A stretch of 64,000 nucleotides of DNA from Microthyrium microscopicum. Taxonomy: Eukaryota. The notes under the pieces were generated by a model. That model was given only the letters and a program-made list of their open reading frames with translations, was not told the origin of the DNA and did not search any database. Of this stretch, positions 1 through 64,000 are shown piece after piece. Every line of letters starts with the position of its first letter. Within the stretch, counting starts at the first letter, position 1. Position numbers and translations under genes: made by a program. The DNA lies in assembly GCA_010405405.1 (NCBI GenBank), contig MU004230.1:4017119-4081118 (forward strand), written 5' to 3'.

Positions 1-66
1 AGCCGTAACTTCGAATTGAATGGGAACGAGCCTGACTAAGGTCTGGCGTCGCTCAATTCGGTCTAG

Positions 67-287
67 CGACCATGAAGCAGGAGGACAACAACATAAGCAT
101 TGTGCACCACTACACCAATGAAACCCAAAGTTTTATAAACCAACAGCATAAAATAGTATATATCACTGAATTCTTCGGCCACCAAAAATTCAAGTCTTCT
201 GGTCCCAGCCCTCAGCCACTTGATTCCACATTTCCTATTTTACTCTTTTTGACTATTGCTGTATTGCCAATTGGGTTCGTCAATTGA
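67..287 (+). CDS. Possible terminal exon of a gene starting left of the window; hydrophobic C-terminus (TM or GPI-signal-like)
   Basis: Branch-like CTGAC near 32 and TAG acceptor at 64-66 precede a 71-aa ORF ending ...STFPILLFLTIAVLPIGFVN*. No family recognised. Confidence 0.25.
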
Positions 288-354
288 TGACTTACTTGCA
301 CTATATTATGGCTGGTCACAATCATAGTACTCCGCCAGTCATATGCAACTGGGT

Positions 355-1896
355 TTATTCAATCCAATCTTGATGTCCACCGCATGCACTTCCTCTAAGT
401 TCTATTAAAGAATCTACAGCTCTGTTCCTTCCAATCGTAGTGTTTGTGATTACCTTGGGAATGCGCTTCTCTCCTTCCATGGCCAGAATAGAAATCACTT
501 GAGCTGTTATCTACGGCAAAGTTCAGCGAACACATTACTTCAAATGAATCTTCTGTGTACTCACCTGAGCGTTCGTGGTCAGAACTTGGGCATTGATATT
601 GTCCACGGTATCACATTTCCTATGATAGCAAGGATCCTGTGCATAACCAGAACCGGTATGAAGTCCTCCACTTGGCTTGTTCAGCCGTCCAATGAAGGAT
701 CCGTAATCACTGTTGCCAGCAAACTTCTCTGGGACTGTGGAGTTGATGCCTTTATTGATGAACGCATCAAGGAAGAGTTTGTGCAGGATCTCTGAGCCTG
801 GAGGTCCTCCCATGCCTGGTCTTGCACCAGAGCCATCAAAAATTCCAAAATATCCTCTGGCTATCATGTCGAAGTTGAGATAGGCAAGAATGTTATCAGA
901 CTCTGTCTTAGCCAAATGACCGGTGTAGAAATTGCTTCCCAAGAGACCGCTCTCTTCCGCTCCCCACCATGCGAAACGAATTTTGTTCTTAAAGTCGTAT
1001 TTCTGTAGAGATTTGAAGATCTCAAGTAGAAGAGTCACGCCGGATCCATCGTCGTTTATTCCGGGGCCAGCTTGAACACTGTCAAGATGTGCGCCTAGCA
1101 TGATCACGTTGGCTGGATCACCAGTCTTTGTTTCGGCAAACACATTCTGTGATATCCTGGGCTCGTTGATCTGGGTTGTCTGGAATAGTGCATTCTGTGC
1201 AGTCCCGTCACTGAGCTGGTCCGCAAGTGCTTTTCCATCAGTCTGGGATATGAGACCTGCAGGAATCAGCTTTTGGTTCGCGGAAGTTCTACCGCGCAGT
1301 GTTCCCATTCCCATAAAAGGCGAGTCGTTGTAGATGATCACTCCAGCGGCACCAGCTTCAGCGGCGGCATGAACAAGACCGGCAAATGTAGTACCGTCTG
1401 GACAGGCGCGTCTCCCAACAAGGACAATGTTCTTCTCCACATCAAGATTTTCGTACCCATCCCTAGAGCATGCCTCAGTTCCCTCTGGTCCAAGAATGAG
1501 AGAAGCTGAGATGCCGGTCTCGGAAGTCGATGGTGAGTGTTGAAGGAAGTTAATCTTGTAGTCCTTACTACCGACCCGGAGACCAATCGACTTGAATTGA
1601 CTGAAAGCCTCCGTGAAGTTTTGAGTCCAGACTTTAGCATTCTCCAGTTTTGCTGTTTGCGAAACAACATAGTCGACGGACGCTGCAAAACCTGGTAGAC
1701 CAAAAGCTCGATTGCCGCCATTGGCTTTACCAATATCGTCGAGAGATCGAAGATTACTCATGAGTCCCTCAGAAGTGATATCAAGTTCAAGTGGGAAGTT
1801 GACGTTGTCGTGCGACCATAGTTGAGGCTTCTTCGCATTGGCGCTCAGGGAAAGACACAAGATCTGACACCATACTTTAGACCTGAAGACATACAT
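355..1896 (-). CDS. Secreted M28-family aminopeptidase (aminopeptidase Y-like) with PA domain
   Basis: Signal-peptide-like N-terminus; motifs GAHLDSV, GPGINDDGSG, WWGAEESGLLGS, YLNFDM, SDY, DPCYH. One intron 511-564 (GTGAGT..TAG); last exon 510-355 reads ITAQVISILAMEG...WIE*. Confidence 0.9.
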
Positions 1897-2733
1897 TCTT
1901 CGAATTAATACAGCTCTGAAAGATACAAGGTGATTCTTTGTATTGCCAAACAGCCTGCAACAGGTATCGAAAGATCTTCACTGTTGGACTTGAATCAAAC
2001 GACGGCGCAGGACATAGATGTAGTAGTTGCAGGTTTCCTAATCTAGACCATGTGAGATTCGCTACTCCCAATTATTTGCGTTGAATACACGACCTATAGT
2101 GTGCGCCTATATGGGCAACAAGGGCTTGAGGTACTCGGCGTGATAGCTTATGCTAAATCCGATATAGAAGAACTATGCGTAGATTGGATGGAGACTAAAT
2201 AAGGACTGGTTTCGCCTCCACGGAAGATTGAAATATAATCCTATCTGACATGGTGTAAGATAAGCCAATTATCAGTCATATGTTGGTCTGGCATTTATTT
2301 TTCTATCTCTAACAGTACATTACCCGACCCACGAATATCATGGTATCTATCGAATGCAGTGAGAGCCATCTTATTCTACTCACCAAAAATGCATTTTTGT
2401 CATCCATGCAATATCACCGGGTTACAAGTAAATGTGCAACAAAACCACAAATAATTGGTATTCATGAGCCGGGCATATTAGCAAAATACTGTCATTTGAA
2501 GGTGTGAGAGAACCTACTAGTAAGATGTTGATTCAAGTACGAGGGATGCCAGGGAAATAATGGCCAAAAATCATGCAAATTGTGGAAGTGGATCAGTTCC
2601 TATATAATTAATAAAACAGAATTTGTTATTTCAAGGGGTGCAAAAGTGGTCAAATACAAACTGATTGTTGCTGGCTGTTTTGAAGATTGAACTAGTCTGA
2701 AGTGGCTAGCTCCGCTTAGCAATCCTTCCCTTT

Positions 2734-2797
2734 GTACTCTAGTGCCACCGCTTACGGAACGCTAAGTACCCTAGTGCCACCGCTTTTCGGAACGCTA
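2734..2797. repeat. Two-copy ~32-bp tandem direct repeat in intergenic DNA
   Basis: gtactctagtgccaccgcttacggaacgctaa followed by gtaccctagtgccaccgcttttcggaacgcta. Confidence 0.8.
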
Positions 2798-3581
2798 GTG
2801 TGGGTTGCATTGTGCGAAAGCTTCACTTGAACGCTATGTTCAATTCCCTTTTTGCTCTCTGTGCAAGAAAGATTCTTTTTTCTTATAAGTAATTACTTCA
2901 ATATGTTAGCGGCTGCTAGGATGTTAAGCCCTTTTTTTAACCTCCTTGTAGACCAATTCTTGAAAGCTGGGCGGTCTTGAAGCAGCGATTCACTTGGTAA
3001 ATCTAGTAAATTTCGATGCATTTGATTGGTGCGCACAAACATTAAATGCCTGCTGTGCAAGCAAGGCTGAGATGAACAAGGCTGATGTTCAACTACACCC
3101 CATCGGCTACAAACCGCACGCAAAACCCGTAGTCAACAGAGAGAGCAGATAGCACTGTATATAGGGTAGCAGGTCCATGTCAAGCTACCGAAAGCATAAA
3201 AAGACACATTTGGAAGCTCTAGGCACTTAAGGCTCACATCACGTTATAATGAATTGGTCAACAGTAACGTGTAACTGAGGAACTGTGTCGACGTGCAGAG
3301 CGACGCGCCCAAAATTCAACTTCCCGCCTCAAAATGACCCAAGCACTAAAAACAAACAGGCTTCGGTGCCTCATCTCAAGGTGTCTCGAGGGCGAGGTGT
3401 TAGTTCCTAAGGTGGCTTCTTTACCTTCGAATTTTTGTTTAAGGTTACTTTAAACTCCCCACCTTTTACATAGCTCTGTCCCTCTCGTATCGCCATCACC
3501 ATCATCACAATCACCATCAGCTTCGCGCTTTACGACTTTCAAAGAGCTTTCTCTCACCCCTCCTGCTTTCAAGTTGTCATC

Positions 3582-5020
3582 ATGGCCGAGTCAAATGTTG
3601 ATGGCGAACTGTCAACACATGTTATCACCACGGTGACTACTGAGTTTGTCGACCACGTCATTTCAAATCTTGAAAAAGTCATCCAGAGTGGCAATCTAGC
3701 AGCTGAGGAGTCCAACCAAGTTGAGCGTAATGCTGCGACCGAGGCTTATCTACGCGACAGACTCCGGCCTTCGTTGGAAAGCATCATGGAACAGCCAGAC
3801 TTTAAAGAGGAAGCGCGAATGGCGCAAGGAATTAAACAATACAAGTCCTGGATCAAGAGCATGGCTCAGGTTTTCGAAGGTAAGCTTCCTGGCATAAGCA
3901 CAGATCACTCAAGATAGTGACAAAGGTGGAAGTTCTGCAATCGTGACATGTTGCTAATATATTCCAGATGTTGATTCCATGGTCGGTAAACACCTCCTTG
4001 CCCGAAAGCCAATTGAGGATGCGCGTATCAAGCGCATCCAGGAAATTGAGGATGCGCATACCAAGCGCATTCAGGAACTCGAGGATACACATACTAAGCG
4101 CATTGAGGAGCTCGTACAAGAGCCAGCAACATTCCCTGAATTCATGCAAAATCAGGAAAAGCGCAAGGATCTCAAGCGCAAGCGAGTCGAATCTCCAGAC
4201 CTTGAATCTCCAAAGCCAGGTAAATTTTCCCTTAATTGTTCACAACATCCGATGAGACCAAAATACCGTGCCTACCATCGAATGGCTACCATAGACTGCC
4301 CTTCTGATCAAGTGCTATGGTCCCCATCGCACTTGATATCGCTTTTTTGATAAAATTCTTTGGTAATTTCAAGCTAACAAAATATAGGTAATATACAATG
4401 TGTGCTCTACGCTTCGTCTCCAGCAAGCTAACAATATTCGAAGACCAGATTGACTACATCCTTGTCCGTCGTTTAGACCAAGTAACTGCCTCGAATTACT
4501 TCTCAGAGAACATTTTGGTCTGTGAAACCTTCGACTTGGAGAAAAGATTGACGGATTCTCTCAGCCAAGGCCGAACACTTTATCTTATTATCTACACAAA
4601 CGATGAACGGGGTACCGACTTCCAAGGTTACGTAAGTTCCGCGTCCGGTTCGCTCCAAGGTATAGCTGAAATTGACATTTTTGATGCTTCTAGGGCCGCC
4701 TGACCCGTCTTCCGGGACTGATCTCACCAACCAATCCAGCTCCACATTGGCGCACAGTGCTAAAGCCCTGGGATGAGTCATTCATTCGACCATTTCTTGT
4801 GGAATGGGTAGCAAAATTTCCTAGAGGGGTCTATCGTCCTTTTGACACTGCTCTACTGAAATCCATGGCACGTAACTTGAAACAAGATTTCAACAAAATC
4901 AGCTCCTTTCAGCAAATTCGAAGACATGATGGTGCGAATGTGGTGAAACTGTTGGATGAGGCAGCGGGAATAAAGACAGCAGGTAGAGCCACCAAGAAGA
5001 TGGTCAATGCAACCGGCTAG
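3582..5020 (+). CDS. Coiled-coil protein with a divergent C-terminal YTH-like domain (4 exons)
   Basis: Exons 3582-3879, 3968-4219, 4444-4631, 4694-5020 splice in frame (GT-AG, GCTAAY branch points). Product contains DYILVRR...LEKRLTDSL...LYLIIY...DFQGY|GRLTRLP...PHW...PFLVEWV...FQQIRRHDGANVVKLL, which follows the YTH motif order. Confidence 0.65.
4012..4110 (+). repeat. 3 x 33-bp coding tandem repeat (11-aa hendecad units)
   Basis: IEDARIKRIQE / IEDAHTKRIQE / LEDTHTKRIEE at 4012-4044, 4045-4077, 4078-4110. Confidence 0.85.
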
Positions 5021-6062
5021 TAGCTTGATGGGAACTGAATTCTGGCGAGCGGCGGACAAATTGTAATGGAAGGCGTTGGAAGTAACGAAACGGGTGGTTT
5101 TCAATATCTTTATTCCTGGGGAATAAAGACTTTTTCATGAACAAGAATGATGGAGTTGCTGAGGCCTAGGTTCTCAAAGCTAGAGTACTCTATAATTTTG
5201 AAGCATCCAAACTCAAACTCAGTGTACATAATATTCAAAGTCAAGCTCAATAAACCGCCAAAAGTTTGTAGTCAATGTAACCCTTAGAATAATTCTGTAT
5301 AAGTCCCGAAAAGCTAAGTACTTTAGGTAGGTACTTACCAACCTTAGGTAACTTTTTACAAAGGGCCCAAATCCTCGCAGCCATTAAGTCTAAAAACAGC
5401 AGGCGATGAAGACCTGAAGACGATTTGCTTTTAATCTTCAATACCTTTCCAGTTCAAAGCGCAATGAAAAATTACATAACGTGTATGAAATTCGAGCCCA
5501 GCATGGCTGTTACAGATTTCTCGAGAACAACACTGATCATGAGTTCGTGATCACGCTGGCATATGCTGAACTGGATTGAATCAGACGATAAGAACTGCCT
5601 CCACAGTAATTGCATTAACTTGTTCATAGCTACGTTGAGTCCTCTTTTTGATGTCATTATCCTTGAAACGTCTTAGTATGAGACTAAAGGGTAGGTTCCT
5701 TAACAATCTCAGCAAATGTTTCTAGATATGTACCTAGGCTTGAATGCGTAGCTCTGGCGTCCATAAAACTCCATGGCAGCTATTGAGTGCTGTGTGAAAT
5801 ATAGACTGTGATGGGAGCCACAAGATACGATGGCACACCTTGCTAAACTGAGGTATGGCCCTATGGGAGATTCGGTAGAGTATTCAAGTATTCTAGACGT
5901 CTTAAAGCATGCTATGATAGCCATTGAATGCGATGGGAACCAACAGATGCGCTGGGGAGTTTAATTTGTTCTCATGATATGGTGGTATTGTTCAGGTACG
6001 AAGCATTTCTATTTTACCTACAGCTTCAGCATCAACAACCCGGCTTTGATACGGCAAATTCC

Positions 6063-7486
6063 TTAGCGTTTTGCGATATTACACAACGCATTCACGATAA
6101 ATAGGCCTTCATCCTTTGAAATCACTTGTGATCTTCTCACATCTTCGACCTTTCTTCTTATTGCTCGTTCAAAGTCCACATATGACTTCTCGTTTCTGTT
6201 CCAGGTCAACTGCTTTCGTCCTGTCCAATCGACTCCGAGAACTTTGCAATTTTTGAGACCATTTCGCTCAGCTAAGTCCAGTGGTGTCCAGCTTGCTATT
6301 TCTGGCATACTGTCAAGAAGTGTCTGTCAATATGTTAGCGGACTGATTTGACTTAGATTCTGCTTGATGGCAATTTACTTACACAGGCATGAAACTCGAC
6401 TCCCTTCGAATTCGATGAGTAGAGAATAAGCCAGACTTTTTGATCGTTGTCGAAGATGGATCGAAGAGTTCCCTCGTCGGAGGACGGCAAGGCCAATGCA
6501 TGCTCGCGGAAATAACCTTCTGGCTGTATCGAAAATCGTCGCCGGAGCAAGACGTAGCGAAACTCATCTGTTAGGAAGTTAGTGTATAAGAAGATCAGCT
6601 ATCAGATCTCAGTAATTACCTGTCTTTTGAGAAGATGACCGCTCGCGCTCAAGAAATCTTGCCCGGTCGAAAGGTGAGCGAGACCGATGGCCATTGCTAC
6701 CCGAAGCAGGAGACCGTGATCGGCGACGGCTGTGAGAAGACTCTTCCGCACGACGAAGTTGATGATGGACTATAGCTGAACTATGCTCTGGCTTGCTAGC
6801 ATTTTCGTCCAACCATTGCGTCAGGCGATATCCCACACCCAGAAGAATCTCTTGAAAAGGCAGGAATTCCAAAGGAGAAGCAATGGGCGGAGATGAAGAT
6901 TTGCCTAGCTCAGTGATCAGCTCAGGCTTCGTCCAGAAATCGACACTTCGGGTAGCTTTCCAGGTAATCTTGAAGGGCTGACTATGTTTCCACTTCAGCT
7001 CTGGATGCCAGGAAGGAAGAGGGTTCTGCTGAGACGAGTATTGCGGAGCACTCTCCACGCGTGCCTTAAATATAATTAGATTTGAACATGCGTCTTGCGG
7101 AATGAAAATGAACTTACATAGCCTGGAAAGAACCCTCCGCCGTGACACAACTGGAAGAATATGATGTAAACTTGGCTATGCTCCCTAAAGGCTCGTCTGA
7201 GAATTCTCTCATCCTTGGTCATCAGAACGTAAATTCCGTCGCTCATTGACTTTTTCATGAAAGACGGGTGAATTGGCTTGTGGAGAAAGTAAGCAGTAGA
7301 AGAGCTTGTTGTTGGCTCACCAAGCGGAGGCAGCGTGGGTTTTGATTCGGCGGGATCGTCTAGGCTCAACGCCTCCACTTGAGTAGCTGGGGGATCGATA
7401 TCCATTTCGCTATCATTGGATATTGGCGTTTTGACTCTATCAGCCATCTGTAGAGGAACTATTGGCTTCGGCGAAAGGGCTGACAT
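6063..7486 (-). CDS. Protein with two tandem divergent YTH-like domains separated by an RS-rich linker (4 exons)
   Basis: Exons 7486-7118, 7064-6620, 6567-6383, 6323-6063 splice in frame. Domain 1: AYFLHKP...KSMSDGIY...DERILRRAF...VYIIF...FPGY|ARVES...PSW...PFKITW...FQEILLGVGYRL. Linker SRRRSRSP...HRSRSP. Domain 2: RYVLLRR...DEGTLRSIF...VWLILY...FHAC|TLLDS...GVDW...SQVISKDEGLFI. Confidence 0.75.
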
Positions 7487-7811
7487 TGAAACGATGTGAG
7501 CGGTATCTTGGTGGATGGGAGGTGTGGGCGAAGGGGTGTAAAAGAGGTGCTGGGTGTTAGAGAATCAGAAGCGAGCTGGCACTGACAATGTGAAGGTAAA
7601 CCTCTCAGCCTTGTCCTCAGCCTTGTCTGCAGGGATCTAAACGCGCGTCAATTTTACAATTTAGCGTAGGGTCGCTTAGAAAATATGCAAAACATAAAAA
7701 AAATACTGGTACGAAATCGAAAATGTTGCAATGAAACTTCAAAACTAGAACCGACGTGTCGCCATATTGATGCTCTCCGATATGCAACACTAATCCGTCG
7801 TTCTCCTCAAA

Positions 7812-9026
7812 ATGGCCTCCGAAAACTCACCACCAGCCCTCCGCTTTGTCGGCCATCGCCATCTCGCCAACCGTCTCGTCCTCTCCACCCTCACCGGCCG
7901 GCCCATCCACGTCTCCAAAATACGCACCTCCTCCGTCTCCGCACCCGGTCTCGCGCCCCACGAAGTCTCCCTCCTCCGCCTCCTCGACGCCATCACCAAC
8001 GGCTCACGCATCGAGTTCAACGCCTCTGGTACCGCCTTCCTCTACAAACCCGGCCTCATCGCTGGCTCTGCGCCTGGCCTTGGCGCAGACGCATATGGAG
8101 TCATTCGCCATGAGATACCGGCGGCGTGTGAGCGAGGCCTAAGCTATTTTCTGATTCCGCTGTGTCTGCTGGCGCCGTTTGCGAAGAATAAAGTCAGTGT
8201 GCTTTTTGCTGGACCGGGTGTGATTACGAGCGCGACGGAGTTGGGGGACGTCAGTGTTGACACGGTGCGGACGGCAATTTTGCCATATTACACGAATTTT
8301 GGCATTTCGACGGATCGCGTGGAGATTCGGACTGTGCAGAGATCTTGTCCGGGGCCGGGGGGAAAGGGTGGCGCGGGAGAAGTTCAGGTTGTGTTTGCGC
8401 AGCAGGTGCGGTTACCGAAGACGATACATTTGCTGAATCGTGGCCGGGTGAAGAATATCAGGGGCGTGGCATATGCCGTTGGTGTGAGTGGGAGTAACAA
8501 TGCTAGGATGATTGAAGCTGCGAGAGGAGTGCTCAATAAACTGGTTCCTGATACGCGGATCTTCTCGGAAAACTCGTCAGCTGGATTCATCAAAGAGGTT
8601 ACTGGAGGCAGCGTTGGCAAGAGAAAGATGGGAATTGGATTTGGGCTAAGTCTTGTTGCCGAGACAAGTACTGGCAATCGCTACTCAGCGGACATGGTTT
8701 CTCCGACTGACGGAGGTGTTGCTCCTGAAGAGATTGGAAAGCAGGCTGCTCTACAGCTACTTGAAGTGATATCTCAAGGTGGTGTTGTAGGACAGACGGC
8801 AGCCCCGACGGTATTGATGCTCATGGCCATGGGACCAGAAGACGCCAGTCGAGTAGCACTGGGAAAAGATGTACTAGGTACGGAAGATATGGTTCAAATG
8901 GCCAGAGACTTTCGAGAGTTCGGGCTCAACGACTGGGGTCTTAGAGATCTTGAGGGTGAGGAGGTTGAGATTGTTGTTGTCATCAAAGGAAGCGGCGTGG
9001 GCAACGTAGGCAGAAAAATTGCCTGA
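7812..9026 (+). CDS. RCL1: RNA 3'-terminal phosphate cyclase-like 18S rRNA biogenesis protein
   Basis: Intronless 404-aa ORF with RLVLSTLTGRPI..SKIR, PGL..HEVSLLRLL..ITNGS, G.GGAGEV and terminal GSGVGNVGRKIA, all characteristic of Rcl1. Confidence 0.93.
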   Translation: MASENSPPALRFVGHRHLANRLVLSTLTGRPIHVSKIRTSSVSAPGLAPHEVSLLRLLDAITNGSRIEFNASGTAFLYKPGLIAGSAPGLGADAYGVIRHEIPAACERGLSYFLIPLCLLAPFAKNKVSVLFAGPGVITSATELGDVSVDTVRTAILPYYTNFGISTDRVEIRTVQRSCPGPGGKGGAGEVQVVFAQQVRLPKTIHLLNRGRVKNIRGVAYAVGVSGSNNARMIEAARGVLNKLVPDTRIFSENSSAGFIKEVTGGSVGKRKMGIGFGLSLVAETSTGNRYSADMVSPTDGGVAPEEIGKQAALQLLEVISQGGVVGQTAAPTVLMLMAMGPEDASRVALGKDVLGTEDMVQMARDFREFGLNDWGLRDLEGEEVEIVVVIKGSGVGNVGRKIA

Positions 9027-9245
9027 TCGTTGGAGCAAAACTGGCGTTAGGGAGTTCTGTTCGAATTTATATACCCATGGAATGATACACACACGATGAA
9101 ATTGAGATCCTGGCATTTTAACACTCTGGTGGAGACTACTATTATGGGATCCAAGTGTTGAGTGAGCTGACAAGTACAGTATGTACTGTGTACGTTTGTT
9201 CCTTAAAATCCTAGAATACATCTATAGCTTGCCTTTGTCCTCATG

Positions 9246-10111
9246 TCAGGCTCTCCTCTTATCAACCGCATTCCGAAGTGCCTTGACAACTTGGCCAGGA
9301 TCCGAAGCACCAAACACGGCACTTCCAGCGACAATAACATTAGCTCCAGCATCCGCTGCTTGATCAATTGTCTTTTCAGATAGACCTCCGTCAACCTCAA
9401 TATGCATATCCGGGTATCGTTTCCGCAGTTCCGTGACCTTGGGTAATTCCGAAGCCATGAAAGATTGGCCACCAAATCCTGGTTCCACGGTCATGACAAG
9501 CACCATCTCCGGTCGCTCGTCAGCATTCGGCGATTCTAGTATATCCCACAAAACATTTACCGGTGTTTTGGGCTTGATCGCAATGCCAGCCTTCATGCCC
9601 TTCGAATGGATGTATTTTATGAGCTCCTTTGGACTTGTCTTCTTATCTGAGGTCGCAGATGGGGAGTCCGCCGCCGTTGAGGAAATCGCAGCCTCGTAAT
9701 GAAAGCAATAAAGATCACATCCGGCATTCTTGAACTCTGTGACCCACTTGTGCGGCTGGAAGCCAGTCAGTTTCGGTCGAAGCTGTGTAACGAGGGCTTG
9801 AACGCGGTACCTCTGCGATCATCATATGGCAATCGAACGTCCTCTTTCCAAGCGGTTCTGAAGGCTTTGGTACACGACTTCGAATCTTGGTTACTACCTG
9901 GTGTATGATCAGATCAGTCGCTGAAGCCCATATTCTCATACGTCGAACTTACGGGAGCACCAAACGTGAGATTGGGGACAAAGTGACCATCCATTATGTC
10001 GACATGGACCCAGTCCGAACCCCATTTGTTGAAGACTGAGTCAACAGCATCTCCTAGAGCCGCAAAGTCGGCTGAGAGAATGCTTGGAGCAATGATCGCG
10101 GGGGGTGACAT
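9246..10111 (-). CDS. RPE1: Ribulose-phosphate 3-epimerase
   Basis: [66 protein letters not shown]. Introns 9898-9952 and 9756-9810. Confidence 0.95.
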
Positions 10112-10682
10112 GGTTGAAGAGGGACAAAGGGCGTTCAAAGCAGTCTTTTGTAGCTGAAGTGTTTTTCTGCACGGGATAACTTTCAGGCTTGGAAAACTCA
10201 GATGTTCATGTTTTGAGCACGGAAATGTCGGATCTTGGCCAACAACACATCAGATCAGGACGACGTCAAGCGGAGCATTAAAGATCCAATCCAAGCTGTT
10301 TTTGGTGGGGCTACAAATGACAAGGATCCTCAACAACTTCCATGATCCTTGCATACTATTCATGCAATTAAATGTCTGTGCGTTACATGTACGCCACATA
10401 GACGCGGTGGTTTCAATCTTCGGTTTTCACGCGTTTGATACCCCAACTTCTCGGTAATACCTCTGCATGCTCTTAGAATGCAAGTATCCGATCATTGATT
10501 GTGGTGGGCAACTGAGGTGGCAAGGTCAAGGCATCAACTGAAGAGCTGGGGAAGGTCACCTAAGGAACAACTTACATCTTCATCACCAACAACAGGAGGG
10601 ATTTACGACTCTATTTCGCACTTGCTAATCACGCCCTCCAATTCTTTATACAGCTTATTAAGCTGTCATACCGTTCGAAGTT

Positions 10683-12282
10683 ATGCCACAGCTGACGAGG
10701 GGGAGCCGTACTGCCAGACTTCTTGGGACTGTCGGAGGGAAGCAACATGCCACAGATGCTGATCATGAAGAACCTCTTCCCTCCACTCGCCGGAGTGCGA
10801 GATCAAAGCCGCCAGCCCCGATCAGATTGAACCAAGAAGCAACTGCCCCAAAAGATGCTCCATCAAAAACTCAGCCCAGGAAAATAGATGCAAAAGTTGC
10901 GTCTACTTCTAGCAAAGAGAACTCACCGTCAACCATACCAAAACAACCCGCACCAAAAGGGAATTCCAAGAAGAGGAAGGGCCAGGCAGACACCGAGAAG
11001 GATGCGGAGATCACATCGAAGAGGCAGAAATCTGAAGAGAAAGACGATGAAGCAAGTCGCCCGTTCTCAAGTCAGCACGCGAGTAGTCAACCACGCAAAG
11101 GCGGGCAGCATAAGTACCCAAAGAAACGTCCGACTTTCAACAATATATTCATCGTACCTAAGAAGAAAAACCCAAAGCTTACGTCTTCTCTACAAAGTGC
11201 GAAAGAAGCAGGTATGGAATTGGGACCGTCACCATCTCAACTAGGCTAATGTATTTCACAGGAAACAAAAAGCGAGTGCGACATCTAGCCGATGCAAAGG
11301 TTACGGAAGCTACGAAGCCTAAACCAGCATTTCGAAGACTTGGGGGCGCTCCTGACTCATCACAAGGAGAACCTAGCTCCTCGCTGGGCAGTACAGGCTT
11401 CAACGATTTAGATCTCAGTGGTGTTAAGAGCTCCTCGAGGTCGAGCACGAGCAAGCAAGCCAGTCAAATTCTCCTATCGTCAGGTCCAGGTTCTCACCTG
11501 AGCAATACCGTACCATCCCGTGTCGTAGACCTGTCGGAGACCCCAATCACCGTCGACAGTGATTCGAATATGTCGGATATAGAAGATGACATCGAAGAAA
11601 CCGGTGCCAACAAGCTACCCATCTGCAAACTTTGCGGATCGCTTGTTTCTCAAGACCTCTACGACGAATGGACAGCTCGCTATCCAGTAATGAATTTCCG
11701 GGAACAGCAGAAATTCTGTGACGAACACAAACGTACCCAGGCTGAAAAGGACTGGGTCTCGGAAGGCTACCCAGCAATCGAGTGGGACCAACTACATGCT
11801 CGCCTCAAAAATCACGAGAAAGACATTACCGCAATACTCAGAAATCCCAAAACATCCTTTTTCCGCAGCAAGCTGGAGGAATCTATCAATGCCGGCAAAG
11901 CAAGAAATGTCCTAACTCATGTGACCAAAGATGATGAGGCAGAGACTGCTCACGTCACAGTAGGCTACTATGGAATGAAAGGTTTACAGATGATGTAGGT
12001 GGCTTTCCCTTATTACACACGATACGACAGCTAATCCAGCATAGTACGGCATTCATCATGGAAAATTTCACTGGCAAGCTGAGACGAGTAGCAACAAAGG
12101 ACAGAATCATTGCTGAAAGAGATGTGGCAGGCTATGTGCAGATGGTCCTTGTGCCTGAAATAGCTATGAGACTGATCATGGAAGATATGGATGTAAATGA
12201 AGAGCAGGCACGAGTTATCATGAGAGAGAGTACAAATATTGGTATAGCGCTGAATGACTCTGAGGAGCGCAAAGCGGCCTGA
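10683..12282 (+). CDS. RTC4-like domain protein (disordered K/S-rich N-terminus, CxxC...CxxH motif, C-terminal RTC4-like domain)
   Basis: Exons 10683-11211, 11262-11994, 12045-12282 splice in frame. Motifs CKLC, QQKFCDEH, W..EGYP.IEW, GYYGMKG, YVQMVLVPE.A..LIMEDM, AR.IM.EST.IG. Confidence 0.75.
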
Positions 12283-12685
12283 TCTGGAAACGGACTGGAC
12301 GAAATATTTCTCACGCTCGTGGTATAGACTGTTCAGTATGGACAAACTTCTGGGGGAAGATATACTATCATTATATTTGCAAAGACCCTTCTGATGTAAG
12401 TGAATACTGACGATATTGGTCACACAACTCTCTTCTTATATTTCGCACAAGTTACACACTTCCGATGGGTGGATATAAGATGGGATTCGCAAGTGTCATG
12501 TATCACGCATAATTTGAGGTACTTTATGGTAAAATCTGGGCAATATATTGGGTATCATAGTTCTTGTAATCGTACTAAAGCTGGTTCGTAAGGCTGATAA
12601 TGCAGTGCTTGAAACGATGGCTTGAGCACTGAAATGTCCGCCGGAATTCGTAAGGGTGCAAGTAGGCAATTCATCTCTCAGGTTT

Positions 12686-13561
12686 TCAAGTGTCTCCGAG
12701 ATATTTCTGACGAACTCGTTCCATTTCCAGCTCCGTTGGCATTGGATCCAGAAACAAATCGATCTGCTCTCGCCAGAAGAGATTCCGCATGTTGACCTGA
12801 CATGCCGTTGTATACTCCCAGTACGATGGATACCAGCCTGATGTCTCCCAATCAATGATGCCAACCACTTTATCTCCTTGAACGAGAATGTTGAGACTGC
12901 TAAGGTCTCCATGAGTAAAAACAGGTTGAGGCCAAGGTCCATCTTGAAGTTCCATCATATGATCTACCTCGGGTTCATATCCTGCCTCTCTCGTCAATCC
13001 AGCTCTAAGGAATCTGTGGAATTCCTGTATCGTTTCGAATGGTCCAAACTGTGGAGAGCCTCCTGGTACACGTCCGTCGGAAAGAAGCCCTCCATCCACA
13101 TTTGCAATGCCAATAGTTTTAGGATAATTTAGACTCCGTAGTTCTTTGATGTAGTCTTTGACCTGCACAAGAATCTTGTCTTTGGACTCTTGCGAAAGGT
13201 CTTGCCATACTGAGGCGAGAGTGACGCCAGATATTCGCTCCAGGACGAGGAATGTCCTCTCTTTGTGTACGAAAGAACAGTGAACCTTCGGGACAGGAAT
13301 TGATGTGTTTTTGGCAATGAATTTTAGTGTAGATGCCTCGGTCAGAGATGTAAATGACCCTGACTTTATACAGATAGTTTTCGATGCAAACAAGACGACG
13401 CCATGTTGAGGACGTAAGCGCCGCAGTAGTTTATACGCCAGGAGCGTTAGTACTCTTCGTATAAATGTGTTGTTGATTGGTGGTGATACCGTATTTAGTG
13501 TTGTCGATTTGCTGTCGTCCTCCAGTGACTGTTCTTTCCCTGATGAGTTGTTATGATTCAT
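12686..13561 (-). CDS. Aminoglycoside/choline phosphotransferase (APH, protein-kinase-like) family protein
   Basis: Intronless 291 aa; EA.TL.FI...TSIPVP, FTHGDLSSLNILV, GIIDWETSGWYPSYWEY. Confidence 0.88.
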   Translation of the reverse strand: MNHNNSSGKEQSLEDDSKSTTLNTVSPPINNTFIRRVLTLLAYKLLRRLRPQHGVVLFASKTICIKSGSFTSLTEASTLKFIAKNTSIPVPKVHCSFVHKERTFLVLERISGVTLASVWQDLSQESKDKILVQVKDYIKELRSLNYPKTIGIANVDGGLLSDGRVPGGSPQFGPFETIQEFHRFLRAGLTREAGYEPEVDHMMELQDGPWPQPVFTHGDLSSLNILVQGDKVVGIIDWETSGWYPSYWEYTTACQVNMRNLFWREQIDLFLDPMPTELEMERVRQKYLGDT

Positions 13562-16500
13562 CGAGTGTTGTGGTAGGAAGATGATCGGTCTTGAACGTCC
13601 ACGTCAATATATCGAGAACGTTAGGTCTAGGGCTTTGACGAGTGGTGTAATTCAATTACTACATTTACAGTAGAAGTTCTGGATAGATGTTTCATCCTGA
13701 AAAGAGAATTCTTTAGGGAGTCACCCAATATACGTGAACAACTTATTGTGGATGTAGCAGGTTATAACTTGAGAGTACTAAGAAGTAGCATCTACCTAGT
13801 GGCACTTCAAGAATAAAGAACCTAGCATGATATACATATTTTAATTTCTTCTATTTTAGAATACTGGTTCAATCAAACAAATGAGCTCAAAAATCAAGAC
13901 TAGCTGCAATCAATCCTGGCTGGTCTTGGATGGCCTCAACTGTTATTTTGAGCCATCTGATTTCGGCAAGCTTACAACATTGAACAGCTCTCAAGTATAG
14001 AAGATTCTGCGTCAAATTGTCCAAAAGCGCTAAGCTGGATCAGAAGAAACCTGAAAGGCGTAGAATAATAAAAGTAGGCTTGGACCGTTGGAAAAGGCAA
14101 ATCATCTGCATGTAGTCTTATTTTTAGAATTTAGATCTGAGCAGGCTTGCAGGGTGACTGTTGAGGCTCTGAGCTTATTCTTAGTTCCTTCCATGAACCA
14201 TGACAATCACTCCGTGCTGTTGGGATATACTGGATCATAATAGTGTTACTATGAGCATATGCTCAACGATCAACCATAGCGTGATCTTTCTAAAATGCGT
14301 CATACTATGAAAATGGTGGATGAACTCCTGGATCCTTATGGATCATTGTGGACGTCCAACTCGCGATCTTACCAGGCTGACCTGAAGAAACCACCCGGCT
14401 CCCTGACAAACGTAAAGATTTCCCCAGTATTCCATCAAAACACAGTTCACAGCCTTACCAGAGTCCGACCAAATCAGCAACCATTCTCTCAATGGTGAAG
14501 AAGAGAAAGGTTATTCTAAACCACCCTCTCCATTCGCTAATCCATCTCACTCACACCAACAAAACAGCCAGCCCCCGCATCTCAATCCCCTCGTCCCACT
14601 GGCACAAAAAAAACATGCACGATGCATCCCACAAGCCCACGCGAGCCTGACACCAACGAGGACCAAGGCAGTGGGACCGGGAGGCGGGAACTGTACGAGG
14701 CGCGGTCATTTGTTTTTGACGTGACAGGAAGATTGCTGGGGAAGAACGCGATGTGTTACTATTTTTGGCAACTGCGTGGCTTATAAATGGTACTAGACCA
14801 GGGTGTAGTGGGATGGATGGATGTGCGGAAACGGAAACTTTTATTTTGCTGCAGGAACTTATCCTGCTGGAACGAGGGATTTGCACGTGTAGGTTGTACA
14901 TGTTACCTTGCTGCAAGGCTGGCAGGATAACAGCCTTGAGGATGGTGTTGCGGACGCGAGATCAGCACTATGATACAAGTAGGACTAGAAGGGGCTTTGA
15001 TGCTGAAAAATTCGCGATGAGACTGGATTGGGGATTGGTTGGTGTGAGTGCTAATAGGCGAGTGAATAGAGCAAACCCTTGCGTAGAGTTGATATGACGG
15101 AAGCTTGAAAATTGTACCTATATGGTAGTCTGGCCCATGTTGAGATGTAAAATCCTTTTGAGAATTGATTGATGCCTTGCTGGAAGAATATTCTTTCTGA
15201 ATTGTGTGGAACAATCGTCGATCATATTTCAATGCACCCTTTGTGATATGATCCACAGCCATGCGGCTCCGTCGAATCTCAGGGTTCATATATAAAGTAG
15301 ATACTAAACTTTAGGAGAATATAGAGCGAATCCTTCGTCGTGAGAAGCAGATTGACGAGGCGATCATATGGAGATCCTGAACAAGGGGGAAAGCATTACA
15401 ATCAAGATGTTATGATAAGGGCCCGTGAGCCAAGAAGCGGAGGTTAATTTATGGGCAATATGGAGGATAGTTGAGGGTTCATTTGGCAAGATTTTTGTTC
15501 TTGTATTCCGCGGAGAGACTTCCGTAAGTAGATATTGCCGCAAGGGATAGCGAATGTGTACCTAGGGAACAATGTTCATTGTGGGACAAATGACCCTGAT
15601 TTGTTCTCGGATTCTGCCGTGGGAGCACAAAATACATGATTCGTTTCAACTTTGAAATTGGCCGTTCCGAGCAGCTAAAAGTCTTGACAAAAAGCTTATA
15701 TGTGAGAGAAAGTAGCTCGTACAGCAATCAAAGGTTGACAAGTTACTGGTGGTTTGATAGAGGGCGATGCAAAGTCAATATATAGCAGTGAGGCTATGCA
15801 GAAATGGAGTGCATTAGCAGCACGATCAAGGCATAAAAGGGCATATCTGGGACATGTTTTAGGGCGAAGGAGGGACAGCTGATTGGACGTAAAACGGTGA
15901 GGGAAGTTTAAACGGCTGGCAATCTGGGATAAAGTAGGAAGACGTCTCAGGAGGGCAGGCGGTGGCATCTGCGCATGGATTCGGCGAGATATGGATGGAG
16001 CAATCTTAATGTCAAATTGAGACTTTGGAGTGGTAAGGGTAATACTTGGTGGAGAAAAAGGTTGAGATTGATGTTTAATTCTTGTGGACCAGCATCCCCC
16101 AGAAAGGGATATCTAAGCTTCGGGATGTCGATACTCCAGACTGGTCTCGATGAAATGCAGATAATGGTCTTATTGTTTAGAGTCTTAAAAGAAGAGAGGA
16201 TCATATTGAAATGGAAGGAAAAGCACGGTCAAGGCGAAGAAGGGATGGAAGGAAGGGTTGCAGATTATAGCCTACTCCAGAGTAAAGGGCTAAATATCCA
16301 ATTGACGGCATTTTGGGGCCTGCACCTGCTGAGCTAAGCCCCACTCCTTATAATTACGCCATCCTCATTGGCAGGAATGCCCGTTAATTGCCTCCATTTG
16401 CGAACTGATGCAGACAAATTCGCCCGATCAGGCGTCCCTTGAGCACGACACTACACCAGGCTCGTTCTTCTTAGACGTGGATCAGACCAGTTAAAATCAG

Positions 16501-17195
16501 CACTTTCAAGGCCTCGATAGTGGGAATGGTCTGTTGCCAGGTATGGTGTTTAACCGGCAGATACCAGACAGGGCGAACGGGCCAGTAGGATTGTCGCGAG
16601 CCAGTCAGATCCCGCAAACTACCAGACGGACTGAAAGGCCATAGATTTGATTTCGCTGAATCTCATTGCTCGACTTTCAAGGTGGTCGGTCACTGGTGGT
16701 GCTGGCTCAAGGTCTCGACGGGCTGCTGCGGCTTGGTGCTTGTCGTTCAACTTACTCTATATTTAGCACTCTCCCACCCGCCGCCAACCTTCTTTCCCTC
16801 CCATCTCTCCGCTCAGTGCTGTCACTCTGCTCAATCTCCCTACCAAAGCAAAGTACTGTCTGGAATTTGCCAGAGCCAGACGCCTGTCAAAATAGTCTGT
16901 TGCCTGTTAATTCCACTCTCATATACCCTCATCCCCTCTTGGCTTCTCTCGTGCCTCTCTATCCTGCACCCAAGTCTATTTTTGCCTCTTCGTTATTTCC
17001 TTAATATCTGTTGCTTTTCTCGTCTTGCTTTCCACGTCACTTGTGTCGGTGCTCTCAACATCCTTCCCTCCATTTCCCAATTAGACGCGATCCGCAACCC
17101 CGTCCACTCCGGGTAGATCAGTTCTATACCAACACTCTGGACCCCATTCACTCTCTTCTTCACCTAGGGGATTATTGAACCCTCACGTCGCCACC

Positions 17196-18995
17196 ATGGG
17201 CCGGCGCAAAATAGAAATCAAGGCCATTAAGGATGACCGCAATCGAAGTGTCACTTTTCTGAAGCGCAAGGGCGGCCTATTCAAAAAGGCACATGAGCTG
17301 AGCGTTCTTACCAGCGTCGAGGTCGCTGTCGTCATATTCGGTCATAACAACAAGCTGTTTGAGTACTGCTCCACCAAAGACTTGCCGGATTTCATGGCGC
17401 GTTATCAATATGCCAGGGGTCATGTATGAACTTCAAATCTTGGTACCGCCCCACATGGCTAACATGATTTTTAGTATGGCGGCGCACACGAGCACAAGGG
17501 TCCCGAAGATTTTAACGGAAAGAAGGACGACGACGACGATGATGATGAAGACATTGACGATCAGGTCACTGAATCGCATTCTCCACCCCAACAGGCAATG
17601 ATGCCTCATCATCTCCAAACCCAGCCTGTTTTTCAACACATTGGAGGAACACCGTCGGCATCTCCGCCAATGCCTAATGGCGTTTTCCAGCAGCGACAAG
17701 GCACTCCACATTCGAATCCACAACTCTCGAGACCAGCGTCGCGCACACATATCCGGCATCCAAGTAATGGGGTTCAGCTTCCAACAGGTATTTCACAACC
17801 ACCGCAAGGGCCAGGTCAACCAAGCTACGCATACATGCCAAACCCGCCAATTTACAATCCTCAAGCTGCAGCCGGTATGCAAGCGCGCGCGCAGCAACAA
17901 CCACCACCACTCCAATATCACCCACAATATACTTCTATGCCGCAAAACCATGTACAACCTCCTCACCCGTCGCCTCAACCAAATCAACAAATGTTTCAAC
18001 AAGAACAGCGGTTATCAATCCCAACAAGTCAACCACATCAACCTCATCAACCACAACAAACAGCGCAAGATTCCAAACCGCCGATAATACAACATCCCGT
18101 GCAGTCGCCTGAGCAGCAGCAAGGTCAATTTAATAGCCCACCTCTGCCGCAGCCTAAGCCTTTGCCTGCATCAAAATCGCAACACAGTATCTTCACGCCC
18201 ATAGATGACAGTAGATCATTACTGGCGAGACATTGGGACATAAAACCTGAGCCACCCAAGCCAATCAATGAAGGGAGTCGTGCTCAATCATTAGACGTTG
18301 GAGCGATGAAACGTAATGCAAATGGTCTGCCCAACGGTATTAACAAGACTCCGCCAGGCCATGGACCAACGAGTAATCCACCACAGAGGACGAATTCCAC
18401 GCCTGCATCAATGGGTCCAATGCCTCCAATGCGGACGAATTCAATGGCATCGGATGCTGCGAAAAGACCACGGCTCAAAGTGCAGATTCCGTTGGACGAA
18501 GATGAGGATGGAAAGACACCAACCTCAACCAGTTCGCCAGCTACACAAAGACCGCCCAGAGATCCGAACAACACGCTGACACCGATACGAGAAGGACCGT
18601 TACTGCCACCCCCTTCTCCGTCAGCGTCTGCGTTATTATCAGCCGGAGCAACTGGACCACCAAACCCATTTGCTCGACCACCGCCTCCGTCGCAACAAAA
18701 TGGAGGCAATGTAGGCGATATCGCGACTCCTCTCTCCGCTCTTCCCTCCAGATTTGTTAGTGACCAACTACTCCCCAGCCCGTCTAGTTTCATGCCTGAA
18801 TGGGGCTTTGGAAGAGGCGATAATGGTGGTGGAGGAAATCTTCTCCCAAGTCCGTTAAATTTCCAAACACCGGTGAATACGACAGGCCCAAGCTTCAGGA
18901 CAGAAAACAGTGCAGAGAAGAGAAAAGCCGAAGAACTTGAACGGGAAGATTCTGCACTCGCTGCATCTGGCCAAATAAAGAGAATCAAAACTTAG
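17196..18995 (+). CDS. rlmA: MEF2-type MADS-box transcription factor (Rlm1/RlmA-like)
   Basis: [42 protein letters not shown] box. Intron 17424-17474 joins to [15 protein letters not shown]-rich body with conserved [40 protein letters not shown] and LLPSPSSF. Confidence 0.92.
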
Positions 18996-20653
18996 GAACG
19001 CGAAGATTCTGTGATTGGTACACCTGGCAGAATAAAGGGGATTGAAAATTGTAAACCCAAGCTTCATCCTTATCAACTGCCAGCTCTGGATATGAGCTTT
19101 CTTTCACCATCAAAGCGAAAACTTGATCCAATGGAACCAAAATCATACTATTCGGCAACACCAGACTCTGCATACTCGGACAATATTTTCTTCCGAGCCA
19201 TGACAGAGTCTCCGCTCAAGTCTCCCTTCAAATCATCCTCACCCTTACGACTATAAATCAACCACACCATTTATTCCAAGTGTAACTTTACCGAATTCTT
19301 CCAACTAGCCGCGGACTCACGTGCAGAACCACCAACGACCCATTGCGTCCAGCGTTTTCCATCGACCTATTTTTATTCCACTTTCATTGCATGGTGTATA
19401 AAACGGCGGCCCATGTTTGGAGTAGGCGTTCTTCTTTTTTTTGTACGGAATAACGAGGCGAAAACTCATTTCCATTTTTTTTCCAACAACTATACGGCTA
19501 ACTGTATGGGTTCAAAACTTTTACTGATACCCTGGGATCATCATTTCTACTTTGTTTTTGACAGGCGTTTTTTTGTTTTATCCAGATATCAATCGCTTAT
19601 TGCATCATTGCGAGTACCTGTGTACCTAGCGACCAGAGACTCTTAGAGGATATTGAAGGGCGAATTCATTGGGGGCTGCTTGGATGAGCGTGTTCATTCG
19701 TTGATGGTAGATGGCTGTTAAGATTAGCTTTTTAGCAGGAAATTACATGATAGCGTCTGAGATGTTCAAACCGATTTTCCGCCTCTATTACTGATTTGTG
19801 ACTGTGAAATTATGCCATTGCGAGCGAACCGGTCAACTGTTCGCGCTGGTTGGACTTTGGAGTGTGAGATGGAAATGAAGCAATGAAGTTGGATGGTGCT
19901 GGTGCCATGCGATGGTGACGGATGAGGCTGAAACTGATCCAAAAATAGGTATCGCGCTTGTTAGCTGCCTTTTGGCTTCCCCAAGAGTCCAAGGGAAAGG
20001 CAAGCTTGGTTTTCGCGTCTATCAAAGTCAAATCCTGGTACTTCTCGTGGTGGGCAAAGTCAAAGTGAGGTGAGCAGGACCGATGAGGCTGTGATAATGA
20101 TATCCATGGCTCAGGTGTATCGGAACTTCTCGCCTCCTAGAGTAGTAGGCGCATACGCAGTGGATACATTAGTAGACATTCAAGCCTCTTGAAAGTAGTA
20201 CATCTGCTATCATACATGACAACATATAATCGGACCGTATATATTCTGATTAAGATTACCCGGCGCTCGAAGAAGAATTCGATCTAGCCCAATGCACAAT
20301 GCGCAGCCCAGCCTGATCGTTCAAGGTACTCCCAGCAACGTGCTTGATCCATTCCCAACACAGCCGCAAGCCCAACTTCACGAATCTGCCTAGCTGAATC
20401 AACACTCTCCCTCGACCTCGGATACCTATTGCTATTCTTTTCCTCTTCCTCGTCTTGGCCACTCCCATTGAGTCCTACTACTCAATCTTCAACACTTGAA
20501 ACACTGAGACACACGCAACACTGAGCCTAACGTATCACAACCAGTTGCTGCCCCTCATCCTCGGACAACTACCCCTCCAGCCCCGTCGCAAAGCCTCAGC
20601 TTCGACAAGAACGACATCAATCCTCAACTTCTCAAGAGCTAGGAATTTTGATA

Positions 20654-21887
20654 ATGTCGGCTTACAGGAATCACTACAATCCTGACGCGCTCCCTGCTCA
20701 CGTCGAGCCCGAACAGGTACCCCATCCGACCCCTAACCACAACCTCCACTTCAACCACGAGATACTAACCACCATACAGGCCGCTGCCCTCCTATCCGGC
20801 GGTAGAAAGGACCCCAAACCAGCACCACCTCCCAACGACCGCTACACACGACCCGCCCCCGACCCACGCCGCGACTCCGGCCGTCCACCACGCGACGACT
20901 CCTACGGGCGCCCACCACCACCCCGCGACTCCTACGGCCCACCTCCTCCCCAACGTGACTCCTACGGCGCCAACGCACCACCACCGCGCGACTCCTGGGG
21001 CCGCCCACCGCCTCCCCGCGACAACTACGGCGGCGGGCCATCCGGCGCAGCAGGATTCACAAGTCCACCACCATCATCCTATGGCCCGCCTCCACCAGCG
21101 CAAAGTCGGCCACCGGCAAACTATAGACCTCCATCAACACTACCGCCACCGCGCGATGGGAATGATAGAGATGCGCTGTGGCCGATGTTCAAGACGGTGG
21201 ATAAAGATGGGAGCGGACAGTTGAGTGAGGCGGAGTTGAGGAGGGCGCTGGTGAATGGGGATTGGAGTCCGTTTGATGGACATACAGTGAAGATGATGAT
21301 TCGGATGTTTGATGCGGATCGAAATGGGAGTATAAATTTTGACGAGTTTTGGTATCGTTCTTCCCCTTCTCCTATCTCAAACTATACCCTTGGAAGAGCA
21401 GCGCTAATAGTAGTGTTTGTATAGTGGGCTATGGGGCTTTTTAAGTGCCTGGCGAAACCTGTTTGATCGATTCGATATTGATCGCAGCGGCAACATAAGC
21501 TTCAGCGAATTTAAGGACGCGCTCGTCGCTTTTGGATATAAGCTCAGTCCGCAGTTTGTCAGCTTGCTGTTCCGCACGTATGATCGACGGGGCGAGAATG
21601 CCATGAGCTTTGATTTGTTTGTGCAAGCCTGCATTAGTTTGAAGCGTATGACGGATGTTTTCAAAAAGTATGATGAGGATCGTGATGGATATATCACGCT
21701 AAGTTTGTAAGTTTTGATGCCAGGGAGAACTACCATGATTTTCGAGACTTTTGGATTGATTTTGATATACTAACTTCTACTGTAGTGAAGAATTCCTCAC
21801 AGGTGCGCAATCGCTATTTCTTATGAACTCTATTTCGGCGTCGACTGATACGGGCGTGTTTTAGAAATCATCAAGCAGCTTGATTAG
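20654..21887 (+). CDS. pef1: Penta-EF-hand calcium-binding protein (peflin/PEF1)
   Basis: YNPDALPAH N-terminus, PPPRDSYG repeats, EF loops DKDGSGQLSEAE, DADRNGSINFDE, DIDRSGNISFSE, DEDRDGYITLS. Introns 20717-20779, 21352-21424, 21707-21785, 21803-21864; 17-nt exon 21786-21802. Confidence 0.92.
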
Positions 21888-22669
21888 ATGAAGTGGTTTA
21901 TCAAATGTCGTGTGTGATAATCACATATTCTTACTTTCCTTTGGTCGGCGTTAGCTACGTCTGGCTGTTTTGAAATACCCATGATAGTAACTACCTTTTA
22001 CGTTTAAAGGCTTGTCATATCTCATATATCTGTTGATCTTTCCTAAAAACCCTATTCTTAGACAGCGAGACTGGACTAGACATCATGATCGCGAATTTGG
22101 TCGGCGTTGGCTGCGGGCGCATGGCAATCGAATGCTTGTCTCCTCTGCTCATGATCGGAGCGATGTTAGAGTATGTCAAAAATTAGCAAAAGACATTGGA
22201 CTCAAATCTATGCTGATTGCCAGACTTGTCTTATACTTAGTAGTAGACATAAGCTCCTCGCTGTAGTGAGCATTTAAACATCCACTGAGATATTTCAGTA
22301 TCAACCACCACCTATAATGTTCCTTGCCGTAATAGTCAAGCCCTCGGCAGACGCAAAGCTCCACTGAATGGTATCGCCAATCTGCACAACTAGCAAGAAG
22401 TGGAGCCATACTTGAATATCTTAAAACTTTCTCAGGCAAGGACAGCGCTGGGTCTTATTGTCAACAAATCGAGCCCCTTTCGCTACACAGAACAACGGGC
22501 AGACATCTTTGGCGGCTGCAATACTTGAGCTTTGGTCATGGGCACTGAGTTGACTTTGATGAAGTAGTTAGAGAGGTGATAGTCTGACAAGCAAGGCGGA
22601 AGGCAGCGTCTTCCACTTAGCAATGGTATGGGGAGGAGGCATTGCAACTAGCCACTGTTGATTAGAAAT

Positions 22670-22934
22670 TGAGTTGGGACAGATATACAAAGGCAGTCAA
22701 GGTGACGATACCGACTGGTTCGAGTAGTTTGGCGGTAAGGTCGTCTATTGCTTCATCATCGTCAACAGCACAGGCAGCAGGTCACACTGGGACATCAGAA
22801 ACACGGAGAGCAAGAAGAGCAGTACCACAGGCGCGATAGTAGGTGGAGTTGTCTGTGGCATTGTGAGTGCTCTGCTTGTCGCTGGAGCAGTGGTGTCTCT
22901 GGCGCGAAGTCTCCAAGAGTCGATGAGGAACTAA
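22670..22934 (+). pseudogene. Probable decayed fragment of an S/T-rich single-pass membrane protein gene
   Basis: S/T-rich stretch (TIPTGSSSLAVRSSIASSSSTAQ) is followed, in a different frame, by KKSSTTGAIVGGVVCGIVSALLVAGAVV, a typical fungal TM anchor. No intact start or continuous frame found. Confidence 0.3.
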
Positions 22935-23362
22935 GAAGACGGTCATACCGTACGCATGCCCGTCTAGCGAATTACCTCGATCATCACTTGCTGCTGCATC
23001 TGAACTTCCAGGAGATGATGCCAACGAGGAATACTCAAGGGTGGTGGGAGTAAACATAATGACCAAGCGAATACCATATCGGGACAGCATAAGATGCCCG
23101 TGGAGTCGTGACTTCGTCGTATGGAATTGGATTTGCATTTAGCGTCAGCGTTTCGCATACCAACATAAGAATAGATACTGATTTTTGATATTCTGTGCTA
23201 ATCTTCTCATTTCCCTACCCTAGTAAGCAGCATAATGTTACATTGCGAGCTTTTCTGTCCCTCCCTAGCTAAGCAACTGATCCGATCCGAAATTATCCTT
23301 ACCATTTCCATTGTCACACGATATCGTCAGATCCAAGTATTCAAACAATTCCCTTTCTTCGT

Positions 23363-24085
23363 TCACAAAATCTTCTCCTGCTTATTAGCATACAATCTTC
23401 CCATATCAACACCAACCCCATGGCCATAAACAAGCGTGCCACCAAGATGTGCACCAAACACAAAAAGTGGCAACATCAAGGCACTGATAATCACATTCGT
23501 CCCACTCGGTGCACTCATCGAATTGGCACTTCTCGTCCACCAATTATACGCCATCGCCGCAATGACCAAATCCATCGTCGCAGCATGCGCGAGCGCAATC
23601 TTAACCTTTGGATGTGTCTCCTTGTTCAATTGACCAGCATTGTCGCTGCGCTTAATCTTCTCTGTGTAGCGTTGGCGGTTGAGTAGTTTTAGGAGTTCGT
23701 AGATGCCGGACGTGACGGACGGAATGGCGGACAAAAGGCCGAGTATGGTGGCGAGATTTCCGTAGTGGGAGATGGCGGTTAGGTAGGGTTTGACATCGTA
23801 GATGTTGGCGAGGGTTTGGGAGGTTGAGGGGTGGGTGGCGAGTCCGTAGGTGACGTCGAGAAGTTGGGCGGAGAGGAAGAAGGTGAGTGGGAAATGGACG
23901 AGGGCGGGGTGGACTGGGTGGGCCTCACTGTGAGTATTGTTAGTGAGGTTGTTCAGATGGGATGTTGGAATTGGAACTTACACGACTTTGGCGTGTTCCC
24001 TGGTGGATCGTACTGCGACGTCTTGGGATCGAGTGACGGGTGCGTCGGGGGATCGGTTGGGGGATCGGTTGACTGGTTTGGACAT
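23363..24085 (-). CDS. DUF2231-like predicted membrane protein
   Basis: Exons 24085-23982 and 23927-23363 (intron 23928-23981). HPVHPALVHFPL motif, several hydrophobic helices, HAATM, GAHLGGTLVYGHGVGV. Confidence 0.8.
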
Positions 24086-24433
24086 ATTGAGGGGTTTTGA
24101 TCTTGATTGTAGTATGTGGTGTACGTGGTGTATGCGTTTTCGGTTGATGAAGTTGGAGAGTGTGTTAGGAAGAAGAAAAGAAGGACTGACGTTGTAGAAG
24201 TAGTGCTTGGTATGACAATGACAACAAGGCTGGTCAGTGGTTTGGAAGCTTGCTTTGACAGTGCATACACTTGAGAATACCATGACGCTGGACTCCCATC
24301 CCCACAAGGTACCCATCCAATCAAACCCTAGCATTTGCTCATCGCTCCATAAAACCGGGGATGATCATCAAGCCTCGTATGCCATCCTGTACTTCATCGT
24401 GTTGGAGTTGAAGGAACGTCTCTGGATATAGGC

Positions 24434-24496
24434 AGGGGCCGCTAGGGGTTCCTAGCACCTGCCAGGCGTCCTGCTAGGGGTTATGTCTTATCCCCT
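24434..24496. promoter_or_regulatory. Cluster of STRE-like AGGGG/CCCCT sites upstream of the DUF2231-like gene
   Basis: AGGGG at 24434, 24444, 24476 and CCCCT at 24492; GCTAGGGGTT occurs twice. Confidence 0.3.
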
Positions 24497-24900
24497 CTTT
24501 TGTATTCTTCTCTTCTTCTTCTCACCACTTGTTACATAGCTTCAGATACGAAATACATGCATTCCATCACATTACGTTGCACATTCAACACATCGAATCG
24601 ATTCTACATAACAACTGCAAGTTTCAGTGTAATTGGCTATTCACCTACCAGTAGCTGCTGCCTGGACGATTACCTGGTGTTATGGAAGCTCTTTCTCAAT
24701 GCTTGAAAGGGTCTTGACCAATGATCAAGTATATATCCTTTTATTGAGCAAGGAAGTTAGCAACTACAATTAGAGGTAAGATATTGGTGCATGAAATCAT
24801 TACCCAGAACTTGAATCCCCAGCCCATTGCAAATAAACCTCAGCCATCAACAGATGGTCATCCCTAACGCCCAGTGCTATGCATCGAATCCAGAATATGA

Positions 24901-26516
24901 TTACTGTAACCTCGATCGGACTCGTCGAGCATCTCCCAGTAACGACCCTGTCCCGCTGGCAGTTCTCTTCATTCCCACGCCTCCCATAGCCATACCCATG
25001 GCACTCGTTTGCCGGCTCATTGGCTCTGCTCCACCACCCGCATTGAAGCCCGCAGAAGAGCTTTGTGCGCTCATCGGAACACCGCCAAAGTTTGGATTCA
25101 GCGACGATAGCGCGTCGTGCGCATCAGGTCTGCGATGGCGCATGTCATATTGATATTCAACAGGTGGAACATAGTCTAGCGCTGAGCTATAAGCATTGCT
25201 AGGCATTTCACCTCTGAATACGGCCATATCGTGCTCAATCTCTGTTTGCGACAGGTTCTCAATCTTGGCCGCGCCATTGGCTTTCTGACCCTTGGTCGCG
25301 ATGAAGATTGATGGAAGAGCTGTTCCAAGAGGATTTTCGCGAATCGCAGCTGTAGCTAGTTCAGAGAGCGCGTTGCGAGTAACACCGCGAGTCTGATGAT
25401 AGGATTGGCTGACCGTTCGCTCCATGCCTGGTGGAACTGGAGTATTGTCATCGTCGGCATCTTCTGTTGCCAGAGTAGTGGCTCCATTCTCTCCGCCTAG
25501 ATCGCCATTTCGACTTCCGTGGTTCGACGTTTGGCGAAGCATGTGGTTGGTTGCGGCCACGGCAGAATTGTTGATGGCTAGGTTCAGCTCGTTTTCCGTG
25601 AACAGCTGGTTGAAAGAGTAAACTTTGGCATCAAATTGATTGTAGATTGCCTTTGATTTTGCGCTGTTCCAGGTGGATGGCCCATCTGCATCATATCTGC
25701 TTGTTGGTGCTGGTGATTGACCTTCTGCATCTTCGCCAAAGTTCTTTCGTTTCCGTCTCTCATAGCTCATAGAGTCTTCTGGATCAGCACCACGACGGCC
25801 AGTATTTCTCGTTGCCCTCTTGTGCGCTCCACCAGGGCTGGCGGGATTTGTTAGGGTGAAATGGTTTGGATGCAAAAGCGAAGCATTGCTGTCCCCAATA
25901 TCAAGCTGCTCTTTTTCCTTCAACAGCCGTTCTTTCTTCTTTGTGACAGTAGTAATGAGACGCTGACGAAGTGTTTGCGCCAAATATTTGTGTTCTTCTT
26001 TCGCGACTTGCGTATGGAAGGCATGGCGTTGAACGAGCTCTCGGCGAGTATTCTGATATTTGTCCTAGAAAGTGTTAGCTCGAGGTCAGATACAAGGCTG
26101 TGCGATCACTGTACCGCTAAAAGAGTAAGGTTTGTATCCTTTTCCTCCATTGCACTGTTGACTTGATTTACGAAAGCTGAATACTCCCGCCCAACATCAT
26201 GTTGAAAAGCAGCCTCCGTAACAGGATCAGCCATAGGTCTTGCACTCGTAATGTCGCTGATCTTTCGGCGGATCACTTCATTGTCCTCATCAAGTGGTTG
26301 GTTCTGGTATGGGTTTTCGCGCATGATGAGCATCATGTCCACCTGTAGAGCATTCGACTGGCCCTCATAGTGAGGACGCAGATTATACCCAAACTGGTCA
26401 ATCATTTGTTGAAGGCGTTCGGAAAGCATGTTTCTTCGTTTGTCTCGTTTTGAAATTACTGGTGGTGGAGGAGATCCTAAAAGACCATCTGCAACAGAAG
26501 GACTTGCGCGCGCCAT
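24901..26516 (-). CDS. Sds3-like Sin3/Rpd3 histone deacetylase complex subunit
   Basis: SKRDKRRNMLSERL, LQVDM.LI, EEKD.NLTLL, TLRQRLI...KKERLLKEKEQLDI.DSN..LLHPN.F...NPASPGG. Intron 26065-26114. Confidence 0.82.
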
Positions 26517-26690
26517 CTTGGCCGAGATCGGGCGCAGGATAGGTGAATGTTCACGCTAATGTAATATTGAGAGGATCTGGTATTGTATAGGCTGGAAAGG
26601 GAAGCAGCGGTTGCTTGAGCGGGTAGGAGCAGACTGGCAGAAGGAAGGAACAGCTCGAATGTCGGAATACGGAAAGCACCACTTGAAGAG

Positions 26691-26713
26691 TTGCACTTGC
26701 ACTTGCACTTGCA
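26691..26713. repeat. (TTGCAC)n hexamer microsatellite upstream of the Sds3-like gene
   Basis: ttgcacttgcacttgcacttgca. Confidence 0.7.
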
Positions 26714-26852
26714 GGGCTGGGAAGGAGGGACTCACGTGCTAAATGCCGGTGATAGCTTCGAGCTAGTTAATGCCGACGCTAGACATCGTGATCTTATCTA
26801 CCGATAATCATTCCTTACTAACTTCATTAGCAATCGTGTCCATATATTTTGT

Positions 26853-27004
26853 TGTTGTAATAAAGAATATGCTAAGGGATTAGATAATCGTAGGACCTAA
26901 TTAGGAATAATATAATCCCTTAATTAGCGTGTCTTAAAAACTATATTAGGCTCTTAAACTTCTATAGTAATTAACTACGCTTTATTTCTTATATTTATAT
27001 AATA
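26853..27004 (+). repeat. 5' LTR of element 1
   Basis: Aligns over 152 bp with 50804-50955, differing mostly by C>T/G>A. Followed by tctagtagt, compatible with a RIP-mutated TGGTAG primer-binding site. Confidence 0.92.
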
Positions 27005-30000
27005 TCTAGTAGTAATAATTTAATTTAATTAAGACTTCTAAATAATAAATCTTTTATAGGAATTCCTAGATTTATTTTATTATTAATAATTACTTAGGAT
27101 TAATATTTAGTAAGATATACTCTAAGAATACTATTTCTTAATTAGCTAGCCTTATTATAGCCTAATACTTAGTAACTATATATTAGGAAATAATTCTTAG
27201 GATTTACGTATAATAATATTTCTTATTATAATATATCTTAAAAATATCTTAAATTATTTTTAATTTAAACTACTACTTTAAGGATTATTAAATATATTAT
27301 AAAAATTATCTCTCTTATAATAATACTCTTTTTATTCTTACTAACCTTTATTATATTAATTACGTAGCTATTAGATAAAATATAAGAACTTTTTCTTAGA
27401 AAATTCCTTAAGATAATATTATAGAAACTTTACTATATAAATTAAAGCTAATAAATAATAATATAAACTCTTAGCTTTAGGTTATTTTAAGAAATTAGAT
27501 TAAGATTATATCTATACTAAGGAAGTATAAAAATTTATTTTAGAATAATTTCTTAACTTTAGATTCTATTTAACTAACTTTAATATAGAAACTTCTAAAC
27601 TTTAAGACTCTTTCTTTACTTTACTAAAATTATACTCTTTATTAAAACTATTACTCCTCTTTACTAAAATAAATAACTAGTATAATAATATTATAGCCTA
27701 AACTATAAAATAAAATACTTAGTAGGTATAATATTAAGCTTAAGTTATTAATCTAGATTCTTAAAATAAGTAATTTACTTTTATATTACTAAATAACCTT
27801 CTTAGTATACTAAATCCTAGTCTTAACCTTATAACTTAAATTACTAATATTTAGTAATTAGGGCCCTAAGCCTTAAACTATTCTACTAATATATAGTAAG
27901 TTAATTTTTAAACTATTAACTATTTTTCTACTAAATTATAAACTTCTTTCTAAGCTTAGAACTATATTCTTAAGGAACTTAACTATATTCCTTAGACTTA
28001 TAATTAAACTTTTTAATATAATAATAATAAAAATTAGTAATTTATAAATAGACCTATTCTTTTTTAAAAAGCGTTATTTTACTTTACTATTAATAAGTAA
28101 ATTAAATAAGATTATAGCTTTAAACTTATAAAAGATGTTTAATATACTTAATAGTAAGAAATAATAAATTATATTACTAAATTAACTTTTTACTTTAATA
28201 TAAGTAAGTTTACTCTATATACTTAAGATTATTAAATAAATAAAATTAAGGCTTATACTTAAATTTAGATATTAACTTAGAAAACTTTATAAATAAGTAT
28301 TATTTATTTAAACCTTATAAAAAAACTAAGTAAGAAGTTAAATAAGATTATTAAATTATTCTTTTAAACTTTTAGTTCTTAAAAACTTATTAAGATAATA
28401 AAGAATATTCTTTAAAAATAGAGATAATATTTAACTAAGTTTAAGATACTTTTTAATAGTTTATTTTCTAGAAAACTAAGTAAGTATAATACTTAGACTA
28501 AGAGTCTTCTTTATATTTTTAAGGCTAGTAAGAATATTCTTTTATTAAATTCTACTCTACTTAAGTAGTAAAAAATTACTAAAATTAAAGAATATTTTCC
28601 TATTAAATAATATCTCTTATAAGCTAACTTAATCTAATAATAGGCTATAAAAGAGTTTAAAATACTTAAAAGTTTATCTTACTTCTTTATTTACTTTTAA
28701 CTTATATTTAGTATTAAAAAAGATATACTTAAAGTTAGTATTTAGTAGAATTATATATTATAAGTTTTATTTACTAAGAAATTTATTTATTATCTTTATA
28801 TCTTATAAACTTAAATAAATTTTATACCTACTAATTATAAAATAGGTATCTAAATCTAAGAAAGCTTTAAAGAATAAATTACTTTTAAAACTAAGTATAA
28901 ATATAATACTATTTCTAATCTTATAGTTAATATTTTAGCCTTTAAATAAAAAATTATTAAATATAATATAGACTTTTATAAGAATATATATAATACTTAT
29001 AGCGCTTATAGGCTAGAGTAACTTAATAAGATTTTCTTTAATTTTAAGAAAAATAAAAAGTTTACTTTAGATACTAATTTTAAGAAATATTTTAAAAGAG
29101 TTAATAATAATAGCTATACTAATAATAAGCTTAAGTTAAATAATAAAAATTTAGAATAGCTTAATACTATAAATAGCTATAGTTATTATCCTAAAGAATA
29201 ATATAATACTTAACGTTCTAAGAAATTTAATTCTAATAAAAAGTTATAACTCTTTTATAAAAAGGACTTTAAAGATAGAAAAGCTCTTATAAATAACTCT
29301 AAACTTAAGTACTAGAATTATAGTAAACTTAGCTACTATATTATAAATTATAAAAAGCTTAACTAGTAATAATAAAGTTTAAAAAACTACTATTACTAAA
29401 AGATAAATAAGAATTTTCTAACTTAGAACTAGAATATTCTACTTATCTATATAATAACTAATAAGCTTTCTTTAACTATATAAGTAGATATAGTAATACT
29501 TTTTTATATTTACCTATTTACTTATATTATAAAAATTATTCTATTAAGACTATAATTCTTTTAGACTTAGAAGCTAATTCTATTTATATTAATTAAAAGA
29601 TTATTAAGAAACTTAAAGCTTTTATAATACTTATTTTAGAAAAAGAAGTTACTCTTATAGATAGCTATATAGTTATAACTTTCTTTAAGATTTACTTACT
29701 TTATTATATTAAGACCTTTTATAGTTATTTTAAGGCTTATATTCTAAATATTCTTAATCTTAATATTATTTTTAAACTCTTATAGTTTTAGTTATATAAT
29801 TTATAGATTAATTAGATAATAGAGCAAATTAAGCTTATAAAGTAATACTTAAGAAGCTTATATATTTATAAACTTACTATAAGACGCTAAGTAGAGCTTT
29901 TTTAGAATAAGGAAAGCTATCTAAAATAAATAGAATAGTTTATAGCTAGCTTTCTCTACATAATTTTTTAAATACTTTAAAATAAAGTAAAAAGAGTAAA

Positions 30001-33000
30001 AAATAAAGTTAAAAGCGTTTTTTAATTAATTAGAAGAATATAGAAATAGCTTAATATCTTCTTAATAACTAATAACCTTAATATTAATAAACTTACTCTA
30101 AAAGATAAAGGTTTATAAAAATTTTTAAATAATTACTATAGGTCCTTTTATTATATTTTTCTTAAATTCTTACTATATTCTAAGTTTAATTATAAAATTT
30201 TTACTAAAAATGCTTCTCTTTATAATTAAGCTTATTATTAAATATCTAGCCTATAATTAAAAGAGTAGAAAAAGTAGATTTAGAAACTACTTATTAAAGA
30301 ACTTATTAAAGTTTTAAAAAGTTCTTAAGGTTTCTTTATCTTATTTATACTAAAGCTAGAAGGAAAATAAAGAATATATATTAACTATTATTTACTTAAT
30401 ATAGTTATATATAAGGATACTTATTCTTTATTATAAATTAATAAGTATTTTAATACTATTAGTAGAGTAAGATTCTTCTCTAAGCTTAATCTCTTATTAA
30501 GCTATTAGTAAGTCTATATAGTAGAAAAAGATATTAAGAAAATAGCTTTTAATACTAAGTCTAGAAAGTATAAGTTTCTTATTATATCTTTTAGATTAAT
30601 AAATATACTATTATTCTTTTAGTATATAATAAATATTCTTTTTTAACTTTTTCTATTAACTTATATAGTTATTTACTTAAATAATATTATTATTTACTTA
30701 GATACTATAAAAGAATATTATAAGTATATTACTTAGATTCTAAAGATTCTTTAAGATAATAAGCTCTATACTTATTTTAATAAATATATCTTTAGAATTA
30801 AGAAAATTAAATTTTATAGCTATAAAGTAAGAGGTTAATAAATTTAATCTTTATATAAAAAGACTATCTTAATTAAGTTCTAGCCTATACTTAAGAATAT
30901 ATATAAAATATATTAATTTCTTAGTTTTACTTTATACTATTAATAATATATTAAGAACTTTATTAAGATTACTATTCTTATTTTTAACCTTTTAAAGAAG
31001 GCTAATCTAGATATTAAGAAGAAAAAGTACTACCTTATTACTTAGACTTATTAATATACTATAGCTTTTAATAGAATTAAGACTTTATTAATCTTATTAC
31101 TTATTTTAGTAGTATATAATTTATAAAAGCCTATAAAGCTTTAGATAAATACTTTAGATTATATAATTAGCTATAAGCTAGTATAAGAAAATAATTAGAG
31201 TAAATAGTACTTAGTTACCTTTAATAGCTATAAGCTAAGTAAAGCTAAACTAAATTATTTAATATATAAGAAAGAGCTTCTTATAGTTAAAAATATAATT
31301 AGAAGATACTAATACTATTTTTTAAAGAAAACTACTAAAGTAATTATAAATTATAATAACTTATAGTATATAAATATAATTAAGAATAATACTTAATATA
31401 TTATTTAATAAATTAAAGAGTTCTAAGAATTTAATTTTATCTTTATATATTATAAAGGTTTCTAAGTAGTAATTCTTAATACTCTTAGTTATTACTTAAA
31501 CTTTTAAGAAAAATAAATTAATACTATTTAGGAAATAGAGCCTAAAGATAATAATAATAACTTATCTTTTAAAGCGTAAGTTACTCTATTAGAATTCTTA
31601 TAAAAGTAAGAAGAATAAAAAGTTCTTTATATATAGAGCTTATAAAAAGTATTAAAAAAGAAAGATTATACTATCTCTATTAGTATATAGAAAAGGCTTT
31701 AAAAATATATTCTTAATTATTTTTAGATTAACTTTAATAATAATATTAAAAGAAAATATAGATATTTATTCTTAAAAAAAGATTCTACTAAAACTAAGAT
31801 ATTTACTAATTTATTTTATATTTACTTTCTCTATTACTAAGACCTTATTAAGAAAGTATATAATTAATATAAGTACTTATTATATATAAGCTTTACTAAT
31901 ATCCTTAAATTAAAAGGTTAATAGCTAGAAATAAAAGCTAACTTCTAAAAATTTATTAAGTTTTATTCTATATATTAAGTTTAATAGATAAATTAAAGTA
32001 AGCCTAAATATAAGTCTTATTATTAAGTATAAAACTTATAGCTATTTAAGGCTTAAAGAATTAACTTAATTAATAAACTTTTATAGAGTCTTTTTAAGAA
32101 TTAGTATATTATCTATATAATTAACTATACTATAGAATAACTTATTATAAAAGTAATACTAAATACTACTATTTCTATAGTTATAGAATTTATTTATAAA
32201 AAATTTATTTTAGAATATAGTCCTCTTTAATTATTAACTTTAAATAATAGACTTTAATTTATTTTAAACATAATTCTATTCTTATTATAATAAATAAAGA
32301 CTAAGTACTACTTAATAGCTCTATATAATTCTTAGTTTAATAAGAAAGTTAAGAAATTTAATAGCCTATTAGGTATATTTCTAATTAAGTTCTTAAAAAG
32401 AAAACTTATAGCTAGTTAGGATTTATATCTAGATTAAGTAGTTTATACTACTAAGATATAAGCTTATACTATATTAGAAATATCTTTCTTCTTTCTTATT
32501 TATAAAAGAGATTCTAAAGACTTTAAAATAAGCTAAGTAAAGAAAGATAAATAGGCTAAATTAACTAGTACTATACTTCTTATCTATATAATTATTAAAA
32601 ATTACTTAAAGAAAGTTAAAACTATTAAGTAAGTCTATTATAACGCTTTATTAAAATAAGCTATAACCTTAAACCTTATTAATAATAATATAATTTTAAA
32701 AGAGGACTTTATTATTAAGTTCTTTATAAGTTCTTATATACTTCTTAAAAACTTAAATAAAACTAAGTTCTAAGTAGTATAGTTTAGCTCTTATAAAGTC
32801 TTAAAGGCTTATCTTTTAGAAATATATATTCTTAAAATACTTAATAGAAGAGTACTTAGAAACTTTATTTATGAAAATTACCTTATATAAGTATATATAT
32901 AAAAAGAAAATAAATATTATTATTAGAATTAGCTATACTCTAAGTATAAGTAACTAAATAAAGATAACCTTAAAGGCGTTTTAAATAAAGAGTATAGAAG

Positions 33001-33299
33001 TAAAATAAATATATCTATTATAACTAAAAAAAACTAGCTTAATAGATTAAGAAATTTTTTAATAGAGTTAATTAATATTAAGAAGTCTAGTATTAGGAGA
33101 TATTACTTAAGTTTACCTACTATTTCTTTTAATTTTATAAAAAAAGTTTAGAAAGCTAAAGTAAGTATTTATAGATAAGAAAAGAAACGTTTCGTAGTAA
33201 TTATTTATAATTTAAGTAGTAACTTAAAGACTTCTATAGTATTAAAATATATTCTTCTTAATCTAATTTTAGTTTTAGTATAAAGTAATTTAAAGTAGA

Positions 33300-33502
33300 T
33301 ATTACGAATCCTCTCCGTTAAGATCTCTTTATAAGATCTCTAGTATCTCTATTACGTAATGCTAAGGGCTTAGCACCTAAGGTTTAGCTAGCATAGAGCT
33401 TATCTCCTACTAGCCCTAATCCCTCTTCTAGATTCTTTATCTTAGTTTTTTTAAATTATATCTATATCTAGATTGTATCCTTGTATCTATAGCTCCCTAA
33501 TA
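33300..33502 (+). repeat. 5' LTR of element 2
   Basis: Aligns over 203 bp with 47598-47800, differing mostly by transitions. Confidence 0.92.
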
Positions 33503-35639
33503 TAAAACTAAGACTACTCTAATATTTAAAAACCTATTTTTAAAACGTGCCTACTAATATTACAAGATTTAATAGTTTACGCGTCTAAAATCTACTATTC
33601 TATATAAAAACTAGGTTTTAAGACCTATAAGAATAATAACCCTATTAGCGTAGAGATTTATATATAAGGACTAAATAGATCTATAAGTATAGACTAATTA
33701 GTAATTAAGGAGAAAATCTTAGCGTCTTCTACCTTATATTTACTAGACCTATAGTAATAGCTTTGTCCTATACCTATATCTCCTCCTATATACTTAAATT
33801 AATAGTAATAAACCTAAACTAAGAATTACTTTTAATTAAAACGCCTAAACCCTTTTCTAAACTTACTACTCTAATAAAGTAAATTATTTAGAAGACCTTA
33901 GCTAAACTCTATATACTAGTGCTACTTACTCGTTATTATATAATACTAACCCTATAGACTATATCTAGCAAACTAATTAGTAGTCCCTAGTTAAAGATAT
34001 GCTTATAATCTAAAATTTAATAGCTTTAAGAGACTTAATCTACTATGTAGTAGTTAAATACTAACGACCTTAATAGCGATAATAATATACTTATACTACC
34101 TCGTAGCTATAGCTAGCGCTGTTCTTTTATCTATTTCTACTACCCTTCTCTAGCCTAAGTCTTAATTCTATTAAATGTTATTAAATAAATTAAAAATAGT
34201 GCTTAAGGTATATTTAAAAAGGATAAAGGTAAGAAAGCAGTACGTTATAATATATAACTATATTTACTAGACTAAGATTAGATTAATTAGATTGCCCTTA
34301 AAGGTTAATTCTTATAATACTTTGTAATATATATTAGTATTACTCTATAAAATTAAACCTATATTATCTTTATATACCTTATATAAGACTAAGTAGCATT
34401 CTAAGTATAAGAGTCTTTAAACCTAAAAGGAAAAATTAAACTTATACTTATTAACTTTATTATACTTTATTATATTTAAAACAAAATAGAGCTAAAGGTT
34501 ATTAAAGATAGAATAAGCTTTGTTTATAGCGTAAGCTTTTATGCTAATACTTAGTTTAAGTAATTCTATAACTATATTAAATCTATCTAAGCTATAAGTA
34601 TTACTTTTAAAGCTATATATATTAACTTAGTAAATTTATTAAAAGAATACTAATATATATATAAATCTTATTTATTATCTTTTAGCTACGCTAATAGGCT
34701 ATATAGATGCTACTCTTACTTTTAGAAAAACCCCTATAGAGAAAACCTATAGTATTCCTTTAGTTGCCTTTTAGTAGCCTTATTCTATTATTATTATAAT
34801 ATCCTCTTAATTTACTACTTCTAAATAAAAGGACTTATATTATCTCTCTATAAACTATAAGCCTATTAAAGGAATTCTAGTTAGTAGATTAATATAGTAA
34901 GTAACTAGTAGTTGCTAACTATTAAGAGCTCTATATAGCTTAAATATACTATATATTATATAGATTCTATGCTATATACTAAAATCTTAATCCTTAATAC
35001 TATTCTTATTATTAGTTTCCCTTTTAGAGCTTATTTATTACTTAATTACTTAAAGCTATAGCGTCTCCTAAAATAGGTTAGATCTAGCTTCTTAGCGCCT
35101 ATTTCTATTTAGTATTACCTTATTATTAAGTTTTACTATTATAGTTTAATAAGTTTTTATTAATCTTTCTCTTCTTAAAGGCTTATAGCTATTATCCTTA
35201 TATAGTTAACTTTCTATATAGTTTTATAATAAGTATATATAATACATATTTCTAAGTTTTTATAATTAATTTTTACTCTTAATAGGCTTTAATATTACTA
35301 TAGCCTTTAGCTATATTAAGCCCTCTTTTTTAATATCTATTAAGTAGAGTATCTATAATACTCTTTAACTAAGTTTTCTTTATTAATCTATACTCTTTAA
35401 TACTATATAATAGGCTATTAAATAGCTACTTCTAAGTTTTTAATAATCTATATAATCTACCTTTAAGATATAAAATATTTTAAATCTACGTAGTTTTAGT
35501 TATTTCTTCCTCTCTAAGTTTCTATTATATTTCCTACTCTTCTTAATTCCTCTTCTAAGAATAAGTTCTTTATAGGCTTTCCTCTCTTTTCTTTCTCTTA
35601 CTTTTAGGTACTTAATAAATATTTTATACTTATAAGCAT

Positions 35640-38600
35640 TTTTTTTCTATCGTCTCTAAAGAAAGTAAAAACTACTCTATTTATAAATATTAAAAATACT
35701 ACTTTATTTTTAAATATAAAATTAGCTAGTTCTATCTTAGTTTTTATTATAAGTCTTTTAGTATTCTTTTATATATAGTATTAACTATTATAATATAGAC
35801 TATATATATCTTTAATATAAGAATTTATCTACGCTATCTTTAAGTATTATACTATTATATAGAGTTACTTAATAGTAAGTATTTAGTTAGTCTTAATATA
35901 TTTATTATAGTAATTACTTATATTTATAGTTAGGCTAACTCTAGCTAGCGTTCTTACTTTTATTATAAAGAGTAACGTTCTAAGTATAAGGCTATAAGTA
36001 TATCTTTATTCTTAATCTTCTACCTTTTTTAATATTATAATAAGGTATTAGTAAAGTTAAAGAAGTAAAGTAAGTACTTTTAATACGTCTTTAATAAGAT
36101 AATAGCTAACTTAGTTAACTCTTATTAAGATATTAAGAAGTACGTATTATTAAGTATAAATAAAAAGGCTACTAAGTAAATAAAGATTATAAAGAGTTTA
36201 GTAAGTAAGTTTGCTAGCTATAAGGCTTAGTTTACTTTTACTATAACCTTACTAACGTAATAAAAGAAGAAGAAGCTAAAGATTAATATAGCTATGCTAG
36301 CTACTAATTTAGCTTACTTATAAGCTATTTTACTAAAGCTTTATACTTAAAGTATAAAGATAGATTTATTAATAAAGATATTCTAATTATTAAGTAGGGT
36401 AGTATTATTATTTAATAAAGAGTAGTAGATAAATATAGAATAAAATTAATTATATTCTTAGACTTAGCTATTTCTTTTATAATTATATATTACTAGCCTA
36501 TTAATACTATAGTATTATAGTTAATTATTTATAGGATCCTTAAGTCTTAGTAGTTTTTTATATATCTTAAGGTTTATTTCTATAATTTTTTTAGTTAGCC
36601 TAAATTACTAAAGAGCTTTACTCTTTAGTAGCTATCTAGCTACTACCTAAGTATCCCTTAGATTAGAGAATATATAAGCTTTATTTAGTATTATTACTTA
36701 TTCTAGTAATCTTTCTCTATAATATTATAAATAGTTTAGTAATATATAATAAACTATTTATTACTAGTAACTATATAAATACTATAATAGAGAGATTATT
36801 AGTACCTATATGCTATATAGCTAGTTATTAAGTCTAATAACTTTTAATTATATAAGGAAGAGCGCTATTACTTATACTTTATTAAGACTATTATAAAGCT
36901 TAATTAGTTAGTTACTTTATAACGTTCTTTACGTTATAATAGTATATTACTACGTCCTTATAAGCTATACTTAAGTATTTATTTAGAGCTTATAATAATA
37001 TATCCTAATTAAAGATATCTCTAGCTCTAATTTAGTTTTTACTTTTTTCTTTTTTTATAGCGTACTATCTATTAGTTATATTACTTATTTATAATTAGTA
37101 TTTTACTTCTACTTTATTTTTAATCTCTTCTTTTATTACTTTAGTACGTTAACTTCTTAAGCTATAACCTTAGTTATGTATATCTATACTAGTTTAAGTA
37201 TTACTAGGCTTCTTAGTTATTACTACTAAAAAGGTATTCTTTAATTTCTTAGGAGATTTATCTAGTATACTTTAGTAATAATTTTATTTATCTTTTATAT
37301 TACTATTAAGTCTTTATTCTTATTAGTATATTCCTCTATTAAAATTATAACATTTATCTAAAGTAGTTTAATCCTTATTTCCTTATTTAATAAAGTAATA
37401 AAAGTTCTTTAGTATCTTTCTATTATTTTATAAAGTATATTATTCTAAACTACTACTAATAATTTATAATAATTCTCTAGCACCTTAAAAGATAGTAATC
37501 CTAGACTTTATACTTATACTCTATATATAAAAGTTAGCTTAATAACTACTATATAAAGGAGCTTTATCTTTCTAAAGACTAGTCTCTATCCTAACTATAC
37601 TATTCTTAAAAGTACTATTACTTACTTAAATCCTTTAGTTCTAGTCTTTTTAATATAGTCTTTTTAGTTTATTCTTTTATTTATCTATATACTTAGTACC
37701 TTAATACTCTCTAGTATAAGCTTAATAAATATATTATCTACTATTATTATAAATTATAAGTCTACTTTTAAGTAGTAAATATTCTAAATAAAGTATATTA
37801 CTTAATACTTATTAAAGGCAAACTTTATATTATATTTATTTACTTAGTTAGCATATTTTTAGTAGGCCTCTTTTAGTCTTATATAGTTCTTTTAGATAGT
37901 ATTACCCTATATAACTAATATAATATTATCTATAAACCTAAATCTAAAAATATTATTACTTATATCTTAGAAGTATTCTAGTAGTTCTAATATAAAAAAG
38001 AGGAAGAGAATAAATAAAAGGAGAGATCTCTAGAGAATTTCTATATTAGTTATTATTACTAAGCTTTAATACTTAGTAAATATAATTTAGGTTATATAAT
38101 TAGTAGTAAAGCTTACTACTATATTAATTAGCTATTAAAAGACTCCCTTTATCTCTAAGATATAAAGGAGTCTCCTTAAATTAACGTTATTATACGCTCC
38201 TTAAAAGTTAAGGCTAAGTACTAATACTATAACTTTTACGTTTCTCTTTTATACTACCTTAATAGTACTTCTTAGAAGCTATACTATTATTAATATTCTA
38301 ACTACCCTACCCTAGCCTCTATCTAATTTTAAAATAATAGGTTATTATCTTTTATAAGTTAGGTAAGTCTATTAGTAATAATCTTTTTAACTAACTTCAC
38401 TATAATATTCTTAAGGACGATTAGTTAATAGGCTAATAGTAGTAAGTAATTTTTCTTACCTAGCTTTTTTAGTACTAATATATAGGATTACTTTAGGTAT
38501 TCTAAGATTATACTACTTATTAGTATTCTGCTAATTATAGGTACTAGTCTTTTACTTAATTTTATTAGTTTTAGATTATTACTCTCCTTTTTAGGCTATG

Positions 38601-41350
38601 CCTTAAGCCTAAGAGCCTTTAGAACCTTATTTAGTATATTAATAAGTCCTATCGCTTTATAATTTAAGAGGCTACTAATTATATAATCTATTTCTTTTAT
38701 TATTACCTTATAGTCTATTTCTAATTCTAAGAATAGAATAGCGTCCTTTATATTACTTAGGTTTACTATCCTAGTTTAAGAAAAGAACTTTATAGATAGT
38801 ATATTTATCTTACCTTAATTATTATAGATATAGTTATTACTAGTTATCTATCTAAGTATTAGTAAGTATAGGTCTTTCTTTAGTTTGCTAGCTTTAGCTC
38901 TTATTTACTTACTTATTCTTTATAAGCCTTAGTTCTTATAGTACCTATAATCCTTTATAATCTCTCTTATAAAAGTCTACTAAGATACTACTTTATTTTA
39001 ATATAGAGATTTCCTTAGCTAAGCTATAATTAATTTATATATATACTTATCTTAATTATTCTCTATCTAAAAGTATTTTCTCTTTATATAGCGCTTTTCT
39101 TATATTAGTAAAGTAGTTATAGGTAACTATCTATATAAAGCTTACTTTAAAGGTTTTACTTTTAGGTAGTAAATCTTTAGTACTTCTATTATTACTCTAT
39201 ATAGAGCCTCTATTAATATATCTTTAGTATCCTATAAGCTATTATTTATATATTTAATAAATTATTCTATATCTAGTTTTTATATATTATACTATACTTT
39301 TAGCATATACTTCTCTTATTTTAGAGTAAGCTAGATTAGTACTAAAACATAATCTTCTATTAGTATTTAGATATTAACTAAGCTATAGAACTCTAATCTT
39401 TCTTAAAGAAATTAAGATATAAACGTAAAGTTAATTACTATTTCTACTACTTCTACTCCTCTTCTTTTACGTAACTTATAGGTTAGCTCTTCTTTTAGTA
39501 TATCTAGGTAGAGTCTTTACTAGATTATATTATAAAGTAAAATATTTACTTAAGGTTTAGTAGCTAATACTATATCTCCTTATTAATAGTAATAATAGTT
39601 AAAGTCTCCTATTAATAGGATCTCTCCTTTTATTTTATTAATTACCTTTATTAGTATTAGGCGTTTAGTAATATAGTTATAATTATTTATTATTAAGCCT
39701 TTACTATATATATTAATAATTATTAGTATTATATACTTATACTAAAGGCATAGTATTAAAATGAATTAGTTATAATGTCTTACTTATTAGTTTTTTATAT
39801 TAAGCGCCTTACTTATTATAAAGTATACTCTTAATTAATTATTTTAGTTATATATTAGAGCATAGCTAAGAAAGTAGTACGTTCTTCCTAGCTTTATAAT
39901 TTCTTTAAAGTCTTAGACTACTATAATTAGTTACTTAATATTATTTAATAAATTAAAGAATAGCCTTACTTCTTTCCTATTTAACCTATTATAATTATAT
40001 TATATAATATTAATACTATTTATTTAAGTCTATTATTTAGATTCTACTTATTTTATTATTAGAGGTTAGCTTAAGATTATCTATAGCCTATTCTACTCTC
40101 TTATAATTATTTCTTTATTAATCTTCTAAGGCGCTATCTCTTATAGTTTATAAGCTATTATTACCTCTATTAAAGTTAAATATACTTATAATTAATTTTT
40201 AAGTACCTTAAACTAGGTTATTATATATCTTATTTTTTACTTTTTATAACGTTAATAGTCTTTTAAGGTTCTTAGTCCCTACTTTTCTTTTCTTTATATT
40301 ATTTATTATAATATATTTATTATTATCTATAAGCTAAATTAGTATAATTTAAGTAGGCATTATAACTTTTATCTATTCTATATATCTTTTATTCACTACC
40401 TAGAATCCTTTTATACTCTTAAAGTAGGTTTAATATACTTTATATATATTCTTCTACTATATATAGTATTCTTAGCCTTACTCTTTCTTTCTCCTTTTTT
40501 CTCTTTTATTATTTTTATAGTTAGAATACTAAACTAAGCTTATCTTAGTATAGTCTTTAGTATTATAATTATCTATATATTTACTATAATTTAGTTTATA
40601 TTAGGTATAAGCTATTTATATATAGTTCTAGACTTAGTAGTAAAAGTACTATTTAATAATATATTTTAGATTATATAATTTAGTAAAGAGCTTCTTTGCT
40701 TTAATAATAAACTTTTTTTAAATAATCTTATTTTTTATTACTATTATTAAGTAGTATAGTATAAGTAATTCCTTAGTATATATTTTCTTATACTTTTCTA
40801 GTTCTTCTTTTGCCTATTTATACTCTACGCTTTTATAAAGCTATTAAACTACTTCTATCTTTAGGCGTTTAAACCTTATCTTATTTTTATTAACTAGTTC
40901 TTTAATTAGTTTACTATTATCTATATTCTTACTATAAGCTACGTTTAGTTTAAGTAGAGTTTCTAAGATCTCTACTAAATAGTCTTATTATAAAACCTAA
41001 ACTTTATTTAAGTTTACTTAACGTAGCCTATTTTAAATATAGTCTTTATCTAATTATATATTAACTATAATGTTAACGTTCCTACTAAGTAATAGCCTAA
41101 TAGCTATTATTTATAAGATAGTTTCCTTAATCTTTTTAAATAGCTTTACCCTATCCTACTTGTCTTCCTCTAATATATTTTTAATCGCTTTTATAATATT
41201 AATTTAGACTATTAAGCTTATAAAGAAGGCCTTTTAGTTAGAGATTAGTAAATTAGGTCCTTTCGTAACCTTTGCTTAAAAGTTAGGAGTTATTTTAATC
41301 TTAGTAATTTATTTTATAATTATATTAAGCTTTTAGTTAAGACACGCCTT
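35640..41350 (-). mobile_element. Tad1-like LINE (non-LTR retrotransposon), RIP-mutated, inserted antisense in element 2; boundaries approximate
   Basis: Minus-strand motifs: endonuclease GDFN intact at 39609-39598; KPGK.DY....YRPI-like ~38470-38410; LDF.GAYDNV ~38215-38183; G.PQGSPLSP.LFL ~38045-38000; GF.DD ~37940-37924. An ORF1-like region lies at ~40000-41300. Confidence 0.8.
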
Positions 41351-44300
41351 AAGGTATATTAATAAAAAAGTCTTATTTATAGTTAGAGCTAGGTAAAACA
41401 CTAATTATTTAATATAGTTTTATACTATAATAAAGAATACGTAGTATTATATAAAATTAGCTATTAGCTAGTTAAGGAATAGTTATATTAGATCCTCCTC
41501 TTTAAATATAAGTCCTTCTAATAGTACTTTAATTTCTCTCTATACTTCTATAAGTAGTAGTTTTAGGTTATCTTTTTATTTCTACATTACCTTATTTTTA
41601 ATATAGATAGCCTCTATAATAATAATAGCTATTTACTATAAATCTTTATTTATCTCTATAGCGCTAACTATTATTTATATCTAGTTAAAAGTTATACTAT
41701 TATAATAGTCTTAATAAGATAAATCTAATAATAATAGTTTTATAGAATAATTCTAAGAAATTAATCTTTTAGTACGATAATGCTCCTTTAATATTTTAGA
41801 ATACTAATATAATAAAGATAATATATTAGACTTCTCTATTATATATAACGACGCTATAATATAAAATTCCTTCTTATAATAACGTATCTATACCCTAGAA
41901 AGTAAAGCTACCTAAGCTATAAGTAAGGCTTATTAGTTAATTAAGTAATAACTTTACCTTAAAGAATAAGATATAATTAATTATTATAAAGCAATTAGAG
42001 CTATAGATACTATTAAGTATCTATATAACTCCTATACTAAAAAGCGTAATTAGATTATACTCCTAGAAGGAAAAGTCTAAAATCTTAAAGATTAACTAAG
42101 TAACTTAGCCTATAAGACTAAAGAACTAGCATACTAGATAGACTTTAATAAAAAAGTTAATATAATACTACCCTTTTAAGGCTACCTATGCCTAAATCTC
42201 TACCTTAATACTAAAAGCGTTATATCTACCTTAAAAGTATTTATAAGCTTTAAAGTTAACTCTACGCAAAAATAGTAAGATTCTAGTACTTATAATAGTA
42301 AGAAATAAGACTTATACCTATAGTAGAAACTTAAAGTTAAAGACTACCTTTATTATAAAGTACGTACCTTTTTTAATAAGCTATTTTAAGCTATTTAGGT
42401 TTATAGTAAATATAAAGACTTTACTCTTAACTTTATTATTAATTATACTTAATATAATATATTTAACTTATATATTTTTATAGTAGAGTTCTAGGACGAC
42501 CTTAACTACTACTTTAAAAGTACTAATAAATATAAAGCTACTCTTCTTTAGTTATAGAATCTATTTAATAAGATAAAGAAGACTAATAACTTAAGCTTTT
42601 ACTTAGTTAAGTTTACTAGCAAAACTAATAAGGCTTACTTATCTAATACTAATAAACTAACTTATATACGTAATATAATTACTAAAAAGCTAATAAGCTA
42701 TTTCTATACTAGTAAAGTAACTATAAGCACTAAATTTATAATAGAACTATAATAAGTTAACTACCTCTTAGACTATAAGAAGTTTAATAATAAGAATAAG
42801 AATAAGGATAAAAATAAGGATAAGAATACTTAAAAGATAATTCTATATTATAGTAATACCCTATTTCTATACCTTAAGAAAAAGAAACGCTACTTATAAT
42901 ATAGTAATAAAGGCTATAATCTATAATCTAAAACTATACCCTACTAAGGTAAAGACACTATATCTAATAATAATATCTAAACTAAATTAGCTTTAATTTA
43001 CACTTCTTAGTTATACTATACTCTAAGTATAGAAGATAATAATAATATATTCTTAACCTATAGCTAATACTAAGAAAATATATAGCTCCTTTATACTAAC
43101 GCATAAATAAGCTAAATTCTAATAAGACACAAAATAAATAAAAGAAATACTAAATAAAAGCTATCTAAGCTTACCTAAGTAAATCTAAATCTAAGAAAGA
43201 ACCTTATTATAGTATAGTAGTAGTTTATATATCTATTACCTATCTACTAATTAATTAATTACTAGAAACTAAGGCTATCCTAAAAGTAGAATAATAGTAG
43301 AGTACTATAAGAAGTATCTTTCTCTTAGATAGCTTCTATACTAAAGTAAAAATCCTTATTAATATAAGTAGTAGTATATTTAGCATTATTAACTTCTATT
43401 ACTTTTAACTCTATAGCTTTAAATTTATTAAAATATTAAGACTCTATTAAGCTAAGATAGCTAATAGTTACGCTATTACTATTATAACTTATATAGTATT
43501 TATTACTTTATATATTAGTATTTATTTTAAATAAGCCTTATATTTTATTATAAAAATTACTAACTATAATATTATCCTTAAAGACTTTTAGGTTAATAAG
43601 TATAAAGTTATACTTTAAGGAGGCTAGTAAACGTTAAGCTTTTACTCTAAGTATTATTTTTAAAGCTATATAGCTTTATACTACCCTATTATAGTTAATT
43701 ATAGAAGCTAAGTAGTTATAAAAAAGAAAGATAAGAATACTCCTAATATCTATATTATTTCTCTCTATATATTTATAACTTAAATATAGTAAGAGAAAAA
43801 CTAATTCTTTATATTATATAAAGAAGATTTTAACGTATTAAAAGAAGAAAAAGATCTAGATTCTATTTCTTAGTATAATATTACTAGTATTATAGTAATC
43901 TTAATAGAAGATTATACTAAATAGTAAGAGAAGCTTAAATAAGATTTACTAATATAAGAAGAATTACTTAGCTTAATCTTTAAAGAATTCTACTAATATA
44001 TCTACTTCTTTAACCTAATATAAGTTAATAAATTACTACTTTATTATCTTAAATTTAATTACTCTATCCTAATAGATCTATAAGCTAAAATACCTATATA
44101 GAAGTCTTATAAGATATTGCGCTAATAAGCTTAAGTTATTAAAAAGTATATTAAAAATATGCTTAGAAAAAGCTTTATCTATAAAAGTACTTCTTAATAT
44201 GCCTTACTAGTTCTCTATATTAGTAAACTAAATAAAGGCATTTAAGTTTATATAAATTACTATAGATTAAATAAAATTATCTTAAAGAATTAGAATATTT

Positions 44301-47300
44301 TACTACTTCTTACTAAAACTCTTATAAAGATCTATAAAGCTAAATTCTTCTCTAAATTTAACGTTATTACTACTTTTAATAATATTTATATTTATAAAGA
44401 TAATAAATATAAAACTACTTTTCTTACCTACTATAGCCTATTTAAGTCCCTTATTATACTATTTAGTATAACTAGTTCCCTTAGAATATTCTAAGCCTTT
44501 ATTAATAGTACTATCTATAAATACTTAGATAACTTTATTACTATATACCTAGATAACGTCCTTATTTAGAGCAAAACTAAAGAAGAGTATATTACTTATA
44601 TCTACCTAATCTTTAATAAGCTTAAAAAAGCTAGCCTTTATCTTAATATTACTAAGTTAGAATTTATAACTAAGAGTATTAAATACCTTAGTATTATTAT
44701 TATACCTAATAGAATCCTTATAGATAAGAAAAAAGTTAAAGTAATACTAAAATAGTAATGTTCTTTATTACTTAAAGATATCTAGATATTTCTAAGCTTT
44801 ATAAACTTCTATTATTAATTTATTAAAGGATATTTAAAAATTATAGCTCTAATAATAGTACTTACTAAAAAGGACGTCCTTTAATAATATCCTTAGAACC
44901 TAGACGGCTCTAAAGAAGCTATTTTTAAAGCCCTAAAGAAAGCTTTTACTATAGTATTAATCTTATAATATTTTAATCTTAATAAAGAAACCTAGCTTAA
45001 AACTAATACTTCTAACTAAGTTATTATAGTAGTTCTTTTATAAAAAAATAATAATAAAGAACTTTACCTAGTTATTTTCTTATCTAAAAAGATAATACTA
45101 GTAGAATATAACTATAATATTTATAATAAGGAACTAATACTTATAATTATCTACGCATTTAAAGAATAAGAACTAAAGCTATTCTCTACTAATAATTCTA
45201 TTAAAGTCTATATAGACTATCTTAATTTATAGTTATTTATATCTATAAAGAAGCTCTCCTACTATTAAGTACGCTAGGTAGAGTTCTTATTATAATTCTA
45301 GTTTAAAATTAAATACTATAATAGACCTTTAAATATTAAAGCTAATACCCTTACCTAATAGTCTTAAGACCTACTATAATTTAATAATAACCTATAAGTT
45401 ATATAATAAGTACGTCCTATACTATTTCTTTACTATTTTATTAATACTTATAGTATATACTATATATTTAATATAATTACTTATAATATATACTAAGCTA
45501 TTAAGATAGTAACTATACTAGTTTAGAGTAAACGCCCTTTAATAATTAAGTTAGCTATAATTATTACTAATAAAGTTAATATATTTACTATAGAAAGGAA
45601 GTTAACTAGTAATCTAACTATAAGGAGTTATCTTAAGGATGCTTTAACTTTAGAGAAATTAACTAGTTATTCTAAGGTAAAGAATATACCTACTAACTTA
45701 GAAACGTTATAGAAGAATATTATTAAAGTAAGTAAAAAAGATAAGCTTATTTAAGCTATCTATAACTATAAAGTAGTATAATATTACTACTTACCCTATA
45801 GTATACTAAAACGCAAATCTATTAAGCTTAAAGACTATTAAGTCCTTATAAATAGAACTATTTAGTATTACTAGTACCTACTAGTTCCTTATAGAAAACT
45901 TTACTATTATATAATATAATATATATATAATTATAAGATTATAAGATATAGAAGTACTACTATAACTTATTAACGTCTATCCTAGTTCTATTATTAGTCT
46001 TATATAGTAAAAGATATTAAGTAATATATAAAATAATACTATTATACTTTTTCTAAGTTAGTAATATAAAAGAAATAAGGCTTATTATAGTTATTTCCTT
46101 TACTAGACTATGTATAGGCTAATATCTTAATTAACTTTACTATTACGTTACTACTATGTGTCTACTTAAGAGTTATTTATTACTATACTATAATAGTAGT
46201 TAATAAACTTACCTATACTTACTACTTTATACCCTTAGCTAACCTTAGTATCTAGATAATAGTATTAATATTCCTTAACTAGATCTAGAAGCATACTAGC
46301 TAGCTAAACTCTATCTTATTTAATTATAGATCCTAATTTATTTTAGCTTTCTAGCGCTACTTATATAAGTAAGTAAAAGTAATAATCTACCTTACTACTA
46401 CTTAGTACCTATAATCTAATAGCATTACTAAGATTATAGTATAAGCCTTAAAGGCTTACTTATAATACTTCGTTAATTATTAATAGAATAATTAGATTAG
46501 ACTCCTACTATTTACTAAGTTTAAAGCTAACTATACTATTTACGCTACTACTAAAATAAGCCTATTTAAAGCACTTAATAGCTTACTACTACGATTTAGC
46601 TTAGAATTAGTTATACTAAGTAAGGCATATATAAGCTTTAAGCTAGTATAAAATAAATAACACTCTATAGATATATTCCTTAAAAATAGATAAGACTTAC
46701 GTAATTACCTCTATAAGTAAATTTTATAGTCTTAAGCGCTAATAAATAAGTAAGTTAACTAATACTACTATTTAGTACCTAATCTTAAACTAAGCAACTA
46801 GGTATATCTAGATATATATTATTATAAAACTCTTCGCCTCTCTAAATTACTTAATAATAAATCTACTAGTCTATTTAAGATCTTAAAGAAGATTAATATA
46901 CTTACTTATAAGCTTAATCTTCCTAAGAAGATAAAAATATACCTTATCTTCTATACTTAGCTTTTATACTTTATCTTTAAAGGTATTACTATACTATAAA
47001 AACCTAATAACTCTCTAGCTATTGCTAATCTAAAAGAAAATAATAATAAGTAAGAATAGTTAATTAATTACGTTATTAATAGCTATTAGTATAACTAGTA
47101 AGAAAAAGGTAAAAAGAAGATACTCTAATATAAAGTTAAATTTACTAAATAAGATAATTAGAATTACAACCTAGATTAGTAACTATAAATAGATCTTAAA
47201 TTATACCCTAAGCTCGTTACGAAGTTTTATAATTATAATCCTATAAAACTAAGTCTTTATAAGTCGTTTATTAACCCTTAAAAAAAAAAAGGATAAAGAA

Positions 47301-47597
47301 TACAACTCTAATAGTATTCTCCTTAATTAGTAAGGTTATTATTATTACTATAGTGGTATTTTAATATTTCTATAAACTAGAGTATTTTAAGGATATCTTA
47401 TAGTTTATTAATACTACTTAATAGTTGCCTTAGTAGGCTAAAGGGTAGTAAGGAATAGATACTTATAGTATTATATATAGAAGAATATTAAACTCTTTAC
47501 TTTTATTATTATAGTTATAATATGTTTTATACCTATTATAGCGTTATTTTATATAGTTAGATTAGCTTAGAAGCACTAATATTAGAAGAAGAAGTAT

Positions 47598-47800
47598 TAT
47601 TATAAATTCTCTCTATTAAGATCTTTTTATAAGATCTCTAGTATCTTTATTACGTAATGCTAAAGGCTTAGCGCCTAAGGTTTAGCTAATATAGAGCTTA
47701 TCTCCTACTAGCCCTAATCCTTCTTCTAGATTCTTTGTCTTAGTTTTCTTAAATTATATCTACATCTAGATTACACCCTTACATCTATAGCTCCCTAATA
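47598..47800 (+). repeat. 3' LTR of element 2
   Basis: Matches 33300-33502; immediately followed by TSD GTAGA. Confidence 0.92.
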
Positions 47801-48500
47801 GTAGATAAAGTAAATTATATAAAAGATAAAATATTTTATAGTATTATAAGATTTAGTAAAGAAAGAGAATAATAATATTTTTATTTCTTTAAATTAAAGC
47901 TTAGTAAGAAAGGAAATCTTTTTAGCTATAGTAGATTAAGAATTAATTTTTATATTACTAAAATAATAAGAGTAGAGAGATAAATTATTAAAGCTAAAGA
48001 GTTATAATAGGATTACTACTCTAATTACTTATATATCTATATTAGAAGTAATAGATTTATATAAATAAGTATCTAATTCTAGAGAGGACTATTAGAGTAT
48101 TAACCCTTTATTACTAAATACTATAAAAGTAGAGGTTTTTTCTATAAATTATTCTAAACTTAGTTTACTATAAGAGATAAATATAACTAAAAGATTTTTA
48201 TAGAATACTAATATATTTAAGCTAATTATAACGCCTAGTAGTTCTATACGTTCTAATACTAGCCTATAATATTTAAGATTAGAATAAAGATAGTAAAAAG
48301 CTACTCTTAAATAAGAAATTATTTTATAAATAAATATAGGTAAAGTATTTATAGGAAAGAAAAGAAAAATTAACCTTTTATTATCTCTTTTATAACCTTT
48401 CCTAATTATATTTATTTAAGAAATTATTTATAAGAAATTACTTTTATTTATTATTAATTTAAGTAAACTATTATAAGCTATAATAAATAAACTAAACTCT

Positions 48501-48599
48501 TAGATCTCCTTAGTAATCTTTAGGACTATTACTAAGGATATTTAAATATAATAAGTTATTTTTAGATCTCTTTAGTAATCTTTAGAACTATTATTAAAG
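48501..48599. repeat. Internal ~37-bp direct repeat (62-bp spacing) in the 3' region of element 1
   Basis: tagatctccttagtaatctttaggactattactaagg at 48501 and tagatctctttagtaatctttagaactattattaaag at 48563. Confidence 0.7.
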
Positions 48600-50803
48600 T
48601 TTACTTTTTAATAAACTAATAAGATAAGATTAAGAAATATAGGAATATTAAAGAACTATTATTATATATTTTACTATAATTCTATAAAGTCTTATCTTTT
48701 TAAGGCCTATATCTACTTTTTTTTCTTATTTTTTAAGAACTTTATCTAAGCTACTAATTCTATAGTAATTTTAGCTATTCTAAAGTACTACTTATTAATA
48801 AGTAACTTAAGAATATTAGGAGAAGTAGATAACTAGATAATAGTAGAATTTAGACTTTTCTTCTAATCTTATAGTAAGATATAGTTCTTATAGAATAAAT
48901 AAGTTATAAGCTTATTATTAAATATATAATTAGTATAGACGCTATTTAGAAAAGAAGCTTTATTCTTTTTATATATACTAATAACGTATTTATTATAAGT
49001 ATAGACTTATAATAAGTTTTAGTAATATTTATAAGCTTTCTCTTACTTTTTTCTTATAATTATATATATTATAAAGGTTTTTAAATAGAAAGATAATAAT
49101 AAGATATTCTTAGTTAAGAGTAAAGTACTTAGATATTAATAAATTCCTTACTAAGGTATAAGCGTTAGAATATTAGTAATCTTTACTAAAATACTATTAT
49201 TTTTTTAGTAATATTTTAAGAGCTAGAAAAGTAATTCTTAAGTTATTTACTCCTTTAAAAGTTTAATATTCTTAAAAGTAGAATACTAGTTAAAGTTTAA
49301 GAACTTTATTTACTTTTCTTAATAATTTATACTTTTCTTAGTAATTAGTTCTACTATATTTATATAACTATATATAATAAATAGCTTTTTAGGAATTATT
49401 ATTAAGCTTATCTTATATTTATACTTTTAGAGTCTAGCTTACTTTATTTTCTACTTATATTTATTATATATAGCTTTAGTAGTTTTAATAAGTTTATAAA
49501 TCTTTTTTAGGCTATTATTAGTAAAAGCTAGTTAACTTATATAATTTTTTACCTTTTACTTTATAAACTCTTTATATTTTATTAAGTTTACTAACTTCTT
49601 TTTAGTAGCTTTATACTTATAAGTTAAGATTGTTATAAGAATCTTAGTATAAAATATATATATTTATAATAGATTAAAAAGTATAGAAGTTTTATACTTA
49701 GCTTTATAATTACTTTCTAATAAGTCTAGACTTCTTATTATATATACTAATTCTTAAGTAAAAGTATTATTAATAAAAACTATTTAATAAGATATTCTTA
49801 GTATTATAGGTACTAAAAACTAGTTATAAGGATAAGAGACGTTATTAAAAGTATTATTAAAGAAGTCTTTCTTCTCTTTATTAGCTTTTAAGATTTAGTT
49901 AATTAGTTAGTAATTTATAAAATAGAAATAATACTTAATTAAGTTATAAACTAATTTTATAGGAGTTTTTTTACGACTTAGTAAAGAAAATAAAATTTTA
50001 GTCTTAACCTTCTTATATAAATAAGTTATATAAGGTAAAGGCTTCTTCTACTTATCTTTCTTTAGAATGTTAATAATCTTTTAATAGACGCTTAAATAAA
50101 AAGAGTTTTTTTTATTAGACTTCTAAGAGCTATCCTTTTTTAGAGTGCTTAGAAGAGCTATTTTAAAAACCTTAAGAAGTATAAATAATAAGTTTTAAGT
50201 AGAGAGAATATATAAAGCTACTTATATTTAATAATATTAAAAGTATAAAAGAAAATCTACTTCTATTAGCTTAAAGTATTATAAAAGTATAATAAAGAAG
50301 AAAAAGAGAAGATAACGAATTATAAAGCTTTATAGATATAGAATTAGGCTTTTATTTCTATATTTACTTAGACTAGTAATTACTATCTAGTTCTTTATTA
50401 CTACTTATATATTACTTTTTATAAACTTTATTTTTTAAGGCCTTAAAGTATAGGTTATATATATTTCTTATTAGATTAAGTAGCTTTAGTATACTTATAT
50501 AAACTCTTTATAATTCCTTAATTTATTATTACTAATAGCTCTTATATAGATAAACCTTTCTAAAGAGATTAAGAGCTATAAATGCTTAAGTATTATTTAT
50601 AATAGTTTAACTAAAATCTTAGAGAGAGTTCTTAAAAAATAATATCTTAAAAATTACTATTTAATATAACTAGGGTAATAAACCTAGTTTCTAAGTAAAG
50701 ATTCCTTATTAGTTATTATAATGTTTTTTTTATTTTACTTATTTATTAAAGCTATAGCTATAAGATTTATAATTTTAGAAGAGTTTACATTAGTAAGGAA
50801 GAA

Positions 50804-50955
50804 TATTATAATAAAGAATATACTAAGGAATTAGATAATTATAGGACCTAATTAGAGATAATATAATTCCTTAATTAGCGTATCCTAAAAACTATATTAG
50901 GCCCTTAGACTTCCATAGTAATTAACCATGCTTTATTTCTCATATTTATGCAACA
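50804..50955 (+). repeat. 3' LTR of element 1
   Basis: Matches 26853-27004; ends CAACA followed by TSD TTTGT. Confidence 0.92.
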
Positions 50956-51348
50956 TTTGTCCTTAACTACTTTCTTCCGATTCTCATTGAGTTTGGGAAA
51001 AGGGTTTCCCGTTGTATGCGAACATCATGGCATTCCAACACTGTGCTCTTGTATTTTATGAAAGTGCATCATCATTGACCAACCCCTGTCGATATTTTCA
51101 ATTGATAGTCAACTCTTCCAACTCTCTCATTCGTCGGACTCGGGTTGATATCCCTCCGCAGGCTCAACTCTCCTTTTCCCTTCGTATGTTCGTTCATGAA
51201 GCCAAAAAGTGGACTCATTTAGATCAATTCCAACTATTTTACGCACTTAACAGTATAAGTAGGTAGATAGTTGTTGCTTGCGCTTTGCCTTCGAACACAG
51301 GACGCAGCATCAACATCTCCAGTGACCGAATTTACCCTCAATAACACA

Positions 51349-52468
51349 ATGTTTCTCGGCGACCTTTTCTATGAACAGTACTTCCTCTCATTACCTGAAC
51401 CCACTGCTTCTTTCGCACAGAAGACTGTCATCATCACTGGCGCCAATTCAGGTTTAGGAAAAGAAGCGGCACGCCATATCGCCCGTCTCGGCTGTCCACG
51501 TCTCATTCTTGCTGTTCGTAATATCAAGGCTGGTGAAGCTGCTAAGCAAGATATTGTATCAACTACAGATGTACCGGAATCTAGCATTAGGTACATTTCT
51601 CTTCAAGAATCCACATCTTTATGTGTTGAATATCGTCCCGGTGGTGTAGCCATGAAGCTCAGAGCATGTCTGTTGCCAACACATTGATCGTTTGCATACT
51701 AACAATCAGTTATGCAGCATCTGGGAACTCGATTTAAGCAATTTCACCTCGGTTAAATCCTTCATCAAGCGCGCTTCCACTGAACTCGATCGTCTGGACA
51801 ATCTCATCTGCAATGCCGGCATCAACAAGACTTCGTTCAGCGAAGCAGAGGGCTACGAGGCAACAATCACCGTCAACGTCCTCAGCACATGGCTCCTCGC
51901 GACCAGCCTCCTTCCTCTGTTAGAAAAGACTGCCACACTGTCACTATCAGAAACAAAGGATTCGACTCCTCATCTCACCATCGTATCATCCGATACCCAC
52001 GTCTTGGCCGCATTCCCAGAACGCGATGTCCCAGCAGCTGAAATGCTAGACGCCATTACACAGCGCGCCAATCAAGGAAGATTGAAGATGACGGAGCAAT
52101 ACATGTTGAGCAAGTTGTTAGAAATCATCCTGGTTCGAGATCTCGTCTTCCGCCAGCAACAGTATCCCGAAGACTCTGAGCAACCTACGAAGCAAGGCGT
52201 TATCATCAACTGTGTTAATCCAGGTCTCTGTCATTCAGAGTTAGGAAGAGATATCCCGATTGTGCCTACTATCATGGGCTTCATATTTAATGCTCGTCCG
52301 ACGGCGTATGGTGCTCGAACGCTGGTACATGCTGCTAGTGCTGGGTGGGAGAGTCATGGTCGCTATCTGAGCAGTTGTCGTGTTTGGGCTACTAAAGGTA
52401 TGGCGATTGATAAAGAGTTGGGTCAGAAGGTTTCGGAGGCGGTGGACGGAGCGCTCGCGAAGATTTGA
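51349..52468 (+). CDS. Short-chain dehydrogenase/reductase (retinol-dehydrogenase-like)
   Basis: IITGANSGLGKEAA, ELDLS, LICNAGI, VSSDTH, YMLSK catalytic motif, VNPGLCHS. Intron 51591-51717. Confidence 0.9.
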
Positions 52469-53140
52469 AGACGTTGATGGTTCATATGATCTCTGCTCCT
52501 GGATAAAACCCCTCCACTCAAGGTGATGTATTCAGTCAATAGCAATCGCCTCTGAATTAGACGGTGAGAAAAGTGTGTTCTGGAGCAATTATGTATGTCA
52601 GAAGGCGTACGGAGCAGTTGGAGGTCAAGCTAAAATACATCACATACATCAGTATCAACAAGGCTTACGGCAGTAATTTGCAAAATACGTTTGCATGATG
52701 GCTAAACAAGTAGCCTTGTGTTGTAACTTGTGTTATCGCTTCCAAAAGGTAAACTGACAGACTGATCAATGGTGACCGTATCGTCCAAACAGCCCGGAAA
52801 ACGTTAAGCTACTTCGAGCCGTCTCTAAAGTCGATTATAAAAGGTTTGTGCTGGCTACTGAGAGACCTTTTCGGGATATTTCGCCAAAAACTCAGATACT
52901 CGCGATATTTAGAGTCTCGAGTAGTCCGATTGTCCTTAAAGACTCCTGAAGTTGCATGATCACGTTAGTCCTAATCGAGCTAGCGTGAATCTCTCCTTCA
53001 GGAGTCCAAGAAGTTACATGATGACAGAGTACGGCGCTTATTTATCTGAGCACATACAACACTTGATACTGCTTTGTGAGAATGTCTCATGCAACATATC
53101 TTGACATTTAGATCTCATTAAGGTTTGAAGACATTCAGAC

Positions 53141-54345
53141 ATGGCTACAGAAGCCAAGAAAGAGCCAGGAATTAGAAGAATAATAGTTCCAGCACGGCTG
53201 AAGCCCGAGACAGCTTCCTCATGGCATTCATATCTAACCATTGATCTGGTCGTCCTCGCTGCCCAGAGGACGATATTGAATCCTTTCTTTGCGTGGGCCC
53301 TCCCGCTAAGCTTGAGAGCTATCACAGTACCATATGAGCACCTCTCTTTGCAGCTGACAATCGCATACGCTGCACTCATTACATGTTACTATATTTTCAC
53401 AGCTATCGACCAAAGGATTGCCTACGGCCAGTCTCGCGAAGTTGAGCTTTCCTCAGAGGTAGTTGTGATCACTGGGGGTGCTGGAGGACTAGGTCTCTTG
53501 CTAGCCGACTTCTACCGCATGAATGGAGCCAGCGTTGCTATATTCGACATAAAAGAACCACCAACAGATGGCATCCAGGGAATCGAATTCTACAAATGCG
53601 ACGTTGGTGATGCCGGCCAAGTACAAGCAGCCGCCGAGCGCATAAAAGCAGATGTTTGCATCTCAAATACAACCGGTATCCTGTCTCAACTACTAACCGC
53701 TCCCAGATCGGCACACCCACAATACTCATCAACAACGCTGCCATCATGAACGGCAAATCCATCCTTGACCTCACTCCCAAGGACTTGGAAAAGTAAGATC
53801 TGCCCATTTTCTCATGCGTCGACTCAACTGACATGGCCAGAACAATGCGCATCAACCTCCTCTCCCACTACTACACAACCCAATCCTTCCTCCCCGCCAT
53901 GCTCGCCTCCCCCAACGGCGGCACCATCGTCACCATCTCCAGCGTCCTCGGTCATCTCGGTTGTGCCCATCTATCCGACTACACGGCCTCCAAAGCCGGT
54001 CTTCTCGCTTTCCATGCCTCCCTGCGTGCCGAACTCTCACTATCCACCCAGCCAGGCGCATCATCCATCAAGACGATCCTAGTAGCACCCGGACAGTTGG
54101 GCACAAGTCTGTTCGGAGGGTTAAAGACGCCATCGACGTTCCTTGCCCCCGTAGTGGAGCCGGTGCAGCTGGCGAGGGAGATCGTACGGATGGTGGACGC
54201 GGGAGATGGTGGAGAGGTTAGGATGCCAGTGTATGCGGGATGGGTGCCATTGTTGTGTGCGTTGCCGGCGAGTGTGCAAGGGGCGGTGAGGAGATGGGCG
54301 GGGATGGATGGAGCGATGGTAGAGTTTGCAAGGAAGATGGGTTGA
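53141..54345 (+). CDS. Membrane-anchored short-chain dehydrogenase/reductase (17-beta-HSD11/TDA5-like)
   Basis: N-terminal hydrophobic helices, VITGGAGGLG, KCDV, LINNAAI, ISSVLG, YTASK. Introns 53654-53706 and 53793-53840. Confidence 0.88.
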
Positions 54346-54566
54346 GAATAGAAAAGAAAGCCGGGCGAAACATTCAACGATTGGTGTTGCCTCGTCTCAT
54401 ATTTGATCTTTGGATCTAAGAATGTCATGTAAAGACTCCTGTCATATGTTTCAGCGAATTAGCCAGCGACAAAATTCGAAATTGTAATGTAATACATTAG
54501 TTACGGTTGATTGATTCCCGGAAACATATCCACGTCTAGAGTACAAATACACATCATCAAGCGTCG

Positions 54567-57500
54567 TTAGCCGTCCAACACACCGCTGTCCTTCAGATTT
54601 TTGAATAGCTCCGGTTCCAGGAATTTGCGGATCGTGATGTCTTCGGCTAGACCCTTGCGCCGCCGTGTCTTGAGGACGAAATCACGGGCCGTTGCTTGTG
54701 CTGATGCCATCTCCATCGGCCGTAGTTTGATATCGCGATCAAGTGGGTCGCCTGGTACAATCGACCATCGATCGAATACTAGTGACAAGGTTGCATTTCC
54801 TTTGGCCATCTGTTGCATTGTGTTAGCATATTTTCCTAAATATTGTATGCGAATGGGAATAACTTACTCGAAGATCTGTCTCAAAGCCAAAGGAATCAAT
54901 GACCGGAATAAGACCTTGAACACGGTATAAGGGGGTTCCTGCAACTGGTCCATCACTCAGCACATGCCCTCTTCTTCTCGCCAATACAGTGTACATGCTG
55001 GCTACAGCATCTGCACTTCCAACCATACTAGCCGCGTACACAGGCTCCAGCAACCGCGGTGCTGCCATTAAGAAGCTTGAATAACAAGCTCGACGTGCTG
55101 TTGGAATGATTTGTCCTCCGCCGCGAAGTATTGCTTGTTCCGCAAGGTCGATGTCAGTTAGTCGAAACTTGGTATTACGTATAGGCTCCTCGCACAGTGG
55201 ACCTTCACGGGTGGCCCAGCTAAAGCCTTGGCGTAAAGTCTCTCTCACAGCACGCAGGCTCTTTTGGTCAACTTCGCTAGGTAATGTATCGTTTTGGAGA
55301 ATATTGGGACCTTGATCTTCAGGTCCGAATGCCCAGATGTTTCGGCTGGCCAGCAAATCGTATCCATAGTTCTCCTCAAAGAACTTGCCAACTTTTCGAA
55401 CAGGATCTTTGATATTTACTCGCCCTGCCTCGATATCTTCAGCAATTCCATCATCGAGCGGCTCGGCGACCATGGTCAGCTTATTCTTTTTATTTGGTGT
55501 AAGTGCATAGCACTTGATGGCGGAAGTTTCAACGACGGTTTCGGCAAAACGAGTGACGGGATCGGATACTTTGACGTCCATCTCAGCGTACAGTCGACGC
55601 AAATCGTGAAGAAGGCAGTCCATGTAGAGTTCTCCGGTACCAAGCACAATATGCTCTCCGGATTCTTCTACTTTGGTGGAAACGAGAGGGTATGATTTGT
55701 TGATCTTGCGTAGGCCGTCCAGCATCTTTGGGAGTTCTGATGGGTTGATTGGTTCCACTGCCACCTTGAACACCGGTTCGAAAAAGTGCCTGACAGGCTT
55801 GAAAATATAGGCTGGCTCATCATCTGGAAGTTTCGGAGGAACGATTGTTGCTGTCTTGACGATGGAATTGTCGATCCCTCCTAAAAGCACCATGTTACCT
55901 GCTGGAATCCCAGAGACAGGAATTTGATATCTTGACTCGGCTATCCAGGTGTTTGATATTGTAGCTGGTGCCATGTCTTCTTCGTCATCAATTGTGTAGC
56001 CTTCACCCAGCACACGAATTGGAGCCCCAGCAGTGGCAGTTCCACTCAGAACACGCCCATATGCATAGAAACCTTTGGCATCAACTGTGTTGAAGAGTTT
56101 CGATACATGAACAACCAACGGACCTTCTTGATCGCACTCAAGCATGGAGTCGGTGGTTTTGGTATCCAAAGGTCCAGTGTAGAACTTTTCGAGATATCTT
56201 TTCGCTCCCTCGACTGGAGAAGGAATATGCTCCACTATCATGTCCACGAATCCGTGTGCTGGTCCAAAGAACTGTCCACATACCAGTTTAAGCAAGATCT
56301 TTGCGTCGGTTTTGTATTGGGACGGCTTCAATTCAATTCCAAGTTGAGCGAGGGTATCCTTAAGATCCTCAGGACTTTCACTTAGCGTATGTGAGAATAG
56401 TTTGTAGATTGGCTCCAAGACGAAGTTGACGAATGATCTCTTTGCACCCTCATCTATGCCCTTTCGTGTGAACTTCCGGCTTTTGGAGTTGTAAAAGATG
56501 TCTCCCCATAATCGGATGGCAAAGTCTGATGCGCTTAGTGACGGGTATGTTTGTGCGTACATTTTGGCGAAAGATTGAAGAGTAAAGCACCAGCCTAAGG
56601 TGCTACACGCGAAAGCCACATTTCCTTTTTCAGGACTAACTCTTCGACTTTCTCCTCGACCAGGTATAGTATTTTCGATTATCGTATTGACTTCTTCGAT
56701 GACATGCTTCAGCTTGAAGTAGGCATCTTGCGGTGGAAGTTTGAGTTCGAGCATCAGTCTGTCCATCTTGTTTATGACTAGCACAATGGGTAAGTCCTCG
56801 AGAATGGCGTGTTTTATGGTAAGCTCGGTTTGTATCTGAACACCCTCTACAACATCAACCACCAAGACCAAGCCATCCGCTAGCCGTAAAGATGCAGCGA
56901 CTTCATCCACAAAGTTGACATGCCCTGGAGTGTCGATGATGTTGACCAGATGAGACTTCCCCTTGGTACTCTGCAGCACCAAGGTCATAGGTGACGATTT
57001 TATGGAGATGCCTCGTTCTCGTTCCAAGATGTGGGTATCCGTGTATCTCAGTTGTTCTTCAGCCTTCCGCCCGCGCTTCTTGTCCAATTTTTCCTGAATC
57101 GCATGGGTTTCCAGAACAAGTGTGTCCATGAACGCAGTTTTTCCATGGTGTAGATGGCCTGCCAGAACCACATTGCGAACTTGCTCCGGAAAGTTCATCA
57201 TATCCGTCATGAACTCTCGCGAGAAATATACGGGCGGTAGGTCTTCTTCTTCCACGGTGAACTTCTTCTGCACCACAGGCTCTACTATAGGTTTCGACAG
57301 CGGCTGGGTATCCTCCTCTTGTACCATGGTCTCCACATCGCGACCGTACACCTGTTGCGCCGTGGGATAGTATTGCTTGTCTTCATGGAGAATAACGGCG
57401 TTTGATGGGCCTTCATCATCTAAGTCCATGACCTCTTGGCCTTGACCTGCATCTTCCTCCTCGTCATCATCGTAGGCGTAGGTATCGGCGGCGGGTGCGA

Positions 57501-57624
57501 CATCGTCGGATTCTTGGTCGGAGTCGGCTTCTCCAATGTAGTTTCCGAACCTAGAGCAAGAAATGTTAGCTACAAGTCGTCAACAATGGTCGCGCATTAC
57601 TCACTCGTCGTAAAGGTCATCCAT
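54567..57624 (-). CDS. SNU114: U5 snRNP 116-kDa EF-2-like GTPase
   Basis: MDDLYDEFGNYIG start, LHEDKQYYP, GHLHHGKT, IDTPGHVNF, NKMD, TRRRKGL. Introns 57551-57604 and 54810-54867. Confidence 0.96.
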
Positions 57625-57947
57625 TTTTGTGCTGAAGTGTCGAGGGGAGACGTAGGAGATAATGCTTCAAATTCGAGTTGCGATCTCGAAAAAATGCTGG
57701 AGGTTAGTAGAGGCAGGCTGAAATTCTTCTGTCGCCCCTCGCTAAGCCCAACAGAGCCTTAGCCCAGCTGTGGTCTCCCCTCCAACAGCCCCTCATCGTG
57801 GTTGGCCAGAGCTCTGTTCCGCCATCAGGCGATAATTTTTGGCATCTTCACCGCCTGAATATGTCCTTTCGATACATTCTGTTGTCGCACTTCTGTTCTT
57901 TATAATCATCTTAATTGCACTTCTTTGAATCTTCCACGGATCCCAGT

Positions 57948-59310
<1,363 letters not shown>

Positions 59311-59533
59311 TTGAGCGACGCATTGTGAACCACTTTCGGGAAAACAAAAGCTGGTAGTTTTATCAATGATAATATGACTTGAGACTTGTTTATAAGACTC
59401 TGCTAATTTTCGACGAAACATACAACATGCAACCATTAAGTCTCTCAAGTTATCAAGGCCCGGTCACCGATATGAACCATTATTACGGATATACCAGGCC
59501 AATACACCCCACAGCCCAGTATACCCATAACCA

Positions 59534-60963
59534 TCATTGCCTGGGAACTGACCATCTCACACTGCTTCCGCGCCGAACAACATCAAGCAGTTGCGGACTC
59601 GCGCCAGCCTCATTGATAGGCTGCGTACTCTGCTTAGCAAACCCAATGCGCGGATTCGTATCGTTGACATGCTCAAACACCACAAACTGGCTCTTCAAGA
59701 AGATGTCTCCCCAGATACTCAAGGCCGGACTCCCCATCTGCACACCACCAAAGCATCGCCCACTACCAGTCGCACTCTTGCCTCGATCCAGGAAATAGCC
59801 AGGTACCGTCAACTCCACCGGCGTCTCATTCGATGTCCTTGTGCTGGCAACAAGTAGCTTCAAGTCAGGCATCTTGGCTGCGCTCTCGCAAGGATAGACA
59901 TAGCCGCCTTCAGTAGTGATGAGTTGGGCACCTGGTACGTTGGCGTAGAAGGCTTTCACGACTTCGGTGGGGAGGAGGAGGAGGGTTGTTCCTGTGTCGG
60001 CGATGCTTTGGAAAGCAGTTTTGACAGGCGGTGAGTTGCCGACTTGGTAACCGACTGCCGCGTATTCCCAGTAGCCGCGAGTGGTGTTTACGTTGATGTA
60101 TTTGATGTCACCCTATGAATCTGTGTTAATGGTATGGCAGTGTGAGTGTCATGTGTGATACGTACGGTATATTTCTTTTGGTCTATGAAGCCAAAGTCGT
60201 AGATGCCAGTGGCACCTTTCTTCAGGCTTACTGTGAAGAGTGGAAGTGGGAGATTGTCTTTAAGGTTTTCAAAGAACGTCTTTTGTCCTTGGGGCTTGAT
60301 GGTGTTGGTTTTGCCGAATCCGAGCCCAAGTAGCCCATCACTCTTCTCTTCGTGGAATTGTCTGGAAACTGACGTGGCTACTTCGACTGCCTGTGTGTTC
60401 ACCGTGGCAGCGCCAACTCGTACTTTGTCCATAAAAACTACTCCTGAAGCTGAGGTGCCATCGCCGTAGACAATCGTCCAGGTAAAGCCTTCCTTTTTCA
60501 CGCCAGTGACCTGTCGTACGTTTGAGCTAGCAGTAGCATTGGTCGTGTTGACTGCCTCGGTGGGATAGAAAGTGTGGTTTTGTAATTGCCAGAGGGGCAA
60601 CTTGTCGGAGAATACCCAAAGATCGCTTGATCCAGTATCGAAGTCCAGCTTCATTATTGTGTTTCCAACTTCAACTGGTGACAAGTATTCAAGGTCATTG
60701 CCCTCACTCAAAGCGATAATGCTGGCGGTTGTTTTTGGACCCGGCGGTCCAGGTATTGAGGGTGCTTGTCGTTTCTGCAGAGACACAGGTAAAGGGATTC
60801 CATGCTTCAGATATGCTTTCCGTAATGCCCAAGCACCGTCTGCGTGTTGAGCTTCATTCTGTACTTGGGTGACACTAAAAGAACGCTTTTGTAGAGTAAC
60901 AGATGATGCAAATGATGAAGCAGAAAGAGCTAACAAGGACAAAATAATGCTAGCTTTGGCCAT
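59534..60963 (-). CDS. Secreted A1-family aspartic protease (aspergillopepsin/endothiapepsin-like)
   Basis: Signal peptide, propeptide ending KR, both catalytic motifs (DFDTGSSDLW; IADTGTTL), YGDG flap, GLLGLGF, IWGDIFLK. Intron 60113-60165. Confidence 0.93.
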
Positions 60964-62277
60964 GTTGTTGACTGTCGAAAACACCGGAGAAACTAATTAC
61001 TAAAGATAAGGTAGGTGTGGAATCGAAGTATGAGGTAGTGCTTCTTTTGGATGCAGGCTCATTTCACGCTGGAAGTCCCAGACTTATACATGTTGCGAAC
61101 TCAATGTAATCTTTACCTTAGTACCGTATATTATCATGATCCATCAAGATGAAAATGTCAAAGGTAAAATTCATGGGGCTCTTAGGTTTTCCAAGGCTGT
61201 TGGCAATAAGAGTCAGTGAAGGGGAGAGGCTCATTGTTTGATTGAATGAGTACAAACGGCTGATTTGCTTCTCACAGACCAAGGGGTAAACGCTGAAAGT
61301 TCTTAAGGTTGCCCGAATATAACAATGGTTCATCGATTATTTGCAGAATGTGCCTAGCGAGTCTTGATCCGAATATATTTGACCCGCAAAGCCCGAATCT
61401 GGGGCTACAAATATCTAGCCATTCTCAAATTTGAACTTAGCGGGCTGTCCATAAGCAGACCTTTGATATTTTGTGTATATGTCTTCGGCGACTTGGTTTA
61501 TTTGGCGGTCGATATGATGAAGTCATTTCCCCTTTGACTCAACACCTGGTTTCTGCAAACGACCTCGTTTCCTGTAGTTCGTGAGAAAAAGTCTCTTTCG
61601 TTTGCTCTTTCGAAACATGACAAAGAAACATTTGATATTTGGAGAAATATAGGTGACGTTAGGGTTCTTATGTCGCTGATCAAGGCATAAATATTCTATG
61701 CTAAACCACGCCACCAGATATTTGAAATGACACAGATGTAGTGCGGAACTGTAAATAGTCTCGACTCCATAACTCCCAGTTCTTTGAGGCATAATCTGAG
61801 AATAATACATGATGCTGCATATGCCGATATAACAAGATTATTTTTGAGGTAAGACGTTGAGAAGCGGCGGCTTTCTTGCTTGTAGGGCATCTGCGAGTAG
61901 AGTTGTCCGCACCAAATAGTGCCGCCTGTATACATTATTGATTTTCGTAATACAGAACGCGGAAAGGTCTATCAGTAGGACTGGGCGTCTAAATGGATTC
62001 AGGATTGCTTTTGAGTCAAAAAATGGTGACAAGCCTGAGATCTCAATACATCATACAGCGCCATCAGGCTCAGCCTTGTGTCGTGAGTCAGCAACCAATT
62101 AGAATGAAGGGACAAGTAAAAAGGTGTGGTCGCGTCTTCAATTTGCTTTTTCTGTGCAACAACGCGTAAATTCTCCAGCTTTCAGTTCCGTTCCAACCTG
62201 AACCCATGAACCTTGAACCTGGGAATGTTCAAGCATATTTCAATGATTTCCAACGTCGTCCAAAGCGTTGAGTCTTT

Positions 62278-63380
62278 TCATCGATCGAAAACTTCCTTTA
62301 AAACATCAAATCTGGGACCCAACGCTCGCTTAAATTCGGAGAATTGCTGTGAGATCTGGAGCCTGATTCGCTCGAATGAATAATTTCCGTGAAAGCCACA
62401 CGGCGCGATCGACTGGCTCAACCACTCGCGCTTCACCTCTAAAGGCTTAAGTCCTACGCCAGCTATCAAAGCTCCTGCTGAACTGCAAGCCAATCTCAAT
62501 ATTTCATGCAGAATTTTCCTCGTCAGTTGCTTGAGCTTGGAACACAAAACGGCTGTGATGGACTTGTTCCTGGCACCGCGTCTTTCACTCTTTGGAACGT
62601 GCCGAGAAGTCAAGAGCTTGGAAGGTATCAACATTTCATCAAAGCCAATAGCCATCCTCGATTCCTAAGTACAATGGTAGCATTGAAAACGAAAGGAGAT
62701 CTTGCACTTCAGCGATTTCGGTAATCGGTTACCGGGCCATGAATTGTGGGCTTCACAGAGTTCGCAGTGTTTAGTGGTGTGGCTCCTGCGACTCTGGGAG
62801 ACTGCGCGCGTCGCCTGTCCAGTGTCTGCGTTGTTGATCTTGTGGTTGCTGGGGGCACTCCCAATCTTCATTAGACAAAAGAACATGTAAATATGGGCAG
62901 TTTGAAAGCGCGCAACTCAAACTCTAGCTTATAGTGTAAGATCTAGGTATCTCATCTCTATTCGGCTGTTGAGGTTGAATGGTGCGTGTGACACCTTGTT
63001 GGATTGTTCCAAAACACTGCAAGCGATTTCATCTTCAGCCTCATCGTGGAGTTTAAAGTAAACAATTCTCCGAATCTGATGAATCTCAGGCCTTCCCTGT
63101 GACTTCCGATTTAACGTTGAAGTGGGAAATCGATTGGCTCCACTTCCTACCGCTTGGGCAATCTGGCCCGTAGCTTTGGACAATCCAGCTCATCTCGCGC
63201 TTGTGGCGTTCAACATCTTCTCAATCTTACCCAAAGCAGTAACTTGTTTGGTGGGGCCAGTAATATGCTTCTCAAAGGAAGAAAGATGAGCATACATGTA
63301 GTTGAACAATAGTCTGGATATCATTTGTATATGTTCAGACCGCAACACGCACATTCTTCTTGAATATATCTGAACGCCAT
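62278..63380 (-). pseudogene. Possible decayed gene(s): short Cys-containing and F-box-like fragments broken by stops
   Basis: Consecutive same-frame minus ORFs 62886-62665 (CELC, CYHC) and 62655-62278 (LKQLTRKILHEILRLAC) are separated by one stop; further fragments lie upstream. No family securely recognised. Confidence 0.2.
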
Positions 63381-63784
63381 TGATATCCTTTCAATACAGA
63401 ACATCCACAAACACGAAGAAATCACTCAAGCCGCACCACAACTTCAATACCCTACTACTAACAACAGGCACAACCGATACAACACCACGCAGCGCATTCC
63501 GAATTGTAACAACGAAAGCGCTTTACATAGCCTGTTCGAAGCAGACAGCATGTCAGAGACCTGAGTATTGATCTTTTCATGAACAGTAAGGGGCTACTTC
63601 TTTGGACAGCCAGTGCTAGATAAAGTAGCTGCTAATCATTCAGAAGGCACATACGAGATATTCAACAGAACGATATCAGACGAATATTCCACGAGTTTCT
63701 CTTTATTTTCCCCAATCCCTTTCCCAAATTATGCCGGATCAATCGGCTTGGTTGATATTTTTGCTAATATGCTTTAATTTACAG

Positions 63785-64000
63785 GTTTCCACAGTTCAAG
63801 GCCTGCCATTGGCATTCAGCTGGCCATCGTTTCGAACATTCGGGCTTCCCAATATAGCTCCTGCCTTCGAAGTTCCGACATTGACGAACTTGTTTAATAC
63901 GATACATGCAACTCAGCAAGTACCTACGCCTGCTGTAGCGACAGTGGTGCCAAATCCTACCACCATTGTAACGAACACTCCAGCAGCAGTATCAAAGACA
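63785..64000 (+). CDS. Possible exon of a T/P-rich protein running off the window
   Basis: GCTAAT branch 63763-63768 and CAG acceptor at 63784, followed by an open frame VSTVQGLPLAFSWP...VPTPAVATVVPNPTTIVTNTPAAVSKT. Upstream exon not resolved. Confidence 0.35.

Follow-up and report, generated by a model that had tools for sequence, protein, structure and literature searches.

The locus studied here raises the question of whether two neighbouring genes, whose products contain very divergent YTH-like domains, encode readers of m6A or proteins that recognise RNA in another way. The genes, called A and B below, lie tail to tail (convergent) and both have intact frames. They were analysed within a 64-kb window, that is, the whole stretch of DNA under study.

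Gene models, transcripts and origin of the pair

The first-pass annotation had assembled two spliced tail-to-tail genes at this locus, and the exon coordinates (Table 1), the GT..AG introns and the open frames bear this out. When spliced, gene A gives 354 open codons followed by a stop, and each of its introns is GT..AG. Its product starts with an acidic N-terminus that contains an 11-aa unit repeated three times and a KRK-rich stretch, followed by one YTH domain of type 2 (the two types are distinguished by a pocket residue described below). The 33-nt repeat encodes the three 11-residue units, and corresponds to what had been taken as a putative 'coiled coil'; judged from the sequence, it is probably a helical or dimerising element. 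The product of gene B is composed, in this order, of an acidic Pro-rich N-terminus, a type 1 YTH domain, an RS-rich linker and a type 2 YTH domain. The RS-rich character of the linker, also claimed before, is real by its composition (Table 1), and the inter-domain linker of the related protein P0001 (see below) is not RS-rich (1 R).

Table 1. Genes A and B and their features, in positions of the window
Feature	Position	Strand	Description
Gene A	3582-5020	+	4 exons: 3582-3879, 3968-4219, 4444-4631, 4694-5020; 354 aa
33-nt x 3 tandem repeat, gene A exon 2	4011-4114	+	Tandem Repeats Finder: period 33, 2.8-3.0 copies, 85-86% matches
Gene A YTH domain, type 2	4444-5017	+	Phase-0 intron 4632-4693 directly after FxGY motif
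Gene B	7486-6063	-	4 exons: 7486-7118, 7064-6620, 6567-6383, 6323-6063; 419 aa
Gene B YTH domain 1, type 1	6789-7300	-	Phase-0 intron 7065-7117 after FxGY
RS-rich basic linker between gene B YTH domains	6624-6788	-	55 aa, 12 R, 14 S, 8 RS/SR dipeptides, pI 11.9
Gene B YTH domain 2, type 2	6066-6567	-	Phase-0 intron 6324-6382, same alignment position as in the other two window domains

The RNA-junction check that had been suggested with the models came out positive for four of the six introns, all three in B and intron 3 in A, while introns 1 and 2 of A lie outside the contig cover. In run X1 the segments missing from the transcript-like contigs are exactly 4632-4693, 6324-6382, 6568-6619 and 7065-7117, each GT..AG on the strand of its gene, and one spliced RNA contig spans all three introns of gene B. 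Run X1, the sole run used for junctions, is labelled 'RNA?' by guess, and we took it as spliced RNA because its contigs skip GT..AG introns. Exon 1 of gene A lies under an RNA contig (3536-3811). Introns 1 and 2 of this gene are predicted, and 3832-4263 has no contig cover and is uninformative either way; the joining of the N-terminal exons of gene A to its YTH exons is likewise a prediction from the sequence. One 168-nt contig of run X1, unspliced, lies over 4361-4528; an in-frame ATG is present at 4398, from which a short isoform with the YTH domain alone might start.

Exon 3 of gene A and exon 3 of gene B match at both boundaries and in their phases, and one intron position is common to all three YTH domains of the window. 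The common intron position and the matching exon 3 boundaries indicate that the A/B pair arose by duplication. Gene A resembles the second half of a B-like gene that was copied in inverted orientation and fused to new 5′ exons. RIP was considered as the cause of the divergence and rejected for the present sequences; A and B have normal RIP indices, and TpA/ApT is 0.60 in both genes, similar to the neighbouring housekeeping genes.

YTH membership and the extent of the family

An exhaustive search of 1,835,955,588 proteins gave two relatives at E <= 0.001, namely P0001 (GenBank KAF2675413.1) and P0002 (KAF2675393.1) of Microthyrium microscopicum. Both are uncharacterised, and their UniRef name, 'YTH domain-containing protein', is automatic. 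They are probably paralogues of A and B, and their genes are most likely part of the 4.5-Mb contig that carries the window; no gene for either was found within the 64 kb. P0001 is a tandem YTH protein, collinear with B across both domains (26% identity over 352 aa, E 3e-29), and carries a 180-aa N-terminal extension. With these two, the family has at least four genes and six domains. Type 1 domains (B domain 1, P0002 and P0001 domain 1) have Tyr at the position of YTHDC1 W377, type 2 domains (A, B domain 2 and P0001 domain 2) have Leu there, and the tandem order is type 1 followed by type 2 in two genes, B and P0001.

The Pfam YTH profile (PF04146) was run on single exon pieces, and every YTH domain of the window is halved by an intron. 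Exon 1 of gene B alone exceeded the gathering score (E 2.1e-5, 24.7 bits versus a cut-off of 22.1), and the other seven of the eight pieces, including all of A and of B domain 2, gave no Pfam match as pieces. The paralogues were recognised more clearly (P0001, E 6.9e-21, 74.9 bits; P0002, E 1.4e-11, 44.7 bits), and both P0001 domains passed, domain 2 alone with E 7.5e-9 and 35.9 bits. A and B domain 2 are tied to these Pfam-passing paralogues through blastp and hhalign: the YTH domain of A matched P0002 in blastp (25% identity, 158 aa, E 8.7e-9), and the N-halves of A and of B domain 2 matched P0001 domain 2 in hhalign (E 5.8e-5). For B domain 1 and P0002 the blastp identity was 43% over 159 aa (E 1.9e-39). 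Within the window, pairwise blastp of A with each B domain gave E values of about 2e-8 to 6e-8 in a tiny search space, the comparison with B residues 268-346 (domain 2) showing 29% identity at E about 6e-8, and the three domains are detectably paralogous to one another.

When the family profile was compared with the PDB, 18 of 18 matches were YTH chains (E 1.1e-6 to 3.7e-4); a profile of the C-half gave two matches at E <= 10, neither of them a YTH chain. The earlier claim of three divergent YTH domains is upheld by this result together with the Pfam match of B exon 1, and the proposed YTH motif order common to the three can be seen in the alignments. Identity among the six domains ranges from 16 to 46%, B domain 2 being the most divergent copy (16-21% to the other five). 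Despite this divergence, the fold-core motifs are common to all copies, and the YTH domains of the family are basic in charge. Zinc finger, helicase and RRM partner domains were not found in the window exon pieces or in the paralogues. With exon 4 of A, which covers half a domain, the Atlas search returned nothing but GNAT/FemAB-like bacterial clusters (0.86-0.92), which we treated as noise.

For comparison of the fold, AlphaFold models of P0002 and P0001, not of A or B, were used. Their confidence is low (mean pLDDT 48 and 44), and they served for fold comparison only, being too poor for pocket geometry or domain contacts. In the low-pLDDT P0001 model both domains reached Z 9.2-9.7 against YTH structures, with an rmsd of 3.0-3.8 over 111-131 residues, and every one of the 50 structural matches listed was YTH. 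For the P0002 model, also of low pLDDT, the best 9 of 37 structural matches were YTH (Z 6.5-4.8). Every match listed by Foldseek was YTH, and in the Atlas, which uses its own model of P0002, 30 of 30 feature matches were YTH, as were the clusters in structural rows 1-8 of 10. The structure search recommended by the first-pass annotation thus recovered the YTH fold, a PUA-like open barrel (strand-helix-strand-helix-strand-strand-strand), on models of the paralogues P0001 and P0002. The domains are members of the YTH family and have its fold, the latter as tested on these models. Their closest solved relatives are DC-type domains, namely CPSF30/CPSF4-YTH, YTHDC2, YTHDC1 and Mmi1.

Neither A nor B turned up in the protein collections searched, and word-based searches with B exon 1 and A exon 4 (both in longer proteins) and with P0002 returned only the query itself. 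B exon 2 had two metagenome matches, both false, one locus being antisense to an isopropylmalate-dehydrogenase-like ORF and the other inside a valyl-tRNA-synthetase-like ORF. The family is so far known from what is most likely a single Dothideomycete genome, as judged with a 61-position profile and word-based searches, from which distant relatives could escape; we regard it as a divergent YTH family of the DC type, restricted to its lineage, in which a tandem architecture occurs naturally. The first-pass annotation had described a locally expanded, fast-evolving subfamily. P0001 and P0002 confirm an expanded and highly divergent family, but the word 'locally' finds no support in the paralogues, which lie outside the 64-kb window. 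The tandem architecture is uncommon, as supposed: our literature search found no paper on a natural tandem YTH protein, and the paralogue P0001, with the same architecture, is already in the databases.

Pocket residues and what the domains may bind

Pocket residues were read against the roles given for YTHDC1 in the accessible text of PMC6112328, where the N367 side chain is described as hydrogen-bonding the adenine. The position of the first cage Trp (W377 in YTHDC1, GxW) was taken from HMMER alignments to YTHDC2, CPSF4 and YTHDC1. A and B domain 2 carry Leu there and B domain 1 carries Tyr, in agreement with the earlier reading, and the paralogue domains show the same two states, Tyr in type 1 and Leu in type 2. 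The equivalent of N367, located 10 residues before the cage position in a gap-free alignment, is T in A, F in B domain 1 and Q in B domain 2; in the paralogues it is F in P0002, and V and T in domains 1 and 2 of P0001. The canonical NPxN..RDxQE segment is not kept in the alignment to AtCPSF30 and YTHDC1, and the HLxNPxN..SRDG segment is as unrecognisable as had been stated.

The second cage Trp (W428 in YTHDC1) is kept, and aligns Trp-to-Trp with CPSF4-YTH and YTHDC1. It is invariant in the alignment of the three window domains and is present in five of six in the six-domain alignment, where B domain 2 is ambiguous. The third cage residue, L439 in YTHDC1, is Trp or Tyr in proteins of the DF and Pho92 types. 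At this position the loop length differs, the HMMER alignments have gaps and the models are poor. A further Trp is found 5-7 residues past the second one in P0002, B domain 1 and A, and is absent in the other three domains. Retention of the W428 Trp in 5/6 (arguably 6/6), the aromatic nature of the type 1 Tyr and the extra Trp nearby count against the view that canonical m6A reading has been lost.

From these data A and B are expressed, intact members of a small and very divergent YTH family, whose pocket, in our estimation, is rather probably no longer that of a canonical m6A reader and which would bind RNA otherwise. The residue changes, which are the entire basis for this point, suggest that the domains read something other than canonical m6A, and by analogy recognition of RNA may be non-canonical, as in Mmi1. 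The two proteins would be nuclear RNA-binding proteins, as suggested by the basic domains, the RS-type linker of B and the KRK-rich stretch of A. Canonical m6A reading would have been dropped through the change of W377 to Y/L, that of N367 to F/V/T/Q and the loss of the NPxN/RDG RNA-contact segment, and RNA would be recognised by sequence or shape, in the manner of Mmi1. Two YTH units per molecule in B, or per dimer of A formed via the repeat helix, could provide avidity for clustered sites.

The same residues may also form a working methyl-binding cage, and the domains would then still read m6A (or 6mA) through a variant cage, type 1 using Tyr + Trp + Trp, type 2 being auxiliary or a second reader, and B bivalent. 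We regard this as unlikely. The conserved equivalent of W428, the aromatic Tyr at W377 and the second Trp 5-6 residues on in P0002 and B domain 1, a distance similar to that between W and L in YTHDC2, agree with it, as do the basic domains, the DC-like fold with its FxGxAR motif, and PDB entries in which N6mA DNA is held by YTHDC1 and YTHDC2. However, type 2 domains have Leu instead of the first Trp, the NPxN/RDG segment is not there, and at the N367 position type 1 domains carry F/F/V and type 2 domains T/Q/T; in the available part of PMC6112328, the Asn to Ala change of Mmi1 at N367 is cited among the reasons for its lack of m6A binding. Decay or neutral drift, leaving A and B as duplicates without a specific function of their own, could account for the very low identity of the copies (16-46%), for the absence of relatives beyond the presumed source genome in our searches and for the failure to find A and B in protein collections. 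Nevertheless, both genes keep open frames over four exons each with canonical splice sites, are spliced and transcribed, and show no RIP signature, while all copies retain the second Trp and the core motifs of the fold, and each domain type has its own invariant residue, Tyr or Leu. Drift is accordingly improbable as an explanation.

Equally improbable is a dedicated two-protein complex of A and B, which the first-pass annotation had suggested, with type-1/type-2 pairing within B and between the proteins. Two genes with types 1 and 2 (B and P0001), one with type 1 only (P0002) and one with type 2 only (A) would fit paired use. Against this, the convergent layout is accounted for by inverted duplication; convergent layout and shared intron positions fit such an event as well as they fit a two-protein module. 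In addition, the P0001 model is of low confidence (pTM 0.30) and silent on domain contact. A more far-reaching scheme, which we hold to be quite unlikely, would make the family an obligate bivalent type-1/type-2 reader that has given up m6A and binds clustered unmodified or differently modified RNA for nuclear RNA surveillance or silencing. The two units would lie within a single chain, as in B and P0001, or come together from single-domain proteins such as A, as a repeat-helix dimer, and P0002, making a built-in counterpart of the Erh1-bridged Mmi1 dimer in a fungal lineage that would lack ERH.

Comparison with known YTH systems

The DC-type domains of human YTHDC1 and YTHDC2, plant CPSF30-YTH and Toxoplasma CPSF4-YTH share the Pfam family and fold with the window family and gave its best sequence and structure matches. 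Both have the FxG(Y/F)AR motif and the W428-equivalent Trp, and they align without gaps between the first strand and the cage position. The window family differs from them in the replacement of W377 by Tyr/Leu and of N367 by F/V/T/Q and in having no NPxN..RDG segment; moreover, B and P0001 hold two domains per chain, and the zinc finger, helicase and RRM partner domains are missing. In this family the cage Trp at W377 and the Asn that reads the base have been changed in two fixed ways, with both combined in tandem, which offers a natural experiment on how a YTH pocket can be re-purposed, and the family supplies a first natural two-YTH protein with which bivalent RNA recognition can be tested.

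Among fungal proteins, those of the PHO92 and YTH1 clades are PF04146 proteins like the window family, which has no RRM. In the Atlas structure search with P0002, a fungal YTH+RRM cluster had the highest TM by query (0.57). The fungal survey of Kim et al. 2023, in its accessible portion, describes three clades, mostly single-copy, and covers only proteins of 300-1000 aa (PMC10826363); on this description it may miss short or sub-threshold members like A and B. A and B seem to be absent from public protein sets. Fungal m6A-reader surveys in which Pfam score and protein length serve as filters may miss such members.

Mmi1 of S. pombe binds unmethylated DSR motifs and is, to our knowledge, the only well-studied exception among YTH readers, one in which the cage is kept and an unmethylated motif is bound. 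According to the available parts of PMC6112328 and PMC4737157, it has a YTH fold, its pocket is without the side chain of N367 and it shows no m6A binding, and the latter source states that the aromatic cage is retained. Mmi1 was among the top structural matches (Z 6.1-6.2 for the P0002 model and Z 9.2-9.5 for P0001 domain 2), but the identity in the structural alignments was low (8-16%). The likeness is one of fold and of functional analogy. As far as these sources describe it, the two also differ in the cage, which is kept in Mmi1, whereas the first Trp is replaced in the window family. In its active form Mmi1 is joined to Erh1 in a 2:2 complex, and two YTH domains therefore work jointly (PMC10605862, accessible text); on that account bivalency is provided through Erh1 in Mmi1, and within one chain in B and P0001.

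Gene structure and transcription of the convergent pair

Two convergent genes with introns lie within 3582-7486 (see the table), gene A with one YTH domain and gene B with two YTH domains joined by a linker. The first-pass annotation had proposed two intact tail-to-tail genes after splicing, and this held, as both frames are open and four of the six introns were confirmed by the contigs of X1, the sole public sequencing run that matched the locus, whose data kind was guessed. When these contigs were aligned to 3400-7700, no differences were found, and exactly four segments were omitted, all GT..AG on the strand of the gene (gene A intron 3 and all three introns of gene B). Because the contigs skip GT..AG introns exactly, they derive from spliced RNA.

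Features of the gene pair and its surroundings (window positions)
Feature	Position	Strand	Remark
Gene A, exons 1 to 4	3582-3879, 3968-4219, 4444-4631, 4694-5020	+	spliced frame open, 354 codons and stop
Gene A, intron omitted by X1 contigs	4632-4693	+	intron 3
Gene A, tandem repeat	4011-4114	+	exon 2, 33 nt x 3
X1 contig over gene A exon 1	3536-3811
Stretch shared with deeper X1 contig	4302-4337		36 nt, gene A intron 2
Unspliced X1 contig	4361-4528		168 nt
Gene B, exons 1 to 4	7486-7118, 7064-6620, 6567-6383, 6323-6063	-	419 aa
Gene B, introns omitted by X1 contigs	7065-7117, 6568-6619, 6324-6382	-	introns 1 to 3
X1 contig over gene B	6029-7700 and beyond		3933 nt
Rcl1-like protein P0003	7812-9023		ATG 7812
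RTC4-like ORF	11162-11995		borderline match
AT-rich block	26000-50000		GC 0.16-0.23

Exon 1 of gene A is also covered by X1, and introns 1 and 2 are without X1 coverage and hence predicted; all introns of this gene are GT..AG, with branch sites resembling CTAAC/CTAAT. One short contig runs unspliced across 4443/4444, the predicted acceptor of intron 2, and an in-frame ATG is located at 4398. Gene A could thus yield a short YTH-only isoform of approximately 186 aa from this ATG, and the intron could also be retained, or an independent gene could lie upstream, instead of the four-exon model. However, exon 3 of A and exon 3 of B share their boundaries in the alignment, which favors the four-exon model: both exons begin with a split Asp codon (phase 1) located three residues ahead of the conserved Tyr, their phase-0 ends follow the FxG(Y/C) motif, and the acceptor in gene B is confirmed by X1 RNA. 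The 36-nt stretch within intron 2 is also found in a far deeper X1 contig (bin depth 105), which diverges on both sides with loose ends, and probably represents a short repeat or chance sharing.

The neighbors are ordinary genes (M28 peptidase, RTC/Rcl1-like, ribulose-phosphate 3-epimerase, RTC4-like ORF and APH-type kinase), and B is separated from the RTC/Rcl1-like gene by a common 325-bp divergent spacer. Since a single contig covers B and extends into the divergent Rcl1-like gene, the two transcripts probably overlap at their 5′ ends in this spacer. The RTC4-like ORF, two genes from the RTC/Rcl1-like gene, matched at E 5.7e-5 and 23.7 bits, which equals the cut-off. No RIP signature was found in A or B. 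The AT-rich block (2-kb bins; GC 0.43-0.51 elsewhere in the window) raises the whole-window TpA/ApT index to 1.19, and resembles repeats degraded by RIP, at a distance of about 20 kb from the gene pair.

YTH membership, paralogues and tandem architecture

When eight exon pieces were scanned with Pfam, only B exon 1 matched YTH (E 2.1e-5, 24.7 bits; cut-off 22.1 bits), over profile positions 2-47 of 135, and the remaining seven gave no YTH match; each domain is split by an intron. Seven PDB sequences matched the profile built from the three N-halves at E<=10, five of them YTH chains (YTHDC2 four times and AtCPSF30; E 0.15-0.84), and the profile of the three C-halves matched no YTH chain in PDB. 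Word-based homologue searches recovered only the query itself. An exhaustive HMMER search of 1,835,955,588 proteins with the N-half profile returned two at E<=0.001: P0001 (KAF2675413.1, 619 aa, two matched stretches, E 2.6e-11) and P0002 (KAF2675393.1, 259 aa, E 4.6e-6). Both are recorded as hypothetical proteins of Microthyrium microscopicum, with the UniRef name 'YTH domain-containing protein'; as P0001 already bears this automatic name, the family as such is not new to databases. Their coding sequences were not found in the 64-kb window, and they are most likely paralogues in the same genome, not orthologues.

B domain 1 shares 43% identity with P0002 (159 aa, E 1.9e-39), P0001 is collinear with B across the two domains (352 aa at 26% identity, E 3e-29), and the whole domain of A is matched by P0002 (25% over 158 aa, E 8.7e-9). 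When the N-halves of A and of B domain 2 were combined into a profile, it aligned best to the second domain of P0001 (hhalign E 5.8e-5, probability 66%). These paralogues settle the family and the fold. In the Pfam check that the first-pass annotation had called for, P0001 (E 6.9e-21, 74.9 bits, two stretches; second domain alone, E 7.5e-9, 35.9 bits) and P0002 (E 1.4e-11, 44.7 bits, positions 3-133 of 135) lie above the YTH cut-off, as does B exon 1. With a family profile built from P0001, P0002 and six window pieces, all 18 PDB sequences at E<=10 were YTH domains, none of them DF-type, led by Toxoplasma CPSF4 (1.1e-6), AtCPSF30 (1.3e-6), YTHDC2 (8e-6) and YTHDC1 (2e-5).

AlphaFold and Foldseek, also named there, were applied to the paralogues, and the results pointed to YTH, with models of low confidence because the alignments were shallow (mean pLDDT 48.4 for P0002 and 44.0 for P0001). 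Foldseek with the P0002 model gave YTH entries throughout among the matches listed (best 7ng2, E 1.2e-4), and in an independent structural search the top nine of 37 matches were YTH, ahead of other PUA-like folds (YTHDC2, Z 6.5, rmsd 4.1, 112 aligned; Mmi1, Z 6.2). An Atlas search with P0002 placed 30 of 30 feature matches in YTH families, and of its ten structural matches the first eight were YTH clusters, followed by EVE and HNH. For P0001, 118 of 998 chains reached Z of at least 8, and all 50 matches listed were YTH. In this low-confidence model, residues 180-341 aligned to 7ng2 (Z 9.7, rmsd 3.6, 131 aligned) and residues 403-536 to YTHDC1 (Z 9.6, rmsd 3.6, 122 aligned) and Mmi1 (Z 9.5, rmsd 3.4, 117 aligned). 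As both domains align separately to YTH structures, the tandem YTH architecture is real, and is found in two genes, B and P0001. A full-text literature search for tandem or dual YTH gave no natural two-YTH protein among the matches listed.

A and B were absent from the results of the protein collection searches, in which their neighbor P0003 was present, which suggests that they are unannotated in public protein sets or modelled differently there. A metagenome scan returned two loci, both false. In these searches the family was restricted to one genome, a result qualified by the short profile of 61 positions and by the sparse sequencing of the order of fungi that includes the source.

Domain types and the m6A pocket

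The three window domains can be aligned over approximately 150 residues, with the YTH motif order previously described for all of them. A showed 28-30% identity to B domain 1 (99-153 aa, E about 2e-8 to 4e-8) and 29% to B domain 2 (80 aa, E about 6e-8) in pairwise blastp, with E-values computed for just a few sequences as search space. In all three, a phase-0 intron is located at the identical alignment column, right after FxGY/C, which is an independent pointer to duplication at the DNA level; the window holds no further YTH copy. The domains are basic (pI 8.8-9.4). The B linker is RS-rich, as had been noted (55 aa, 12 Arg, 14 Ser, 8 RS/SR dipeptides), and that of P0001 is not. In gene A, the tandem repeat translates to three 11-residue units, and a KRK-rich stretch comes after them.

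In a six-domain alignment the domains form two groups, type 1 (B domain 1, P0002 and P0001 domain 1; mutual identity 34-46%) and type 2 (A, B domain 2 and P0001 domain 2; just 16-23%). Between the first strand and the cage position the alignment with YTHDC1 is gap-free, and therefore YTHDC1 numbering and residue roles can be transferred. PMC6112328 describes the YTHDC1 pocket as built from W377, W428 and L439, with hydrogen bonds to the base from N363, N367 and S378. The W377 position is Tyr in all three type 1 domains and Leu in all three type 2 domains, and the N367 position is occupied by F (B domain 1, P0002), V (P0001 domain 1), T (A, P0001 domain 2) or Q (B domain 2). Apart from the Q-x-I...G part, nothing in the alignment corresponds to the canonical NPxN..RDxQE segment. 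The first-pass annotation was thus correct on the Y, L and L at the cage Trp and on the lost NPxN segment. Judged by alignment, A and B are YTH family members failing two defining features of m6A-reading YTH domains, W377 and N367.

The main alternative is that type 1 still binds a methylated base through a Tyr-Trp-Trp cage. The Trp of the W428 position is aligned in five of the six domains, B domain 2 being ambiguous (the three-way window alignment puts Trp there as well), and an additional Trp lies 5-7 residues downstream in P0002, B domain 1 and A; the third cage position falls in a loop of variable length. Given the substitutions at N367, we consider such binding rather unlikely, and 'remodelled', the earlier term for the pocket, is fair wording, whereas 'destroyed' would overstate type 1.

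Possible function and comparison with Mmi1

A and B are expressed DC-type YTH-fold proteins with two fixed variant pockets, B having two domains per chain. They are probably nuclear RNA-binding proteins without canonical m6A reading. The two YTH units per chain of B and P0001 could provide bivalency for clustered sites, like Mmi1-Erh1, and A could do so per dimer, if its putative repeat helix dimerises; this bivalency is speculation, and we give it only a slim chance. The tandem architecture and pocket changes are unusual and amenable to testing. A survey of fungal YTH proteins gives three clades of proteins filtered by length (PMC10826363).

According to PMC4737157 and PMC6112328, Mmi1 is a YTH-fold protein with no N367 side chain and no m6A binding, and it reads an unmethylated hexamer via the opposite face. 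It functions together with Erh1 in a 2:2 complex, and Ascomycota except fission yeasts are described as lacking ERH (PMC10605862). Mmi1, with its YTH fold and lost N367 side chain, serves as the precedent for the proposed non-canonical reading by A and B.
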